Source: Pristiophorus japonicus
Taxonomy: Eukaryota
NCBI RefSeq assembly: GCF_044704955.1
Contig: NC_091999.1
Span: 43,834,001-43,898,000 of the forward strand
Direction: 5' to 3'
DNA length: 64,000 bases
The notes under the pieces: generated by a model
The model's input: only the letters and a program-made list of their open reading frames with translations
Database searches by the model: none
Told to the model about the DNA's origin: nothing
Program-made: the position numbers and the translations under genes
In this document: positions 1 to 64,000 of the stretch, one piece after another
Numbering within the stretch: the first letter of the stretch is position 1
Layout: each line of letters opens with the position of its first letter

Positions 1-1470
1 GATTCTAAGATCATGCCCTCTAGTTCAGTGGAAACATGCTCGTTAAATCCATCCTGACAAGCCCCCTAAGATTATACTCTTCGATAAGATCACCTCTCAT
101 TCTTCTGAATTCCAATGAGTGGAGGCCCAACCTACTCGACCGTTCCTCATAACTCACCCCCCTCATTCCCGGAATCAACCTAGTGAATCTTCTCTGAACT
201 GCTTCCAAAGCAAGTATATCCTTTCGTAAATATGGAAATCAAAACGTCACGTCGTATTCCAGGTTTGGCCTCACCAATATCTTATATAGCATTAGCAAGA
301 CATCCCTGCTTTTATAGTCCATCCCCTTTGCAATAAAAGTCAAGATACCATTGGCCTTCCTGATCACTTGCTCTACCTGCATACTCTCCTTTTGTGTTTC
401 ATGCACAAATACCCCAGGTCCTGCTGTGCTGCGGCATTTTACAATTTTTCTCCATTTAAATAATAACGTGCTCTTCGATTTTTTTCTGCAAAAGTGCATG
501 ACCTCACACTTTCTAACATTATACTCCATCTGACAAATTTTGACCCACTCACTTAGCCTGTCTACGTCCTTTTGCAGATTTTGTGTGTCCTCCTCACACA
601 TTGCTTTTCCTCCCATCTTTGTAACGTCATCAAACTTGAATATGTTTCACTCAGTCCCTTCTTCCAAGTCGTTAATATAGATAGTAAATAGTTGGGGTCA
701 CAGCACTGATCCCTGCGGCGCCCCACTAGTTACTGGTTGCCAATGAGAGAATTACCCATTTATCCCTACTCTCTGTTTATGTTCGTTAGCCACTTTTCTA
801 TCCATGCTACTATATTACCCCCAACCCCGTGAACGTTTATCTTGTGCATTAACCGTTTATGTCGCACCTTGTCAAATGCCTCCATAAGTCCAAATACACC
901 ACTTCCACTGTTTCTGGTTTATCCACCCTGTTCGTTACATCCTCAAAGAACTCCATCAAATTTGTCAAAACTGACTTCCACTTCATAAGTCCATGCTGAT
1001 TCTGCCAGACCGAATTTTGCTTTTCAAAATGTCCTGCTACAGCTTCTTTAATAATGTACTCCAACATTTTCCCAACCACAGATTTTAGTCTAACTGATCA
1101 ATAGTTTTCTGCTTTTTGTCTACTTCCTTTTTTAAATAGGCACATTACATTTGCAATTTCCAAATCTCCTGGGATCTCCCCAGAATCCAGAGAATTTTGG
1201 TAAATTAAAACCAATACATCCACAATCCCTATCACTACATCTTTTAAGACCCGAGGATGCAATCCCTCATGTCTAGGGGATTTATCCGCCTTTATTCCCA
1301 TTATCTTACTGAGTACCATCGCCTTAGTGATTGTGATTGTGTTAAGTTCCACCCGTCCTATTGGCCCTTTACTATCCACTGTCGGAATATTGCTAGCGTC
1401 CTCGACTGTAAAGACTAATACGAAATATTGTTCAGAGTTTCTGCCATCTCCATGTTCCCCATTACTAATT
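1..1470 (-). mobile_element. Degenerate CR1-type LINE ORF2 (reverse transcriptase) fragment
   Basis: Broken ORFs 1098-1379, 849-1079, 239-616 and 20-208 carry CR1 RT motifs (KADKSP..GLHPRVLK, QHGLMK, EAVQRRFTRLIPG, SLEFRRMRGDLIE). Confidence 0.9.
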
Positions 1471-1949
1471 CCAGTAGGGCTAACTGCATTCTGGAAACAG
1501 GAGACAGAGTGCCAGTGTTAATGGGCGTTGCTGAGATTAGAGCAGGATTGCAGGTGGTTATTTTGCTCCTCGTTCTGTTTAAAACGTTTGGACTCGGGAG
1601 TCATTTAAAGAGGACAGTCCAAAACCAAAATTCATTGTACAAATGCTCTCCCCGAGAGGAGGGCTCCACTCGCATACTTAGCCTGGTCAAAACTAAAATG
1701 GTATTAGATCAGAATTGGATTTTCCCCGGCGATCACACACTCTGCCCCCACCTAGCACACCGGCGGAGAGGGCTCCATAATACCCATGGGCACCGTGCCG
1801 TGCCGGATCTTATCTGCCTGAAATACTGTCTAAAAGCTGTTCAACTGGAAAATTGAGAGAGTCGCGGTGTATAACAGAAAAAGGTCGAGAGAGCGTGTGT
1901 ATGTCTGAAAACCACCGAGCTCTGGGAATGATTCCCCAAGGTTGTGCAC

Positions 1950-2570
1950 GGTGTTTGTGTCAGATTTCGAACCAGTGCTATCCCTGCCCTGCGACTTTTG
2001 CTGGGACACTGTAGAGGGAGTTTTACTCTATATCTAACCCGTGCTGTACCTGCCCTGGGAGAGTTTGATTCGTCAGGGTAGAGGGAGCTTTACACTGTAT
2101 CTAACCCGTGCTGTCCCTGCCCTGGGAGAGTTTGATGGGTCAGTGTAGAGGGAGCTTTACTCTGTATCTAACCCATGCTGTCCCTGCACTGGGAGAGTTT
2201 GATGGGTCAGTGTAGAGGGAGATTTACACTGTATCCAACCCGTGCTGTCCCTGCCCTGGGAGAGTTTGATGGATCAGTGTAGAGGGAGCTTTACTCTGTA
2301 TCTAACCCATGCTTTCCCTGCCCTGGGAGAGTTTGATGGGTCAGTGTAGAGGGAGCATTACTCTATATCTAACCGTGCTCTCCCTGCACTTGGAATGTTT
2401 GATGGGTCGGTGTAGAGGGAGCTGTACTCTGTATCTAATGCGTGCTTTACCTGCCCTGTGAGTATTTGATTGGACAGTGTATAGGGGCATTTACCTTATA
2501 TCAATCCCATGCTGTACCTGCCCTAGGAGATTTGTATGGGATACTGGAGAGGGAAACTTACTCTGTCGTG
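1950..2570 (+). repeat. 67-bp tandem repeat (GTAGAGGGAGCTTTACTCTGTATCTAACCCGTGCTGTCCCTGCCCTGGGAGAGTTTGATGGGTCAGT-like), ~9 copies
   Basis: GAGGGAGCTT recurs at 2081 and 2148 (period 67); the same unit occurs reverse-complemented at 16.3-17.7 kb, 34.2-34.7 kb, 50.3-50.5 kb and 60.1-60.5 kb. Confidence 0.9.
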
Positions 2571-3019
2571 TACTGAAATGTGACAAGCTGTGATGGAGCA
2601 GAGTCCTGCTCTTTGATAGAACCTGCCATGTGACTGCGACAGACCATAATATTCGAGGAGGCTGCATGGTGCATCTGGTCGCTGTGCAGTAATTGCGCCT
2701 CTGGGACCGGATACAACAAGGCAGCGGTAGAGGTGTCTTTACTCCAGGGACACTGGGTGGCGCAGTGGGTCTTTCACCAATGAGACTTGGTTTCAATCAC
2801 AACCCAGACAGGACGGGTGAAACATACCTGTCAGGTAAATAAAACACAGTGTGACAGGGAAAATGGAGCCATGGAGAAATAAACAGAGCAAATTCCAAGT
2901 TAGTTTATTTGTGATTCCAGATTTATTAACAATGTCATAGAAAACAATTTACAGGGAAGTTTAAAAAAGTGAACACAAAGTGAATACAACTGAGCAGAAC
3001 ATTGAGAACCGAACTCAGA

Positions 3020-3450
3020 TGGATTGGGCCTGTACTCTCTGGAGTTTAGAATAATGAGAGGTGATCGGATTGAAACATAAGATTCTGAGAGCGATTGACA
3101 GGATAAATGCTGAAGCGTTGTTTCTCCCTGGCTGGAGAGTCCAGAACTAGGGAGGCACTGTCTAAAGATAAAGGATCGGCCAGTTAAGACAGAGACGAGG
3201 AGGAATTCCTCCACTCAGAGGGTTCTGAACCTTTGGAATTCTCTGCCCCAGAGGGCTGTGGATGCTGAGTCTCTAAATATATTCAAGACCCAAATAGATA
3301 GATTTTTGGCTCAAGCAAAACTAGCGATATAGCTATCGGGCGGGAAAGTGGAGTTGAGGTCGATTATCAGCCCTGAATGTATTGAATTGCGCAGAAAACT
3401 CGAGGGGCCATTAGGTCTACTCCTGCTCCTATTTCTTATGTTCTTATGTC
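3020..3450 (+). mobile_element. CR1 LINE 3' fragment
   Basis: LGLYSLEFRIMRGD-type coding remnant followed by CR1 3' UTR ending in TTCTTATGTTCTTATG. Confidence 0.8.
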
Positions 3451-3736
3451 GGAGCTGCCAGCTATCTGTACTGTTGTGACAGACACCAGAGGGAGAGAAA
3501 ACAGGGGTTCAGCATAAAGGGAAGGGAAAAATTGTGAATAAAATGAGTAAAGTTACTTATTTGCACACGAAATATTCAAGGCACGGTGAAATCCCGAGAT
3601 ACAGTTACATTACAGCCACAATTATCGTACATATTTCAAACTCAAAGCCGGAAATCCCAGTTATATATTTCTCAGCTACTGATTCGGATCTAGTAACTTG
3701 AGGCATTTTACTCTGAGAATCACCAAGAGGACATAG

Positions 3737-3742
3737 TTTATT
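3737..3742 (-). terminator. Candidate polyadenylation signal of the membrane IgM transcript
   Basis: AATAAA about 60 nt downstream of the TM2 remnant. Confidence 0.5.
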
Positions 3743-3803
3743 TTTAGTGACACAGAGATGATAAACAGATGAAGAAAATCCACGGCGGCCGAAAGTCAGA
3801 CCA

Positions 3804-3811
3804 TCACTTGA
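3804..3811 (-). CDS. IGHM: IgM TM2 exon remnant (expected V-K-stop; one G missing at the acceptor junction)
   Basis: Minus strand reads TTTTATCTCTCTATTACAG TCAAGTGA; an intact exon would read CAG|GTC AAG TGA to give the conserved KVK tail. Confidence 0.7.
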
Positions 3812-3926
3812 CTGTAATAGAGAGATAAAAGAATGAAGCTGAGGTTTAGTGCTCTAGGGCATTTATCTCAGGATTTGTCAAACGGCTTCCGTCAGATGGA
3901 AGTGTGAGCGGATTGAATCTTCCCAC

Positions 3927-4054
3927 CTTCACCAGAGTGATGGCAGTGCTGTAGGAAATGCTCAGGAAGAACAGGATGATGAATGTGGAAGCGGTTGTCC
4001 AGATTTTGTCGCTCTCGTCCTCGTACTCTTCACTCCAGATGTGGTCTGAGGAAT
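3927..4054 (-). CDS. IGHM: IgM transmembrane exon TM1
   Basis: CCCCGTAG acceptor; translates (D)SSDHIWSEEYEDESDKIWTTASTFIILFFLSISYSTAITLVK with the CART motif; GTGGGA donor. Not in the ORF track (too short). Confidence 0.95.
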
Positions 4055-4769
4055 CTACGGGGATGTAGGGGAGGAAATATATTCAGATCGTTTTTAATGC
4101 GGGATGTCATACTATTAATTTATTTCCTCTTTTCTTTCCCGTAAGGTATTAGTTTATACTCTAATTTAACTTTGAATGTATACCTTGTGTTAAGTTAATC
4201 ACTCTCAGCAACCTCTCTCTGTGCCTCACTCCACAGTCGTTCTTTCTTTATGATCCTCTTTTCGTCCGTTTTGGAAAATATGATAGTTTTTCTTCAATCT
4301 CAGAGGCTAATTGATTTTGGATGACTTCGTTACGCTTGATCATTCCAGAATAATATGATGAAATATCGAGTGAGGATTACAGCTGGATCTCTATCGCTTT
4401 ACCGGTAGGTTAAGGTAGTTAATTATTTGGAGCCTGCCAAAGGGGCTATTTAAGAGATCAGTTGTGAGTTTTTACCTTGTTTATTTATTTGTTAAGACAA
4501 TGCTCTGTCCATAATTAACATATCGGTTTGCAAGAACTATATTGATCCAGTGTATGTGTAAGGATAGAATAGTGAAATGTGAGATATTATGGTATCAGGT
4601 ATTATTTATTCTGGCCAAGCATTGGTACTTTGTCCGGCCAAAAACTGCATTTTAATTGACATTCGTCTATAGCCGGACGTTTTTGTTTGTGCTCTTTACT
4701 GTTTATGTGAGTGCATGACTATCTCTTGTTTTGGATTAGTTCATGTTTCTGTGTCTCTGTGAGGGTGTT

Positions 4770-7700
4770 ACTGTGTGTGTTTATGTAATTGTGTGCGTGC
4801 TTTTCTCTGTGTGTGTACGTTTATGTGTAAAAGTGTGTGTGTGTGTGTGTTTATGTGTAACTGTGTTTGTTGATGTGTAAGTTTGTGCACGTGTGCAGTT
4901 GTAAGATTGAGTATGCCTGTGTAAATCTTTGTGTTATTTTGTGTAAGTGGGCCTGTGTCTATATGGAAGCGTGTGTTTATCTGTAATTATGAGTGTGCGA
5001 TTTGGTGTAGTTGGGTGCAGGTAAGTTTATGTATAAGCACGTCCATGTCTAAGGGTTTGTGTATTGATGTTTGTGTGTGTATGTTTGTGTGCAAGTGTGT
5101 TCACGTGTGTGCATTTGTGTAAGTGTATGTGTATCCTTGTGTATATGTATGTAAGTTCATGTGTGTGTTTGTCTGTAAGTGTAAGTGTGTGATTATGTCT
5201 GAGTGTTCGTTTATGTTTAGGTGTAAGCGTGTGCGTGTTTACATGTAACAGTGGGTTTGCAGGTAAGTTTGTGTGTGTTTGTGTGTGTGTGTTTTATGTT
5301 AGTGTGTGTGTGGATTGATGTGTGTGTTTATGTGTGTGTAAGTGTGTGTAAGTGTGTTTTTGTAAGTGAGTGTTTGGATTGATGTATGTGGAAGTGTGTG
5401 TTTGTAAGTGGGTGTTTGGATTGACGTGTGTGAAAATGTGTGTGTGTAAGTGTGTATAAGTGTGCTTTTTGTAAGTGTGTTTGGATTGATTTTTGTGTTT
5501 ATGTGTGTTTAAGTGTGTGTACGTGTGTTTTGTGTAAGTGCATGTGTGGATTCATGTGTGCGTTTATGTGTTTGTAAATGTGTTTTGTGTAAGTGTGTAT
5601 AAGTGTTTGCACGTGTGTTTTGTGTAAGTGTGTGTGTGGATTGACGTGTGTGTTTATGTGTGTGTAGTGTGTGTGTGTGTGTGTTTTGGGTAAGTGCGTG
5701 TGTGGATTGATGTGTATGTTTATGTGTGTGTAAGTGTGCTTTGCGTAAGTGCGTGTGTGGATTGATGTGTATGTTTATGTGTGAGTAAGTGTGTTTTGTG
5801 TAAGTGTGTGTGTGGATTGATGTGTGTGTTAATGTGTGTGTAAGTGTGTGTACCTGTGTTTTGTGTAAGTGTATGTGTGGATTGATGTGTGTGTGTATGT
5901 GTGTGAAAGCGTGTTTTGTGTAAGTGCGTGTATGGATTGATGTGTCTATTTATGTGTGTGCAAGTGTGCTTTTTGTAAGTGTGTTTGGATTGGTATGTGT
6001 GTACTTATGTGTGTGTAAGTGTGTTCCGTGTAAGTGTGTGTAAGTGTGCTTTGTGTAATTGTGTGTTTGGATTGATGTGTGTGTGTAAGTGTGTGTAAGT
6101 GTATTTTGTGTAAGTGTATGTGTGGATTGATGTGAAGTAATTATGGGTGTGTAAGTGCGTGTCAGTATGTTTTGTGAAATGTGTGTGTGGATTGAAGTGT
6201 GTCTTTATGTGTGTGTAACTGTGTTTTGTGTAGTGTGTGTTTGGATTATTGTCTATTATTGCTAATGTTCGAAGTTTCAGAGAGTATCAATAACTGGATT
6301 TTACAATGATGGTTTTCATTATATTCTAGTTATGTGTAATATTGTGTGTCAGAGTGTTAACGTATGTCATTATATATAAGTCTATGTGTGTTTATGTGTA
6401 ATTGTGCACTTACACAAAAACACAAACACTTACACAAAATCATCAACACACTTCCATGTGAACACACACAACCTCACTTTCATATTTATTCTCCCGACTC
6501 TGTAAATGTGTTCTGTTTGAGGAATAATGTGACGTCAGCCGAAAGAATGCAACAATTCAACCGATGGGCCTCAGAAACATCAGGGACACTGTGAGAAACC
6601 CGCAGAGGATTAATTCACCAGTTTAGATATGGCCCGTTAGAATTCAACATGTTCGTTTACAATTAACAGGTACAATTTCACCCCAACACTATTTAAAAAT
6701 ATTACGTGGAATAAATAGTTATTTCAGAATAGAATACTCATGTGGCAAGTTTAAAATCTTTACACCATGGGTTAGAATCTCACATTGTACACAGTGTGTT
6801 TATGTGTGTGTAAATGTGATTTTTGTAAATGTGTATAAGTGTTTGTAAGTGTGTGTAAGTGTTTGCACCTGTGTTTTGTGTAAGTGTGTGTGTGGATTGA
6901 CCTGTGTGTTTATGTGTGTGTGCGTGTGTGGATTGATGTGTATGTTTGTGTGTGTAAGTGTGTTTTGTGTAAGTGCGTGTGTGGATTGATATGTGTATTT
7001 ATGTGTGCATAAGTGTGTTTTGTGTAAGTGTGTCTGTGGATTGATGTGAGTATTTATGTGTGTGTAAGTGTGTTTGGTGTAAGTACGTGTGTGGATTGAT
7101 GTGTGTGTTTATGTGTGTGAAAGTATCTTTTTTGTAAGTGCGTGTATGGATTGATGTGTGTATTTATGTGTGTGTAAGTATATGCAAGTGTGTTTTTTGT
7201 AAGTGTGTGTTTGGATTGGTGTGTGTGTGTTTATGTGTGTGTAAGTGTGTTTGGTGTAAGTGTGTGTGTGGCTTGATGTGTGTGTTTATGTGTGTGAAAG
7301 TATGTTTTATGTAAGTGCGTGTATGGATTGATGTGTGTATTTATGTGTGTGTAAGTATATGCAAGTGTGGTTTTTGTAAGTGTGTGTTTGGATTGGTGTC
7401 TGTGTGTTTATGTGTGTGTAAGTGTGTTTGGTGTAAGTGTGTGTGTGGATTGATGTGTGTGTTTATGTGTGTGAAAGTATGTTTTATGTAAGTGCGTGTA
7501 TGGATTGATGTGTGTATTTATGTGTGTGTAAGTGTGTGCAAGTGTGCATTTTGTAAGTGTGTGTTTGGATTGGTGTGTGTGTTTATGCGTGTGTAAGTGT
7601 GTTTTGTGTAAGTGTGCTTTGTGTAAGTGTGTGTGTGGATTGACGTGTGTTTTTATGTGTGTAAGTGTGTGTAACTGTGTTTTGTGTAGTGTGTGTTTGG
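4770..7700. repeat. Compound GT-rich minisatellite (GTGTGTAAGTGT / GTGTGGATTGAT motifs) in the CH4-TM1 intron, two blocks
   Basis: Low-complexity TG repeats at 4770-6240 and 6790-7700. Confidence 0.9.
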
Positions 7701-8250
7701 ATTGATATCTATTATTGCTACTGTTCGAAGTTTCAGAGAGTATCAATAACTGGATTTTACAAAGATGGTTTTCATTATATTCTAGTTATGTATAATATTA
7801 TGTGTCAGAGTGTTAATGTATGTCTTTATATGTAAGTCTATGTGTGTTTATGTGTAATTGTGCACTTACACAAAAACACACACACTTACACAAAGTCATC
7901 AACATACTTCCATGTGAACACACACAAACTCACTTTCACATTTATTCTCCCTGGCTCTGTGTAAATGTGTTCTGTTTGAGGAATTATGTGACGTCAGCTG
8001 AAAGAATGCAACGATTCAACCGATGGGCCTCAGAAACATCAGGGACACAACTGTGAGAAACCCGCAGTGGATTCAATCACCAGTTTAGATATGGCCCATT
8101 AGAATTCAACATGTTTGTTTACAATTAACAGGGACTGCTGCACCCCCAACCCTATTTAAAAATATTACGTGGAATAAATAGTTATTTCAGAATATAATAC
8201 TCATGTGGCAAATTTAAAATATTTAGACCATGGTTTAGAATCTCACATTG
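6225..8250. repeat. Tandem duplication: ~570-bp unique segment 6225-6790 repeated at 7680-8250
   Basis: Near-identical sequence; twin ORFs 6364-6594 and 7820-8056 give a period of ~1456 bp. Confidence 0.9.
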
Positions 8251-8289
8251 TACTGATGCCAACTTAGTCCATATAAAATAGGGTGGTTC

Positions 8290-8700
8290 ACTTCCCATGT
8301 CCCTGCAGGGGGCGCAGTGGTGATTACATGAATTACACATTGCCCTTTCCCCTCTCGCTGGTGGATGTGATAGGTCCAGTAAGCTAATAATTACCCTTTA
8401 CTCTCTCACAGCTGGGGGAGTGGGGAGCGACAGTAGATTACCAATTACCCATCACAATCTCTGCTGGGGGAGTGCCTGATACAGTGGGTTAACTATTGCC
8501 CATTTCCCTATCTCTGGTGGAGGAGGGAGTGTACAGTGGGTTAACAATTGCTGTTCCTCTCACTCGCTGTTGGGGGAATGGTATTAAAGTGGCCCAACAA
8601 TTACCGTCCCCCCCCCCTCTCTCTAGTTAGGGAAGTGGTTCTAAAGTTGGTTAACAATTACCCTTTCCCCTCTCTCAGGTGGGGAGTGGAGGTACAGTTC
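8290..8700. repeat. Degenerate ~52-bp tandem repeat
   Basis: Recurrent CAATTACCCTTTCCCCTCTC..GGGGAGTG motif about every 52 bp. Confidence 0.6.
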
Positions 8701-9053
8701 GTGTTCGTGTGTGGCACTCACTTCAGTTCCCCGTGGCTGCAATATGAAACTGACTTCAATTCTGAATTTGCGGTAGACAACCCGAGAAATAGGGACACCG
8801 AGATATAAATGTGCTGCCTTTATTTATCGGAAATAGGAAAGGTAGGAAGTTTGTGAAGTTACTTTCATGAATCCTGTAAAGATAGAGCTTCACGCTGTCT
8901 CTAGCCCATGGTGTTTCTGCACTGGGAGCTCTGGCTGTACAAGCCTTGGACCAGAGAACAGCAAACCCCCTACTTCGCCCTCACATTGGCCAAAATAGGA
9001 AACACAATTAATTGAGCGGCAGTGTGTTTAGCTCACTGTTGGAAGGAGAACAC

Positions 9054-9059
9054 TTTATT
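9054..9059 (-). terminator. Polyadenylation signal of the secretory IgM transcript
   Basis: AATAAA about 40 nt after the secretory stop codon (9100-9098). Confidence 0.8.
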
Positions 9060-9097
9060 GGTTTCTATTTAAGAACTGAAAGGCAATCGAGAGATTG

Positions 9098-9489
9098 TCA
9101 TTGACAAGAATTGACGGTGTCCATCAGAACAAGGGAAATGTTCACAAAACTGGGTTTACCGCTGGATTTATTGACGATTCTGTTGGTGATCTTCAAGGGG
9201 ATCGCTTCATGTCCCACCACACAGGAGTAAGAAGCGCCGCTGGCCCACTCCTCGGCTGCAATGGATAGCAGGCTGTACATGAAGAAGGAGCTGCTGCCGT
9301 TCTCCGCCATCACCTCGGTGTTCTTGTAGTTGCCGGAATCCACCGGCTTGTCATTGACGGTCCATTTGACAAAGATCTCTCGGGGGGAGAAACCTCTCAC
9401 TAAGCAGCTGAGGCTGACCAACCTCGGAGCGGAGACTTCTTCTACCGAGGGCAGGAGGACAGACACGGCCGGTTCCCGCCGATCTTTTG
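9098..9489 (-). CDS. IGHM: IgM CH4 exon plus secretory tailpiece
   Basis: TTCTACAG acceptor; (A)[64 protein letters not shown]; penultimate Cys and NIS sequon; internal donor G|GTAAAC at 9160/9159 for splicing to TM1. Confidence 0.97.
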
Positions 9490-10402
9490 CTGTAGAACAG
9501 TTAGAATAAAGTTCAATGAACTGGACAGTTCCAGAGACAATGGGGGTGAACTTTAACCTAACGGAGCGGGCGGATTGTGGTCGTGGAGGTGGCTAAATTG
9601 GTAAAAATCGATATCCCGACCTCAACGCGCCCACTCCCGGTTGTAATATTATAGTTGAGTAAAATATTTAAATGAGAATGGAATCTTCAATTTTAACCAC
9701 CATTTGCTGTTTAACAGTCGCTGGTCCAGTTTGACACACTGTGTAAATCCCTGCAGTTACAGCGAGGCGGGGACTGCTGCACCCAGGTGGTAATTGCCCT
9801 TACACCTACCCCTGGATCCAGGGTCCCTGCCTAACCCACCCCCCGCGATCCGAGACCTCCTCACTCGGCTTCCAATCCTCCCGTTCTCCCGGGTGGCCTG
9901 TGAGACCACCGCCCACAACTCGCCTTCCTTATTTAAATTTAGCCAATTTCAGGTGGTTAGATGTGAGAGAAATGGACACTGCGTTGAATTTTAACGCTTT
10001 TCCTTTTCCCCTCTGGGGCCTTTCTGGTTTTTCATCCCGCAGCAGAGGGAACACAATCTTTCTCTCTGAAATCTTGAAGGATTGGTCTGGAAAATTACAT
10101 AGAATTTACTGCACAGAATGAGGAGATTTGGCCAACTGGTCTATGCCGGTGTGTATGTTCCACACAAGCCACCTCCTAGCTCACTTAATTTAATCCTAAT
10201 AACATACCCTTCTATTCCTTTCTCACTCATGGACTTATCCACTTTCCCCTAAAATACATAATGTCAGGTCACAGAGTGCAGAGTTCGTGGAATTACCAAA
10301 CTGAATGATCAAAGTAGCCCATTAAACATTTTATATAATGATTGGCTCTTGCACATGCCTTAGTCACAGTATCTCATTTATTGCAACAATCGCCCCGCTC
10401 AC

Positions 10403-10711
10403 CCTTTTCCTTGTGGATGGAATCTCTGATCGGAGTCGGCATATCCTGATGGCTCACAACGCAGTAGAACTTATCCCCACTCAGCCAGTCTTGTGTCGAG
10501 ATGTTTAAGTTGCTGATCACGCTGTTGGGATCCTCTCCCGGTTGGACGGCAATCTCTGATTTCAAAGCCTCCTTTTCTCGGGTCCAGGACACGGTGAGCC
10601 CATAAGGAGCGTCAGACACGACGCAGGTTAAGGTCACCGTCGCCTCCAGTAAGACCTGTTCCAGTGACGGTGGGCGAAGAGTGATTTTTGAATCACTGCA
10701 TGGGACATCCA
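10403..10711 (-). CDS. IGHM: IgM CH3 exon
   Basis: TTTCGCAG acceptor, G|GTGAGC donor, 309 bp phase 1-1; (V)[45 protein letters not shown], a C1-set domain. Confidence 0.97.
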
Positions 10712-11414
10712 CTGCGAAACAGGAATGAAAGTCAGGAAAAGCTGCAGCTTCAGAATCAGGACACCAATATTTAGCCTTAACTCTTTCAAGGGGAATATAT
10801 CACATTTGAGGTATCAACCTCCCGCTGTTGCTTTAACACCGTTATTGGAAGGACAATTAATTGGCAACGATTCCAGGAGAACTGTAACATTTCCTGTGTA
10901 TTTGCAGCCAGAGACACCTGTAACGGGCTGTGAAGCAAATACCCGGAGTAAAATGGGAATTCTTTAGGGCGCAATTATGTTAGGCATTGAATAGCGCTCT
11001 TCCTGAAATCCCTTGCTCCTTTACACCCGTCTATAGATACTTGCACCCAAATTCATCTCTGCTGGTTATAATAGCTGAAGCCCGAATAGCCCGAGGTTCA
11101 AGAGGTCGACACCAGCATTATACTGGTTCAAAACCAGTGTCAAATTAATTTCAAGATTTATGGGACAACAGGAAACAATGTTAAGTTTCTGGTATCTTGC
11201 TGCGTTTTTTGTTGCGGTGAAAATGTGCAGTAACCAGTCACAGCCCCCGTCTGAGGAGAAGTGCAAGGTCGGGAGAATGGAGTTCCAAGGAATCTTTATG
11301 GTGGGGCATCATTTGTAATGGTGTGAAGTAGTTTTTTTAATTTCTGTAAATACTGAATATTTATCATGTCTGGTGAGAGAAAGTCAGAGTGAAATATGAC
11401 CTCAGGGCATTAAT

Positions 11415-11910
11415 AGCAACATAGGAACAGTAGGTGGCCATTCAGCCTATCCATCCTATCCCGCCATCCAGTTAGATCATGGCTGATCAACACTCAACAC
11501 CATCTTCCCGCCTTGATAACCTTGCCTGACAAAAATCTATCAATCTCAATTTTCAACTTTTCAATTGAAAGCAAGCATCAGCAGCTTTTGGGGAGGGAAA
11601 TCCCGACTTGCACTATTCTTCCTGTGAGGAAATTCTTTGTGACATTACCTCTGCAAGGCCTAACTCTAATGTTAAGGTTCTGCTACTTGTTCTGGACTCT
11701 CCCATCAAACTAAATAAATGTTTCTATATCTACTCGATCAATTCCATTGATAAACTTAAACACCTCAATTGGATCATCTCTTAACGTTCTATACTCGTCT
11801 CCAGATCATTTTACATTATAGGCCCGGTTTAATTCGGGTAAACGTGCAGTTTAGCGCATCCACGTATATCCTTCCTGAGGTGCGGAGCCCAGAACTGGGC
11901 TCAGTGCTCT
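11415..11910 (-). mobile_element. CR1 LINE 3' fragment
   Basis: Reverse-strand CR1 3' UTR and C-terminal ORF2 remnants (QFWAPHLRKD). Confidence 0.7.
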
Positions 11911-12109
11911 GAATGGGGTAGATGCTCATTCTAGCAGGGTTCCTGGACAGTTGGCAGGAAAGGGTTCCAGACTCCTACTGACACTCCGTATATGATCAGC
12001 CAACTCAGGATAAACCTGTGACTAAGGACACTTCACTCACTGCCTGACATCAGAGCAAGGGGAAAACTTCTTTGGCGAGGTTAATAAAGCTGAGCAATGA
12101 GGAATCCTG

Positions 12110-12530
12110 AACCAGAAGATAGTGGATTGAATTCACACTCCAGATACTTGATCACAAAATGTAAGCTGAGTCTCCCAGTGCAGTACTGGGAGCATGGCGC
12201 AATGTCGGAGGTGCCGTCAGTTGGATCAGGTGTTAAACCGTGGATCCATCTGGCCTCTCAGGTGGAGGTAAAAGATACCTTGGCATTATTTCAATGAAAA
12301 GCAGAGGAGTTCTCCCTGGTAGCCTGGGAATATTTATCCCTCAAGAAATATCACTCAACAAAAAAAAATGGTCATTATCACACTGTTGTTTTTGGGAGCT
12401 TGCTGTGCACTAAATGACTGCCGAACTTTGTACATTACAACTATGACAACATTTCACAACTTAATTCATTGGCTGGCAAGCGCTTTGGTTCAGTCTGTGG
12501 TCGCTGAAGGCGCTGTATAAAGGCAAGTTT
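12110..12530 (+). mobile_element. Deu-domain SINE (SacSINE1/AmnSINE1-like)
   Basis: GCAGTACTGGGAG..TGTCGGAGGTGCCGTC..GGAT..GTTAAACCG..AAAGAT..TGGCA core recognised from memory as a Deu domain; reverse copies at ~35500-35910, ~51210-51650 and ~61320-61770. Confidence 0.7.
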
Positions 12531-12662
12531 GTATCGCAAGAATACACAGACTGCATGATTGGAAATTTGGAACAGTCCTCTGCTTTTTACTAATTCCAAT
12601 GAAACACCTGACTAGGTCAGCGCTCAGAATGGTCTGGAACCTCCCGGGATTGTGCCTCTTAC

Positions 12663-12980
12663 CCTGAGATCTGCTGAAGTTACGGCTTTGCGTGACCCCT
12701 TCATGAGTGACTTGGCAGGTGTAGACCGAGCCGGTGAACCATTCCTCGGCGGGGACTGTCAGCCGACTGGCCGTCGAGAAGTTCCCGTTCACCTCAAAGA
12801 CGGGAGAGGTGACGAAGCCCGAATCCAGGAGTTGTCCACTCTTCAGCCAATTCACGGTCAGTGACTTTGGCCGGAAATCGATGATTGAACACACGGCGCT
12901 TGCATATCTGCTGGTGGTGATTTGTTCAGTGGAACTCAGCGTGAGGACAACAGTTGGAGGACCGATGTCCGGTTCAGGAT
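12663..12980 (-). CDS. IGHM: IgM CH2 exon
   Basis: T9-GAAG acceptor, G|GTAAGA donor, 318 bp; (D)[49 protein letters not shown]. Confidence 0.96.
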
Positions 12981-13097
12981 CTTCAAAAAAAAACATATTA
13001 CTGACATTGCTTGTAAAATAAATGATTAAGAAATGCAAAGTGTCCTTATATTTTAACAGGTTCTTTGCTATCAGACTAACACTAACCAGGCATTTAC

Positions 13098-13545
13098 AGA
13101 GAGCAGAACTGTGCACTGTATTCTCAGTGTAATATGCAGACCAGAACTGTGCATAATATTCTAAGTGCGATATGAGGTCCAGAACCATGCACAGTATTCT
13201 AAGCATGATATGGAGACCACAACTTTATGCCGTATTCTAAGTATGAGATCGAAACCAGAACTTTAAAGAATATTCTAACTGTGATATGGAGACCGGAACT
13301 GTGCATAATATTCTTAGTATGATATGGAGACCAGAACTTTAGACACTAATCTAAGTATGAGATGGAAACCAGAATTGTGACCAATATTCTAAATGTGATA
13401 AGGAAACTAGAACTGTGCTCAGTATTCTAAGTATTATGTGGAAATCATAACTGTACACAATACTCTAAGTGTGATTTGGAGACGAGAACTGTACACAGTA
13501 TTCTAAGTATGATAGGGAGAGCAGAACTGTACACAGTACTCTAGG
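13098..13545. repeat. 38-bp minisatellite (~12 copies) in the CH1-CH2 intron, derived from a CR1 fragment
   Basis: CCAGAACTGTGCATAATATTCTAAGTGTGATATGGAGA-like unit at 13141, 13179, 13217 etc. Confidence 0.85.
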
Positions 13546-13626
13546 TGTTGTCTTACCAAATTGCTATACAAGTTGAGCATAATTTGTCATCTTATCATTG
13601 TTTGCCCTGTAACCCACATCACTAAC

Positions 13627-13926
13627 CTGGCATTGTGATGGCCCAGACCGACACACCACGTCGAACCTCACAGAAGATTGTGCTGCTCCCCACATCTGAC
13701 TTGGTGATGGTTAACTGGCTGCTCTGGGTGTAGATTCCTTTCTTGTTGAACACTGACGGGTAGGTCTTCAATGCAGTGGTGATAGGATCTTTATCTTTCT
13801 TCCAGGAAAGGCTGGTGATATCGGGGGAGTAGTCCATCGCCAAACAGCCGTATGTGATGGAGCCATCGGTGCTGGGTTGTTCACAGGAGGAGAGCAGGGC
13901 GTAGAGATTGGGGGGAAACGGTGTTA
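13627..13926 (-). CDS. IGHM: IgM CH1 exon
   Basis: TTTCTCAG acceptor, G|GTTAGT donor, 300 bp; (V)[49 protein letters not shown]; the light-chain-pairing Cys is present. Confidence 0.97.
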
Positions 13927-14649
13927 CTGAGAAAGAATGGCCCATTGAACAAGTTAGACTCTGTAATCCATGCTTATAAAAGAAAGAAACAACTCGAAAT
14001 TTGACTGCAGAATAAACTAATTCCACCATTTTCCCATCAAAGACTACACGGGCATTTGAGCTTCTGTCAGTTCCTTTATAAGCACCTGTCGATGCCCTGG
14101 TCAGGAACACACCTTTCTATCCCCGAGCTCTATCACATTACACAACAAGAACCTTTACACAACTCGCCAATAAAGAATCCTTCATTGGTTCATACAATAG
14201 AAGAACAGAGGCATGTTCCTGCTATTTCGGCCTGCATTTATTTCTCAATCAGCACCATTTCTGGTCCTTTATTTAATTGCAGTTTGGGGAAGTTCTCTCT
14301 GTGCACATTGCCTGCAGTGTATCCCAACAAAACAATTGTGACTGCACTTCAAAGTAACAGCGGAATTCCTGCTTCGGACGTTAGCAAAAAACCCTCTAAA
14401 TTTGCCTACCACATAATTCAACAGATAGCATTTCCATAGTCTAGTTTCTAAGATTCAAGCTGGAGATGAATCGCGATTGAGTCGAATTTCTCCCTTATTT
14501 CCTCAGCATTTGAGGAAGAGCGATGTCACTCAGTGCAATGTGATCTGGGCTCTATCCCATCCTATTGAATGCATGCCTCTTGAGTTTCCTCCTCCATCCC
14601 ATTCAATTAATAATCCGAATAAAATACCATTCCAAAATCCGGTTAATTG

Positions 14650-15610
14650 GAAGTTTCTCCTTAAATGGCCCATTTCAGTTCCCATTGCTGTTCTTGTTAT
14701 ATAACAACGACCTGGACTTGGTTATCGGGAATACAATTTCGAAGTTCGAAGATGAGGCAAAACCTGGCAACGTAGCCTATAGTGAGCATGAAAGCAGCAG
14801 ACTCCATGAGGAGACAGATGGACCAGTGAAATGGGCCGGGACATGGCAATTGCAATTTAATGCGAATCATTGAGAAGCGATGCACATTGGGTGGAAGATG
14901 GAGAGGCAGTGTAATCTAAATAGTATTGTTTTGAGGGGATGCACGAACAGAGAGTCGTAGATGTACATATTTACAAATCTTTGAACGGGGCAGGGCAAAC
15001 TGGTAAGACAGTTATGAAACATTATGGGATACTTGACTTTCTAAATGGGGAATTGACTACAAAAACAAGGCGGTTATGCTAAACATACAGATCACGTGTT
15101 AGGCCTCAGCTGGAGAATTGTGCACAATTCTGGAACAACAATGTAGGAAGGATGTCAAGCCCTTGGGGAGTGTAGAGGGGAGGCTTTTACCAGGATTATG
15201 CCAGGGATGCGGACTTCAGTTATGTGGAGAGATTGGAAAAGCAGGGATGTTCTCCTTAGAACAGAGGTTAAGAAGAAACGTAAGAGAGATATTCAACATT
15301 ATGATAGTTTTTGATAGAGCAAGTAGGGAGAAACTGCTTCCGCTGGAAAGTAGGTGGGTAACCAAAGGTCACAGATTTAAAATAATTGGCAAAAGATCAA
15401 AAGGGAAAATTGGGGCAATTGTTTCACACAGAGGGTTGGTAATTTCAGGAATGCTCCAAGCAGATCCTCCTGTATGTCAGGAGGACACATGTGCACGTTT
15501 ACAAGGAAAACCCAGGGGAGTTGGATTAAATTGGACAGCTCTTTCAGAGCCGGCACAGGCACGATGCTTGAATGGCCTTTTCAGTGCTGTGAGATGCTAT
15601 CATTCTACAC
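14650..15610 (+). mobile_element. Old CR1 LINE 3' portion in the J-C intron
   Basis: ISKFEDEAK (degenerate KFADDTK), WQLQFN and MFSLEQRLR remnants. Confidence 0.8.
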
Positions 15611-16299
15611 GAGTCAGTGTGAATAGTGCTTCTAGATTTAATGGAAGGAAACGCTTCATATTTTGGACACCTCTACCAGATCTATTTTTACTGTTCGTTA
15701 TAATGAAAGAGGATATTTAAAATAAAGGGATCTTATAAATCTGACGCATATTAGTCAATCGCATGCTGTTATAAAGGCTTAAAGTTCATTGCGAATGATG
15801 ACTTATTGCAGGTTGACTCTATCTCTTTAAATGTTTCACAGAATTGCAGCTCAGTGACTGTGCACCTTGTGTTGTGACCCAGGCCAATAGCTGCATCTCT
15901 CATAGTTTGTCCCTACCTTTAACCTGCTCAAGATGAATTGAACAACATAATGTTTCTAAACACGAGGTCCTCATGACTGTTATTTGAAGCGGGAGTCTCG
16001 ATATCCTCCATTTAAATTGTGAAAATAACTTACAGCCTCCCAACAGATCAGAACAGCCGCTGCTTTCTGGAGCGTTATTCACTTCCTGAAACGGTTTGTT
16101 CTGAAAGTGAGCTGAGGATCAGGCCAATCGTGTTCAATAGAAATCTGATGCTCAGAATGTTCAAACATGAATAACTCATTAAAAATTTGGCATTTTTTCA
16201 GAAAGAATATAAACATCAATGAATGTGCGTTGTTTAATCTGGGCAATCGGACGATTTATTGTTTATATCTGGCACGAGTAGTTTATCTGCTATCTGTTA

Positions 16300-17700
16300 G
16301 TGGCAGATAACGGTGCCTTGAACATTGCCTGACCAAGCACTCTCAGGTCAGATACAGCACGATACAAGAGCAAAGCTCCCGCTATGCTGTCGTGTGGGTC
16401 AGGCCAGGTATAGCAAGGGTTACACACAGAGTAATATGTTATCTGTACTATCCCGTCAAACATTCCCAGCTCAAGTACTGCAGAGATGTGCTACGAAATG
16501 TCTCCCCATAAAATGCATTATCAAATTGACCGATTATACTCAGCACAATTATCACACGTACAAAGAAAAGCTTCCCATACACTTCCCCTTTAAAGCACAC
16601 CAGCTCACCTATAGCTCTGATTAAATAGAAGATCAATCTATATTGAAGGACCCAATTAAGCTCCACGTCCTTCTAAATAAAAGGTTAAATGTTGATTAAA
16701 GCTATCTCTGCAATGTCCCATCAAGCAATGCCAGATAAGGTAAAGTATGGGTTAGTTGCAGAGTAAAGCTCCTTCATCACTGTCATATCAAACACTCCCA
16801 GTGTAGTTACGGCACGAGTTAGATAAACAGTAGATTTCCCTCCACACTGCCAATTAAACACATTCAGGACAGGTCCAGTACGGCTTGGATAAAAAATAAA
16901 GCTTCCTCTACAATGTCCCATCAAACACTCCCAATACAGGTACAGTGTAAAGCTCCCTCTAGAATGTCCCATTAAACATTCCCAGGGCAGGTACAGCATG
17001 GGTAGATACAGACTTAATCTCCCTCTACAGTGTCCCATCAAACAGTCCCAGTGCAGGTACAAAATTGCCAAAATAAATTGGAGCATCCATCTGATCAGAC
17101 GAGGCACTGCTTTCCTGAAACTGTTTGTTCTGAAAGTAAGCTTAGGATCAGACCAATCTCATTCAATAATTAGCTGATGCTCAACTGTATAACAATAACT
17201 AATTCAATATCGTATTAGTTAGATGCAGATTGAGGTTTCTTCAATTTGTTTTCGAAAATCACTCGAATCAGATACAGGACAGATTCGATAGAGTAAATCT
17301 CCCTCTTCACTGGTCTGTCTGGCGCTGTAAGGTCATGTAAAGCAAAGGATGAATGCATATTAAACTGCACTACCCTGTAAGACGGGTCAAATATAGCAAG
17401 GTTTAGATTCCGAGTAAAATTATTTCTGCACTGTGCCATCAATCCACACAGGGCAGATACAGCATCGGTCAAGATACAGAGTTGAGCTCCCTCTACATTG
17501 TCCCATCAAACACGCCCAGAACAGGTACAGCATGGGTCAGCACAGAGTAACATTCTCTCTACACTGTCCCATCAAACACTCCCAGGGCACGTACAGCATG
17601 GGCTAGATACAGAGTAAAGCTCCTTCTGCACTGTCCCATCAAACACTTCCAGGGTAGGTACAACCGGGTTAGAAACTGATTAAAGCTTCTTCTATTGTCC
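16300..17700 (-). repeat. Degenerate arrays of the 67-bp repeat in the J-C intron
   Basis: TGTCCCATCAAACACTCCCAGGGCAGGTACAGCATGGG..AGATACAGAGTAAAGCTCC units. Confidence 0.8.
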
Positions 17701-19959
17701 CCCCGTGGTGTTTCGGAACTGCTCCTTCTGACTGTCAAAAGCTGGGTTACTGATCTCATTTCAGCGGCGACTCCTCAACCTTAAAGTCAATCTTTTACGT
17801 TTCTCACATATACCAGTTTTTTAAATAACTGAGTTAAATGACACTCCCCGCAATACACGATCACAATCCAGAAGTTTTGCAACCCGTCAGGAGGACTGAT
17901 GATTCTCACACAGTGAGCAGGCGCACAGGAACAGAACTGACACAAACGGTGCAACAACGGTGCTCCAGTGAGAGAGACCAGTTCTATCTGTTAATTTCAA
18001 TGAAGCTGTTTGATTTCTAATTTATTTCTTGTCAATTACCAACCACCTCAACTCTGCAGATTTTTTGAAATTAAACTGATCTTTATTTGAGAAACTATTC
18101 AACATCCAGCCATTCCTCCCTCTCGGTCGACTATCTTGTAAACCGTGTAAAAATTAATTTCCCTGAAAATAAGTATCTGGAAATAATTCTCATTCCACGG
18201 AAAGTGCTGCGCGTTAAACGGGACTAGCTAACTGCGTAAGAATGTCACAATCCAGGAGACATATACATTGAAACCTGATCACCCACTGATTTGACATATT
18301 TGCAATAGTAAATATAACCTGTAAAATCATCGAGGCAAAATCAACTAAAATATTAAGCGATAGCTTATCGAACTCAGCACAGCCGAGTTATACATGCATT
18401 ATCTTCTAAATTAATTTAGGAATTAATTAAACATTCTCTCCAACCCTTGTGTTAGTGTAATAACTGTAATGTTGACCAGTATGCAATGCAATTGCAAGAG
18501 ATCATTTATGTTTAATGAATTAGAACGAATATTACATTTTAAGTTTGTGTTCGTGTTAGCTGATTATTGGAAATACTCTGAGTACCTGTCTGGCACTTCC
18601 TCCTCAGAAGCACACGTACCTGGAACTTTTGAAATTAACTTAATGTGCTTGAATTTCAGTCTTACTGATACAATTAATGAATAATAATTTAAAAACCTTT
18701 TCTGCCTGGCAACTTGTGATATATTAAGGTTTACTCAACTTACCATAACAATTCATCAACAGTAAAATATTAAGCAGCATATTAATACATAAATACAATC
18801 AGAAAAATAAATTATTTTTACTTAACTCAAATCACATTTGACTAATTGACGCTAATTACGCAGTTCTACGTCTGTCCCGTTCTCTACCGATACATTTTTA
18901 AATTCTACATATTCTGACATAACAAAAACTGCGTCTATTTTCAGAGTACATTGCACATGATGGATTGAGGAGTGGACTATTTTAAATAGTTCACTGTCCG
19001 GCCCGGGTCACAAGTCCGATGTGCTGTAAACCACTTGTTTACTAAACTGGACTCTCGAGCTGAAATATTCTCCACAATCTTAACTTCCCAAAAATGGTTT
19101 TCTTAATTAAAACCAGTTTGCAGTCAGTAGCAGAACTTCTGCTATTTAATAACACAGACAATCATTTACAGTTCACTCCCATTATTCACACAATGCCCCC
19201 AAATTAATTATTAAATACATTCTGCTATTTCTTGAAACTAATTTCCAGAATGGTTAGTGTAAAACTGTAGGATAACAAATCATTCAGGCCATCTGCCACA
19301 CTGAACCTGAATGAGAAAATGGAGGAGAGACTTTGTTCATCAATTTAATATTAATAATAATTAACATAATTCTCAGATATGACCTGTGCTTTGTCTACCG
19401 TTCTATCCCTTATATAGCACCGCTTTGGGAGAAAGGAAGTTGTGTTAAATTCTAAACAAGATGAACATTTTTTAAGTAAATTAATCTGCTTGAATTTCAA
19501 TGGATTATTTGCCTATCTCCAGCCTATGCAGTCTTGAATTTGAATATAATCACATGAATAATTATTTGACTGCCGGTGACGCCTGACTCACAGCCGCTGA
19601 TCTTGCAAACTGTTTAAGATTAGTTTAGTGATAATTCTATCGGTATCAAACAAAACACAATAGTGATTCAATAACAAATTTCGGTTGCACAGTAAGAATT
19701 TCATATTAAATTGACAAAATGCAATTTACAACACGGCTTTGAGTTATAATTAAAGACACTGCCGATCATCTCTGTAAACAGGAGGTAAAAAGTAACTGAA
19801 CTCCCGACTCAAACTGAACACACGGTGGAATCAATATGTTGTCAGTGAACTAATTGCAGGCATAATTAATAATTGTATCCAGCCTCTAAAAGTTTCTGCT
19901 CCTCTTAATGGAGCCCAGTGTACAGCAGGATTTTGGAAGGCAAATAATATTAAGAAAAT

Positions 19960-21100
19960 TATATTGATATTATAACATATTTTAATAACATTGGAAGATA
20001 TTATCGCATTATAATATTATAATCGGTTTGTTAATCGTAATTTATTTCAGCTACAACCTGAATAATTGCTAATTATATAGCTGGTAATTACAGTTACGTT
20101 TCACTCAGTAAATATCAGCATCGTAAACATAAATTTATAGTTGAATATATAATTATCACCAATAATTGTTATGTTAAAATATATTTCAATGATTTCTGAT
20201 TCCTAAAACCTTCCTGTTCTCTGCCTACAATCTGCTTTCAAACAGTTTCAAACACATATCTTGTTTGTATTCGATCAGGAACCTGCTGCTGCCCGCTGTC
20301 ACCGATATTAAACATTGTAGAAACGCGAAATAGTTTCACAAATTTTTGGTATTCTGAATAACACCGGCACAAACTCTCCTCAGCAGATCAATACTAAATC
20401 ACATCACTGAGGGGCGGACAGAACCTTTCATGAACAGATCCTTCATTCTCTAAACCATTTCAGCAGAATTAAATGTATCATTGCAAAAAGTCTCTTTACA
20501 GAATCACCGAAGCCGCCTAAAACTAAAATAACTTATGATTGACTTCAACTGAAATATAAAATAATGACAGCAGAATTGTGATTTGATGGATCATGTAAAA
20601 TACATTAATGTTAATATTATAGCATATTTTAATAATAATGGGTGATATTACTACATCATTATAATGTTAGTAATATTAATTTAAATCAGGTCCATCTGGA
20701 AATGTGTTAAATTTTCAGTCCTTAATTACAGCAACACTTCAAGTATTGAATCTGTGCATTCGGGAACATTCGGTCAGTAGATGACAAATGTAATTTTCAC
20801 TAAAATCTTTAAATTCCTTAAGAATATATATTGAGCGCTAAGATTTATGTTATGTGTTTAAAATGTTCTTTCAAAAATATTTAAACACAATGTTTGTATT
20901 CGATCAGAAAAATCGCAGCAATCATAGGTCACCGAGATTAAACATTGCAGAAGTGTCAAACAGTGTAACAACTTTAAAGGATTTAACGTAACTCAAGCAC
21001 AGAAACTCGTTAGCAGATAAACACCAAATCACTTCAACAACAACTTATGTGGAGAAACAGTTGAATTCTATAATCACTTTGTAGCAGAATTACATAAAAC
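19960..21100. repeat. Diverged ~630-640-bp tandem duplication in the AT-rich J-proximal intron
   Basis: TGTTTGTATTCGATCAG..GTCACCGA.ATTAAACATTG at ~20262 and ~20891; matching AT-rich tracts at ~19965 and ~20610. Confidence 0.65.
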
Positions 21101-21227
21101 ATTGAAAAATCTCAATAGAGAACCCACCGAACCCAAGTTTCAGTGAACGAAATAATTATTAAAATAAAGAGAAATGTAAAATAAAGGCACAAATACAACA
21201 GTTGCAGAATGTAGGAATGTTCCTTAC

Positions 21228-21292
21228 CTGCAATCACCGTCACCATGGTCCCTGGTCCCCAGTAGCCCATGGCGTCCTTATTCCCGTGGTCC
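21228..21292 (-). CDS. IGHJ: Germline-joined D-JH segment (65 bp)
   Basis: G GAC CAC GGG AAT AAG GAC GCC ATG GGC TAC TGG GGA CCA GGG ACC ATG GTG ACG GTG ATT GCA G|GTAAGG = DHGNKDAMGYWGPGTMVTVIA; WGxG motif and phase-1 donor compatible with CH1. The J identity is firm; the D origin of the 5' part is inferred. Confidence 0.9.
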
Positions 21293-21320
21293 CACAGTGA
21301 TAGGAACCCGTACAAATATT
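21293..21320 (+). other. 12-bp-spacer RSS 5' of the D-J block
   Basis: CACAGTG (21293-21299) + ATAGGAACCCGT (12 bp) + ACAAATATT (21312-21320). Confidence 0.92.
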
Positions 21321-21725
21321 GCATTCAGTCTCTGCTCAGTACTGATTCTCAACATTCATTCGAAATACACATGCACTTCAAATACAAATTCGCTTCTTAT
21401 CAAGTTTAGAATTTAGCCAACAGTTTGTAGAACAAATAGAAGGAGAACACAGTTCTCACCAGCTCCCTGCAGGTATCAGGCACAGTGAATCGAGCATCAT
21501 GTCCAGCTGGGCAATTGTTGACACTGTTAACATTAAGCAGGAGCACAACCGAAACCTCCCTCAGTACATTGGTTACAGTGTTATATTTTCACCATTGAAT
21601 TATCAGTGTCTTAGTTTTGTAAGAAGCGGTTTGTGGTCTGGTTTTGAACAATGCCGTTATCATTGCATTTGACACAATTACTGACCGTCAGGTTATGATG
21701 GACGTTATTGAATTCCCCCTCGATC

Positions 21726-21764
21726 TGTTCTTGTACGGGTCCAGCCCTGGTTCCTCTCGCTGTG
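21726..21764 (-). other. 23-bp-spacer RSS 3' of VH
   Basis: CACAGCG (21764-21758) + AGAGGAACCAGGGCTGGACCCGT (23 bp) + ACAAGAACA (21734-21726). Confidence 0.93.
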
Positions 21765-22069
21765 GTGCCTTGCACAGTAATAGATGGCGGTGTCTTCGCT
21801 CCGCAGTTTCTTCATGTCCAACGCGAAGATGTTGCTTGAAGTATCTTTGGACACAGTAAATCGGCCCTCAGTCCCCGGGGTGTAATGCTTGTCCGATGAA
21901 CTGTAATATCTAATCAGCCACTCCAGCCCCTGTCCGGGAACGTGGCGGACCCAGTACATGTAGCTGCCACCAAGATCTAAGCCGCTGGTTTTACAGGTCA
22001 GTCTCAGGGAGCCCCCGGGAATCCTGGTCTCTGCCTCGGGCTGAGTCAACACCATATCCGACTGGACAC
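21765..22069 (-). CDS. IGHV: Immunoglobulin heavy-chain V exon (shark IgM-type VH), unrearranged and intact
   Basis: TTTCTACAG acceptor; (R)[61 protein letters not shown]; both canonical Cys and the Trp are present. Confidence 0.98.
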
Positions 22070-22194
22070 CTGTAGAAATAATCAGAAACCCCGAGGATCA
22101 ATCCTGTTGAAACGATTCCTAATTCTGTAACATTCCAGAGAGACTAACACTGAGACAGGAACAATGAAAGACTTGGACAATAAAAACTACTCAC

Positions 22195-22240
22195 GGGAAA
22201 AGAAAGCCAGCAACAGACTGAGAGAAATAGCCGACCTCAT
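22195..22240 (-). CDS. IGHV: VH leader exon (46 bp)
   Basis: ATG..MRSAISLSLLLAFFS + C|GTGAGT; 125-bp intron to the V exon; frame preserved. Confidence 0.95.
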
Positions 22241-22332
22241 CCTCCTGGCAATGTGTGGTGAATGATTTCGGCAAGAACTCACTGGGCAAACGCACTCCCA
22301 GACTGTTGTATTGCGGTCCCAGTGACCGGCAG

Positions 22333-22430
22333 TTAAATACCCGGGAGGTGGGGGCGAGGTTACAGGCGCCGCCCGTTGATTCCCTGATAGAGGCGGATTC
22401 TGGGTCCACGTCACTCCTTCCACATCACCA
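22333..22430 (-). promoter_or_regulatory. VH promoter: TATTTAA box plus CRE/TCR-beta-like decamer, no octamer
   Basis: TATTTAA at 22339-22333; AGTGACGTGG at 22415-22406 preceded by the related GGTGATGTGG; no ATGCAAAT seen. Shark VH promoters are known to lack the octamer and carry a CRE-like element. Confidence 0.75.
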
Positions 22431-22664
22431 ACAGAATGGACTCACATCTGGACTGTAAATAAAATCAATTTATTTCCTCACTGCTTCACAGGGTCGTGAA
22501 TCTCTGAGATTGAAATACATTATCAGGTTCTAAAGACACGGCCAGTTTGTGTTTCTCCATCTCCTGCTATATATCCATGCATCTGTACCAATAAAGTATC
22601 CCCTATAATCTGAATTGTTATCACTCTATGTAACCGAGTGCGGGAGATGGGTATAAAAGATGGG

Positions 22665-22845
22665 TATAAAAGGCTCAGCAGTCCGGGGAGCGTCGGGAGA
22701 CGCGGGAGTCGAGAGAGGCAGCGGCCTATAAAAGGCTCAGCAGTCCGGGGAGCGTCGAGAGACGCGGGAGTCGAGAGAGGCAGCGGCCTATAAAAGGCTC
22801 AGCAGTCCGGGGAGCGTCGAGAGAGGCGGGAGTCGAGAGAGGCGT
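22665..22845 (+). repeat. Three 62-bp monomers in the CR1 5' UTR, each starting TATAAAAGG
   Basis: Units start at 22665, 22727 and 22789. Confidence 0.9.
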
Positions 22846-23023
22846 ACTTGTGCAGCTCCAGCTGAGAGAAGTCAAAAAAGAAGTAGAAAGAAATCAATAG
22901 GTGACGTCACAGCCAACGTGGGAAGTGATTGGCTGCTGATTGGTGAGTAGTTTTTCTTTTTCTTTTTAGTCAGTAACTTTTAACATTGTTGTCGGCAATT
23001 TAAGTGTATCTAAGGGTTGAGTC

Positions 23024-23971
23024 ATGGCAGGACAGCTCGGTCACGTGATATGCTCCTCCTGTACCATGTGGGAACACGGGGACAAAACCAGTGTCCCTGA
23101 CGACTACATGTGCGGAAAGTGTGTCCACCTCCGGCTACTGACGGTCCGCGTTGCGGAGTTGGAGCTGAAGGTGGATTCACTCTGGAGCATCCACGATGCT
23201 GAGAACGACGTGAGTATCACGTGTAGCGAGTTGGTCTTACCGCAGGAGAAGGGTCCACAGCCAGCGAGGGAATGGAAGACCAGCAGGAAGAGTAGTGCAA
23301 GGAAGGTAGTGCAGGGGTCCCCTGTGGTCATCCCACTGCAAAACAGATACACTGCTTTGAGTGCTGTTGAGGGGGATGACTCATCAGGAGCGGGCAGCAG
23401 CAGCCAAGTTCATGGCACCGTGGCTGGCTCTGTTGCACAGGAGGGCAGGAAAAAGAGTGGGCGAGCGATAGTGATAGGGGATTCAATTGTAAGGGGAATA
23501 GATAGGCGTTTCTGCGGTCGCAACCGAGACTCCAGGATGGTATGTTGCCTCCCTGCTGAAAGGGTCAAGGATGTCTCGGAGCGGGTGCAGGACATTCTAA
23601 AAAGGGAGGGAGAACAGCCAGTTGTCGTGGTGCACGTTGGTACCAAAGACATAGGTAAAAAAAGGGATGAGTTCCTACGAAATGAACTTAAGAAGCTAGG
23701 AGCTAAATTAAAAAGTAGGACCTCAAAAGTAGTAATCTCGGGATTGCTACCAGTGCCACGTGCTAGTCAGAGTAGGAATCGCAGGAGAGCTCAGATGAAT
23801 ACGTGGCTTGAGGAATGGTGCAGCAGGGAGGGATTCAAATTCCTGGGGCATTGGAACCGGTTCTGGGGGAGGTGGGACCAGTACAAACCGGACGGTCTGC
23901 ACCTGGGCAGGACCGGAACCAATGTCCTCGGGGGAGTGTTTGCTAGTGCTGTTGGGGAGGAGTTCAACTAA
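23024..23971 (+). CDS. CR1 ORF1p: zinc finger / leucine zipper plus SGNH (GDSL) esterase domain
   Basis: CSSC..CGKC, heptad leucines, IVIGDSIVR, VVHVGT and PDGLHL motifs; 315 aa open. Confidence 0.92.
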   Translation: MAGQLGHVICSSCTMWEHGDKTSVPDDYMCGKCVHLRLLTVRVAELELKVDSLWSIHDAENDVSITCSELVLPQEKGPQPAREWKTSRKSSARKVVQGSPVVIPLQNRYTALSAVEGDDSSGAGSSSQVHGTVAGSVAQEGRKKSGRAIVIGDSIVRGIDRRFCGRNRDSRMVCCLPAERVKDVSERVQDILKREGEQPVVVVHVGTKDIGKKRDEFLRNELKKLGAKLKSRTSKVVISGLLPVPRASQSRNRRRAQMNTWLEEWCSREGFKFLGHWNRFWGRWDQYKPDGLHLGRTGTNVLGGVFASAVGEEFN

Positions 23972-26925
23972 TATGGCAGGGGGATGGGAACCAATGCAGG
24001 GAAATAGAGGGAAACAAAAAGGAGGCAAAAACATATGACAGAAAGGAGATGAGGAAAAGTGGAGGGCAGAGAAACCCAAGGCAAAGAACAAAAAGGGCCA
24101 TTGTACAGCAAAATTCTAAAAGGACAGAGGGTGTTAAAAAAACAAGCCTAAAGGCTTTGTGTCTTAATGCAAGGAGTATCCGCAATAAGGTGGATGAATT
24201 AACTGTGCAAATAGATGTTAAAAAATATGATGTGATTGGGATTACGGAGACGTGGCTCCAGGATGATCAGGGCTGGGAACTCAACATCCAGGGGTATTCA
24301 ACATTCAGGAAGGATAGAATAAAAGAAAAAGGAGGTGGGGTAGCATTGCTGGTTAAGGAGGAGATTAAGGCAATAGGTAGGAAGGACATTAGCTTGGATG
24401 ATGTGGAATCTATATGGGTAGAGCTGCAGAACACTAAAGGGCAAAAAACGTTAGTGGGAGTTGTGTACAGACCTCCAAACAGTAGTAGTGATGTTGGGGA
24501 GGCATCAAACATGAAATTAGGGGTGCGTGCAATAAAGGTGCAGCAGTTATAATGGGTGACTTTAATATGCACATAGATTGGGCTAACCAAACTGGAAGCA
24601 ATACGGTGGAGAAGGATTTTCTGGAGTGCATAAGGGATGGTTTTTTAGACCAATATGTCGAGGAACCAATTAGGGGGGAGGCCATCTTAGACTGGGTGTT
24701 ATGTAATGAGAGAGGGTTAATTAGCAATCTCGTTGTGCGAGGCCCCTTGGGGAAGAGTGACCATAATATGGTGGAATTCTGCATTGGTATTGAGAATAAA
24801 ACAGTTAATTCAGAGACCATGGTCCAGAACTTAAAGAAGGCTAACTTTGAAGTTATGAGGCGTGAATTGGCTGGGATGGATTGGCGAATGATACTTAAGG
24901 GGTTGACTGTGGATGGGCAATGGCAGACATTTAGAGACCGCATGGATGAACTACAACAATTGTACATTCATGTCTGGCATAAAAATAAAAAAGGGAAGGT
25001 GGCTCAACCGTGGCTATCAAGGGAAATCAGGGATAGTATTAAAGCCAAGGAAGTGGCATACAAATTGGCCAATAATAGCAGCGAATCTGGGGACTGGGAG
25101 AAATTTAGAACTCAGCAGAGGAGGACAAAGGGTTTGATTAGGGCAGGGAAAATGGAGTATGAGAAGAAGCTTGCAGGGAACATTACGACGGATTGCAAAA
25201 GATTCTATAGATATGTAAAGAGAAAAAGGTTCATAAAGACAAACGTAGGTCCCCTACAGTCAGAATCAGGGGAAGTCATAACGGGGAACAAAGAAATGGC
25301 GGACCAATTGAACAAGTACTTTGGTTCGGTATTCACGAAGGAGGACACGAACAACCTTCCGGTTAAAAAAGGGGTCGGGGAGTCTAGTAAGGAGGAGGAT
25401 CTGGGGGAAATCCTTATTAGCCGGGAAATTGTGTTGGGGAAATTGATGGGATGGAAGGCCGATAAATCCCCAGGGCCTGATGGACTGCATCCCAGAGTAC
25501 TTAAGGAGGTGGCCTTGGAAATAGTGGATGCGTTGACAGTCATTTTCCAACATTCCATTGACTCTGGATCAGTTCCTATGGAGTGGAGGGTAGCCAATGT
25601 AACCCCACTTTTTAAAAAAGGAAGGAGAGAGAAAAAAGGGAATTATAGACCGGTCAGTCTGACATCGGTAGTGGGTAAAATGATGGAATCAATTATTAAG
25701 GATGTCACAGCAGTGCATTTGGAAAGAGGTGACATGATAGGTCCAAGTCAGCATGGATTTGTGAAAGGGAAATCATGCTTGACAAATCTTCTGGAATTTT
25801 TTGAGGATGTTTCCAGTAGAGTGGATAAGGGAGAACCAGTTGATGTGGTATATTTGGACTTTCAGAAGGCGTTCGACAAGGTCCCACACAAGAGATTGAT
25901 GCGCAAAGTTAGAGCACATGGGATTGGGGGTAGTGTACTGACATGGATTGAGAACTGGTTGTCAGACAGGAAACAAAGAGTCGGAGTAAATGGGTACTTT
26001 TCAGAATGGCAGGCAGTGACTAGTGGGGTAACGCAAGGTTCTGTGCTGGGGCCCCAGCTGTTTACACTGTACATTAATGATTTAGATGAGGGGATTAAAT
26101 GTAGTATCTCCAAATTTGCGGATGACACTGAGTTGGGTGGCAGTGTGAGCTGCGAGGAGGATGCTGTGAGGCTGGAGAGCGACTTGGATATGTTAGGTGA
26201 GTGGGCAAATGCATGGCACATGAAGTATAATGTGGATAAATGTGAGGTTATCCACTTTGGTGGTAAAAACAGAGAGACAGACTATTATCTGAATGGTGAC
26301 AGATTAGGAAAAGGGGAGGTGCAAAAAGACCTGGGTGTCATGGTACATCAGTCATTGAAGGTTGGCATGCAGGTGCAGCAGGCGGTTAAGAAAGCAAATG
26401 GCATGTTGGCCTTCATAGCAAGGGGATTTGAGTACAGGGGCAGGGATGTGTTGCTACAGTTGTACAGGGCATTGGTGAGGCCACACCTGAAGTATTGTGT
26501 ACAGTTTTGGTCTCCTAACCTGAGAAAGGACATTCTTGCTATTGAGGGAGTGCAGCGACGGTTCACCAGACTGATTCCCAGGATGGCGGGACTGACCTAT
26601 CAAGAAAGACTGGATCAACTGGGCTTGTATTCACTGGAGTTCAGAAGAATGAGAGGGGACCTCATACAAACATTTAAAATTCTGACGGGGTTAGACAGGT
26701 TAGATGCAGGAAGAATGTTCCCAATGTTGGGGAAGTCCATAACCAGAGGTCACAGTCTAAGGATAAGGGGTAAGCCATTTAGGACCGAGATGCGGAGGAA
26801 CTTCTTCACCCAGAGAGTGGTGAACCTGTGGAATTCTCTACCATAGAAAGTTGTTGAGGCCAATTCACTAAATATATTCAAAAAGGAGATAGATGAGGTC
26901 CTTACTACTAGGGGGATCAAGGGGT
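23972..26925 (+). pseudogene. CR1 ORF2p (APE endonuclease plus reverse transcriptase), disrupted by a 1-bp frameshift near 24500 and a stop at 26844-26846
   Basis: LNARSI, ITETWL, VYRPP (24049-24552), then GDFN, SDHN, YRPVSLTS, QGSVLGP, KFADDT (24552-26846); the sister copy continues LPEKVVEA where this one has TAG. Confidence 0.92.
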
Positions 26926-28363
26926 ATGGCGAGAAAGCAGGAATGGGGTACTGAAGTTGAATGTTCAGCCATGAACTCATTGAATGGCGGTGCAGGCTAG
27001 AAGGGCCGAATGGCCTACTCCTGCACCTATTTTCTATGTTTCTATGTGTCTATGTTTCTATGTAATGTGATTCTATTTACGGTGCACTTGGCTAAAGCTA
27101 CACACTTTTGGTCTGGAGATGAGATCATACTTCTCACATTATACAATTTATTCTCATTGCATTTCACTAACTGCCCATTAGTCTGCGAACCCCAGACAGT
27201 CCTTTATAAAATTAGCTGTAAAATGAATCCGCTTGCCTGATCACTAAGCACAGATGTTGAAGGAGACACATAAGAAAGGTGTGCCCGCTTCTGACCAGTG
27301 TTTTATGAGAGAAACTTGTGAATCAGAACCGATAATGTGATCAGCAAACCTCGACATCCAAACCCTTGCAGCTAACTTTATCAGCGACCGAATGTGTAAC
27401 AGACACGGGTAACAGGAACACGGTGTATCAGGACATAGCGGTATGTTACAGAATATCACAGGAACAAATGCTTCATCTCCAGCAGAAACAGATCACAATC
27501 TGGGCATTTCACAACCCAATGGTAGCCGGGCTATGAGAGGGGTTATTCAGGGATCCAAATCAGCTCAAATTACACCGCACACTGCGCGGCTACTAATGAG
27601 GAATAATGGAGACATTAGTTTAGACCAGGCGCAGAATTCTGTGAGAATATTAAAGAAGTGCAGCTGGCACTTCTCTGTGAGAATATTCAAAGCAATTAAA
27701 TCTGTTTTAGTTACTTTGCGAATCTCACTCATCTCTCTGCAATGTAGGGTGGGGCCATTAAACCTCACTCCAGTACTTCATGCTGTACTGATTAACGGGA
27801 CTGGATGTCTAGAATGGTCTTTATTTGGAAATAGTTTACAGTCGATACCGTGTGGATCAATTCATTATTTTCCAATCCTATTTTATAAAATGGTGAGCAT
27901 GAAATTTACGGACAATCATTCTCGAGATGTTATACCATGTAAAATGTTTCTTGTTTTAAAAGTGCTACTGAATAATTTAATGTTCAAACAGTTAAATACG
28001 ATCTTTCTCCCATTCTTGTTCACGCTAATCTGAATCACACAACTTTTGGCAGTAACCCAACCGACTGCCGTCAGCGAGCATCGAACACCAGTGGCATTTA
28101 CATGAAGCATGTGGGGTTCTGTGCAGTCCATCAAAGGTCTGTTTTCTCACTACTGACCGCATACCTGGAAGCCAACTTTAAAACCTTTACATTATCAAAA
28201 TACACATTTTTATACACATCTGCCCAGTAACAGTACTGGAGTTAAGTTTAATTTTTTTCGACATGTAAATGTGTGTAACTGTTCCCATATCCCAGGAAAG
28301 GAAATATATCCAATGTCTCAGATACAATGTCAGTAGTGGCAGTCAGCTGGAGTATCAGTACCG

Positions 28364-28603
28364 NNNNNNNNNNNNNNNNNNNNNNNNNNNNNNNNNNNNN
28401 NNNNNNNNNNNNNNNNNNNNNNNNNNNNNNNNNNNNNNNNNNNNNNNNNNNNNNNNNNNNNNNNNNNNNNNNNNNNNNNNNNNNNNNNNNNNNNNNNNNN
28501 NNNNNNNNNNNNNNNNNNNNNNNNNNNNNNNNNNNNNNNNNNNNNNNNNNNNNNNNNNNNNNNNNNNNNNNNNNNNNNNNNNNNNNNNNNNNNNNNNNNN
28601 NNN
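28364..28603. other. Assembly gap or masked sequence (240 N)
   Basis: Run of N. Confidence 1.
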
Positions 28604-30050
28604 TCAGTGCTGGGTCTACGACTGTTCACATTTTATATTAATGATTTCGATTTTGGAGTCGAAAACACAATTTCTAAATTTTCAAATGCACGAGTGGGGG
28701 GCGGGTCGGGGTTTAAATACTGTGGAACACTGCTACGAATTGCAAGAATGCATGAATTGACTAATTAATTTCAACACAGATAATTATGAGGTATTATGTT
28801 TTGGTAAGAAAAATAAGGTCACTTATCACTTATAAAATAAGAATCCTAGTGAGATGGAGGAACCAAAGTCTCTGAGAGTGCAAATACACACATCATTAAA
28901 AGTAGCAACACAATTAATAATACCATAAAAAGAAGGAAACATGCACGCGGGTTTATTTCTGGAGGGATAGAATTGAAAAGTGCAAAAGTTATGCTAAACT
29001 TGGTGATACCACATTTGAAGTACTTTGTACAATTGTGCCAAACCCACGCCCTTTCTCCGAAGCCCTGCATATGTTTCCATTTAGATATGTGGATAGTGCA
29101 GGGAAGTGCAGTTGAGGTAGAAGTTCAGCTATGATCCCGTTGAATGATGGGACATGCTCGAGGAACCGTATGGCCTACTCCTGCTCCCAATTCTTATGTT
29201 CTTATGTTCTGATTTTCTAGAAAATATGGTCCTTAGATACACAATCTCTCCTCATAGGACAGCCGCCGCCCCACCCCCCCGACCCCTGCTCCGCCATCCC
29301 AGGAATCAGGCTGATGCACCTTTGATGCACTCCCTCTAAGGCAAGTATATCCTTCCTTAGTTTAGGAGAAATAAACTGCACACAATACACCAGGTGTAGT
29401 CTCAGCAGCGCCCTATAGAAGTGCATAAAGGCTTCTTTGCTCTAATACTCCAATCCTTTTGCAATAAAATGTTGCTTACCATTTGCTTTCCTAATTGGTC
29501 ACTTTGTCTCTATGTTAGCTTTCTGTGATTCGTGTACAAGCCCATCCAGGTCTTTCTGAGTAGCAACATTACCCACTTTCACAGCATCCAAAAAATATTC
29601 TGCGTTTCTATTTGTCCTATCAAAATGCGTAACTTCACACTTCTCCACATTATATTCAATCTGTCATGTCCTTGCCCACTCACCTACCTTGTCAATATGC
29701 CTTTGCGGCCTCCTTACTTGCTCCTCACTGTTTACTGTCCTACCTAACTTTGTTTTGTAAAGTACACTAATTTAAGTCATCTTTCTATACACGTGTAGAA
29801 GTACAAACAGTCTGTTTTTAGGTTTTTGATAGCTTATTTAATTTTATATTTTCTCCCATATTATCAGTTGCATGTGCATCTTTTGCAGAATTCTAATATC
29901 TTCCCAATTTTCGGGCTTACTACTGGTTTTGTCAACATTCTACGCAAGTTCAATTAATTGAATACTATCTTTAATTTCCTTTGTTAGCCACATTTGCACC
30001 ATTTTTCCTGTCAGGTTTTTATTCATTATGGAAGTTTATCTAATCTGACG
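28604..30050. mobile_element. Old CR1 fragments in both orientations (+ 28604-29210; - 29290-30050)
   Basis: RT remnants such as YRALLRLHLVYCVQF..LRKDILALEGV and a TTCTTATG tail at ~29200. Confidence 0.75.
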
Positions 30051-30859
30051 GCTCTGTATTATGAACTGAAGGTGAATTTGCAAAATCATTTTGCAAATTC
30101 CGCCCTTGATACTTTTTGATCATCTGCACCTCTTGTGGTTCGCTCTAAAAACAAATCCTCTGCGTAAACGTTCAAGTACGTTATAGTGGTTGGAATTGTG
30201 AATCATGTTTAAATTAAGCTCTGGGGCCTACAGCTGATATCCTTTATCAGCAGGTGGCGTCAGTGATCATATTGAAAGATGAGTCATGTGGAGACGGATG
30301 TTGCTGAGCATTTCAGTCACCGTCTGCATTGTCAACACAAGTAATAGCATTTTAACAATATAATTAATGCTCAGATTACTTCTCAGTTAGTCAAATTTGA
30401 AAGGAGCATGTATCCTTCGAAATAATCTGAAGGGCAAAGAAAGATAGCATTATTTCAATGCACACTTTAGGAAGATTGTCGGGCTGTTGCCGAGGATGCA
30501 GTGGAGATTGCTGCAAGGCATGAGGGAGTTCAATTATGTAGACACGAGAGAGGATGGGATTATTCTTATTATAGCAGGGAATGCTTAGGGCGGAATTAAC
30601 AGAGGTTTTCAAAATTGTGAAGGGGTTTCATAGTGTTGATAGGAAGGTAGGGTTTCCATCGGCAGGACTAACCAGAGGACAAAGATTAAGATGATTGATA
30701 AAATAAATAAAAGATGGGAGATAAGGAGATTTTTTATGCAGCGAGTTGTAATAACCTGGAATGTATTGTCTTAAAGGGTGATGGCAGCAGATTCAATTAT
30801 AACTTTCAAATCGGGAAATGATATATATTTGAAAATGAAAGATGATCTGTGTAATAAAA

Positions 30860-32940
30860 AGAGAGACAGTGTCGAGGATAATATAAACAGAGACAGTGCC
30901 TGGCGTAATATAAACAGAGACTGGATCGAGTGTAAAAAAACAGAGACAGCATTCAGTTTAATGTAAAAAGAGACAGGGTCAGTACTTAAGGAGGTGGCCT
31001 TGGAAATAGTGGATGCATTGACAGTCATTTTCCAACATTCCATTGAATCTGGATCAGTTCCTATGGAGTGGAGGGTAGCCAATGTAACCCCACTTTTTAA
31101 AAAAGGAGGGAGAGAGAAAACAGGGAATTACAGACCGGTCAGCCTGACATCGGTAGTGGGTAAAATGATGGAATCGATTATTAAGGATGTCATAGCAGTG
31201 CATTTGGAAAGAGGTAATATGATAGGTCCAAGTCAGCATGGAGTTGCGAAAGGGAAATCATGCTTGACAAATCTTCTGGAATTTTTTGAGGATGTTTCCA
31301 GTAGAGTGGACAAGGGAGAACCAGTTGATGTGGTATATTTGGACTTACAGAAGGCTTTCGACAAGGTCCCACACAAGAGATTAATGTGCAAAGTTAAAGC
31401 ACATGGGATTGGGGGTAGTGTGCTGACATGGATTGAGAACTGGTTGTCAGACAGGAAGCAAAGAGTAGGAGTAAATGGGGACCTTTCAGAATGGCAGGCA
31501 GTGACTAGTGGGGTACCGCAAGGTTCTGTGCTGGGGCCCCAGCTGTTTACACTGTACATTAATGATTTAGACGATGGGATTAAATGTAGTAAATCCAAAT
31601 TTGCGGATGACACTAAGTTGGGTGGCAGTGTGAGCTGCACGGAGGATTCTATGAGGCTGCAGAGCGACTTGGATAGGTTAGGTGAGTGGGCACATGCATG
31701 GCAGATGAAGAATAATGTGGATAAATGTGAGGTTATCCACTTTGGTGGTAAAAACAGAGAGACAGACTATTATATGAATGGTGACAGATTAGGAAAAGGG
31801 GAGGTGCAAAGAGACCTGGGTGTCATGGTACATCAGTCATTGAAGGTTGGCATGCAGGTACAGCAGGCGGTTAAGAAAGCAAATGGCATGTTGGCCTTCA
31901 TAGCGAGGGGATTTGAGTACAAGAGCAGGGACGTGTTGCTACAATTGTACAGGGCCTTGGTGAGGCCACACCTGGAGTATTGTGTACAGTTTTGGTCTCC
32001 TAACCTGAGGAAGGACATTCTTACTATTGAGGGAGTGCAGCGAAGGTTCACCAGACTGATTCCCGGGATGGCGGGACTGACCTATCAAGAAAGATTGGAT
32101 CAACTGGCCTTGTATTCACTGGAGTTCAGAAGAATGAGAGGGGACCTCAAAGAAACGTTTAAAATTCTGACGGGGTTAGACAGGTTAGATGCAGGAAGAA
32201 TGTTCCCAATGTTGGGGAAGTCCAGAACCAGGGGACACAGTCTAAGGATAAGGGGGAAGCCATTTAGGACCGAGATGAGGAGGAATTTCTTCACCCAGAG
32301 AGTGGTGAACCTGTGGAATTTTCTACCAGAGAAAGTTGTTGAGGCCAATTCACTAAATATATTCAAAAAGGAGTGAGATGAAGTCCTTACTACTAGGGGA
32401 ATCAAGGGATATGGTGAGAAAGCAGGAATGGGGTACTGAAGTTGCATGTTCAGCCATGAACTCATTGAATGGCGTTGCAGGCTAGAAGGGCCGAATGGCC
32501 TTCTCCTGCACCTATTTTCTATGTTTCTATGTTTCTATACAGGGTCTAGTATAATATACAGAGGGACAAATTCTACTGTAATTTAAATAGAGACATGGTC
32601 TAGTGTAATATAAACAGGGATCGTGTCTAGATAATTATAAACAGATACAGTATCTAGTGTAATTGAAAAGAGAGACAGGGTCTAGTGTAATATAAACTGG
32701 GGCAGGGTTTAGTACAATATTAACAGAGGCAGCGTCTAGTGTAATATAAGCAGAGACAGGGTGTAGCGTAATATAATCAGGGACAGAGTCTAGGGTAATA
32801 TAAACAGGGACAGGGTCTAGGGTAATATAAACAGGGACAGGGTCTAGTGTAATATAAACAGAGACAGGATCTTGTGTAATATAAACAGAGACTGGTTATA
32901 ATGTAATATAAACAGGAACAGGGTCTAGTGCAATATTAGA
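30860..32940 (-). repeat. 27-bp satellite in reverse orientation, interrupted by a CR1 insertion
   Basis: AGAGACAGGGTCTAGTGTAATATAAAC units at 30860-30980 and 32539-32940. Confidence 0.85.
30981..32538 (+). mobile_element. 5'-truncated young CR1 copy of the same family as 22634-27056, with 8-bp TSD
   Basis: 460-aa open RT ORF nearly identical to the upstream copy; ACAGGGTC at 30973-30980 and 32539-32546; (TTTCTATG)n tail. Confidence 0.93.
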
Positions 32941-35900
32941 TAGAAGTACAGATAGATGGATAGAAGTACGAATCGAATGACGGATGGACAGACGGACAGT
33001 CCGACCGACCAAACGACAGATAGACAGACGGATAGACAGTCAGAAAGACATGAAGATTTGCAAGGTTGGAATGTTGCTATCAAATTATTCTAGACATTCT
33101 GCGTGGTTAAATTACCCTAGACTCTGTTTAATTATAACTGCTGTGGACCATCTCTCTATTCAGATTGCACAAGGCCCTGTCTCAGTTATTACTGCACTAG
33201 TCTCGGGATCTATTTTATTACTGTAGATCCTGTCTCAGTTACACTGCACTAGATCCTGTCCCTGTTCATATTATGCAAGGCTCTGTATCAGTTATCACAG
33301 TACCTGACCGTCCGTTATAATACATTAGATTCTGTCACAGTTACTACTGAACTAGACGCTGCCTCTGTTTATATTACCATATACCCTATTTCTGTCAATA
33401 TTTCACTAGTCCTTGTGCTGTTTATATTACACTGGACTCTGTCTCAGTTTACATTGCAATAGAAAATGTCAACGTTTATAATACAATAGATCATGTATTA
33501 GTTATTATTACAGCAAGATATCCTTTATTATGTTATGTTGAACCCTGACACAGTTTATATTATTCTAGCCCCTGTCTCTTTATAATAGATAGGCCCTGCC
33601 TCTGTTTATATTATACTAGACCCTGTCTCTGTTTATATTACACTAGCCCCTGTCTCTATTTTTATTCACTAGACCCTGTCTCAGTTTATATTATACTAGA
33701 ACCTGTATTTTTTTTAATAAACTCGACACTGCCTCTGTTTATGTTAAACTAGACTCTGTATTTTTCATGTTACACTGGACCCTGTATCTGTTTATATTAC
33801 ACAAGACCCTGTCTCTTTTCATATTTCACGAGACCCTGTATCTGTTTATATTACACTAGACGCTGCCTCTGTTCATATTACACTAGACGCTGTGTCTGCT
33901 TATTTTACACTAGACCCTGCCACTGTATATATTACACTATATGCTCTCTCTGTCTATGTTACAATTGGACCTGTCTCGGTTATTACGACACTGCAGCTTG
34001 GGGTATAGATGTGTCTACATAGTTCAAATTGAACAATCCGAGTGGCTGAGGGTCATAGGTCGCACTGATGTAGCTATGGCGACCAATTCACGTTGATGAC
34101 GCTGCATTGTTGTGAACAATGATGTCACCCTTTGTTTACGTGTTGCTGACGTGAACATGTCAAACAGGCAAAAACGAAATGCAAGTTTCAGGAAGGTGCA
34201 CTGATAATAACATTTTTCTGGGATAGTGATGTCACACTGTGCCATCAAACATTCCCAGGGCACGTACAGCGCGGGTCTATGCAGAGTAAAGCTCCCTCGA
34301 TGTTGTCCCAGCAAACACTCCCAGCGCAGTTACAGCATGAGTCGAGAAACAGTAAAGCTCCCTCTACATCGTCCCATCAGACACTCCCAGTACACGTACA
34401 GCACGGTTTAGATAGAGAGTAAAGGTTGTTCTGCACCGACCCATCAAACTCTCCCAGGGCAGGTACAGCACTGGTCTATGCAGAGTAAAGCTCCCTCCAC
34501 ATTGTCCCATCAAGCACTCCCAGGGATGGTACAGCACAAGTTAGCTACAGAGTAAAGCTCCCTCTACCCCATCTGATCAAACACACCCAGGGCAGGTACA
34601 TCAATGGTTAGATGCAGAGTAAAGGTCTCGCTACAGAGTCCCATCAAACACCCCCAAATCATTGAGTTCACACAATATATTTTATTATAATGCTGCCTCT
34701 CCGCACACCCACCAATTTGGTTTGAGGCCTGGAAATAGACCTTAGGGAACATTTGTGATAGACATTGACTTCGTATTGTGAGGTAAAGATAATGACGCAT
34801 TCTTTAGAGGCAAGGCAGAAGGTGGGGATAGCAGAGAGAAGCAGAGAGGGAGGGGAAACAGGGAATTGCCACTAATGCATTTGAGCTGTCACTATATACG
34901 GTGACTAGAATCTTTCCCCATTCTGACCGTGGATATCATCGTTAATTTGTTCACCAATAACTGAAAGAAATCTCCGAAACATCAATTGTTGCTGGAATCC
35001 GTTGAGACATTAGCATTTCTCTCTCTGTTTATTTCTATTCTGTATTGATGAGGAAACATTTATTGTGTTTCTATCATTCACTATTCTAATCTGGGACTTC
35101 TATTTATGTGTTTATTTACATAAACACCTCACTGGTTTCCATGACGTGTTCATGGCAGCAAGACCAGATCCACAAAGTCATTAACTGATTAGTTTAACAC
35201 ACAGCACGGGTTTATTTTATGAATATTGACAGTTGGTATGAAGAAATGGAAATATCTCCAGCAGTGACATCGGTTTTTGGTTTGTTCAATTAGAAGAGAT
35301 GTGATTTATATCAAAGAGAAAATATTAAAATTAAAAATTCAATTCTGAATATTCTGCTCCCAAAGTCAGTGGAACTTCTCTGAACAGATCAGTAATTCAC
35401 TGGATGTCCATTTAGCATAAGATTCCAGCCATGTAAACTAAACAAGTAAAAACTGCAACCAGAGGAGTAACCCATTGCAAAGTGTATTTAAATGTTGACA
35501 TTTAGAAATAACTTTCACGACTTTCATGTCCTCGGACTGTCCAAAAGCACTTTACAATGAAGTACATTTGAAGTGTAGTCACTTTTGTAATGTAGGAAAC
35601 GTGGAGGTAAATTGCGCACAGGAAGCTCCCACAAACGTAATGTGATAATAACCACAGAATCTATATTTTAGTGATGCTGGTTAATGGATAAATATGTGTA
35701 ATGGACATCGGGTTGAACTCCACTGTTATTTAAAATCGTACCATTCAATCTCTTACATCCAACTGTGAGGGAAGAGTCAGCAGATGTAACGTCTCATCCG
35801 AAAGACTACCCCCTCCCCCACCCCGCCACCCCGGTACTGGTACCAGGAGTGTCAACCGAGATTATGTGCTCAGTCTTTGGAGAGGGGTTTGAACCCACAG

Positions 35901-36524
35901 CCTTCTCACTCAGAGGCTACTGTAATCCCATTGTAGCGGGGCTTTAGCACACCACAGCTTTATTTGTTAGATGTTGTAATTTAGTTCCGAGTGTCCAAAG
36001 TTCAGTGCCTGAGACTAGTCCTGCACAGTCGGTTTATTTCCCGGGGATAATGCTCTTATCTTGCCTGGGATGATATTCCGGCACTTGTAAAATGTGATTT
36101 CCATATCAAATCTTAGCGACTTCGCATCTGGATGTCCGTGAGGTGCATCAGTCGAGCAGCAGGAAACTGGGACGGTGCTCCTTAGATCCGAGAATGTTTA
36201 GGGTGATTTAATAGGGGTGATCAAAATTATGAGGAGCTTTAATCGAGTAAATAGTTAGAAATCTTTTCCACTGGTAGGACGTACATTAACCACAAGCCAG
36301 AGATTTAATATGTATTACTGCACTAGATCCTGTCCCTGCTGAGATTACACTAGATCCTATCCCTGTTTACATTACTCGAGACCCTGTCTCTGTTTATATT
36401 AACTTGGACCCCATCTCTCTTTATATTACACTAGATATTGTCTCTGTTTATAGTACACCAGGCCCTGTTTCTGTTTATATTACACGAGACCCTTTCTCCG
36501 TTTATATTTCACGAGACTCTGTCT

Positions 36525-38900
36525 CAGTTTCTACTCCACTACACCATGTCTCTGTTTATATTACACTAGACCCTGTCTCTGTTTATATTACGCTAGAACC
36601 TCTCGCTGTTTATGTTACACTAGACCCTGTCTCTGTTTATATTTCACCAGACCCTGTCTCTGTTTATATTACACTAGACCCTGTCTCTGTTTATATTACC
36701 CTAGAACCTGTCTCAGTTTATATTACACGACCCTGTCTCTGTTTATATTACACTAGACCCTTTCGCTGGTTAAGTTACACTCGCCCATATATCTCTTTAT
36801 ATTACACTAGAACCTGTTTCTTTTTATGTTAGACAAGGGCATGTCTCTGTTTATCTTGCACTCGGCCCAGTCTCTATTTAAATCACTCTAGACGCTGGCT
36901 CAGTTATAATTCATTGCAACTTATCTATGCTTATATTAGGCCTTACATCTCAGATGGAATATTATGGGCAATTTTGTGCACCACATTTCCATAACGATGT
37001 ACAGACATTAAAAAGGGTACTGAAGAGGTTTAACTGGTTGTTACCAGCGATGAGGGACTTCAATTAGAGAGTTCAAAAGTTAGAGCTGTTCTCCTGTAAA
37101 AGAGAAGTTTATCTAGCGACCTAATAGATGTCTTCAACATGATAACTAGTTTTCTAATGTAGAGGCAATATGATGGGGCATGTCTTCACCGAGAGGGTGG
37201 TGAAAAGCACGATATGAAATATTGGTAGAGGCAGGAATTCTCACCATATATAAAAGATTCTTGAATGTTCAGTTAATGTGTCGTAACCTGCAGGCTACTG
37301 AACACGAGCTGGAAAGTGGGATTTGGCAAGATAGCTCTTGGTCGACTGGCACTATACAATGAGCTGAAATGGCCTCCTTCCACGCTGTCAATTTCTAAGA
37401 TTCTATGATATATTATATCGGCTCCCACTAAGCAGAGGTCCTAGATTTAAAAGCATTGGCATAAGATCAGGAGCGGAGAAAAGCAGAATTGGTTTTCACT
37501 CAGGGTCAGCAGAGGCACGATGGACCGAATAGCTTCCTTTAAGCTGTAATTGTCTGTGACACTATAAAATCAAAGCAGATTGTTTCTCAGCTTTTACTCA
37601 ACTACACCATGTCTCTGTTTATATTATACTAGACCCTGTCTCTGTTTATATTACGCTAGACCCTGTCTCTCTTTATATTACGCTAGACCCTCTCGCTGTT
37701 TATGTTACACTAGACCCTGTCTCTGTTTATATTGCACCAGACCCTGTCACTGTTTATATTACACCAGACCCTGTCTCTGTTTATATTACACTAGACCCTG
37801 TCTCAGTTTATATTACCCTAGAACCTGTCTCAGTTTATATTACACGACCCTGTCTCTGTTTATATTACACTAGACCCTTTCGTTGGTTATGTTACACTCG
37901 CCCATATATCTATTTATTTCACACTAGAACCTGTCTCTTTTTATGTTACACTAGAGCCTGTCTCTCTATATCTTGCACTAGGCCCAGTCTCTATTTAAAT
38001 CACTCTAGACGCTGTCTCAGTTATTAATTCATTGCAACTTATCTCTGCTTATATTAGGCCTTAGACCTCAGATGGAATATTATGGACAGTTTTGAGCACC
38101 ACATTTCCATAACGATGTACAGACACTAAAAAGGGTACTGAAGAGGTTTAACCGGTTGTTACCAGCGATGAGGGACTTCAATTAGAGAGTTCAAAAGTTA
38201 GAACTGTTCTCCTTGTAACAGAGAAGTTTAACTAGCGACCTAATAGATGTCTTCAACATGATAACTAGTTTTCTAATGTAGAGGAGATATGAGGGGACAT
38301 GTCTTCACCGAGAGGGTGGTGGAGTCTGAAACGCACTATATGAAATATTGGTAGAGGCAGGAAATCTCACCATATATAAAAGATTCTTGAATGTTCAGTT
38401 AACGTGTCGTAACCTACAGGCTACTGAACACGGCAGGATAGCTCTTGGTTGGCTGGCGCTATATAATGAGCTGAAATGGCCTCCTTCCATGCTGTCAATT
38501 TCTAAGATTCTATGATATATTATATCGGCTCCCACTAAGCAGAGGTCCTAGATTTTATAGCATTGGCATAAGATCAGGAGCCGAGAAGTGCAGAATTGGT
38601 TTTCACTCAGGGTCAGCAGAGGCACGATGGACCGAATAGCTTCCTTTAAGCTATAATTGTCTGTGACACTATGAAATCACGGCAGATTGTTTCTCAGTTT
38701 TTACTCCACTACACCATGTCTCTGTTTATATTACACTGGACCCTGTCGCTCTTTATATTACACTAGGCCCTGTCTCTGTTTATATTACGCTAGACCCTCT
38801 CGCTGTTTATGTTACACTAGACCCTGTCTCTGTTTATATTGCACCAGACCCTGTCTCTGTTTATATTACACCAAACCCTGTCTCTGTTTATATTACGCTA
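36525..38900. repeat. ~1.1-kb higher-order tandem duplication (satellite block plus CR1 remnant), two full copies and the start of a third
   Basis: TTCATTGCAACTTATCT..ATATTAGGCC at ~36910 and ~38028; ORFs at 37580 and 38687 both start MFLSFYSTTPCLCLYY. Confidence 0.85.
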
Positions 38901-39574
38901 GATGCTCTCGCTGTAATAATGACACTAGACCCTGTCTCTGTTTATATTACACCAGACCCTGTCTCTGTTTATATTACACCAGACCCTGCCTCTGTTTATA
39001 TTATAATTAGACCCCGTCTCTGTTTATATTACACCAGATCATGTCTCTGTTTATATTACACGAGACCCTATCTCTGTTTATATTTCATTAGACCCTGTGT
39101 CTGTCTACATTACCCTCGACCCTGTCTCTGTTTACTTTACACTAGACCCTGTCTCTGCTCATGCTACACTGGATCCTGTCTGTGTATATAATATACCAGA
39201 GCCTAACTCTGTTTATATACCATGCCTCTGTATACATTGCATGAGACCCTACCTCTGTTTCTTTTACACCAGGCCCTGTCTCTGTTTATATTACCCTAGT
39301 CCATGTCTCTTTATATATTACAGTAGAGCCTGTCTCTGTTTACATTATACTAGACCCTGTATCTGTTATATTAGACTGGACCATGTCTCTTTATATATTA
39401 CACGAGACCCTGTCTCTGTTTATTTTACACCAGATCCTGTCTGTGTTTATATTGCACTGGATCCTGTCTCGATTTATATTGCACTGGATCCTGTTTCTTT
39501 TTATATTACACTAGACATTGTCACTGTTTAAATTACCCTAGACCCTATCTCTGTTTATAATACACGAGATCCTG

Positions 39575-40980
39575 TGCGATTTTAAAAAGGAGACTGCAAA
39601 AAGCAGGAAACTATAGGCAAGTTAGCCTAACATCTGTCGTTGGGAAAATACAGGACTCCATTATTAAGGAAGTAGTAGCGAGATATTTGGAAATGCATAA
39701 TTCAATTAAGCAAAGTCAGCATGGTTTTATGAAAAGGAATTCATGTTTGACATATTTGCTTGTGTTCATTGAGGATGTAACGATTAGGGTAGATAAGGGA
39801 GAACCAGTGGATGTGTTATATTTGGATTTCCAGAAAGCAATCGATTAGGTGCCACATAAAAGGTTCCTGCACAAGATAAAAGTTCAAGGGGTTGGGGCGA
39901 AAGTCTTAGCATAGATAGAGCTTTGGATAACTAACAGAAAACAGAGAGTCGGGATAAATGGGTCATTTTCCGGTAGGGAAACAGTGACTAGTGTGGTGCC
40001 GCAGGGATCGGTGCTGTGTCCTCAAATTTTACAATCTATTTTAATGTCTTGGATGAAGGGACAGAGTGTAATGTAGCCAAGTTTGCTGATGATAAAAAGA
40101 TGGGTGGGAAAACAAATTGTGAGGAGGACACAAAATATCGGCAAAGGGATATATACAGGCTAAGTGAGTGGGCAAAAGTTTGGCAGATGGAGTATAATGT
40201 GGGAAAATGTGAGGTTATCCACTTTTGCTGGAAAAATTAGAAAAGCAAATTTTAATTTAAATGGAGAAAAATTGCTAAGTGCTGCAGGACAGAGAGACCT
40301 GTGTGTCCTTGTGCTTGAAACACAAAACGTTAGTATGCACGTACTGCAAGTAATCAGGAAGGCAAATGGAATTCTGGCCTTTATTGCAAGGGGCATAAAG
40401 TATGTAAGCAAAGGAGGCCTGCTGCAACTGTACAGGGTATAGGTGAGGCCACACCTGATGCACAGCGTACAGTTTTCGTCCCTGTATTGAAGGAAGGATA
40501 TACGTGCATTGGAGGCTGTTCAGAGAAGATTCACTAAGTTGATTCCGGATATGATGCGGATGACTTATGAAGATAGGTTGAGTAGGTTGGGCATATACAC
40601 ATTGGATTTAAGTACAATGGGAAGGGATCTTATCGAAACGCATAAGGTAATGTGGGCCTCGACAGGGTGGATGCAGAGAGGATATTTGCACTCATCGGGG
40701 AAAATAAAATTTGGGACATAGTTTTAGAATAAGGGACTGCCGATTTAAAGCTGATATGAGGAGGAATTTCTTCTCTCAGAGGATTGCAAATCTGTGTAAT
40801 TCGCTGTCCCAGAGATCTGTGGAGGAAGGATCATTGATTATATTTAAGGCGGAGATCAGCAGATTTTTGAGCGATAAGGGAATGAACGGTTATGGGGAGC
40901 GGGCAGGGAAGTGCAGCTCTGTCCATGATCAGGTCAGCCTACACCTGCTCCTATTTCTTATGTTCTTATGTTCTTACGAT
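39575..40980 (+). mobile_element. Degenerate CR1 ORF2 3' half with tail
   Basis: AKFADDKK and EAVQRRFTKLIP motifs; TTCTTATG tail. Confidence 0.85.
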
Positions 40981-42479
40981 TCTATGACAATGTTTACACT
41001 TGCAGGAGGGCTATTATCCGGAGGACACAGCTATTACTGCCCAAGACCATGCCTCAGGTTATATTGTACTAGGCACTGTCTTTGTTTTGATTTTATTAAG
41101 ACCTGTCTCATTTATTACTGCACAGGGCCCTGACTCCGTTGATATTATATTAGACCCTGTCACAGTTATTTCTGCACTAGACTCTGTCTTTGTTTATATT
41201 AGATCAGAGCCTGTTTCTCTTTTTATTATATTAAACCCTGTCTCAGTTATTACTGCACTAGTCCAGTCTCTGTTTACATTACACAGAACCTTTCTCTGAT
41301 TTCAGGGCTGTAGGCACGGACGCAGTTACCTTTCTGCTAAACAATGTTTCTCTTTATATTACATTCAACAGTGTCTCTGTTTATATTACATTGGGCCCTC
41401 TCTTAGTATTGACTGTACTAGGCCCGTTTTTTAAAAATTACACAAGATCTTTCTGTTTCTATTCTACTAGAACCGATCTCTGTTAAATTACACTAGATCC
41501 TGTCTCTGTTTAATATACACTAGACCCTGTCTCGTTTATATTAAACTAGATCCTGTCTCTGTTTATACTATGCTCGACCATGTCACTGTTTATATTACTC
41601 TACATCCTGCCTCTGTTTATATTACACTAGACCCTGTCTCTGTTTATACTACGCTAGATCATGTTACTGTTTATATTGCACTATATCATGTCTCTGTTTA
41701 TATTACACTAGACCACGTCTCTGTTTATATTACAAGAGATGCTGTCTCAGTTTCCATTATACTACAACCTGTCTCTGTATATATTACACTCGACCCTGTC
41801 TCAGTTTTTATTACACTAGACCATGTCTCTGTTTATAATACACTCGACCCTGTTTCTGGTTATATTACACTAGACTTTCTGTCTCTGTTTATATTACACT
41901 AGACCACGTCTCTGTTTATAATGCACTAGATACTGTCCGTATTTATATTACACGAGAACATATCTCTGTTTATATTACACTAGATCCTCTCTCGGTTTAT
42001 GTCACATTAGACCCTGCCTCTGTTTGTATTAAACTCGAACCTGCCTCCGTTTATTTTACACTAGACGCTGCCTCTGCTTATATTACATTACACCCTGTCT
42101 CTGTTTATGTTACATTAGGCCCTGTCCCTGTTTACAGTACACTAGACCATGTCCCTTTTTATATTACACTCAAATCTGTCTCTGTTTATGTTAAATTAGA
42201 ACCTGTCTCTTTTTAAAGGCCTCTAGGCCCTGTCTAAGTTACCATTCTGCTAAACCATGTTTCTTTTTACATTACATTCAACGGTATTTCTGTTTATATA
42301 AAGTAGGGCCCTGTCTTAGTTATTACTGCACTAGACCCTGTCTTTTGCTATATATTACACGAGCCCATTTCCCTGTTTATCTTACACTAGACCCTGCCTA
42401 TGTTTATATTACACAACGCCTGTCTCTGTTTATATTACACTAGAAGTTGTCACTGTTTATTTCATGCTAGATCCTGTCG

Positions 42480-43285
42480 CCATCTAAAAAAGGACGTAGA
42501 CAAAAGCAGTAAACGATAGACCAGTTTGGCTAACATCTGTCGTTGGGAAAATGCTGTAGTCCATTATTAAGGAAGCAGGAACGGGCATTTGGAAAAGTAT
42601 AATTCAATCAAGCAGAGTCAACATGGTTTTATGAAAGGGAAATAATGTTTGACAAATTTGTTGGATGTCTTTAAGGTTGTAACGAGCAGGCTGGATAAAG
42701 TAGAACAAGTGAATGCAGTGTATTTGCATTTCCAGAAGGCAATCGATTAGCTGCTACATAAAAGGTTCCTGCACATGATAAAATTTCACAGGGTTTGGGG
42801 GTGATATATTAGCATAGATAGAGTATTGGTTAAATAACAGAAAACAGAGAACTGACTTAAATGGGTCATTTTCCGGTTGGCAAATAGTGTTGTGTGGTGC
42901 CGCAGGGATCGTGCTGTGGCCTCAACTATTTACATTCTATATTAATGACATGGATGAAGGGACTGAGTGTAATATAGCCAAATTTGCTGATGATAGAAAG
43001 ATGGATGGGAAAGCAAACTATGAGGAGAATACAAAAGATCTGCAAAGCGATATAGCCAGGCTAAGTGAGTGGTCAAAATTTGGCAGATGGAATATAATGT
43101 GGGCAAATGTGATGTTATCCATTTTGGCAGAAAAAATAGCAAAGCAAATTCTAATATAAATGAAGAAAAATTGCAAAGTGCTGCAATACAGAGGGACCTG
43201 GGTGTCCTTGTGCATGAAACACAAAAGGTTAGCATGCAGTTACCGCAGATAATCAGGAAGACAAATGGTATGTTGACCTTTATTG
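42480..43285 (+). mobile_element. Degenerate CR1 RT fragment
   Basis: PQLFTFYINDMDEGTECNIAKFADD. Confidence 0.85.
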
Positions 43286-44949
43286 GTACTGTACTAGACT
43301 CTGCTTATGTTAATATTGCACAGTGCCCTGCCTCATTTATTATTGCTCTTGACCCGGTGTCTAGTTATATTGCATTATGCCCTGCATCTGTTCATATTAC
43401 ACTGGGCCATGCCTCAGTTATTACTGCACTAAACCATGTCTCTGTTTATATTACACAATGTTCTCTCTGTTATACTGCATGAGAACACGTCTCTCTTCAT
43501 AATACATTAGGCCCTGTCTCAGTTATTACAGCACTGCGCTGTGCCCCTTTTCATATAGTCTTATATTAAATACTATCTCATTTGTTGCTGCCCTCTGGTA
43601 TGTATCTCTCATATTACATGAAACCTTGCCTCAGTTATAATGCACTAAGCAATGTCTATGTTTATACTACACTGGGTACTCTCCGTTATTACAATCGATA
43701 CCATCTCTCTAGTTATATGACATTCGGCACTGTCACAGTTAATACTACACGAAACGACGTCTCCTCTTTATATTGCTGTAGGTTTTGTCTCTGTTAATAA
43801 TGCATTAGACCATTCTTCTCTTTAAATTACACGATACACTTTCTCAATTAGTACTGAACTATGCCATGCCTCTATTCAATTAGATGACGGATGATCGACA
43901 TCTTAACTCCATCGACCAGCTTTGGTTCCGTCACCCGTAATCTCCTAACCGAACCAAAATCTACCAATCAATCTCTGGCAGCAATTAGAAAATAATGCCT
44001 CTGCCTGTTATAGCCTTCCCTTTATGAAGGGATTTGATACGGTTAAAAGTGAGACAGTGTTTACACTGACAGGAGTGTCGGTAACCAGAGGATACATATT
44101 TAAGATCATTTGCAACAAAAAAACAGAAGGGAGATGTGGAGATGTTTTAATGTAGCAAGTGGTTCTGATCTGGAATGCAGAAGATATACACTATCGTTCG
44201 TTTTTATGAATAGAGATATAGGGTGCAAATGCAAGGAACATACAGCTAAGCATCTGTAAAATATTGGTTATAGTCCAGCTGGAGTATTGTGTTTAATTCT
44301 GAGAGCCACATTTAGGAAAGATTGAACGGCCTTGGAAAGGGTGCTTGGGGAATTTACTAGAATAGTACCTTGGATAAAATACTTCAATTCAGTGAAGACA
44401 CTCGGGGCATTGAGATTGTTGTCATTAGAGCGGAGAAGGTTAAAAGGAGCTTTTACAAACATGTTCAAGACCGTGAATGATTCTGACACTTGAAATAAGA
44501 AGACAATTTTGCAGTGGCTGACGGGTCTGTAACAAGATGACACACATTTAAGGAATTGGCAAAAGAGCCCGAGGCGAAATGAGGAAAAAGAAATACACAA
44601 TGTGCTGTTATGATCTAGAATACTCTATCTGATAGGGTGCTGCTTTCGGTAATAAATTTCAAAAGTGAATTGGATAAATAGTTGAACTGGAAATAATGCA
44701 GGGTTATTGGGAAATAGCAGGGGTAGTGGGACCAATTGGTTAGCTGTTTCAACTCAGTCAGGGATAGGCACCAGAGAGCTGAATGTGCACGGTGTGTGCT
44801 GTATCATTCTTCCATTCTGCGATTCTATATCTACATCATCTCTCGGTTCATATTACACTAAGGCCCCTCTCGGTTTATAAAACACTTGTTCCTGCCGCAG
44901 TTATTATTGCACTAGTCAAGGCATTTTTTATATATCACGCTAAGACTTT

Positions 44950-45870
44950 AGAACACAAGAACATAAGAATATAAGAAATAGGAGCAGGAGTAGGCCATTT
45001 GTCCCCTCAAGCCTGCTCTGCCATTTAATAAGTTCATGGCTGGTCTGATCATGGACACAGCTCCAATGCCCTGCCCGCTCCTCCTAACCCTTTAATCACT
45101 TATTGCTCAAAAATCTGTCCATCTCTGCCTCACATACATTCAATGACCCAGCCTTCACACCTCTCTGTTGCAGAAAATTACACAGATTTACAAGTCTCTG
45201 AGAGAAGAAATTCCTCCTCATCTCAGTTTTAAATGGCAGCACCTTATTCTGAGATTAAGCCTCCTAATTTTAGTTTCCCCTGTGAGTGGAAATGTCCTCT
45301 CTGCATCAACCTTCTCGAGCCCCTTCATTATGTTATAAGTTTCGATAAGATCATCTCACATTCTTCTGAACTCCAACATGTATAGGCCCAACCTACTCAA
45401 CTTTTCTTCATACATCAATCCGCTCTTCTCCGGAATCAACCTAATGAACCTCCTCTGAAAAGTCTCCAATGCATGTATAACCTTCCTTACATTCGGAGAA
45501 CGAAACTTTACGCAGTACTCCAGCTGTGGCCTCACCAATACCCTGTCGAGTTGTAGCAGGACGTCTCTGCTTTTGTACTCAATTCCATTTGCAATAAAGG
45601 CCAACATTCCATTTGTCTTCCTGATTACTTGCTTTACCTGCATAGTAATATTTTGCGTTTCATGCACAAGTACACCCAGGTCCCTCTGTACCGCAGCACT
45701 TTGCAATTTATTTCCATTTAAATTATAATTTGCTTTCTCATTTTTTTCTGCCAAAGTAGATAATCTGAGATTTTCACCGTTATAATCCATCTGCCAAATT
45801 TTTGTCCACTCAATTAGCCTGTCTATATCACCTTGCAGATTTTTTTAGTGTCTTCATCACAATTTGCTAT
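44950..45870 (-). mobile_element. CR1 3' fragment
   Basis: ORF 45356-45790 is an RT C-terminus; (CATAAGAA)n at the left end. Confidence 0.85.
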
Positions 45871-46789
45871 TGCACCCAAAATGTATTTTTACCCAACCAC
45901 TTGAATGGCCCCATTAACTCCGTGTTGTGGTCAGTTTACTCATCCTCCCAGCAGTCCCTCTCTTGGTTATCGATACCCTGGACCCTGTCACAGTTATTAC
46001 TGCACTAGACCCAGTCTCTGTTTATATTACACTGGACCCTGTCTCTGTTTAATTAACACACGTCCCTATCTCTATTTATATTATACTAGACCTTGTCTCT
46101 ATTTATGTTACATTAGAACCTGCCCCTGTTTATATTACACCAGAACCTGTCTCTGTTTATATTACACTAGCCCCAGTCTCTGTTTATATTACACTAGACC
46201 CAGTCATGGTTTATATTACACAAGCCCCTGTCTCTGTTTATGTTACACTAGGCCCTGTCTCTATTTATATTACACTCGTCCCTATCTCAGTGTATATTAC
46301 ACTAGACTCGTTCCTTATTTATATTACACTGGACCATGGCTCTGTTTATATTATACTAGGCACTGTCTCAGTTATTCCTGCCATAGACCATGGCTGAAAT
46401 ATATTATAATAAATTCCTGTCTCTCTTCATGTTACTTTGGATCTTGTCTAAACTATTAGTGCGCTGGATCCTGTCTCTATTTCTTATACCATAGAACCTG
46501 CCTCAGTTATTACTGCACTTGCACATGCGTCTGTTACATAAGCAGACGATATGAAGAGAGATCGATAGATATTAATATAAATAAAGATGTGTATATGTGT
46601 AGGTGTGAGGATGCAATACTTTTTTGTTTGGAAGTATATGTTTAGATTTGTTAACAGCTATCAACACGTGTGTGCAATCTCTAATTGATCTGGTATTATG
46701 ACGATAATATTTGCGTTGCGAGGATGGGGTGAACCTTGTAACAATCTCCCAGAGATGGACTGGAATTGAGGGACAGGACGGAAGGTGTG

Positions 46790-47039
46790 CACTTTGAACT
46801 ACTGGCAACATCCGTGTGTTGGAGGTTACTAAATCACAATGTGTTTTCCTGTGTCCATTTCTCCAAGTTCTTTAACATTAACGATTGTTTTTCATCCAGT
46901 ATTTTCTATTTAGCTGTGACGTGACCCACTGAGTGTGTCAGACAGAGCCTGGAACCGTGACCTCAGAGCACCGCCGGATGGGCGGCCGCAGGGTCCTAAT
47001 ATTCACCGGAAAAAAATTCTCACCTAGTGAAATGAACAA
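46790..47039 (-). pseudogene. Degenerate Ig-superfamily (V/I-like) exon, copy A
   Basis: CTCTTTTCAG acceptor; remnant ..TLR/RPSGGALRSRFQA..IENTG*KTIVNVKELGEMDTGKH/CDLV resembles the Ig LxIxxLxxxDTGxYxC motif; stops and frameshifts present. Confidence 0.5.
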
Positions 47040-47057
47040 CTGAAAAGAGAACACAAA

Positions 47058-47186
47058 NNNNNNNNNNNNNNNNNNNNNNNNNNNNNNNNNNNNNNNNNNN
47101 NNNNNNNNNNNNNNNNNNNNNNNNNNNNNNNNNNNNNNNNNNNNNNNNNNNNNNNNNNNNNNNNNNNNNNNNNNNNNNNNNNNNNN
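47058..47186. other. Assembly gap or masked sequence (129 N)
   Basis: Run of N. Confidence 1.
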
Positions 47187-47514
47187 TTGCAGACATTCAT
47201 AATGTGTGCAAGTGCATTCCACAAAGATAAATGATTAGCTTCAGCCAATATTTTCCAGCATTTTACTTTATTCAAAATGCAATCACAGGTCGGTTAATAG
47301 CTTTAAAATGTATTGATAACCCATTCTCTTGCTTGATCTTGTTTAGAAAATAATGTCAATCTGACCATTCTGTTACCAGGTGACCATTTCTGTCAGCAGT
47401 ATTCAGTGTGAAACGGGATTAAATCACACCTAGGATAATGAGCATCCAGACGCCAGTCTCTGCGCTTTATCGTCTTGTAATCACCTCATCATCACCCAGA
47501 AAACACTGATGTAC

Positions 47515-48020
47515 TCCTTGAGGGAGCGCAGCCAAAGTTCACAAAACTGATTCGCGGGATGGCAGGATTGACCTATGAAAAAAGATTGGATTGACTAGCC
47601 TTATATTCGCTGGAATTTAGAAGAATGAGAGGGGATCTCATAGAATCATATACAATTCTGACGGGATTGGACAGGTTAGAAGTAGGAAGAATGTTCCCGA
47701 TGTTGGGGAAGTCTAGAACTAGGAGTCACAGTCTAAGGATAAGGGGTAAGCCATTTAGGACAGAGATGAGGAGAATCTTCTTCACCCAGAGAAATGTGAA
47801 CCGATGGAATTCTCTGCCACAGAAAGTTTTTGAGTCCAGTTAGTTGGATATATTCAAAAGGGAGTTAGATGTGGCCCTTACGGCTAAAGGGATCAGGGGG
47901 TATGGAGAGAAGACTGGAGTGGGGTACTGAAGATATATGATCAGCCATGATCATATTGAATGGTGCTGCAGGCTCGAAGGGCCGAATGGCCTGCTCTTAC
48001 ACATATTTTCTATGTTTCTA
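47515..48020 (+). mobile_element. CR1 3' end (present in the 47-kb duplicate only)
   Basis: MRGDLIESYTILTGLDRL..; TTTCTATG tail; absent at the paralogous position ~57930. Confidence 0.85.
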
Positions 48021-51000
48021 TACTTCTATGATTAGTGCACCTGTACCTGGCAGGAGGTTAATAAATCCGTAATTATCTGGCATTATTTCTCTCATTACAC
48101 CAGATCCCGACCCCGTCGCAGGTTTTAGTGCACTAGACCCAGTCTCAGTTTATACGGTTTATGTGGTAGACTTCTAAAAGTTGTTTGATAAAGTGCCATA
48201 AAAATTTAAACCCATAGAATAAAGTGGACAGTGACAGCATGATATATGACAGAGTAGTGGTTACCAGTTATTTTTTGCTGGACTGGGGGAAGGTATACTG
48301 TGATATTCTGCAGCGTTTGGTACAAGGAACACTGCGTTTCTTCATTTATATTCATGACTTAGACTTAGGAGTACAGGGTAAAATTTCGAAATTTGCAGAT
48401 GATACAAAACTTGCAAATACAGTGAACAGTGAGGAGGATAGTGATGACTTCAAGAGGACATAGACATGCTGATGAAAGGGGTGCACTCGTGGCAAATGAA
48501 ACGGAGAAAAGTATGCAATTAATCACTTTTATAAGACGAATGAGGAGAGGAAAAATAAACCAAAGCGTACAATTCTAAAGGAGTTGCATGAACACAGTGA
48601 CCTGATGGTATATGTGCACAAATCATTGAAGGTGGCAGGGCCGGTTGAGAAAATGGTCAAAAAAGCTTACATGATCCTAGGCATCAAAAATACACACATA
48701 AAGTACAAAAGAAAGGAAGTTATGATGAACGTTTATAAAACACTGGTTAAGCCTCACCTGGAGTATTGTGTCCAATTCTTTAGGAAGGATATAAGGCCTT
48801 AGAGAGGATTCAGAAAATATTTACAATTGTGGTTCCAGTGACACGGTACTTCGTTTAAGTGGATAGTCTGGAGAAGATGGAATTGTTCTCCTTGGAGCAG
48901 GAAGGTTGAGATGAGATTTCATAGAGGTGTTCAGAACATAATGGGACGAGACAGAGTAGATATCGAGAAACTGTTCCCATTGGTGGAAAGATCGAGAACA
49001 AAGGGCACAGATTTACGGTGATTAGCAGATTGGAAAACTGCAAATATAATGCCCCTATTGACAGGCTAAAAGCTGGAAACTATAAACCAGTTAGTCTAAC
49101 AGCTGTGCTTGGGAAAATGTTGGAATCCATTATTAAAGAAGCAGTGGCAGAATATTTGGAAAATAAAAATTCGGTCAGGCAGAGTTGGCATGGATTTATG
49201 AAGGGGAAGTCATGTTTGACACATTTTCTGGAAATCTTTGAGGATGTAACACACAGGGTGGATAAAGAGGAACCAGTGGATGTGATGTGTTTGGGCTTTT
49301 AGAAGGCATTTGACAAGGTGCCACATAAAAGGTTACTGCACAAGATAAACATTGACGGGGTTGGGGCTGAAATTATAGCAAGGATAGAGGATTAGCTAAC
49401 TGACAGAAAACAGAGAGTCAGGATCAATGGTTCATTCTAGGGTTGGCAATCAGTAAATATTGGGGTGCTGCAGGGATCAGTGCTGGGAACCCATCTGTAT
49501 ACAATCTACCAACTTTGAAGAAGGGATCGAGAGTAACATAGCCAAGTTTTATGATGATACAAAGATGGGAGAAAAAGCAATGTGTGACGAGGACACAAGA
49601 ATACTCCACTACATCTCAGTAGACCATTCTCAAGTTTATTTTACCCTATCCATCACGTTAAATATTCCCTCCCTCCTCCAACGGTGCAGCATGCCTGCAA
49701 TGATTAAAATCGCCAAGATGCTTTGCAGCAACTCCCCAAGACATCCTCGACAACCCTTTCCAGACCTGCGACCTCTTCCACCTGGAAGGGCAAGGGTAGC
49801 GTGGTCATGGGAACACCATCATCTCCATGTATCCCTCCAAATCACACATCAACCTGACTTGGAAACTTATTACCGTTCCTTCATAGTCGCTGGGTCAAAT
49901 TCGTGGAACCCCCTCCCGAACAATGTGGGGGGTTCCATCACCACATGGACTGCAGCGGTTCAAGGTGGCAGCTCGGCCAATTCGGGATGGACCATCAATG
50001 TTTGCCTTGTCAGCGACACCCACACCCATATGCAAGGAGCGAATAAAGAAATGTCCCTGTATCAGTAATCCTGCACGGGGCCCTATCTCAGTTATTACTG
50101 CACTAGAACTATTAATATTGTACTCGGCCCGGGAGCAGATATTACTGGAATATATCATGTCTTTGTTCCTATTACACAAGACCCTGTCTCTGTTTATATT
50201 AAACTAGACCAGGACATGGATTGTATTACACTAGCCCCATCCTTTTACATTATTAAACAAGACCATATCTCTGTTTATATTCCACTGGACCCTGTCTCAG
50301 TTATTACTGCACTAAACTTTGTAACTTCCAGGCCAGGTTCAGCATGTGTTAGCTACATAATAAAGCGCCCTCTACACTGCACCATCAAACATTCCCAGGC
50401 CAGGGACAGCATGTGTCAGGTACAGAGTAAAGTGCCCTCTATTCTGCCCCATCACATACTCCCATGGCAGGTATAGCACGTGTTAGATACAGAGTAACGC
50501 TCACTGTACTATGTCCCATTACACACTCCCAGGGCAGGTATACCTTTAAGCATAAACCTCCAGTATCACATTAGTGATGTTGCTGTACATGCTGACGAGA
50601 AGGAGTATTTCCCCATTCTTTCCATTATATCATCTTTCCTTTATTCTAATAAAATTTAGTGAAATGTACCAAAAAACAATTGTTGCGAGTCTGTTGAGAG
50701 ATTTGCATTTCTATCTATCTTTATTTCTATGCTGTGTTGGTGGGGAAACATTATTGTGTCTCTGTCGCTCAATACTCTAATCTGGGACATCTATTTCTGT
50801 GATTATTTACATAAAGGCCTGAATGGTTCCTATGAATTTTTCATGGCAGCAAAATCATGACAACAGAGTCACTTATTGATTAGTCTCAACTCACAACAAG
50901 GGCATATTTTAAGAATATTGACTGTGGGTACACAGAAGTAGCAATATGTCGAACAGTGACGTTGGCTTCAGTTTTGTTTAATTAGAACAGATGTGATTTA

Positions 51001-52759
51001 TATCAAAGGAAATAAATATTAAAATGAATAATTCAGTTCTGAAAGTTCTGCTGCTGAAATCAGTGGAACATCTCTGAACACGCTGCTATTCCACTGGATC
51101 TCCATTTTGTGGAAGATTAAACGCATTGAAACTAAGCAATTTCAACCGGTGACCATCAGTAATATCTGAGCGTTTCACGTATCGCAACTTCTATTTAAGA
51201 ATGTTGACATTTAGAAAAGCTAGCATTTATATAGCGCCCTTCGTGACCTCATGATGTCCCAAATGCTTTACAGCCAATGAATTACTTTGGAAGTGTTGTA
51301 TTGTTGGAAATGTGGCAACCATTCTGTGCACAGCAAGATCCCATACACAGCAATGAATAATGATCAGATGATCTGTTTTTCAGATGTTCTTTGAGGGACA
51401 AATGTTTTCCGTGGAAACCCTGGAGAACTCCTCAGCTGTTTAAGATAGTGAAATGAATCCTTTAAATCCACCTGAATGGGAAGATGGGGCATCAGCTTAA
51501 TGTTTGCCCCAAAAGCCGGCAGCTCTGACCGTGCAGCACACCCTCAGTACTGGCATCGGTCATACGGCACATATTATGGCCTCAGGTCTCTGGAGTGGGG
51601 TTTAGTATCTGTGAACTTCTGAGTCAGAGGCGAGAGTGATCCCACTGAGCCGAGGCTTGAACATATCACAGCTTGTATTTTAAAATGTTGCCATTCAGTT
51701 CATCCTGCCTGAAGTTCAGGGCCTGAGCACAGTATTACTCCGATCAGTTTATTATCATGCGTGAGGTCTCTTATCTTGTCCGGGATGTCATTTCCACACT
51801 GAGGTTTCCACTGGGTCTATATAAAAGTGCCAGCGATTCCACAAGGAACATCTGGAAGTGCCCGAGGCAGAAGGACTCACGGAACTTGAGTTTTACACTG
51901 TGTGAGCTGCAACATCAGAGCAGCTGAAAGCTAGGATTGTTCTCCTTAGAGCCGCGTAGGTTATGGGCCTCTTATTCGAGGTGCTCAAGAATATGAAGAG
52001 TTTTGATCGGGTAAAATGGGAGATACTCCATCACTCCCTCCCACTATCCTTCCCTCACACCACCCGTCTCTCCTTCCCTCCCACCCATCATCCCTCTCTC
52101 CCTCCATCCCTCCCACCCTCCACCCATCTCTCCTTTCCTCCCTCCCTTCATCAATCCGTCCCACCATCCCTGCCACCCTCCTTCCATTTCCAGTCCTCCA
52201 TACCTCCATTGTTCCACACATCAATCTCTCCCTCCCCGCACCCATCGCTCCCACCGTCCAAACATCCCTCCACCCCTCCATCACACCACCCCGCCCATGC
52301 TCCACTCCTCCCTACCTCCATCCCTCCCTCAGCTCAGCCGATTCTTATTTTCCCTTTGCAGTGTTTCTGCTTCCAACGATGAGGATTCCTGAGCTGGAAT
52401 GTTCTGCACCCAATTCCTCCACCGGGCTTTCATATATATTAATAAATAAGAGAGAGAGCGACAGCAAATCGATATATTTAACTGATGAGAAATAAAATGG
52501 TGACCTTTCCAGAGAGGGAGTTGGCTGGAGAAATGGCACTAGGTAGAAATTCGAGTTGGGGCAGTCGGGATAATTTTCCTTTATATAAATAAAAAAAAAT
52601 ATGGGTAACATCTTTAAAAATTGTTTTAAGTCATCGTCGAATTTCACTTCTCGTTTTCCCTCCCCATTCTCGCTGTTGAGGATGGGTCAGTGCCCGCCTG
52701 GAGCTTGTTGCCATTGTGTGTATGGTATGGTAGCTCGCAAGCTCTCGCTACACGGACAG

Positions 52760-55700
52760 ACTTGGAGAAGCTGGGGCTGTTCTCCATACAGCAGAGAAGG
52801 GTGAGGGGAGATTCAGTAGATTGGTACCTGCATGAGGGACTTCAGTTAAAGTGGAGACTGGAGAAGATGGGATTGCTCTCCTTGGAGTGGGCAAGATTGA
52901 GGGCATATGTAATAGAATGGTACCAGGGATGAGGGACTTCAGTTAATGTGGTGAGACAGGAGAAGATGGGATTCCCCATTTAGAGGATGAAAGTCTAAGA
53001 GAAGATTTGATGGACGGTTTTGAAATCATCAATGGATTAGACAGAGTATATAAACAGAAAATGTTTCAGAGGGATTGCGATTGACAAAGGAACAAGAAGT
53101 TATATGTCGACGAAATTCTCTACCCAACCACGAATTAGGATTTAGAATGTACTGCATGATAGGGTGGTAGATACAGATTCAATAGTAGCCTTCAAAAGGA
53201 AATTGTGTAAATATTTGAAGGAGAAAAAATGCAGTGATATAGGGAAGGAGCTTGGGATTGACATTAACTGGATTATTCTTTGAAAGAGCTGCCACAGACT
53301 ATATCGGCTGAATGGCCACCGTCTGTGCTGTACTAATCGATGAGTGACCATAACATGGTTGAATTTCACATTCAATTAGTGGAGGGTGGGGTGGGGGGAG
53401 CTGGTGGGTGAGAGTTGGTTCACAAACCAGCGTCCTAAGTTTAAATGAAGGATACTATGAGGGCAGAGTTGGCCAAAGTGGACTGGGAAAATAGATAAAG
53501 GGATGGGACAGATGATGAGCAGAGGCAGATATTTAAGGAGATATTTCATAACTCGAAACAAAAATATATCCCAATGAGAAGGCAACACTGCATGAGATAG
53601 GGATAACCATCCGTGGCTAACTAAGGAAATAAGGGAAGGTATCAAATTTAAGACTAGTGGGAGGTCAGAGGATTGGGAAACTTTTAAAAGCTAGCAAAGA
53701 AATAATAAATGATAAAGAGAGGGAAGATATATTCTGAAAGTAAACTAGCACGAAATATAAAAACAGATAGTAAGAGTTTCTACAGGTGCATAAAAAGGAA
53801 AAGTTTGGCTAAAGTAAATATTGGTCACCGAGACAATGAGACTGGGCAATTAATTACGGAGACCAAGGAAATGGCAAAGTCGTTGAAGAAATATGTTGTA
53901 TTTGTCTTCACGGTATAATACATTAAAAACATTCCAATAGTGGAACATCAATGGCTATAGGGAGGGAGGAAGTTATTACAATCATGATCACTAATGAAGT
54001 AGTACTTGGTAAAATAATGGAACTCAAGACGGACAAGTCCCCTGGAGCTGACGGATTACATCTTCGGGTCCTAAAAGTAGTGACTGCAGAGATAGTGGAT
54101 GCTTTGGCTGTAATCTACCAAAATGTCCTGGATTCTGGGGCGGGCCCAGCAGATTGGAAAATTGCAAATATAACGTCACAATTTAAAACTGAAGGCAGAC
54201 AAAAAGCAAGAAACTATATGAGACGAACGTCAGCCATTGGGAAAAAAGTTGGAGTCCATTCAGGAAGCAGTAGCGGGACATTTGGAAAAGCATCATTCAA
54301 TCAAGCAGAGTCAGCATGGTTTAATGAAAGGGAAATCATGTTTGAAAAATTTGCTGGAGTTCTTTGAAGATGTAACGAGCAGAGTGGATAAGGGGGGACC
54401 AGTGGATGTGGTGTATTTGTATTTCCAGAATGCATTCGATAAGGTGCCATATAAAAGGTTATTGCACAAGATAAAAGTTCACGGAGTTGTGGTTAATATA
54501 CTCGCATGGATAGCGTATTGGCTAACTAGCTGATCGGTTAATCGGGATATTTGGGTTATTTTCTGGTTTGCAAACAGTGACTAGTGGGGTGCCGCAGGGA
54601 TCGGTACTTGGTCCTCAACTATTAACAATCTGTAGTAATGACTAGGATGAAGCCACTGAGTGTAATGTTGCCAAGTTTGCTGATGATACAAAGATGGGTG
54701 AGAAAGCAAATTGTGACGTCGACACAAAAATCTGCAAAGGGATTTAGACAGGCTAAGTGAGTGGGCAGAACTGTAGAGGATATTGTACGAGAGTACTGCG
54801 TAAGGTTTTGGTCTCCATATTTCAGGAACGATATAATTACATTGGAGGCTGTCCAGAGAAGGTTTACTAGGATGAGTCCGGAGATGAGGAGGCTGACTTA
54901 TGAAGATAGGTTGAGTAGGTTGAGCCGGTACACATTGGAGTTCAGAAGAATGAGAAGTGATTTTACTGAAACATAGGATAACGAGGGGGCTCAACAAGGT
55001 GAATCCAGAGAGGATATTTCTTATTTTTTATGTATATTGCACTGGGCACAGTAGCTGTTTATATTACACTAGACCTTGTCTTTATAATACACTAGACCCT
55101 GACTCTGTGTGTATTACACTGGGCCCTGCCTCTGTTTATATTACACTAGACCCAGTCTCCCTTCATGTTGCACTAGGTCGTGTATCATTGCACTTCAAAA
55201 GAAGTCCCAGCAGATTGGAAAACTGCAAATGTAAAGCGCCTATTTAAAAAAGGAGGAAGCCGGAAAGCAGGAAACTATAGACCAGGTAGCCTAAAATCTG
55301 TGTTTGGGAAATTGTTAAATAAGCTTTAGCAGGATATTTGGAAAAGCATAATTCGGTCAGGCAGAGTCAGCATAAATTTATGAAGAGGAAGTCATGTTTG
55401 CAAAAATTGCTGGAAATCTTTGAGGATGTAACGAACAGGGTGGATAAAGGGGAACTAGTGAATGTGGTGTATTTCGACTTCCAGAAGGCATTTGACATGG
55501 TGCCACATAAAAGGTTACTTCACAAGATAAACCTTCACGGGGTTGGGTTTATATATTAGTATTGATAGAGGATTGTCTAATTAAAAGAAAACAGAGATTC
55601 GGGCTAAATTGTTCATTCTCGGTTTGGCAATCAGTAAATGGTGGCGTGCCGCAGGGATCAGTGCTGGGGTCCCAGCTATTTACAATCAATACTAACGAAT

Positions 55701-56640
55701 TGAATGAAGGGACCGAGTATAACACAGAGAAGCTCGTTGACGATAGAAAGATGTGAGGAAAAGCAATATGTAAGGAGGACACAAAATATCTGCAAAAGGA
55801 CATAGACAGGCCATGTGAGTGGGAAAAACTTTGACAGATGGAGTATAATGTAAGAAAGTGTGAGATCATGCACTTTGGCATTACAAATCAAAGAGCAACG
55901 TTTTAATTAAATGAAGAAATATTGCCAAGTGCTGCAGTACAGCGGGACCTGGGGGTACTTGTGCATGAAACACAAAAGGTTAATATGCAGGTAAAGGAAG
56001 TGATCAGGAAGGTAAATGGAATTTTGGCCTTTATTACAAAGGGGATGGAGTATAACAGCAGGTTGGTCTTGCTACAGTTGTACAAAGTATTGGTGAGGCC
56101 ACACCTGGAAAAATGCGTACAGCTTTGTTTTCCACATTTACGAAAGATTATACTTGCTTTGTAGGCAGTCCAGAGAATGTTCACTAGGTTGAATGCGGAG
56201 ATGAGGGGCTTAACTGACGAGGAATGGTTGAGGAGGTTCGGCATCTACTCATTGGAATTCAGAAGAATGAGTAGTGATCTTATCGAAAAGGTGGCGACAG
56301 AGAGGATCTTTCCACTGATAGGGTAGACTGGAGCTCGGGGCATAATCTTAGAATAAGGGGCCGACCAGTTAACACTGAGATGAGGAGGAACTTCTTTTCT
56401 CAGAGGGTTGTAAATCTGTGGAATTCATTGCCTCAGAGAGCTGTGGATTCCGAGAAATTGAATAATTTTAAGACAGAGATAGACAGTTTTTATGCGATAA
56501 GAGATTAATGGGTTACGGCGAGCACACAAGGAATTGGATCTGAATCCATGATCGGATCAGCCATGATCATATTGAATGGCGGAGCAGGCTCGAGGGGCCG
56601 TATGGCCGACTCCTGCTTCTATTTCTTATATGCTTATGGT
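52760..56640 (+). mobile_element. Cluster of degenerate CR1 ORF2 fragments
   Basis: KTDSKSFYRCIK, KSPGADGLHLRVLK, QHGLMKGKSC and GGVPQGSVLG remnants with many stops. Confidence 0.85.
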
Positions 56641-57075
56641 TTTCTAATGTTACAATATCTGTTTGTGTCGGCCTAGGCTCAGTGTGTCTCACTTCGCTCC
56701 GGTCTCAGATAGTTTTGGGATAAACTCGCACGCCAAGGAATGTATCTCTATTTATTGTAGAACAGACCCTGTCTTCGTTATTTGTGCACTTGACCATGCG
56801 TCTGTTAGATAGACAAAGATATATAGACGGTGGATAGATATTAATAAAAATAAAGATATTTATGTGTGTGGGTGGGAGGATGCAATACTTTTTTGGTTAG
56901 AACATAGGTTTCGTTTCACTAATAGGTAACAAGAGTTGTGGGCAATGTCAAATTGATCTGGTATTGTGTCTGTAATATTTGTGTGAGCGGATGGGGTGAA
57001 CATTGTAACAATCTCCCAGAGATGGACTGGGATTGAGGGACAGGACTGAAGGGGAGCAATTCACTGCACTTTGCA

Positions 57076-57318
57076 CTACTTAGTGGCACTCGGTGTGTTA
57101 AAGATTACTAATTCACACTTGTGTTGTCCTGTGCCAATTGCTCCCAGTTCTTTAATGTTAAGGATTGTTTTTCCTGCAGTATTTTCTATTGAGCTTTCAC
57201 GTGACCCATTGATTGTGTCAGACCGAGCCTGGAACCGTGATCTCAGAGTACCGCCGGATGTGCGGCCGCAGGGTCCAAACATCCACCGGAATATAAATCA
57301 TCTGCTTAAGACGAACAA
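57076..57318 (-). pseudogene. Degenerate Ig-superfamily (V/I-like) exon, copy B
   Basis: CTCTTTTCAG acceptor; VVRLKQ..WTLR/RTSGGTLRSRFQARSD..SSIENTAGKTILNIKELGAIGTGQHKCELV. Confidence 0.5.
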
Positions 57319-57341
57319 CTGAAAAGAGCACACACACAGTG

Positions 57342-57615
57342 NNNNNNNNNNNNNNNNNNNNNNNNNNNNNNNNNNNNNNNNNNNNNNNNNNNNNNNNNNN
57401 NNNNNNNNNNNNNNNNNNNNNNNNNNNNNNNNNNNNNNNNNNNNNNNNNNNNNNNNNNNNNNNNNNNNNNNNNNNNNNNNNNNNNNNNNNNNNNNNNNNN
57501 NNNNNNNNNNNNNNNNNNNNNNNNNNNNNNNNNNNNNNNNNNNNNNNNNNNNNNNNNNNNNNNNNNNNNNNNNNNNNNNNNNNNNNNNNNNNNNNNNNNN
57601 NNNNNNNNNNNNNNN
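57342..57615. other. Assembly gap or masked sequence (274 N)
   Basis: Run of N. Confidence 1.
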
Positions 57616-58099
57616 CATAAGGTGTGCAAGTGCATTCCACAAAGGTAAACTATTAGCTCCAACCATTATTTTTCAGCATTTTATTTTATTTAACAGCTAA
57701 TTGCAGATCGTTTAATACCTTTAACATTTATTGATAACACATTGTCTTGCTTGCTCTTCTTTAGAAAGCGATGTCACACTGACCATTCTGTTATCAAGTT
57801 GACCATGTATGTCCGCAGTATTCAGTGGGAAAGTGGATTAAATCACACCGAGAATAATGAGCATCCAGCCACCAGTCTCAGCGCTTTATTGTCCAGTGAT
57901 CACCTCACCATCACACAGAATCCGCTGATATACACGTCAAGTGTATGATTATTGGTGCAAGTGATGGTAAGCATGAAACTTCACCTGTACCTGGCATGAG
58001 GTTAATAAATCTGTAACGATCGGACTTATTGTCTCTCTCATTACGCCAGACCCCTTCGCAGTTTTTACTGCAGTAGACTCAGACTCAGTTTTTTTGGTT

Positions 58100-59240
58100 G
58101 ATGTGATGGACTTCCAAAAGGCATTTGATAAAGTGCTTTGATAATATCCTTGCCAGCAAAGTTGAAACCCATAGAATATAAGGGACAGTGGCATCATGGA
58201 TATGAAATTGGCTGAGTGACAGGAGTCAGAGAGCTGTGGGTTTTTTTTGGACTGGAGGGAGGTATACAGTGGTGTTTCGCAGCGGCTGGTTCTAGGAACA
58301 TTGCTTTTCTTGATTTATATTCATGACCTGGATTCGGGTGTACTGGGCACAAGTTCAACATTTTCAAACGATTCAAAGCTTGGAAGTTTAGTGAACAGTG
58401 AGGAGAGGAGGATAGTGATGACTTCAAGAGGGCAGCGACATGCTGGTGGAATAGACGGACACGTGGCAAATGAAACGCAGAAAAGTGTGAAGTTATACAT
58501 TTTGGTAGGAAGAACGAAGAGAGGAACATTAACTGAAGGGTACAATACTAAAAGCTGTGATGAACGTAGGGACCTGGGGCTATATATGCAAAAATCTTTG
58601 AAGGTGGCAGGGCAGGTTGAGAAAGTGTTTTAAAAAACATATGGGATCCTGGGCTTCATAAATAGAGGAATAGAATATATAAGCAAAGAATTTATGATGA
58701 ACCTGTGTAAAACACGGTTTCGACCTCAACCTATTACTGTGTCCAATTCTGCGCACCGTACTTTAGGAAGGATGTGAACGCCTTAGAGCGGGTGCAGAAA
58801 ATATTTACTTGTGGTTCCACGGATAAGGTACTGCAGTTATGTGGATAGACTGGAGAAGCTGGGGTTGTTCTCCTTAGAGCACAGAATTTTGAGATGAGAC
58901 AAAATAGAGGTGTTCTGAATCATAAGGGGTCGAGACAGAGTAGCTGGAGAGAAACCGTTCCCATTGGCGGAAGGGTCGAGAACAGGATACAGATTTATCA
59001 CAATTGCAGAACAACCTAAATTTACATGTGGAAAAATTAGGATCTGGAATGCACTGCCTGAAAGAGTGGTGGAGACAGATTCAATCATGGCATGGAATTG
59101 GATAAGTTCCTGAAGGAAGAACAATCACAGGGTTACCGGAAAGGGCAGGGGAGTGGACTAGCTGAAATACTCTTGCAGAGGGCGGCATGCTCTATACGGG
59201 CCGAATGACTCTCTTCTGTGCCATAATTCTATAATTCTAT
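58100..59240 (+). mobile_element. Old CR1 fragment shared with the paralogous block at 48160-49010
   Basis: GTLLFLIYIHDLD and KSLKVAGQVEK remnants. Confidence 0.8.
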
Positions 59241-60654
59241 ACACCAGGGACTGTCTCAGGTATTACTATGCGAGACCCTCTTCAAGTTTATATTACCCCT
59301 GCCACAACGTTAAAAATTTACTCGCTCCACCACCGGCGCACCATGTCTGCAGTGATTACTATCCACAAGGTGCATTGCAGCAACTCGCCAAGACATCTTC
59401 GACAGCACTTTCCAAACCTACGACCTCTTTCACCTAGAAGAACAAAGGCCGCAGGCTCCTGGGATCACAATCACCTCCAAGTTCGCCTCCAAATCACACA
59501 CCATCTTGACTTGGAAATTTATTACCATTGCTTAATAATCGCTGGGTCAAATTCGTGCAACCCGCTCTCTAACACTGTGGGAGTGCCTTCACCACACGGT
59601 CTACAGCGGGTCAAAGGGGCAGCTCACAACCTGCTTCTCAAGACCTATTATGGATAGGCAATTAATGTTGGCTTTGATTGCACTGTCTGAATGATTGCTG
59701 AGACAGATTCAATCATGGCATGGAATTGGATATGTTCCTGAAGAAAGAACAATCACAGGGCTACGTGAAAGGGCAGTCGAGTGGACCAGCTGAAATACTC
59801 TTGCAGAGAGCGGCATGCTCTATATGGGCCGAATGACTCTCACCCCCGCATGACAGGAATGAATAAAACAATGTCCCTGTATCAGCAATTACTGCACTAG
59901 GCCCTACCTCAGTTATTACAGTAATAGAACTATTAATATTGTATTAGGCCCTGTCTCATATATTACTGGAATAGGCAATGCCTTTGATTCTATTACACAA
60001 GTCCCCGTCTCTGTTAATATTAAACTAGACACGGACGCTGTATATATTACTCTAGACCCATCATTTCACTTTAGTAAAATAGACAATGTCTCTGCTTCTG
60101 TTAAATTTGACCCTGTCATCGTTATTAATGCACTAAGCACTGTAACTCACAGGTCAGGTACAGCATGTGCCAGATACAGAGTAAACCGACCTCTACACTG
60201 TCACATCGAACATTCCCAGGACAGGTACAGTACGGGTTAGATACAGAAAAATGGACTATATACACAGTCCCATTAAATACTTACAAGGTAGGTACCGTAC
60301 AGGTTACATACAGTGTAAAGCTCCCGCGACTCTGTCCCATCAAACACTCCCAGGGCAGGTGCAGCACGAGTCAGATCCAGAGTAAAGCGAGCTCTACACT
60401 GTCCCATCAAACACTGGGGCAGGAAGAGCACAGTTTAAATACTCCCAGGTAGTTTAATGCAGAGGTCACATCTTGGTTAAAGCTCCCTCTACGCATTCCA
60501 ATCAAGTTGATTCGAGGCGTAACATTAGGGTTCAAGGAAAACTTTTGTTAGATTTTAATATCTAGTTGTGGGAGATGGCCAATTATCCATTCTTGAGAGA
60601 CAATAGGAAAAGTAGGAATAGGAGAGGGAGAGGATACAGGGAATCTCCACTTAC

Positions 60655-62604
60655 ACATTTGTGATGTTACTGTAGGCGGTGAATAGGATCTTTCCCCATT
60701 CTGTCCATGGGTATCATCTTTACTTTATTCTCCTATAATTTAGAGAAATGCCCCCCCAAAAAATTTCTACTGGAATCCGTTAAGAAATTTGCATTTATTT
60801 CTCTGTTTATTTCTATGCTGTGTTGGTGGGGAAACATTTAAATTGTTTCTGTCACTCAATACTCTAATCTGGGACTTCTATTGCTGTGTTTATTTACATA
60901 ACCGACTCACTGGGTCCCATGAAATGTTCATGGCTGTAAAATCAGATCAACAGAGTTATTTATTGATGCGTCTCCTCTCACAACAAGTGTTTATTTTAAA
61001 AATATTGAAAGTTGGTACAACATTAATAGAAAATTCTCCCAACAGTGAGGTTTGCTTCAGTTTTGTTCAATTAGAACAGATGTCATTCATACCAAAGGAA
61101 TATATAGTAAAATGAATAATTCAGTTCTGACAGCTCTACTGCCAAAATTAATGGAACATCTCTGAAAAGGCTGCTATTCCACTGGATCTCCATTTAGTGG
61201 AAGATTTAAACCATTGAAAATAAACAAGTAAAATGGGTGACCAGAGGAGTGTCCTACAATCACATTAATATCTGGGCTTTTCACATATCGCAACTTGTAT
61301 TTACAAATGTTGACATTTAGAAACACCTTGCATTTATATAGTGACTTTCTTGACCTCATGATGTCCCAAATTGTTTTACAGCCAATGAATTACTTTGGAA
61401 GTGTGCTCACTGTTGTAATGTAGGAAACGCGGCAGCCAATGTGTGTGCAGCAAGCTCCAACAAAGAGCATGAAATATTGATCAGATAATTTGTTTTTCAG
61501 ATGTTGGTTGAAGTGTAAATATTTGCACTGGAAACCCTGGAGAACTCATGTGCTCTTCAGTATAGTGCCATGAATCCTTTAAATCCAACTGAGCAGAAAG
61601 TTGAATCCTCAACTTATTGTCTGCCCCGAAAGACGTTATCTCTGACAGTGCAGCACTCCCTCAGTACTGGCGCCGGGCGTGTCGGCATAGATTATTGGCT
61701 CAGGTTTCTGGAGTGTGGATTAATATCTGTGACCTTCTGATTCGCAGGCCAGAGTGAACCCACTGAGCCGAGCCTTGAACATCTAACAGCGTGTACTTTA
61801 AAATGTTCACATTCAGCTCATCGTGTCTGAAGTTCAGGGCCTGAGCCCAGTCTTATAGCGATCTATTTAGTTTCAGGGGCGAATTCTCTTATTTTGCCTG
61901 GGATGTCATTCTCACACTGGGATTTCCACTGGTTCGATATAAAAGTGACACCGACTCCGCAAGGAACATCTGGATGTGCCTTAGGTAGAAGGACTCACGG
62001 AACTTGAGCTGCACCATCAAAGCAACTGGAAGCTAGGATTGTTCTCCTTAGAGACGATCACGTTATGGGCCACTTAATAGAGGTGTTCCAAATCATGAAG
62101 AGTTTTGATGGGGTAAATTGGGAGATACTCCATCACTTCCCCCATCATCCCTCTCGCCATCCACCCGTCTCTCCTTCCTTCCCTCCCTTCATTCTTACCT
62201 CCGTACATACCTCCATCCCTACCTCTATCAAGCGCTCCCTTCCTGCAACCATCCCTCCCTCCCTCCGCCCATCCCTCCACCGTTCCATCACTTCATCCCT
62301 CCCTTGCTCCACTCCACCCTCCACTCTTTCCTCCCTCAGTCCAAACGATTATTATTGTTCCCTTTGCAGAGTTTCTGCTTCCATCGATGACGATTCCCCA
62401 GCTGGAATTTTCTGCACACAATTCCTTCAGCGGGTTTTCATATGTATTAACAAATAAGAGACAGAGCGATGGCAAATATATATATTGAAGCCCCCACCCG
62501 AAAAAAACAGACAAGAAAAAAAATGCTTACCTTTCAGGAGAGGTAGTTGGCTGGGGAACTGTCACTGGGTCGAAGTTCTGGCTGCGGCAGTCACGATATA
62601 TTTC
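60655..62604 (-). pseudogene. Putative decayed stalk (62531-62604), TM (~62365-62485), mini (60911-60933) and Tyr-motif (60655-60732) exons of a receptor gene; paralogs at 50.6-52.6 kb and 34.9-35.2 kb
   Basis: AG/GT pairs with GTAAGC, GTGAGT and GTAAGT donors; IYIFAIALSL/LLIHMKTR hydrophobic-then-basic remnant; TAYSNI motif; stops and frameshifts present. Confidence 0.4.
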
Positions 62605-63079
62605 CTTTTTTAAATAAAAAAAATAAGTTAACAATTTTTTAAAAATTACAAGACATCGTCGGCTTTCAGCTGCTCTTTTTTCCTCCGTCATTTCGCTGTT
62701 GAGGACTGGCCAGCGCCAGCCTGGAGCTCGCTGCATTGTGTGCACGGGATGGTAGGACGCAAGCTCTCACTACGTGGCCAGACTTGGAGAAGCTGGGGTT
62801 GTTCTCCTTACAGCAGAGAAGGTTGAGGGGAGATTTACCAGATTGGTACCAGGGATGAATGACTGGAAACCCTAGTTCAGCCCCAGCTAGAGTATTGTGT
62901 CTAAATTTGGGCACCATACTTTTGGTAGGACGTGAAGAATTCCGAGAGGATCTAGAAGAGATTTACTGGAAATGTATCAGGGATGGAGGATTGAAATTAT
63001 ATGGAGAGACTAGAGAAACTGGAGCTGTTGTCCTTAGACCAGAAAAGGTTAAGAGGAGAGGAGATTTAGTAAATGATAA

Positions 63080-64000
63080 GCACATAAGAACATAATAAAA
63101 AGGAGCTGGAGTCGGCCATACAGCCCCTCGAGCCTTTTGCGCCACTCAATACAATCATGGCTGATCTGACCATGGACTGATCTCCACTTCCCCGTCCGCT
63201 CCCTATAAACCTTTATCCCCTTATCGTTTAAGAAAAGATCAAATCTGTCTTAAATTTATTCAATATCCCACTTCCACAGCTCTCTGCGGCAGCGAATTCC
63301 ACAAACTTACAACTCTCTGAGAGAAGAAATTTCTCCTCATATCTGTTTTAAATGGGTGCCCCCATTCTAAGATCGGGCCCTCTAGTTCTAGTCTGCCCCA
63401 TCAGTGGAAACATCCTCTCTGCATCCACTTTGTCAAGCCCCTTCATAATCGTATACGTTTCGATAAGATCACCTCTCATTCTTCTGAATTCCAATGAGTA
63501 GAGACCCAACCTACTCAACCTTTCCTCATAAGTCAAACCCCTCATCCCCAGAATCAACCTAGTGAAACTTCTCTGAACTGCCTGCAAAGCAAGTAAATCC
63601 TTCTGTAAATACGGAAACAAAAACTGCACGCAGTATTCCAAATGTGGCCTCAGCAATACCTTATATAGGTGTAGCATGACTTCCCTGCTTTTATACTCCA
63701 TCTCCTTTGCAATGAAGACCAAAATTCCATTGGCCTTCCTGATCACTTGCTATACCTGCATACTATCCTTTTGTGTTTCATGCACAAGTAACCCCAGGTC
63801 CCGCTGTACTGCGGCACATTGCAATCTATCTCCATTTAAATAATAATGTTGTTTATTTTCTTTCGGCCAAAGTGCATGACCTCTCATTTTACAACATCAG
63901 ACTCCATCTGGCAATTGTTTTCTCACTTACTTAGCCTGTCTATGTCTTTTTGCAGATTTCTTGTATCCTCCTCACACACTACTTTTCCTTCCATCTTTTT
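63080..64000 (-). mobile_element. CR1 3' portion
   Basis: ORF 63348-63746 is an RT C-terminus; CATAAGAACATAA tail at ~63082. Confidence 0.9.

Follow-up and report, generated by a model that had tools for sequence, protein, structure and literature searches.

The classical shark IgM cluster has two D segments between its V and J and a 22/23-RSS on the J, with the signals arranged as 23 / 12-22 / 12-12 / 22. Departures from this arrangement in the form of the germline-joined antibody genes of sharks and rays constitute the main evidence for RAG acting in germ cells and reshaping antigen-receptor loci. RAG-driven germline joining in shark germ cells is established (PMC2193156; PMC2193153), and the germline forms given in reviews and commentaries are VD-J, VDD-J, VD1-D2J (VD-DJ) and VDJ (PMC5192425, PMC4279169, PMC2193153, PMC3308330, PMC8355894). 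The joined IgH clusters of the horned shark and the little skate (VD-J/VDD-J, VD1-D2J and VDJ), in which the RSS pair between the fused segments has been lost, are of the same family and mechanism as the locus described here (PMC2193153, PMC2193156, PMC5192425). However, in those forms the V is always joined to a D, whereas in the present cluster the V is free, and both the V 23-RSS and what we read as the D 5' 12-RSS survive; fusion of D to J as such is already known from the VD1-D2J clusters. A germline V-DJ form is absent from the forms given in the five reviews and commentaries listed above, which bears out the remark in the initial annotation that V-DJ is not commonly reported; an older mention is possible.

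The same topology, with the V unjoined, the D(s) joined to J and the 5' D RSS kept, is found in the nurse shark as V-DDJ, a somatic two-rearrangement ('2R') intermediate that is prominent in Group 5 genes (PMC2435157). In contrast to that product, which arises per lymphocyte and contains two Ds, the cluster studied here appears to have one D, is present at paralog-level depth in bulk DNA and is matched in its layout by a diverged paralog. Mammalian DJH and light-chain V-J rearrangements share with it the same final step, a single 23/12 V-to-(D)J deletion with one diversifying junction; however, the mammalian DJH is made afresh in each pro-B cell from many D and J segments, whereas the DJ here is fixed within one minicluster. 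Finally, the TCR beta and delta loci have the layout V-23 / 12-D-23 / 12-J, and at least one paralogous J in this genome likewise has a 12-RSS; a layout of this type is the likely parent of the present one, although the present cluster is an IgM and not a TCR one. In terms of novelty, it is the particular set of segments joined, and not the mechanism, that is out of the ordinary: the locus is a rarely listed variant of the germline-joined genes and not a new system, and the gain is incremental, in that a known phenomenon is extended.

The minus strand of the window (the whole 64-kb stretch of DNA analyzed here) encodes a complete IgM minicluster comprising a leader, a VH, four Cmu exons, a secretory tail and TM exons. 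At about 18.6 kb in length, it falls within the size limit of about 20 kb for cartilaginous-fish IgM miniclusters. The gene is a shark- or ray-type antibody heavy chain in a typical cartilaginous-fish IgM minicluster: it has (i) a V-set VH that ends in YYCAR and is followed by a 23-RSS; (ii) a single WGxG J with a splice donor, a few hundred bp from the V; (iii) four C1-set Cmu exons, a secretory tail and two TM exons, the second of which is one base short. Its exons are as follows.

22195..22240, minus strand: leader exon of 46 nt, with its ATG at 22240..22238 and a gt donor at 22194, followed by the intron before VH
21765..22069, minus strand: VH exon (Pfam V-set, E 2.2e-16), ending in ...YYCARH, then the 23-RSS
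13627..13926, minus strand: Cmu1 exon, C1-set, with a phase-1 acceptor and donor
12663..12980, minus strand: Cmu2 exon, C1-set, with phase-1 splice sites
10403..10711, minus strand: Cmu3 exon, C1-set, with phase-1 splice sites
9098..9489, minus strand: Cmu4 exon and secretory tail (...VNSCQ, stop), C1-set, E 5.4e-21, with an internal TM donor after 9160
3927..4054, minus strand: TM1 exon, ending in ...AITLVK, phase 0
3804..3811, minus strand: start of TM2, TCAAGTGA after the acceptor, one G short of GTC AAG TGA

The leader, V and Cmu1-4 have open frames and correct phase-1 splicing, and to this extent the earlier statement that all L, V and C exons are intact holds; it does not extend to TM2, which looks one G short of Val-Lys-stop. 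In protein searches the best relatives of the VH are shark Ig VH sequences with 67-72% identity (Chiloscyllium, Heterodontus HV01 and Scyliorhinus torazame). A search of sequencing runs found no RNA run containing the stretch, and a literature search for the J peptide yielded human antibodies only. A TATA-like TATTTAA lies upstream of the leader at about 22339.

The region between the VH and the J splice donor is where this minicluster parts from the canonical layout. It consists of the following elements.

21726..21764, minus strand: VH 23-RSS, made up of CACAGCG, a 23-nt spacer and ACAAGAACA, directly after ...YYCARH
21321..21725, minus strand: V-to-D intersegment of 405 bp, which would be deleted on V-to-DJ joining
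21293..21320, minus strand: 12-RSS, in gene orientation the nonamer AATATTTGT, a 12-nt spacer and the heptamer CACTGTG, read as a D 5' RSS
21228..21292, minus strand: DJ block of 65 nt adjoining the 12-RSS, its J frame reading DHGNKDAMGYWGPGTMVTVIA, with a gt donor at 21227

The initial annotation had counted only two RSSs between the VH and the J splice donor, 405 bp apart, with a 65-bp block next to the 12-RSS and with no separate D, no D 3' RSS and no JH 22/23-RSS. When both strands of 21200-21800 were scanned for heptamer/nonamer pairs under relaxed criteria, the VH 23-RSS and the 12-RSS were likewise the only ones returned, and on recomputation both lengths were exact, the nonamer-to-nonamer distance between the two signals (21725..21321) being exactly 405 bp. 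The locus thus departs from the V-D1-D2-J layout in that there are no free D segments with RSSs between V and J, and from the canonical 22/23-RSS on J in that a 12-RSS is found instead, both on the DJ block and on a free paralogous J. The surviving signals, a 23-RSS and a 12-RSS convergent on one strand, fit the 12/23 rule and deletional joining; as had been noted, the rule is still obeyed, the V 23-RSS pairing with the remaining 12-RSS. Their fit to consensus is 6/7 for the V heptamer and 7/9 and 6/9 for the nonamers, the lower value being that of the 12-RSS.

Across the 64-kb window (both strands, six spacer lengths), six RSS-like sites match at least 13 of 16 consensus positions. Two of the six coincide exactly with the coding borders of the V and the J, which argues against chance. 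The J motif occurs once in the window, in the DJ block. As to the other sites, the one at 17909, within the J-C intron, lacks a flank resembling coding sequence and was set aside as a chance match, and the hits at 6871-7406 are spurious products of a CA-rich simple repeat. Within the intersegment, a lone perfect palindromic heptamer is present at 21481-21487 (CACAGTG on the plus strand, CACTGTG on the minus strand); at spacings between 10 and 25 no nonamer accompanies it. Either a relic or chance could account for it, about 0.05 such heptamers being expected in 405 bp.

The VH 23-RSS and the 12-RSS are also close to each other in sequence. Apart from a single 11-nt spacer gap they are near-identical, with 23 of 28 positions in common, and the 9-mer CCCGTACAA is found in the 64 kb only at these two signals. 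The intersegment is by virtue of this likeness bounded by inverted repeats, much like the ends of a transposon. The likeness itself may reflect constraint, conversion or ancestry.

The makeup of the 65-nt block becomes apparent from Logan short-read contigs of three DNA runs from the same species, which were aligned to 20900-22350 at 80% likeness; the three runs represent one sample of unstated tissue, possibly the assembled individual. A free paralogous J, on a contig present in all three runs, agrees with the J side as far as 21275, where about 230 unlike letters set in; on the plus strand these begin with AA, CACAGTG, a 12-nt spacer and TCAAATACT. Judged by this alignment, the paralogous free J is about 50 nt long (2 + 48) and has its own 12-RSS. 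A contig from a VD-joined paralog, on the other side, shows the VH match up to 21768, followed by AA, a 17-nt stretch and the heptamer CACGGTG (gene orientation). The 17 nt by which our block exceeds the paralogous J (21292..21276) match this 17-nt D at 12 of 17 positions, for which the chance expectation in that register is about 5e-5; over its final 4-5 nt the D part departs from the paralog D, which could reflect either trimming or nucleotide addition. The extra 17 nt match a single 17-nt D and are too few to hold another, so one D suffices and the block is by this comparison one D plus J (17 + 48 nt) and not D1-D2-J. Its two parts are given below.

21276..21292, minus strand: D-derived 17 nt, GGACCACGGGAATAAGG, absent from the paralogous J and with the 12/17 match to the paralog D
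21228..21275, minus strand: J-derived 48 nt, ...AMGYWGPGTMVTVIA, with the gt donor at 21227; the paralogous J is 2 nt longer and then reaches its heptamer

Of the earlier proposal that D(D)-J was fused and that the 12-RSS is the 5' RSS of D1, the D-J join and the assignment of the 12-RSS to a D are retained, and the second D is given up, the 17 nt amounting to a single D. The 12-RSS is read as the 5' RSS of the D on account of its position and its difference from one J-type RSS. Compared with the paralogous J and D, both end points of the missing DNA lie at most about 2 nt from the heptamer borders, and deletion end points so placed are characteristic of V(D)J coding joints. The cluster accordingly has the structure of a germline-joined one: two segments are fused, both intervening RSSs are lost and the ends lie at heptamer borders. 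The likely explanation, in our view, is that a RAG-type deletion in the germ line joined the single D of a cartilaginous-fish IgM minicluster to its J.

The germline status of the fusion can be gauged from the same contigs. In each of the three runs of the one sample, contigs with 0-1 mismatches extend from 107 bp upstream of the 12-RSS through that signal and the DJ block into the beginning of the J-C intron (21139-21427). Their depths of 26-38 are above those of most paralog contigs listed, a comparison with paralogs only and not a statement of copy numbers. Further, a 370-nt paralog contig, about 86% alike, includes the block and the 12-RSS (21217-21318, with four gap letters) colinear with 21399-21600; going by this contig, the diverged paralog has the same V-DJ layout. 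A layout common to a diverged paralog suggests that the fusion is inherited, and the D-J fusion probably predates a duplication. The claim that D and J were fused in the germ line while the V stayed free is thereby strengthened: the V keeps its 23-RSS, the contig depth is at the level of paralogs and a diverged paralog is alike.

Briefly, we propose the following history for the cluster. The parent would have had the layout V-23 / 12-D-22 / 12-J. A RAG-type D-to-J deletion in the germ line would have removed everything from the D 3' RSS through the D-J intersegment to the J 12-RSS, leaving behind the VH with its 23-RSS, the 405 bp, the D 5' 12-RSS, the 65-nt DJ block and the J splice donor. 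One 12/23-compliant V-to-DJ deletion would then complete the variable exon, and, if the cluster is used, its junctional diversity would all be concentrated at a single joint, in the manner of a light chain. A blunt V-to-DJ join of the full ends is out of frame; a join via the CAC codon common to the V end (21767..21765) and nt 5-7 of the block (21288..21286) would be in frame and give CARHGNKDAMGYW. The CDR3 of a product rearranged from this V would be expected to end in GNKDAMGYWGPG. A V-DJ cluster of this kind would be a naturally occurring heavy-chain gene that diversifies at one junction only. A cluster joined in the germ line at D-J only would show that germline fixation extends to the other joining order, known as a somatic one from the nurse shark.

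Among the competing readings, the one that fares best accepts the germline D-J join and regards the cluster as an unused relic that does not rearrange or does not support B-cell development; we take this to be a possibility of some weight, if a minority one. In its favor, the missing G in TM2 places the usual Val-Lys-stop out of frame, with a predicted membrane IgM tail of 68 frameshifted residues; the octamer was not found within 660 bp upstream of the leader; and the search of the protein collection with the VH ORF returned no rearranged products or transcripts of this V and nothing more than 72% identical to it. The TM2 defect, along with the 6/9 nonamer of the 12-RSS and the 6/7 V heptamer, may mean that the cluster is poorly used or dead. 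However, the cluster has kept its leader, V, DJ frame, both RSSs, four C exons and secretory tail intact, the contig with the exact DJ-RSS sequence is deeper than most paralog contigs listed and the diverged paralog keeps the layout; the last two observations fit retention after duplication. Taking the opposite direction, we would suggest, as a tentative extension, that the V-DJ clusters could form a duplicated and maintained one-step IgM subfamily with a semi-invariant, innate-like CDR3 (of the CARHGNKDAMGYW type), perhaps deployed in early life. If such a maintained V-DJ subfamily exists, it would be the heavy-chain counterpart of light-chain-style rearrangement, in a genome with TCR beta/delta-like RSSs.

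An alternative route to the block dispenses with the direct D-to-J deletion and has an unjoined and a joined (VDJ or VD-DJ) cluster exchange DNA inside the D, by gene conversion or unequal crossing-over. The genome does offer the materials, with many paralogous clusters, VDJ-joined ones included, that are 80-90% alike and could permit exchange. Two contigs join the V straight to the J end (21252-21769) with 26 and 37 other letters between, an arrangement that marks them as paralogs VDJ-joined in the germ line whose D region differs; a single run from a second study (X5) contributed only the VDJ sequence of a paralog. That both VDJ-joined paralogs found differ in their D-region sequence tells against them as donors in such an exchange, and a simple coding joint fits the junction end points; we hence deem an exchange improbable. 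As a separate observation, one of the VDJ-joined paralogs appears to have a TGA at the expected J Trp codon.

A reading without any D, in which the block is a long J with its own 12-RSS and the D was lost by ordinary deletion or was never there, draws on the free paralogous J, since that J bears a 12-RSS and shows that a 12-RSS beside a J is normal among the relatives and not diagnostic of a D. Normal JH segments with a 12-RSS and a length equal to that of the block had been named in the initial annotation as an observation that would count against a D-J fusion; the 12-RSS is indeed there, but the length is about 50 nt as against 65 nt. Moreover, the likeness to the paralog J breaks off abruptly 17 nt before the heptamer, those 17 nt match the paralogous D, and the spacer and nonamer of the paralogous J 12-RSS are unlike those of the cluster's 12-RSS, with only 2 of 12 spacer positions in common. 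The long-J reading is accordingly very unlikely. An equally unlikely alternative explains the structure by an assembly error, or by a DJ intermediate formed somatically in lymphocytes of the sequenced tissue. It can appeal to V-DDJ being a real somatic shark intermediate (PMC2435157) and to the unstated tissue of the sample, but has against it that in three runs contigs with 0-1 mismatches cross the D-J junction, the 12-RSS and the 107 bp upstream of it at depths of 26-38, at which a polyclonal somatic product would not assemble, and that a diverged paralog has the same layout.

Returning to the germline D-to-J deletion as the preferred origin of the block, the paralogous J also bears on the layout of the wider locus. 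The expectation of two Ds and a JH with a 22/23-RSS, taken as the baseline at the outset, fails for the relatives found here, the paralogous J of about 50 nt having a 12-RSS. Together with the DJ block, this 12-RSS points to RSS layouts unlike that of the textbook shark IgM cluster, and its occurrence on a free J suggests that the clusters of this genome could generally have a TCR beta/delta-like layout, one that would also permit direct V-to-J joining.

Retroelements and a simple repeat are further features of the window. A non-LTR retrotransposon at 23021-26843 on the plus strand lies about 0.8 kb upstream of the leader; its ORF1 resembles a GDSL esterase, and its ORF2, of 784 codons, is of the endonuclease/reverse-transcriptase type. 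Further upstream, at 30967-32373 on the plus strand, is another RT fragment, and many further RT fragments are dispersed over the window. The Cmu4-TM1 intron contains about 3 kb of a strongly skewed CA-rich simple repeat (4700-7800), with a GC skew of about 0.5.
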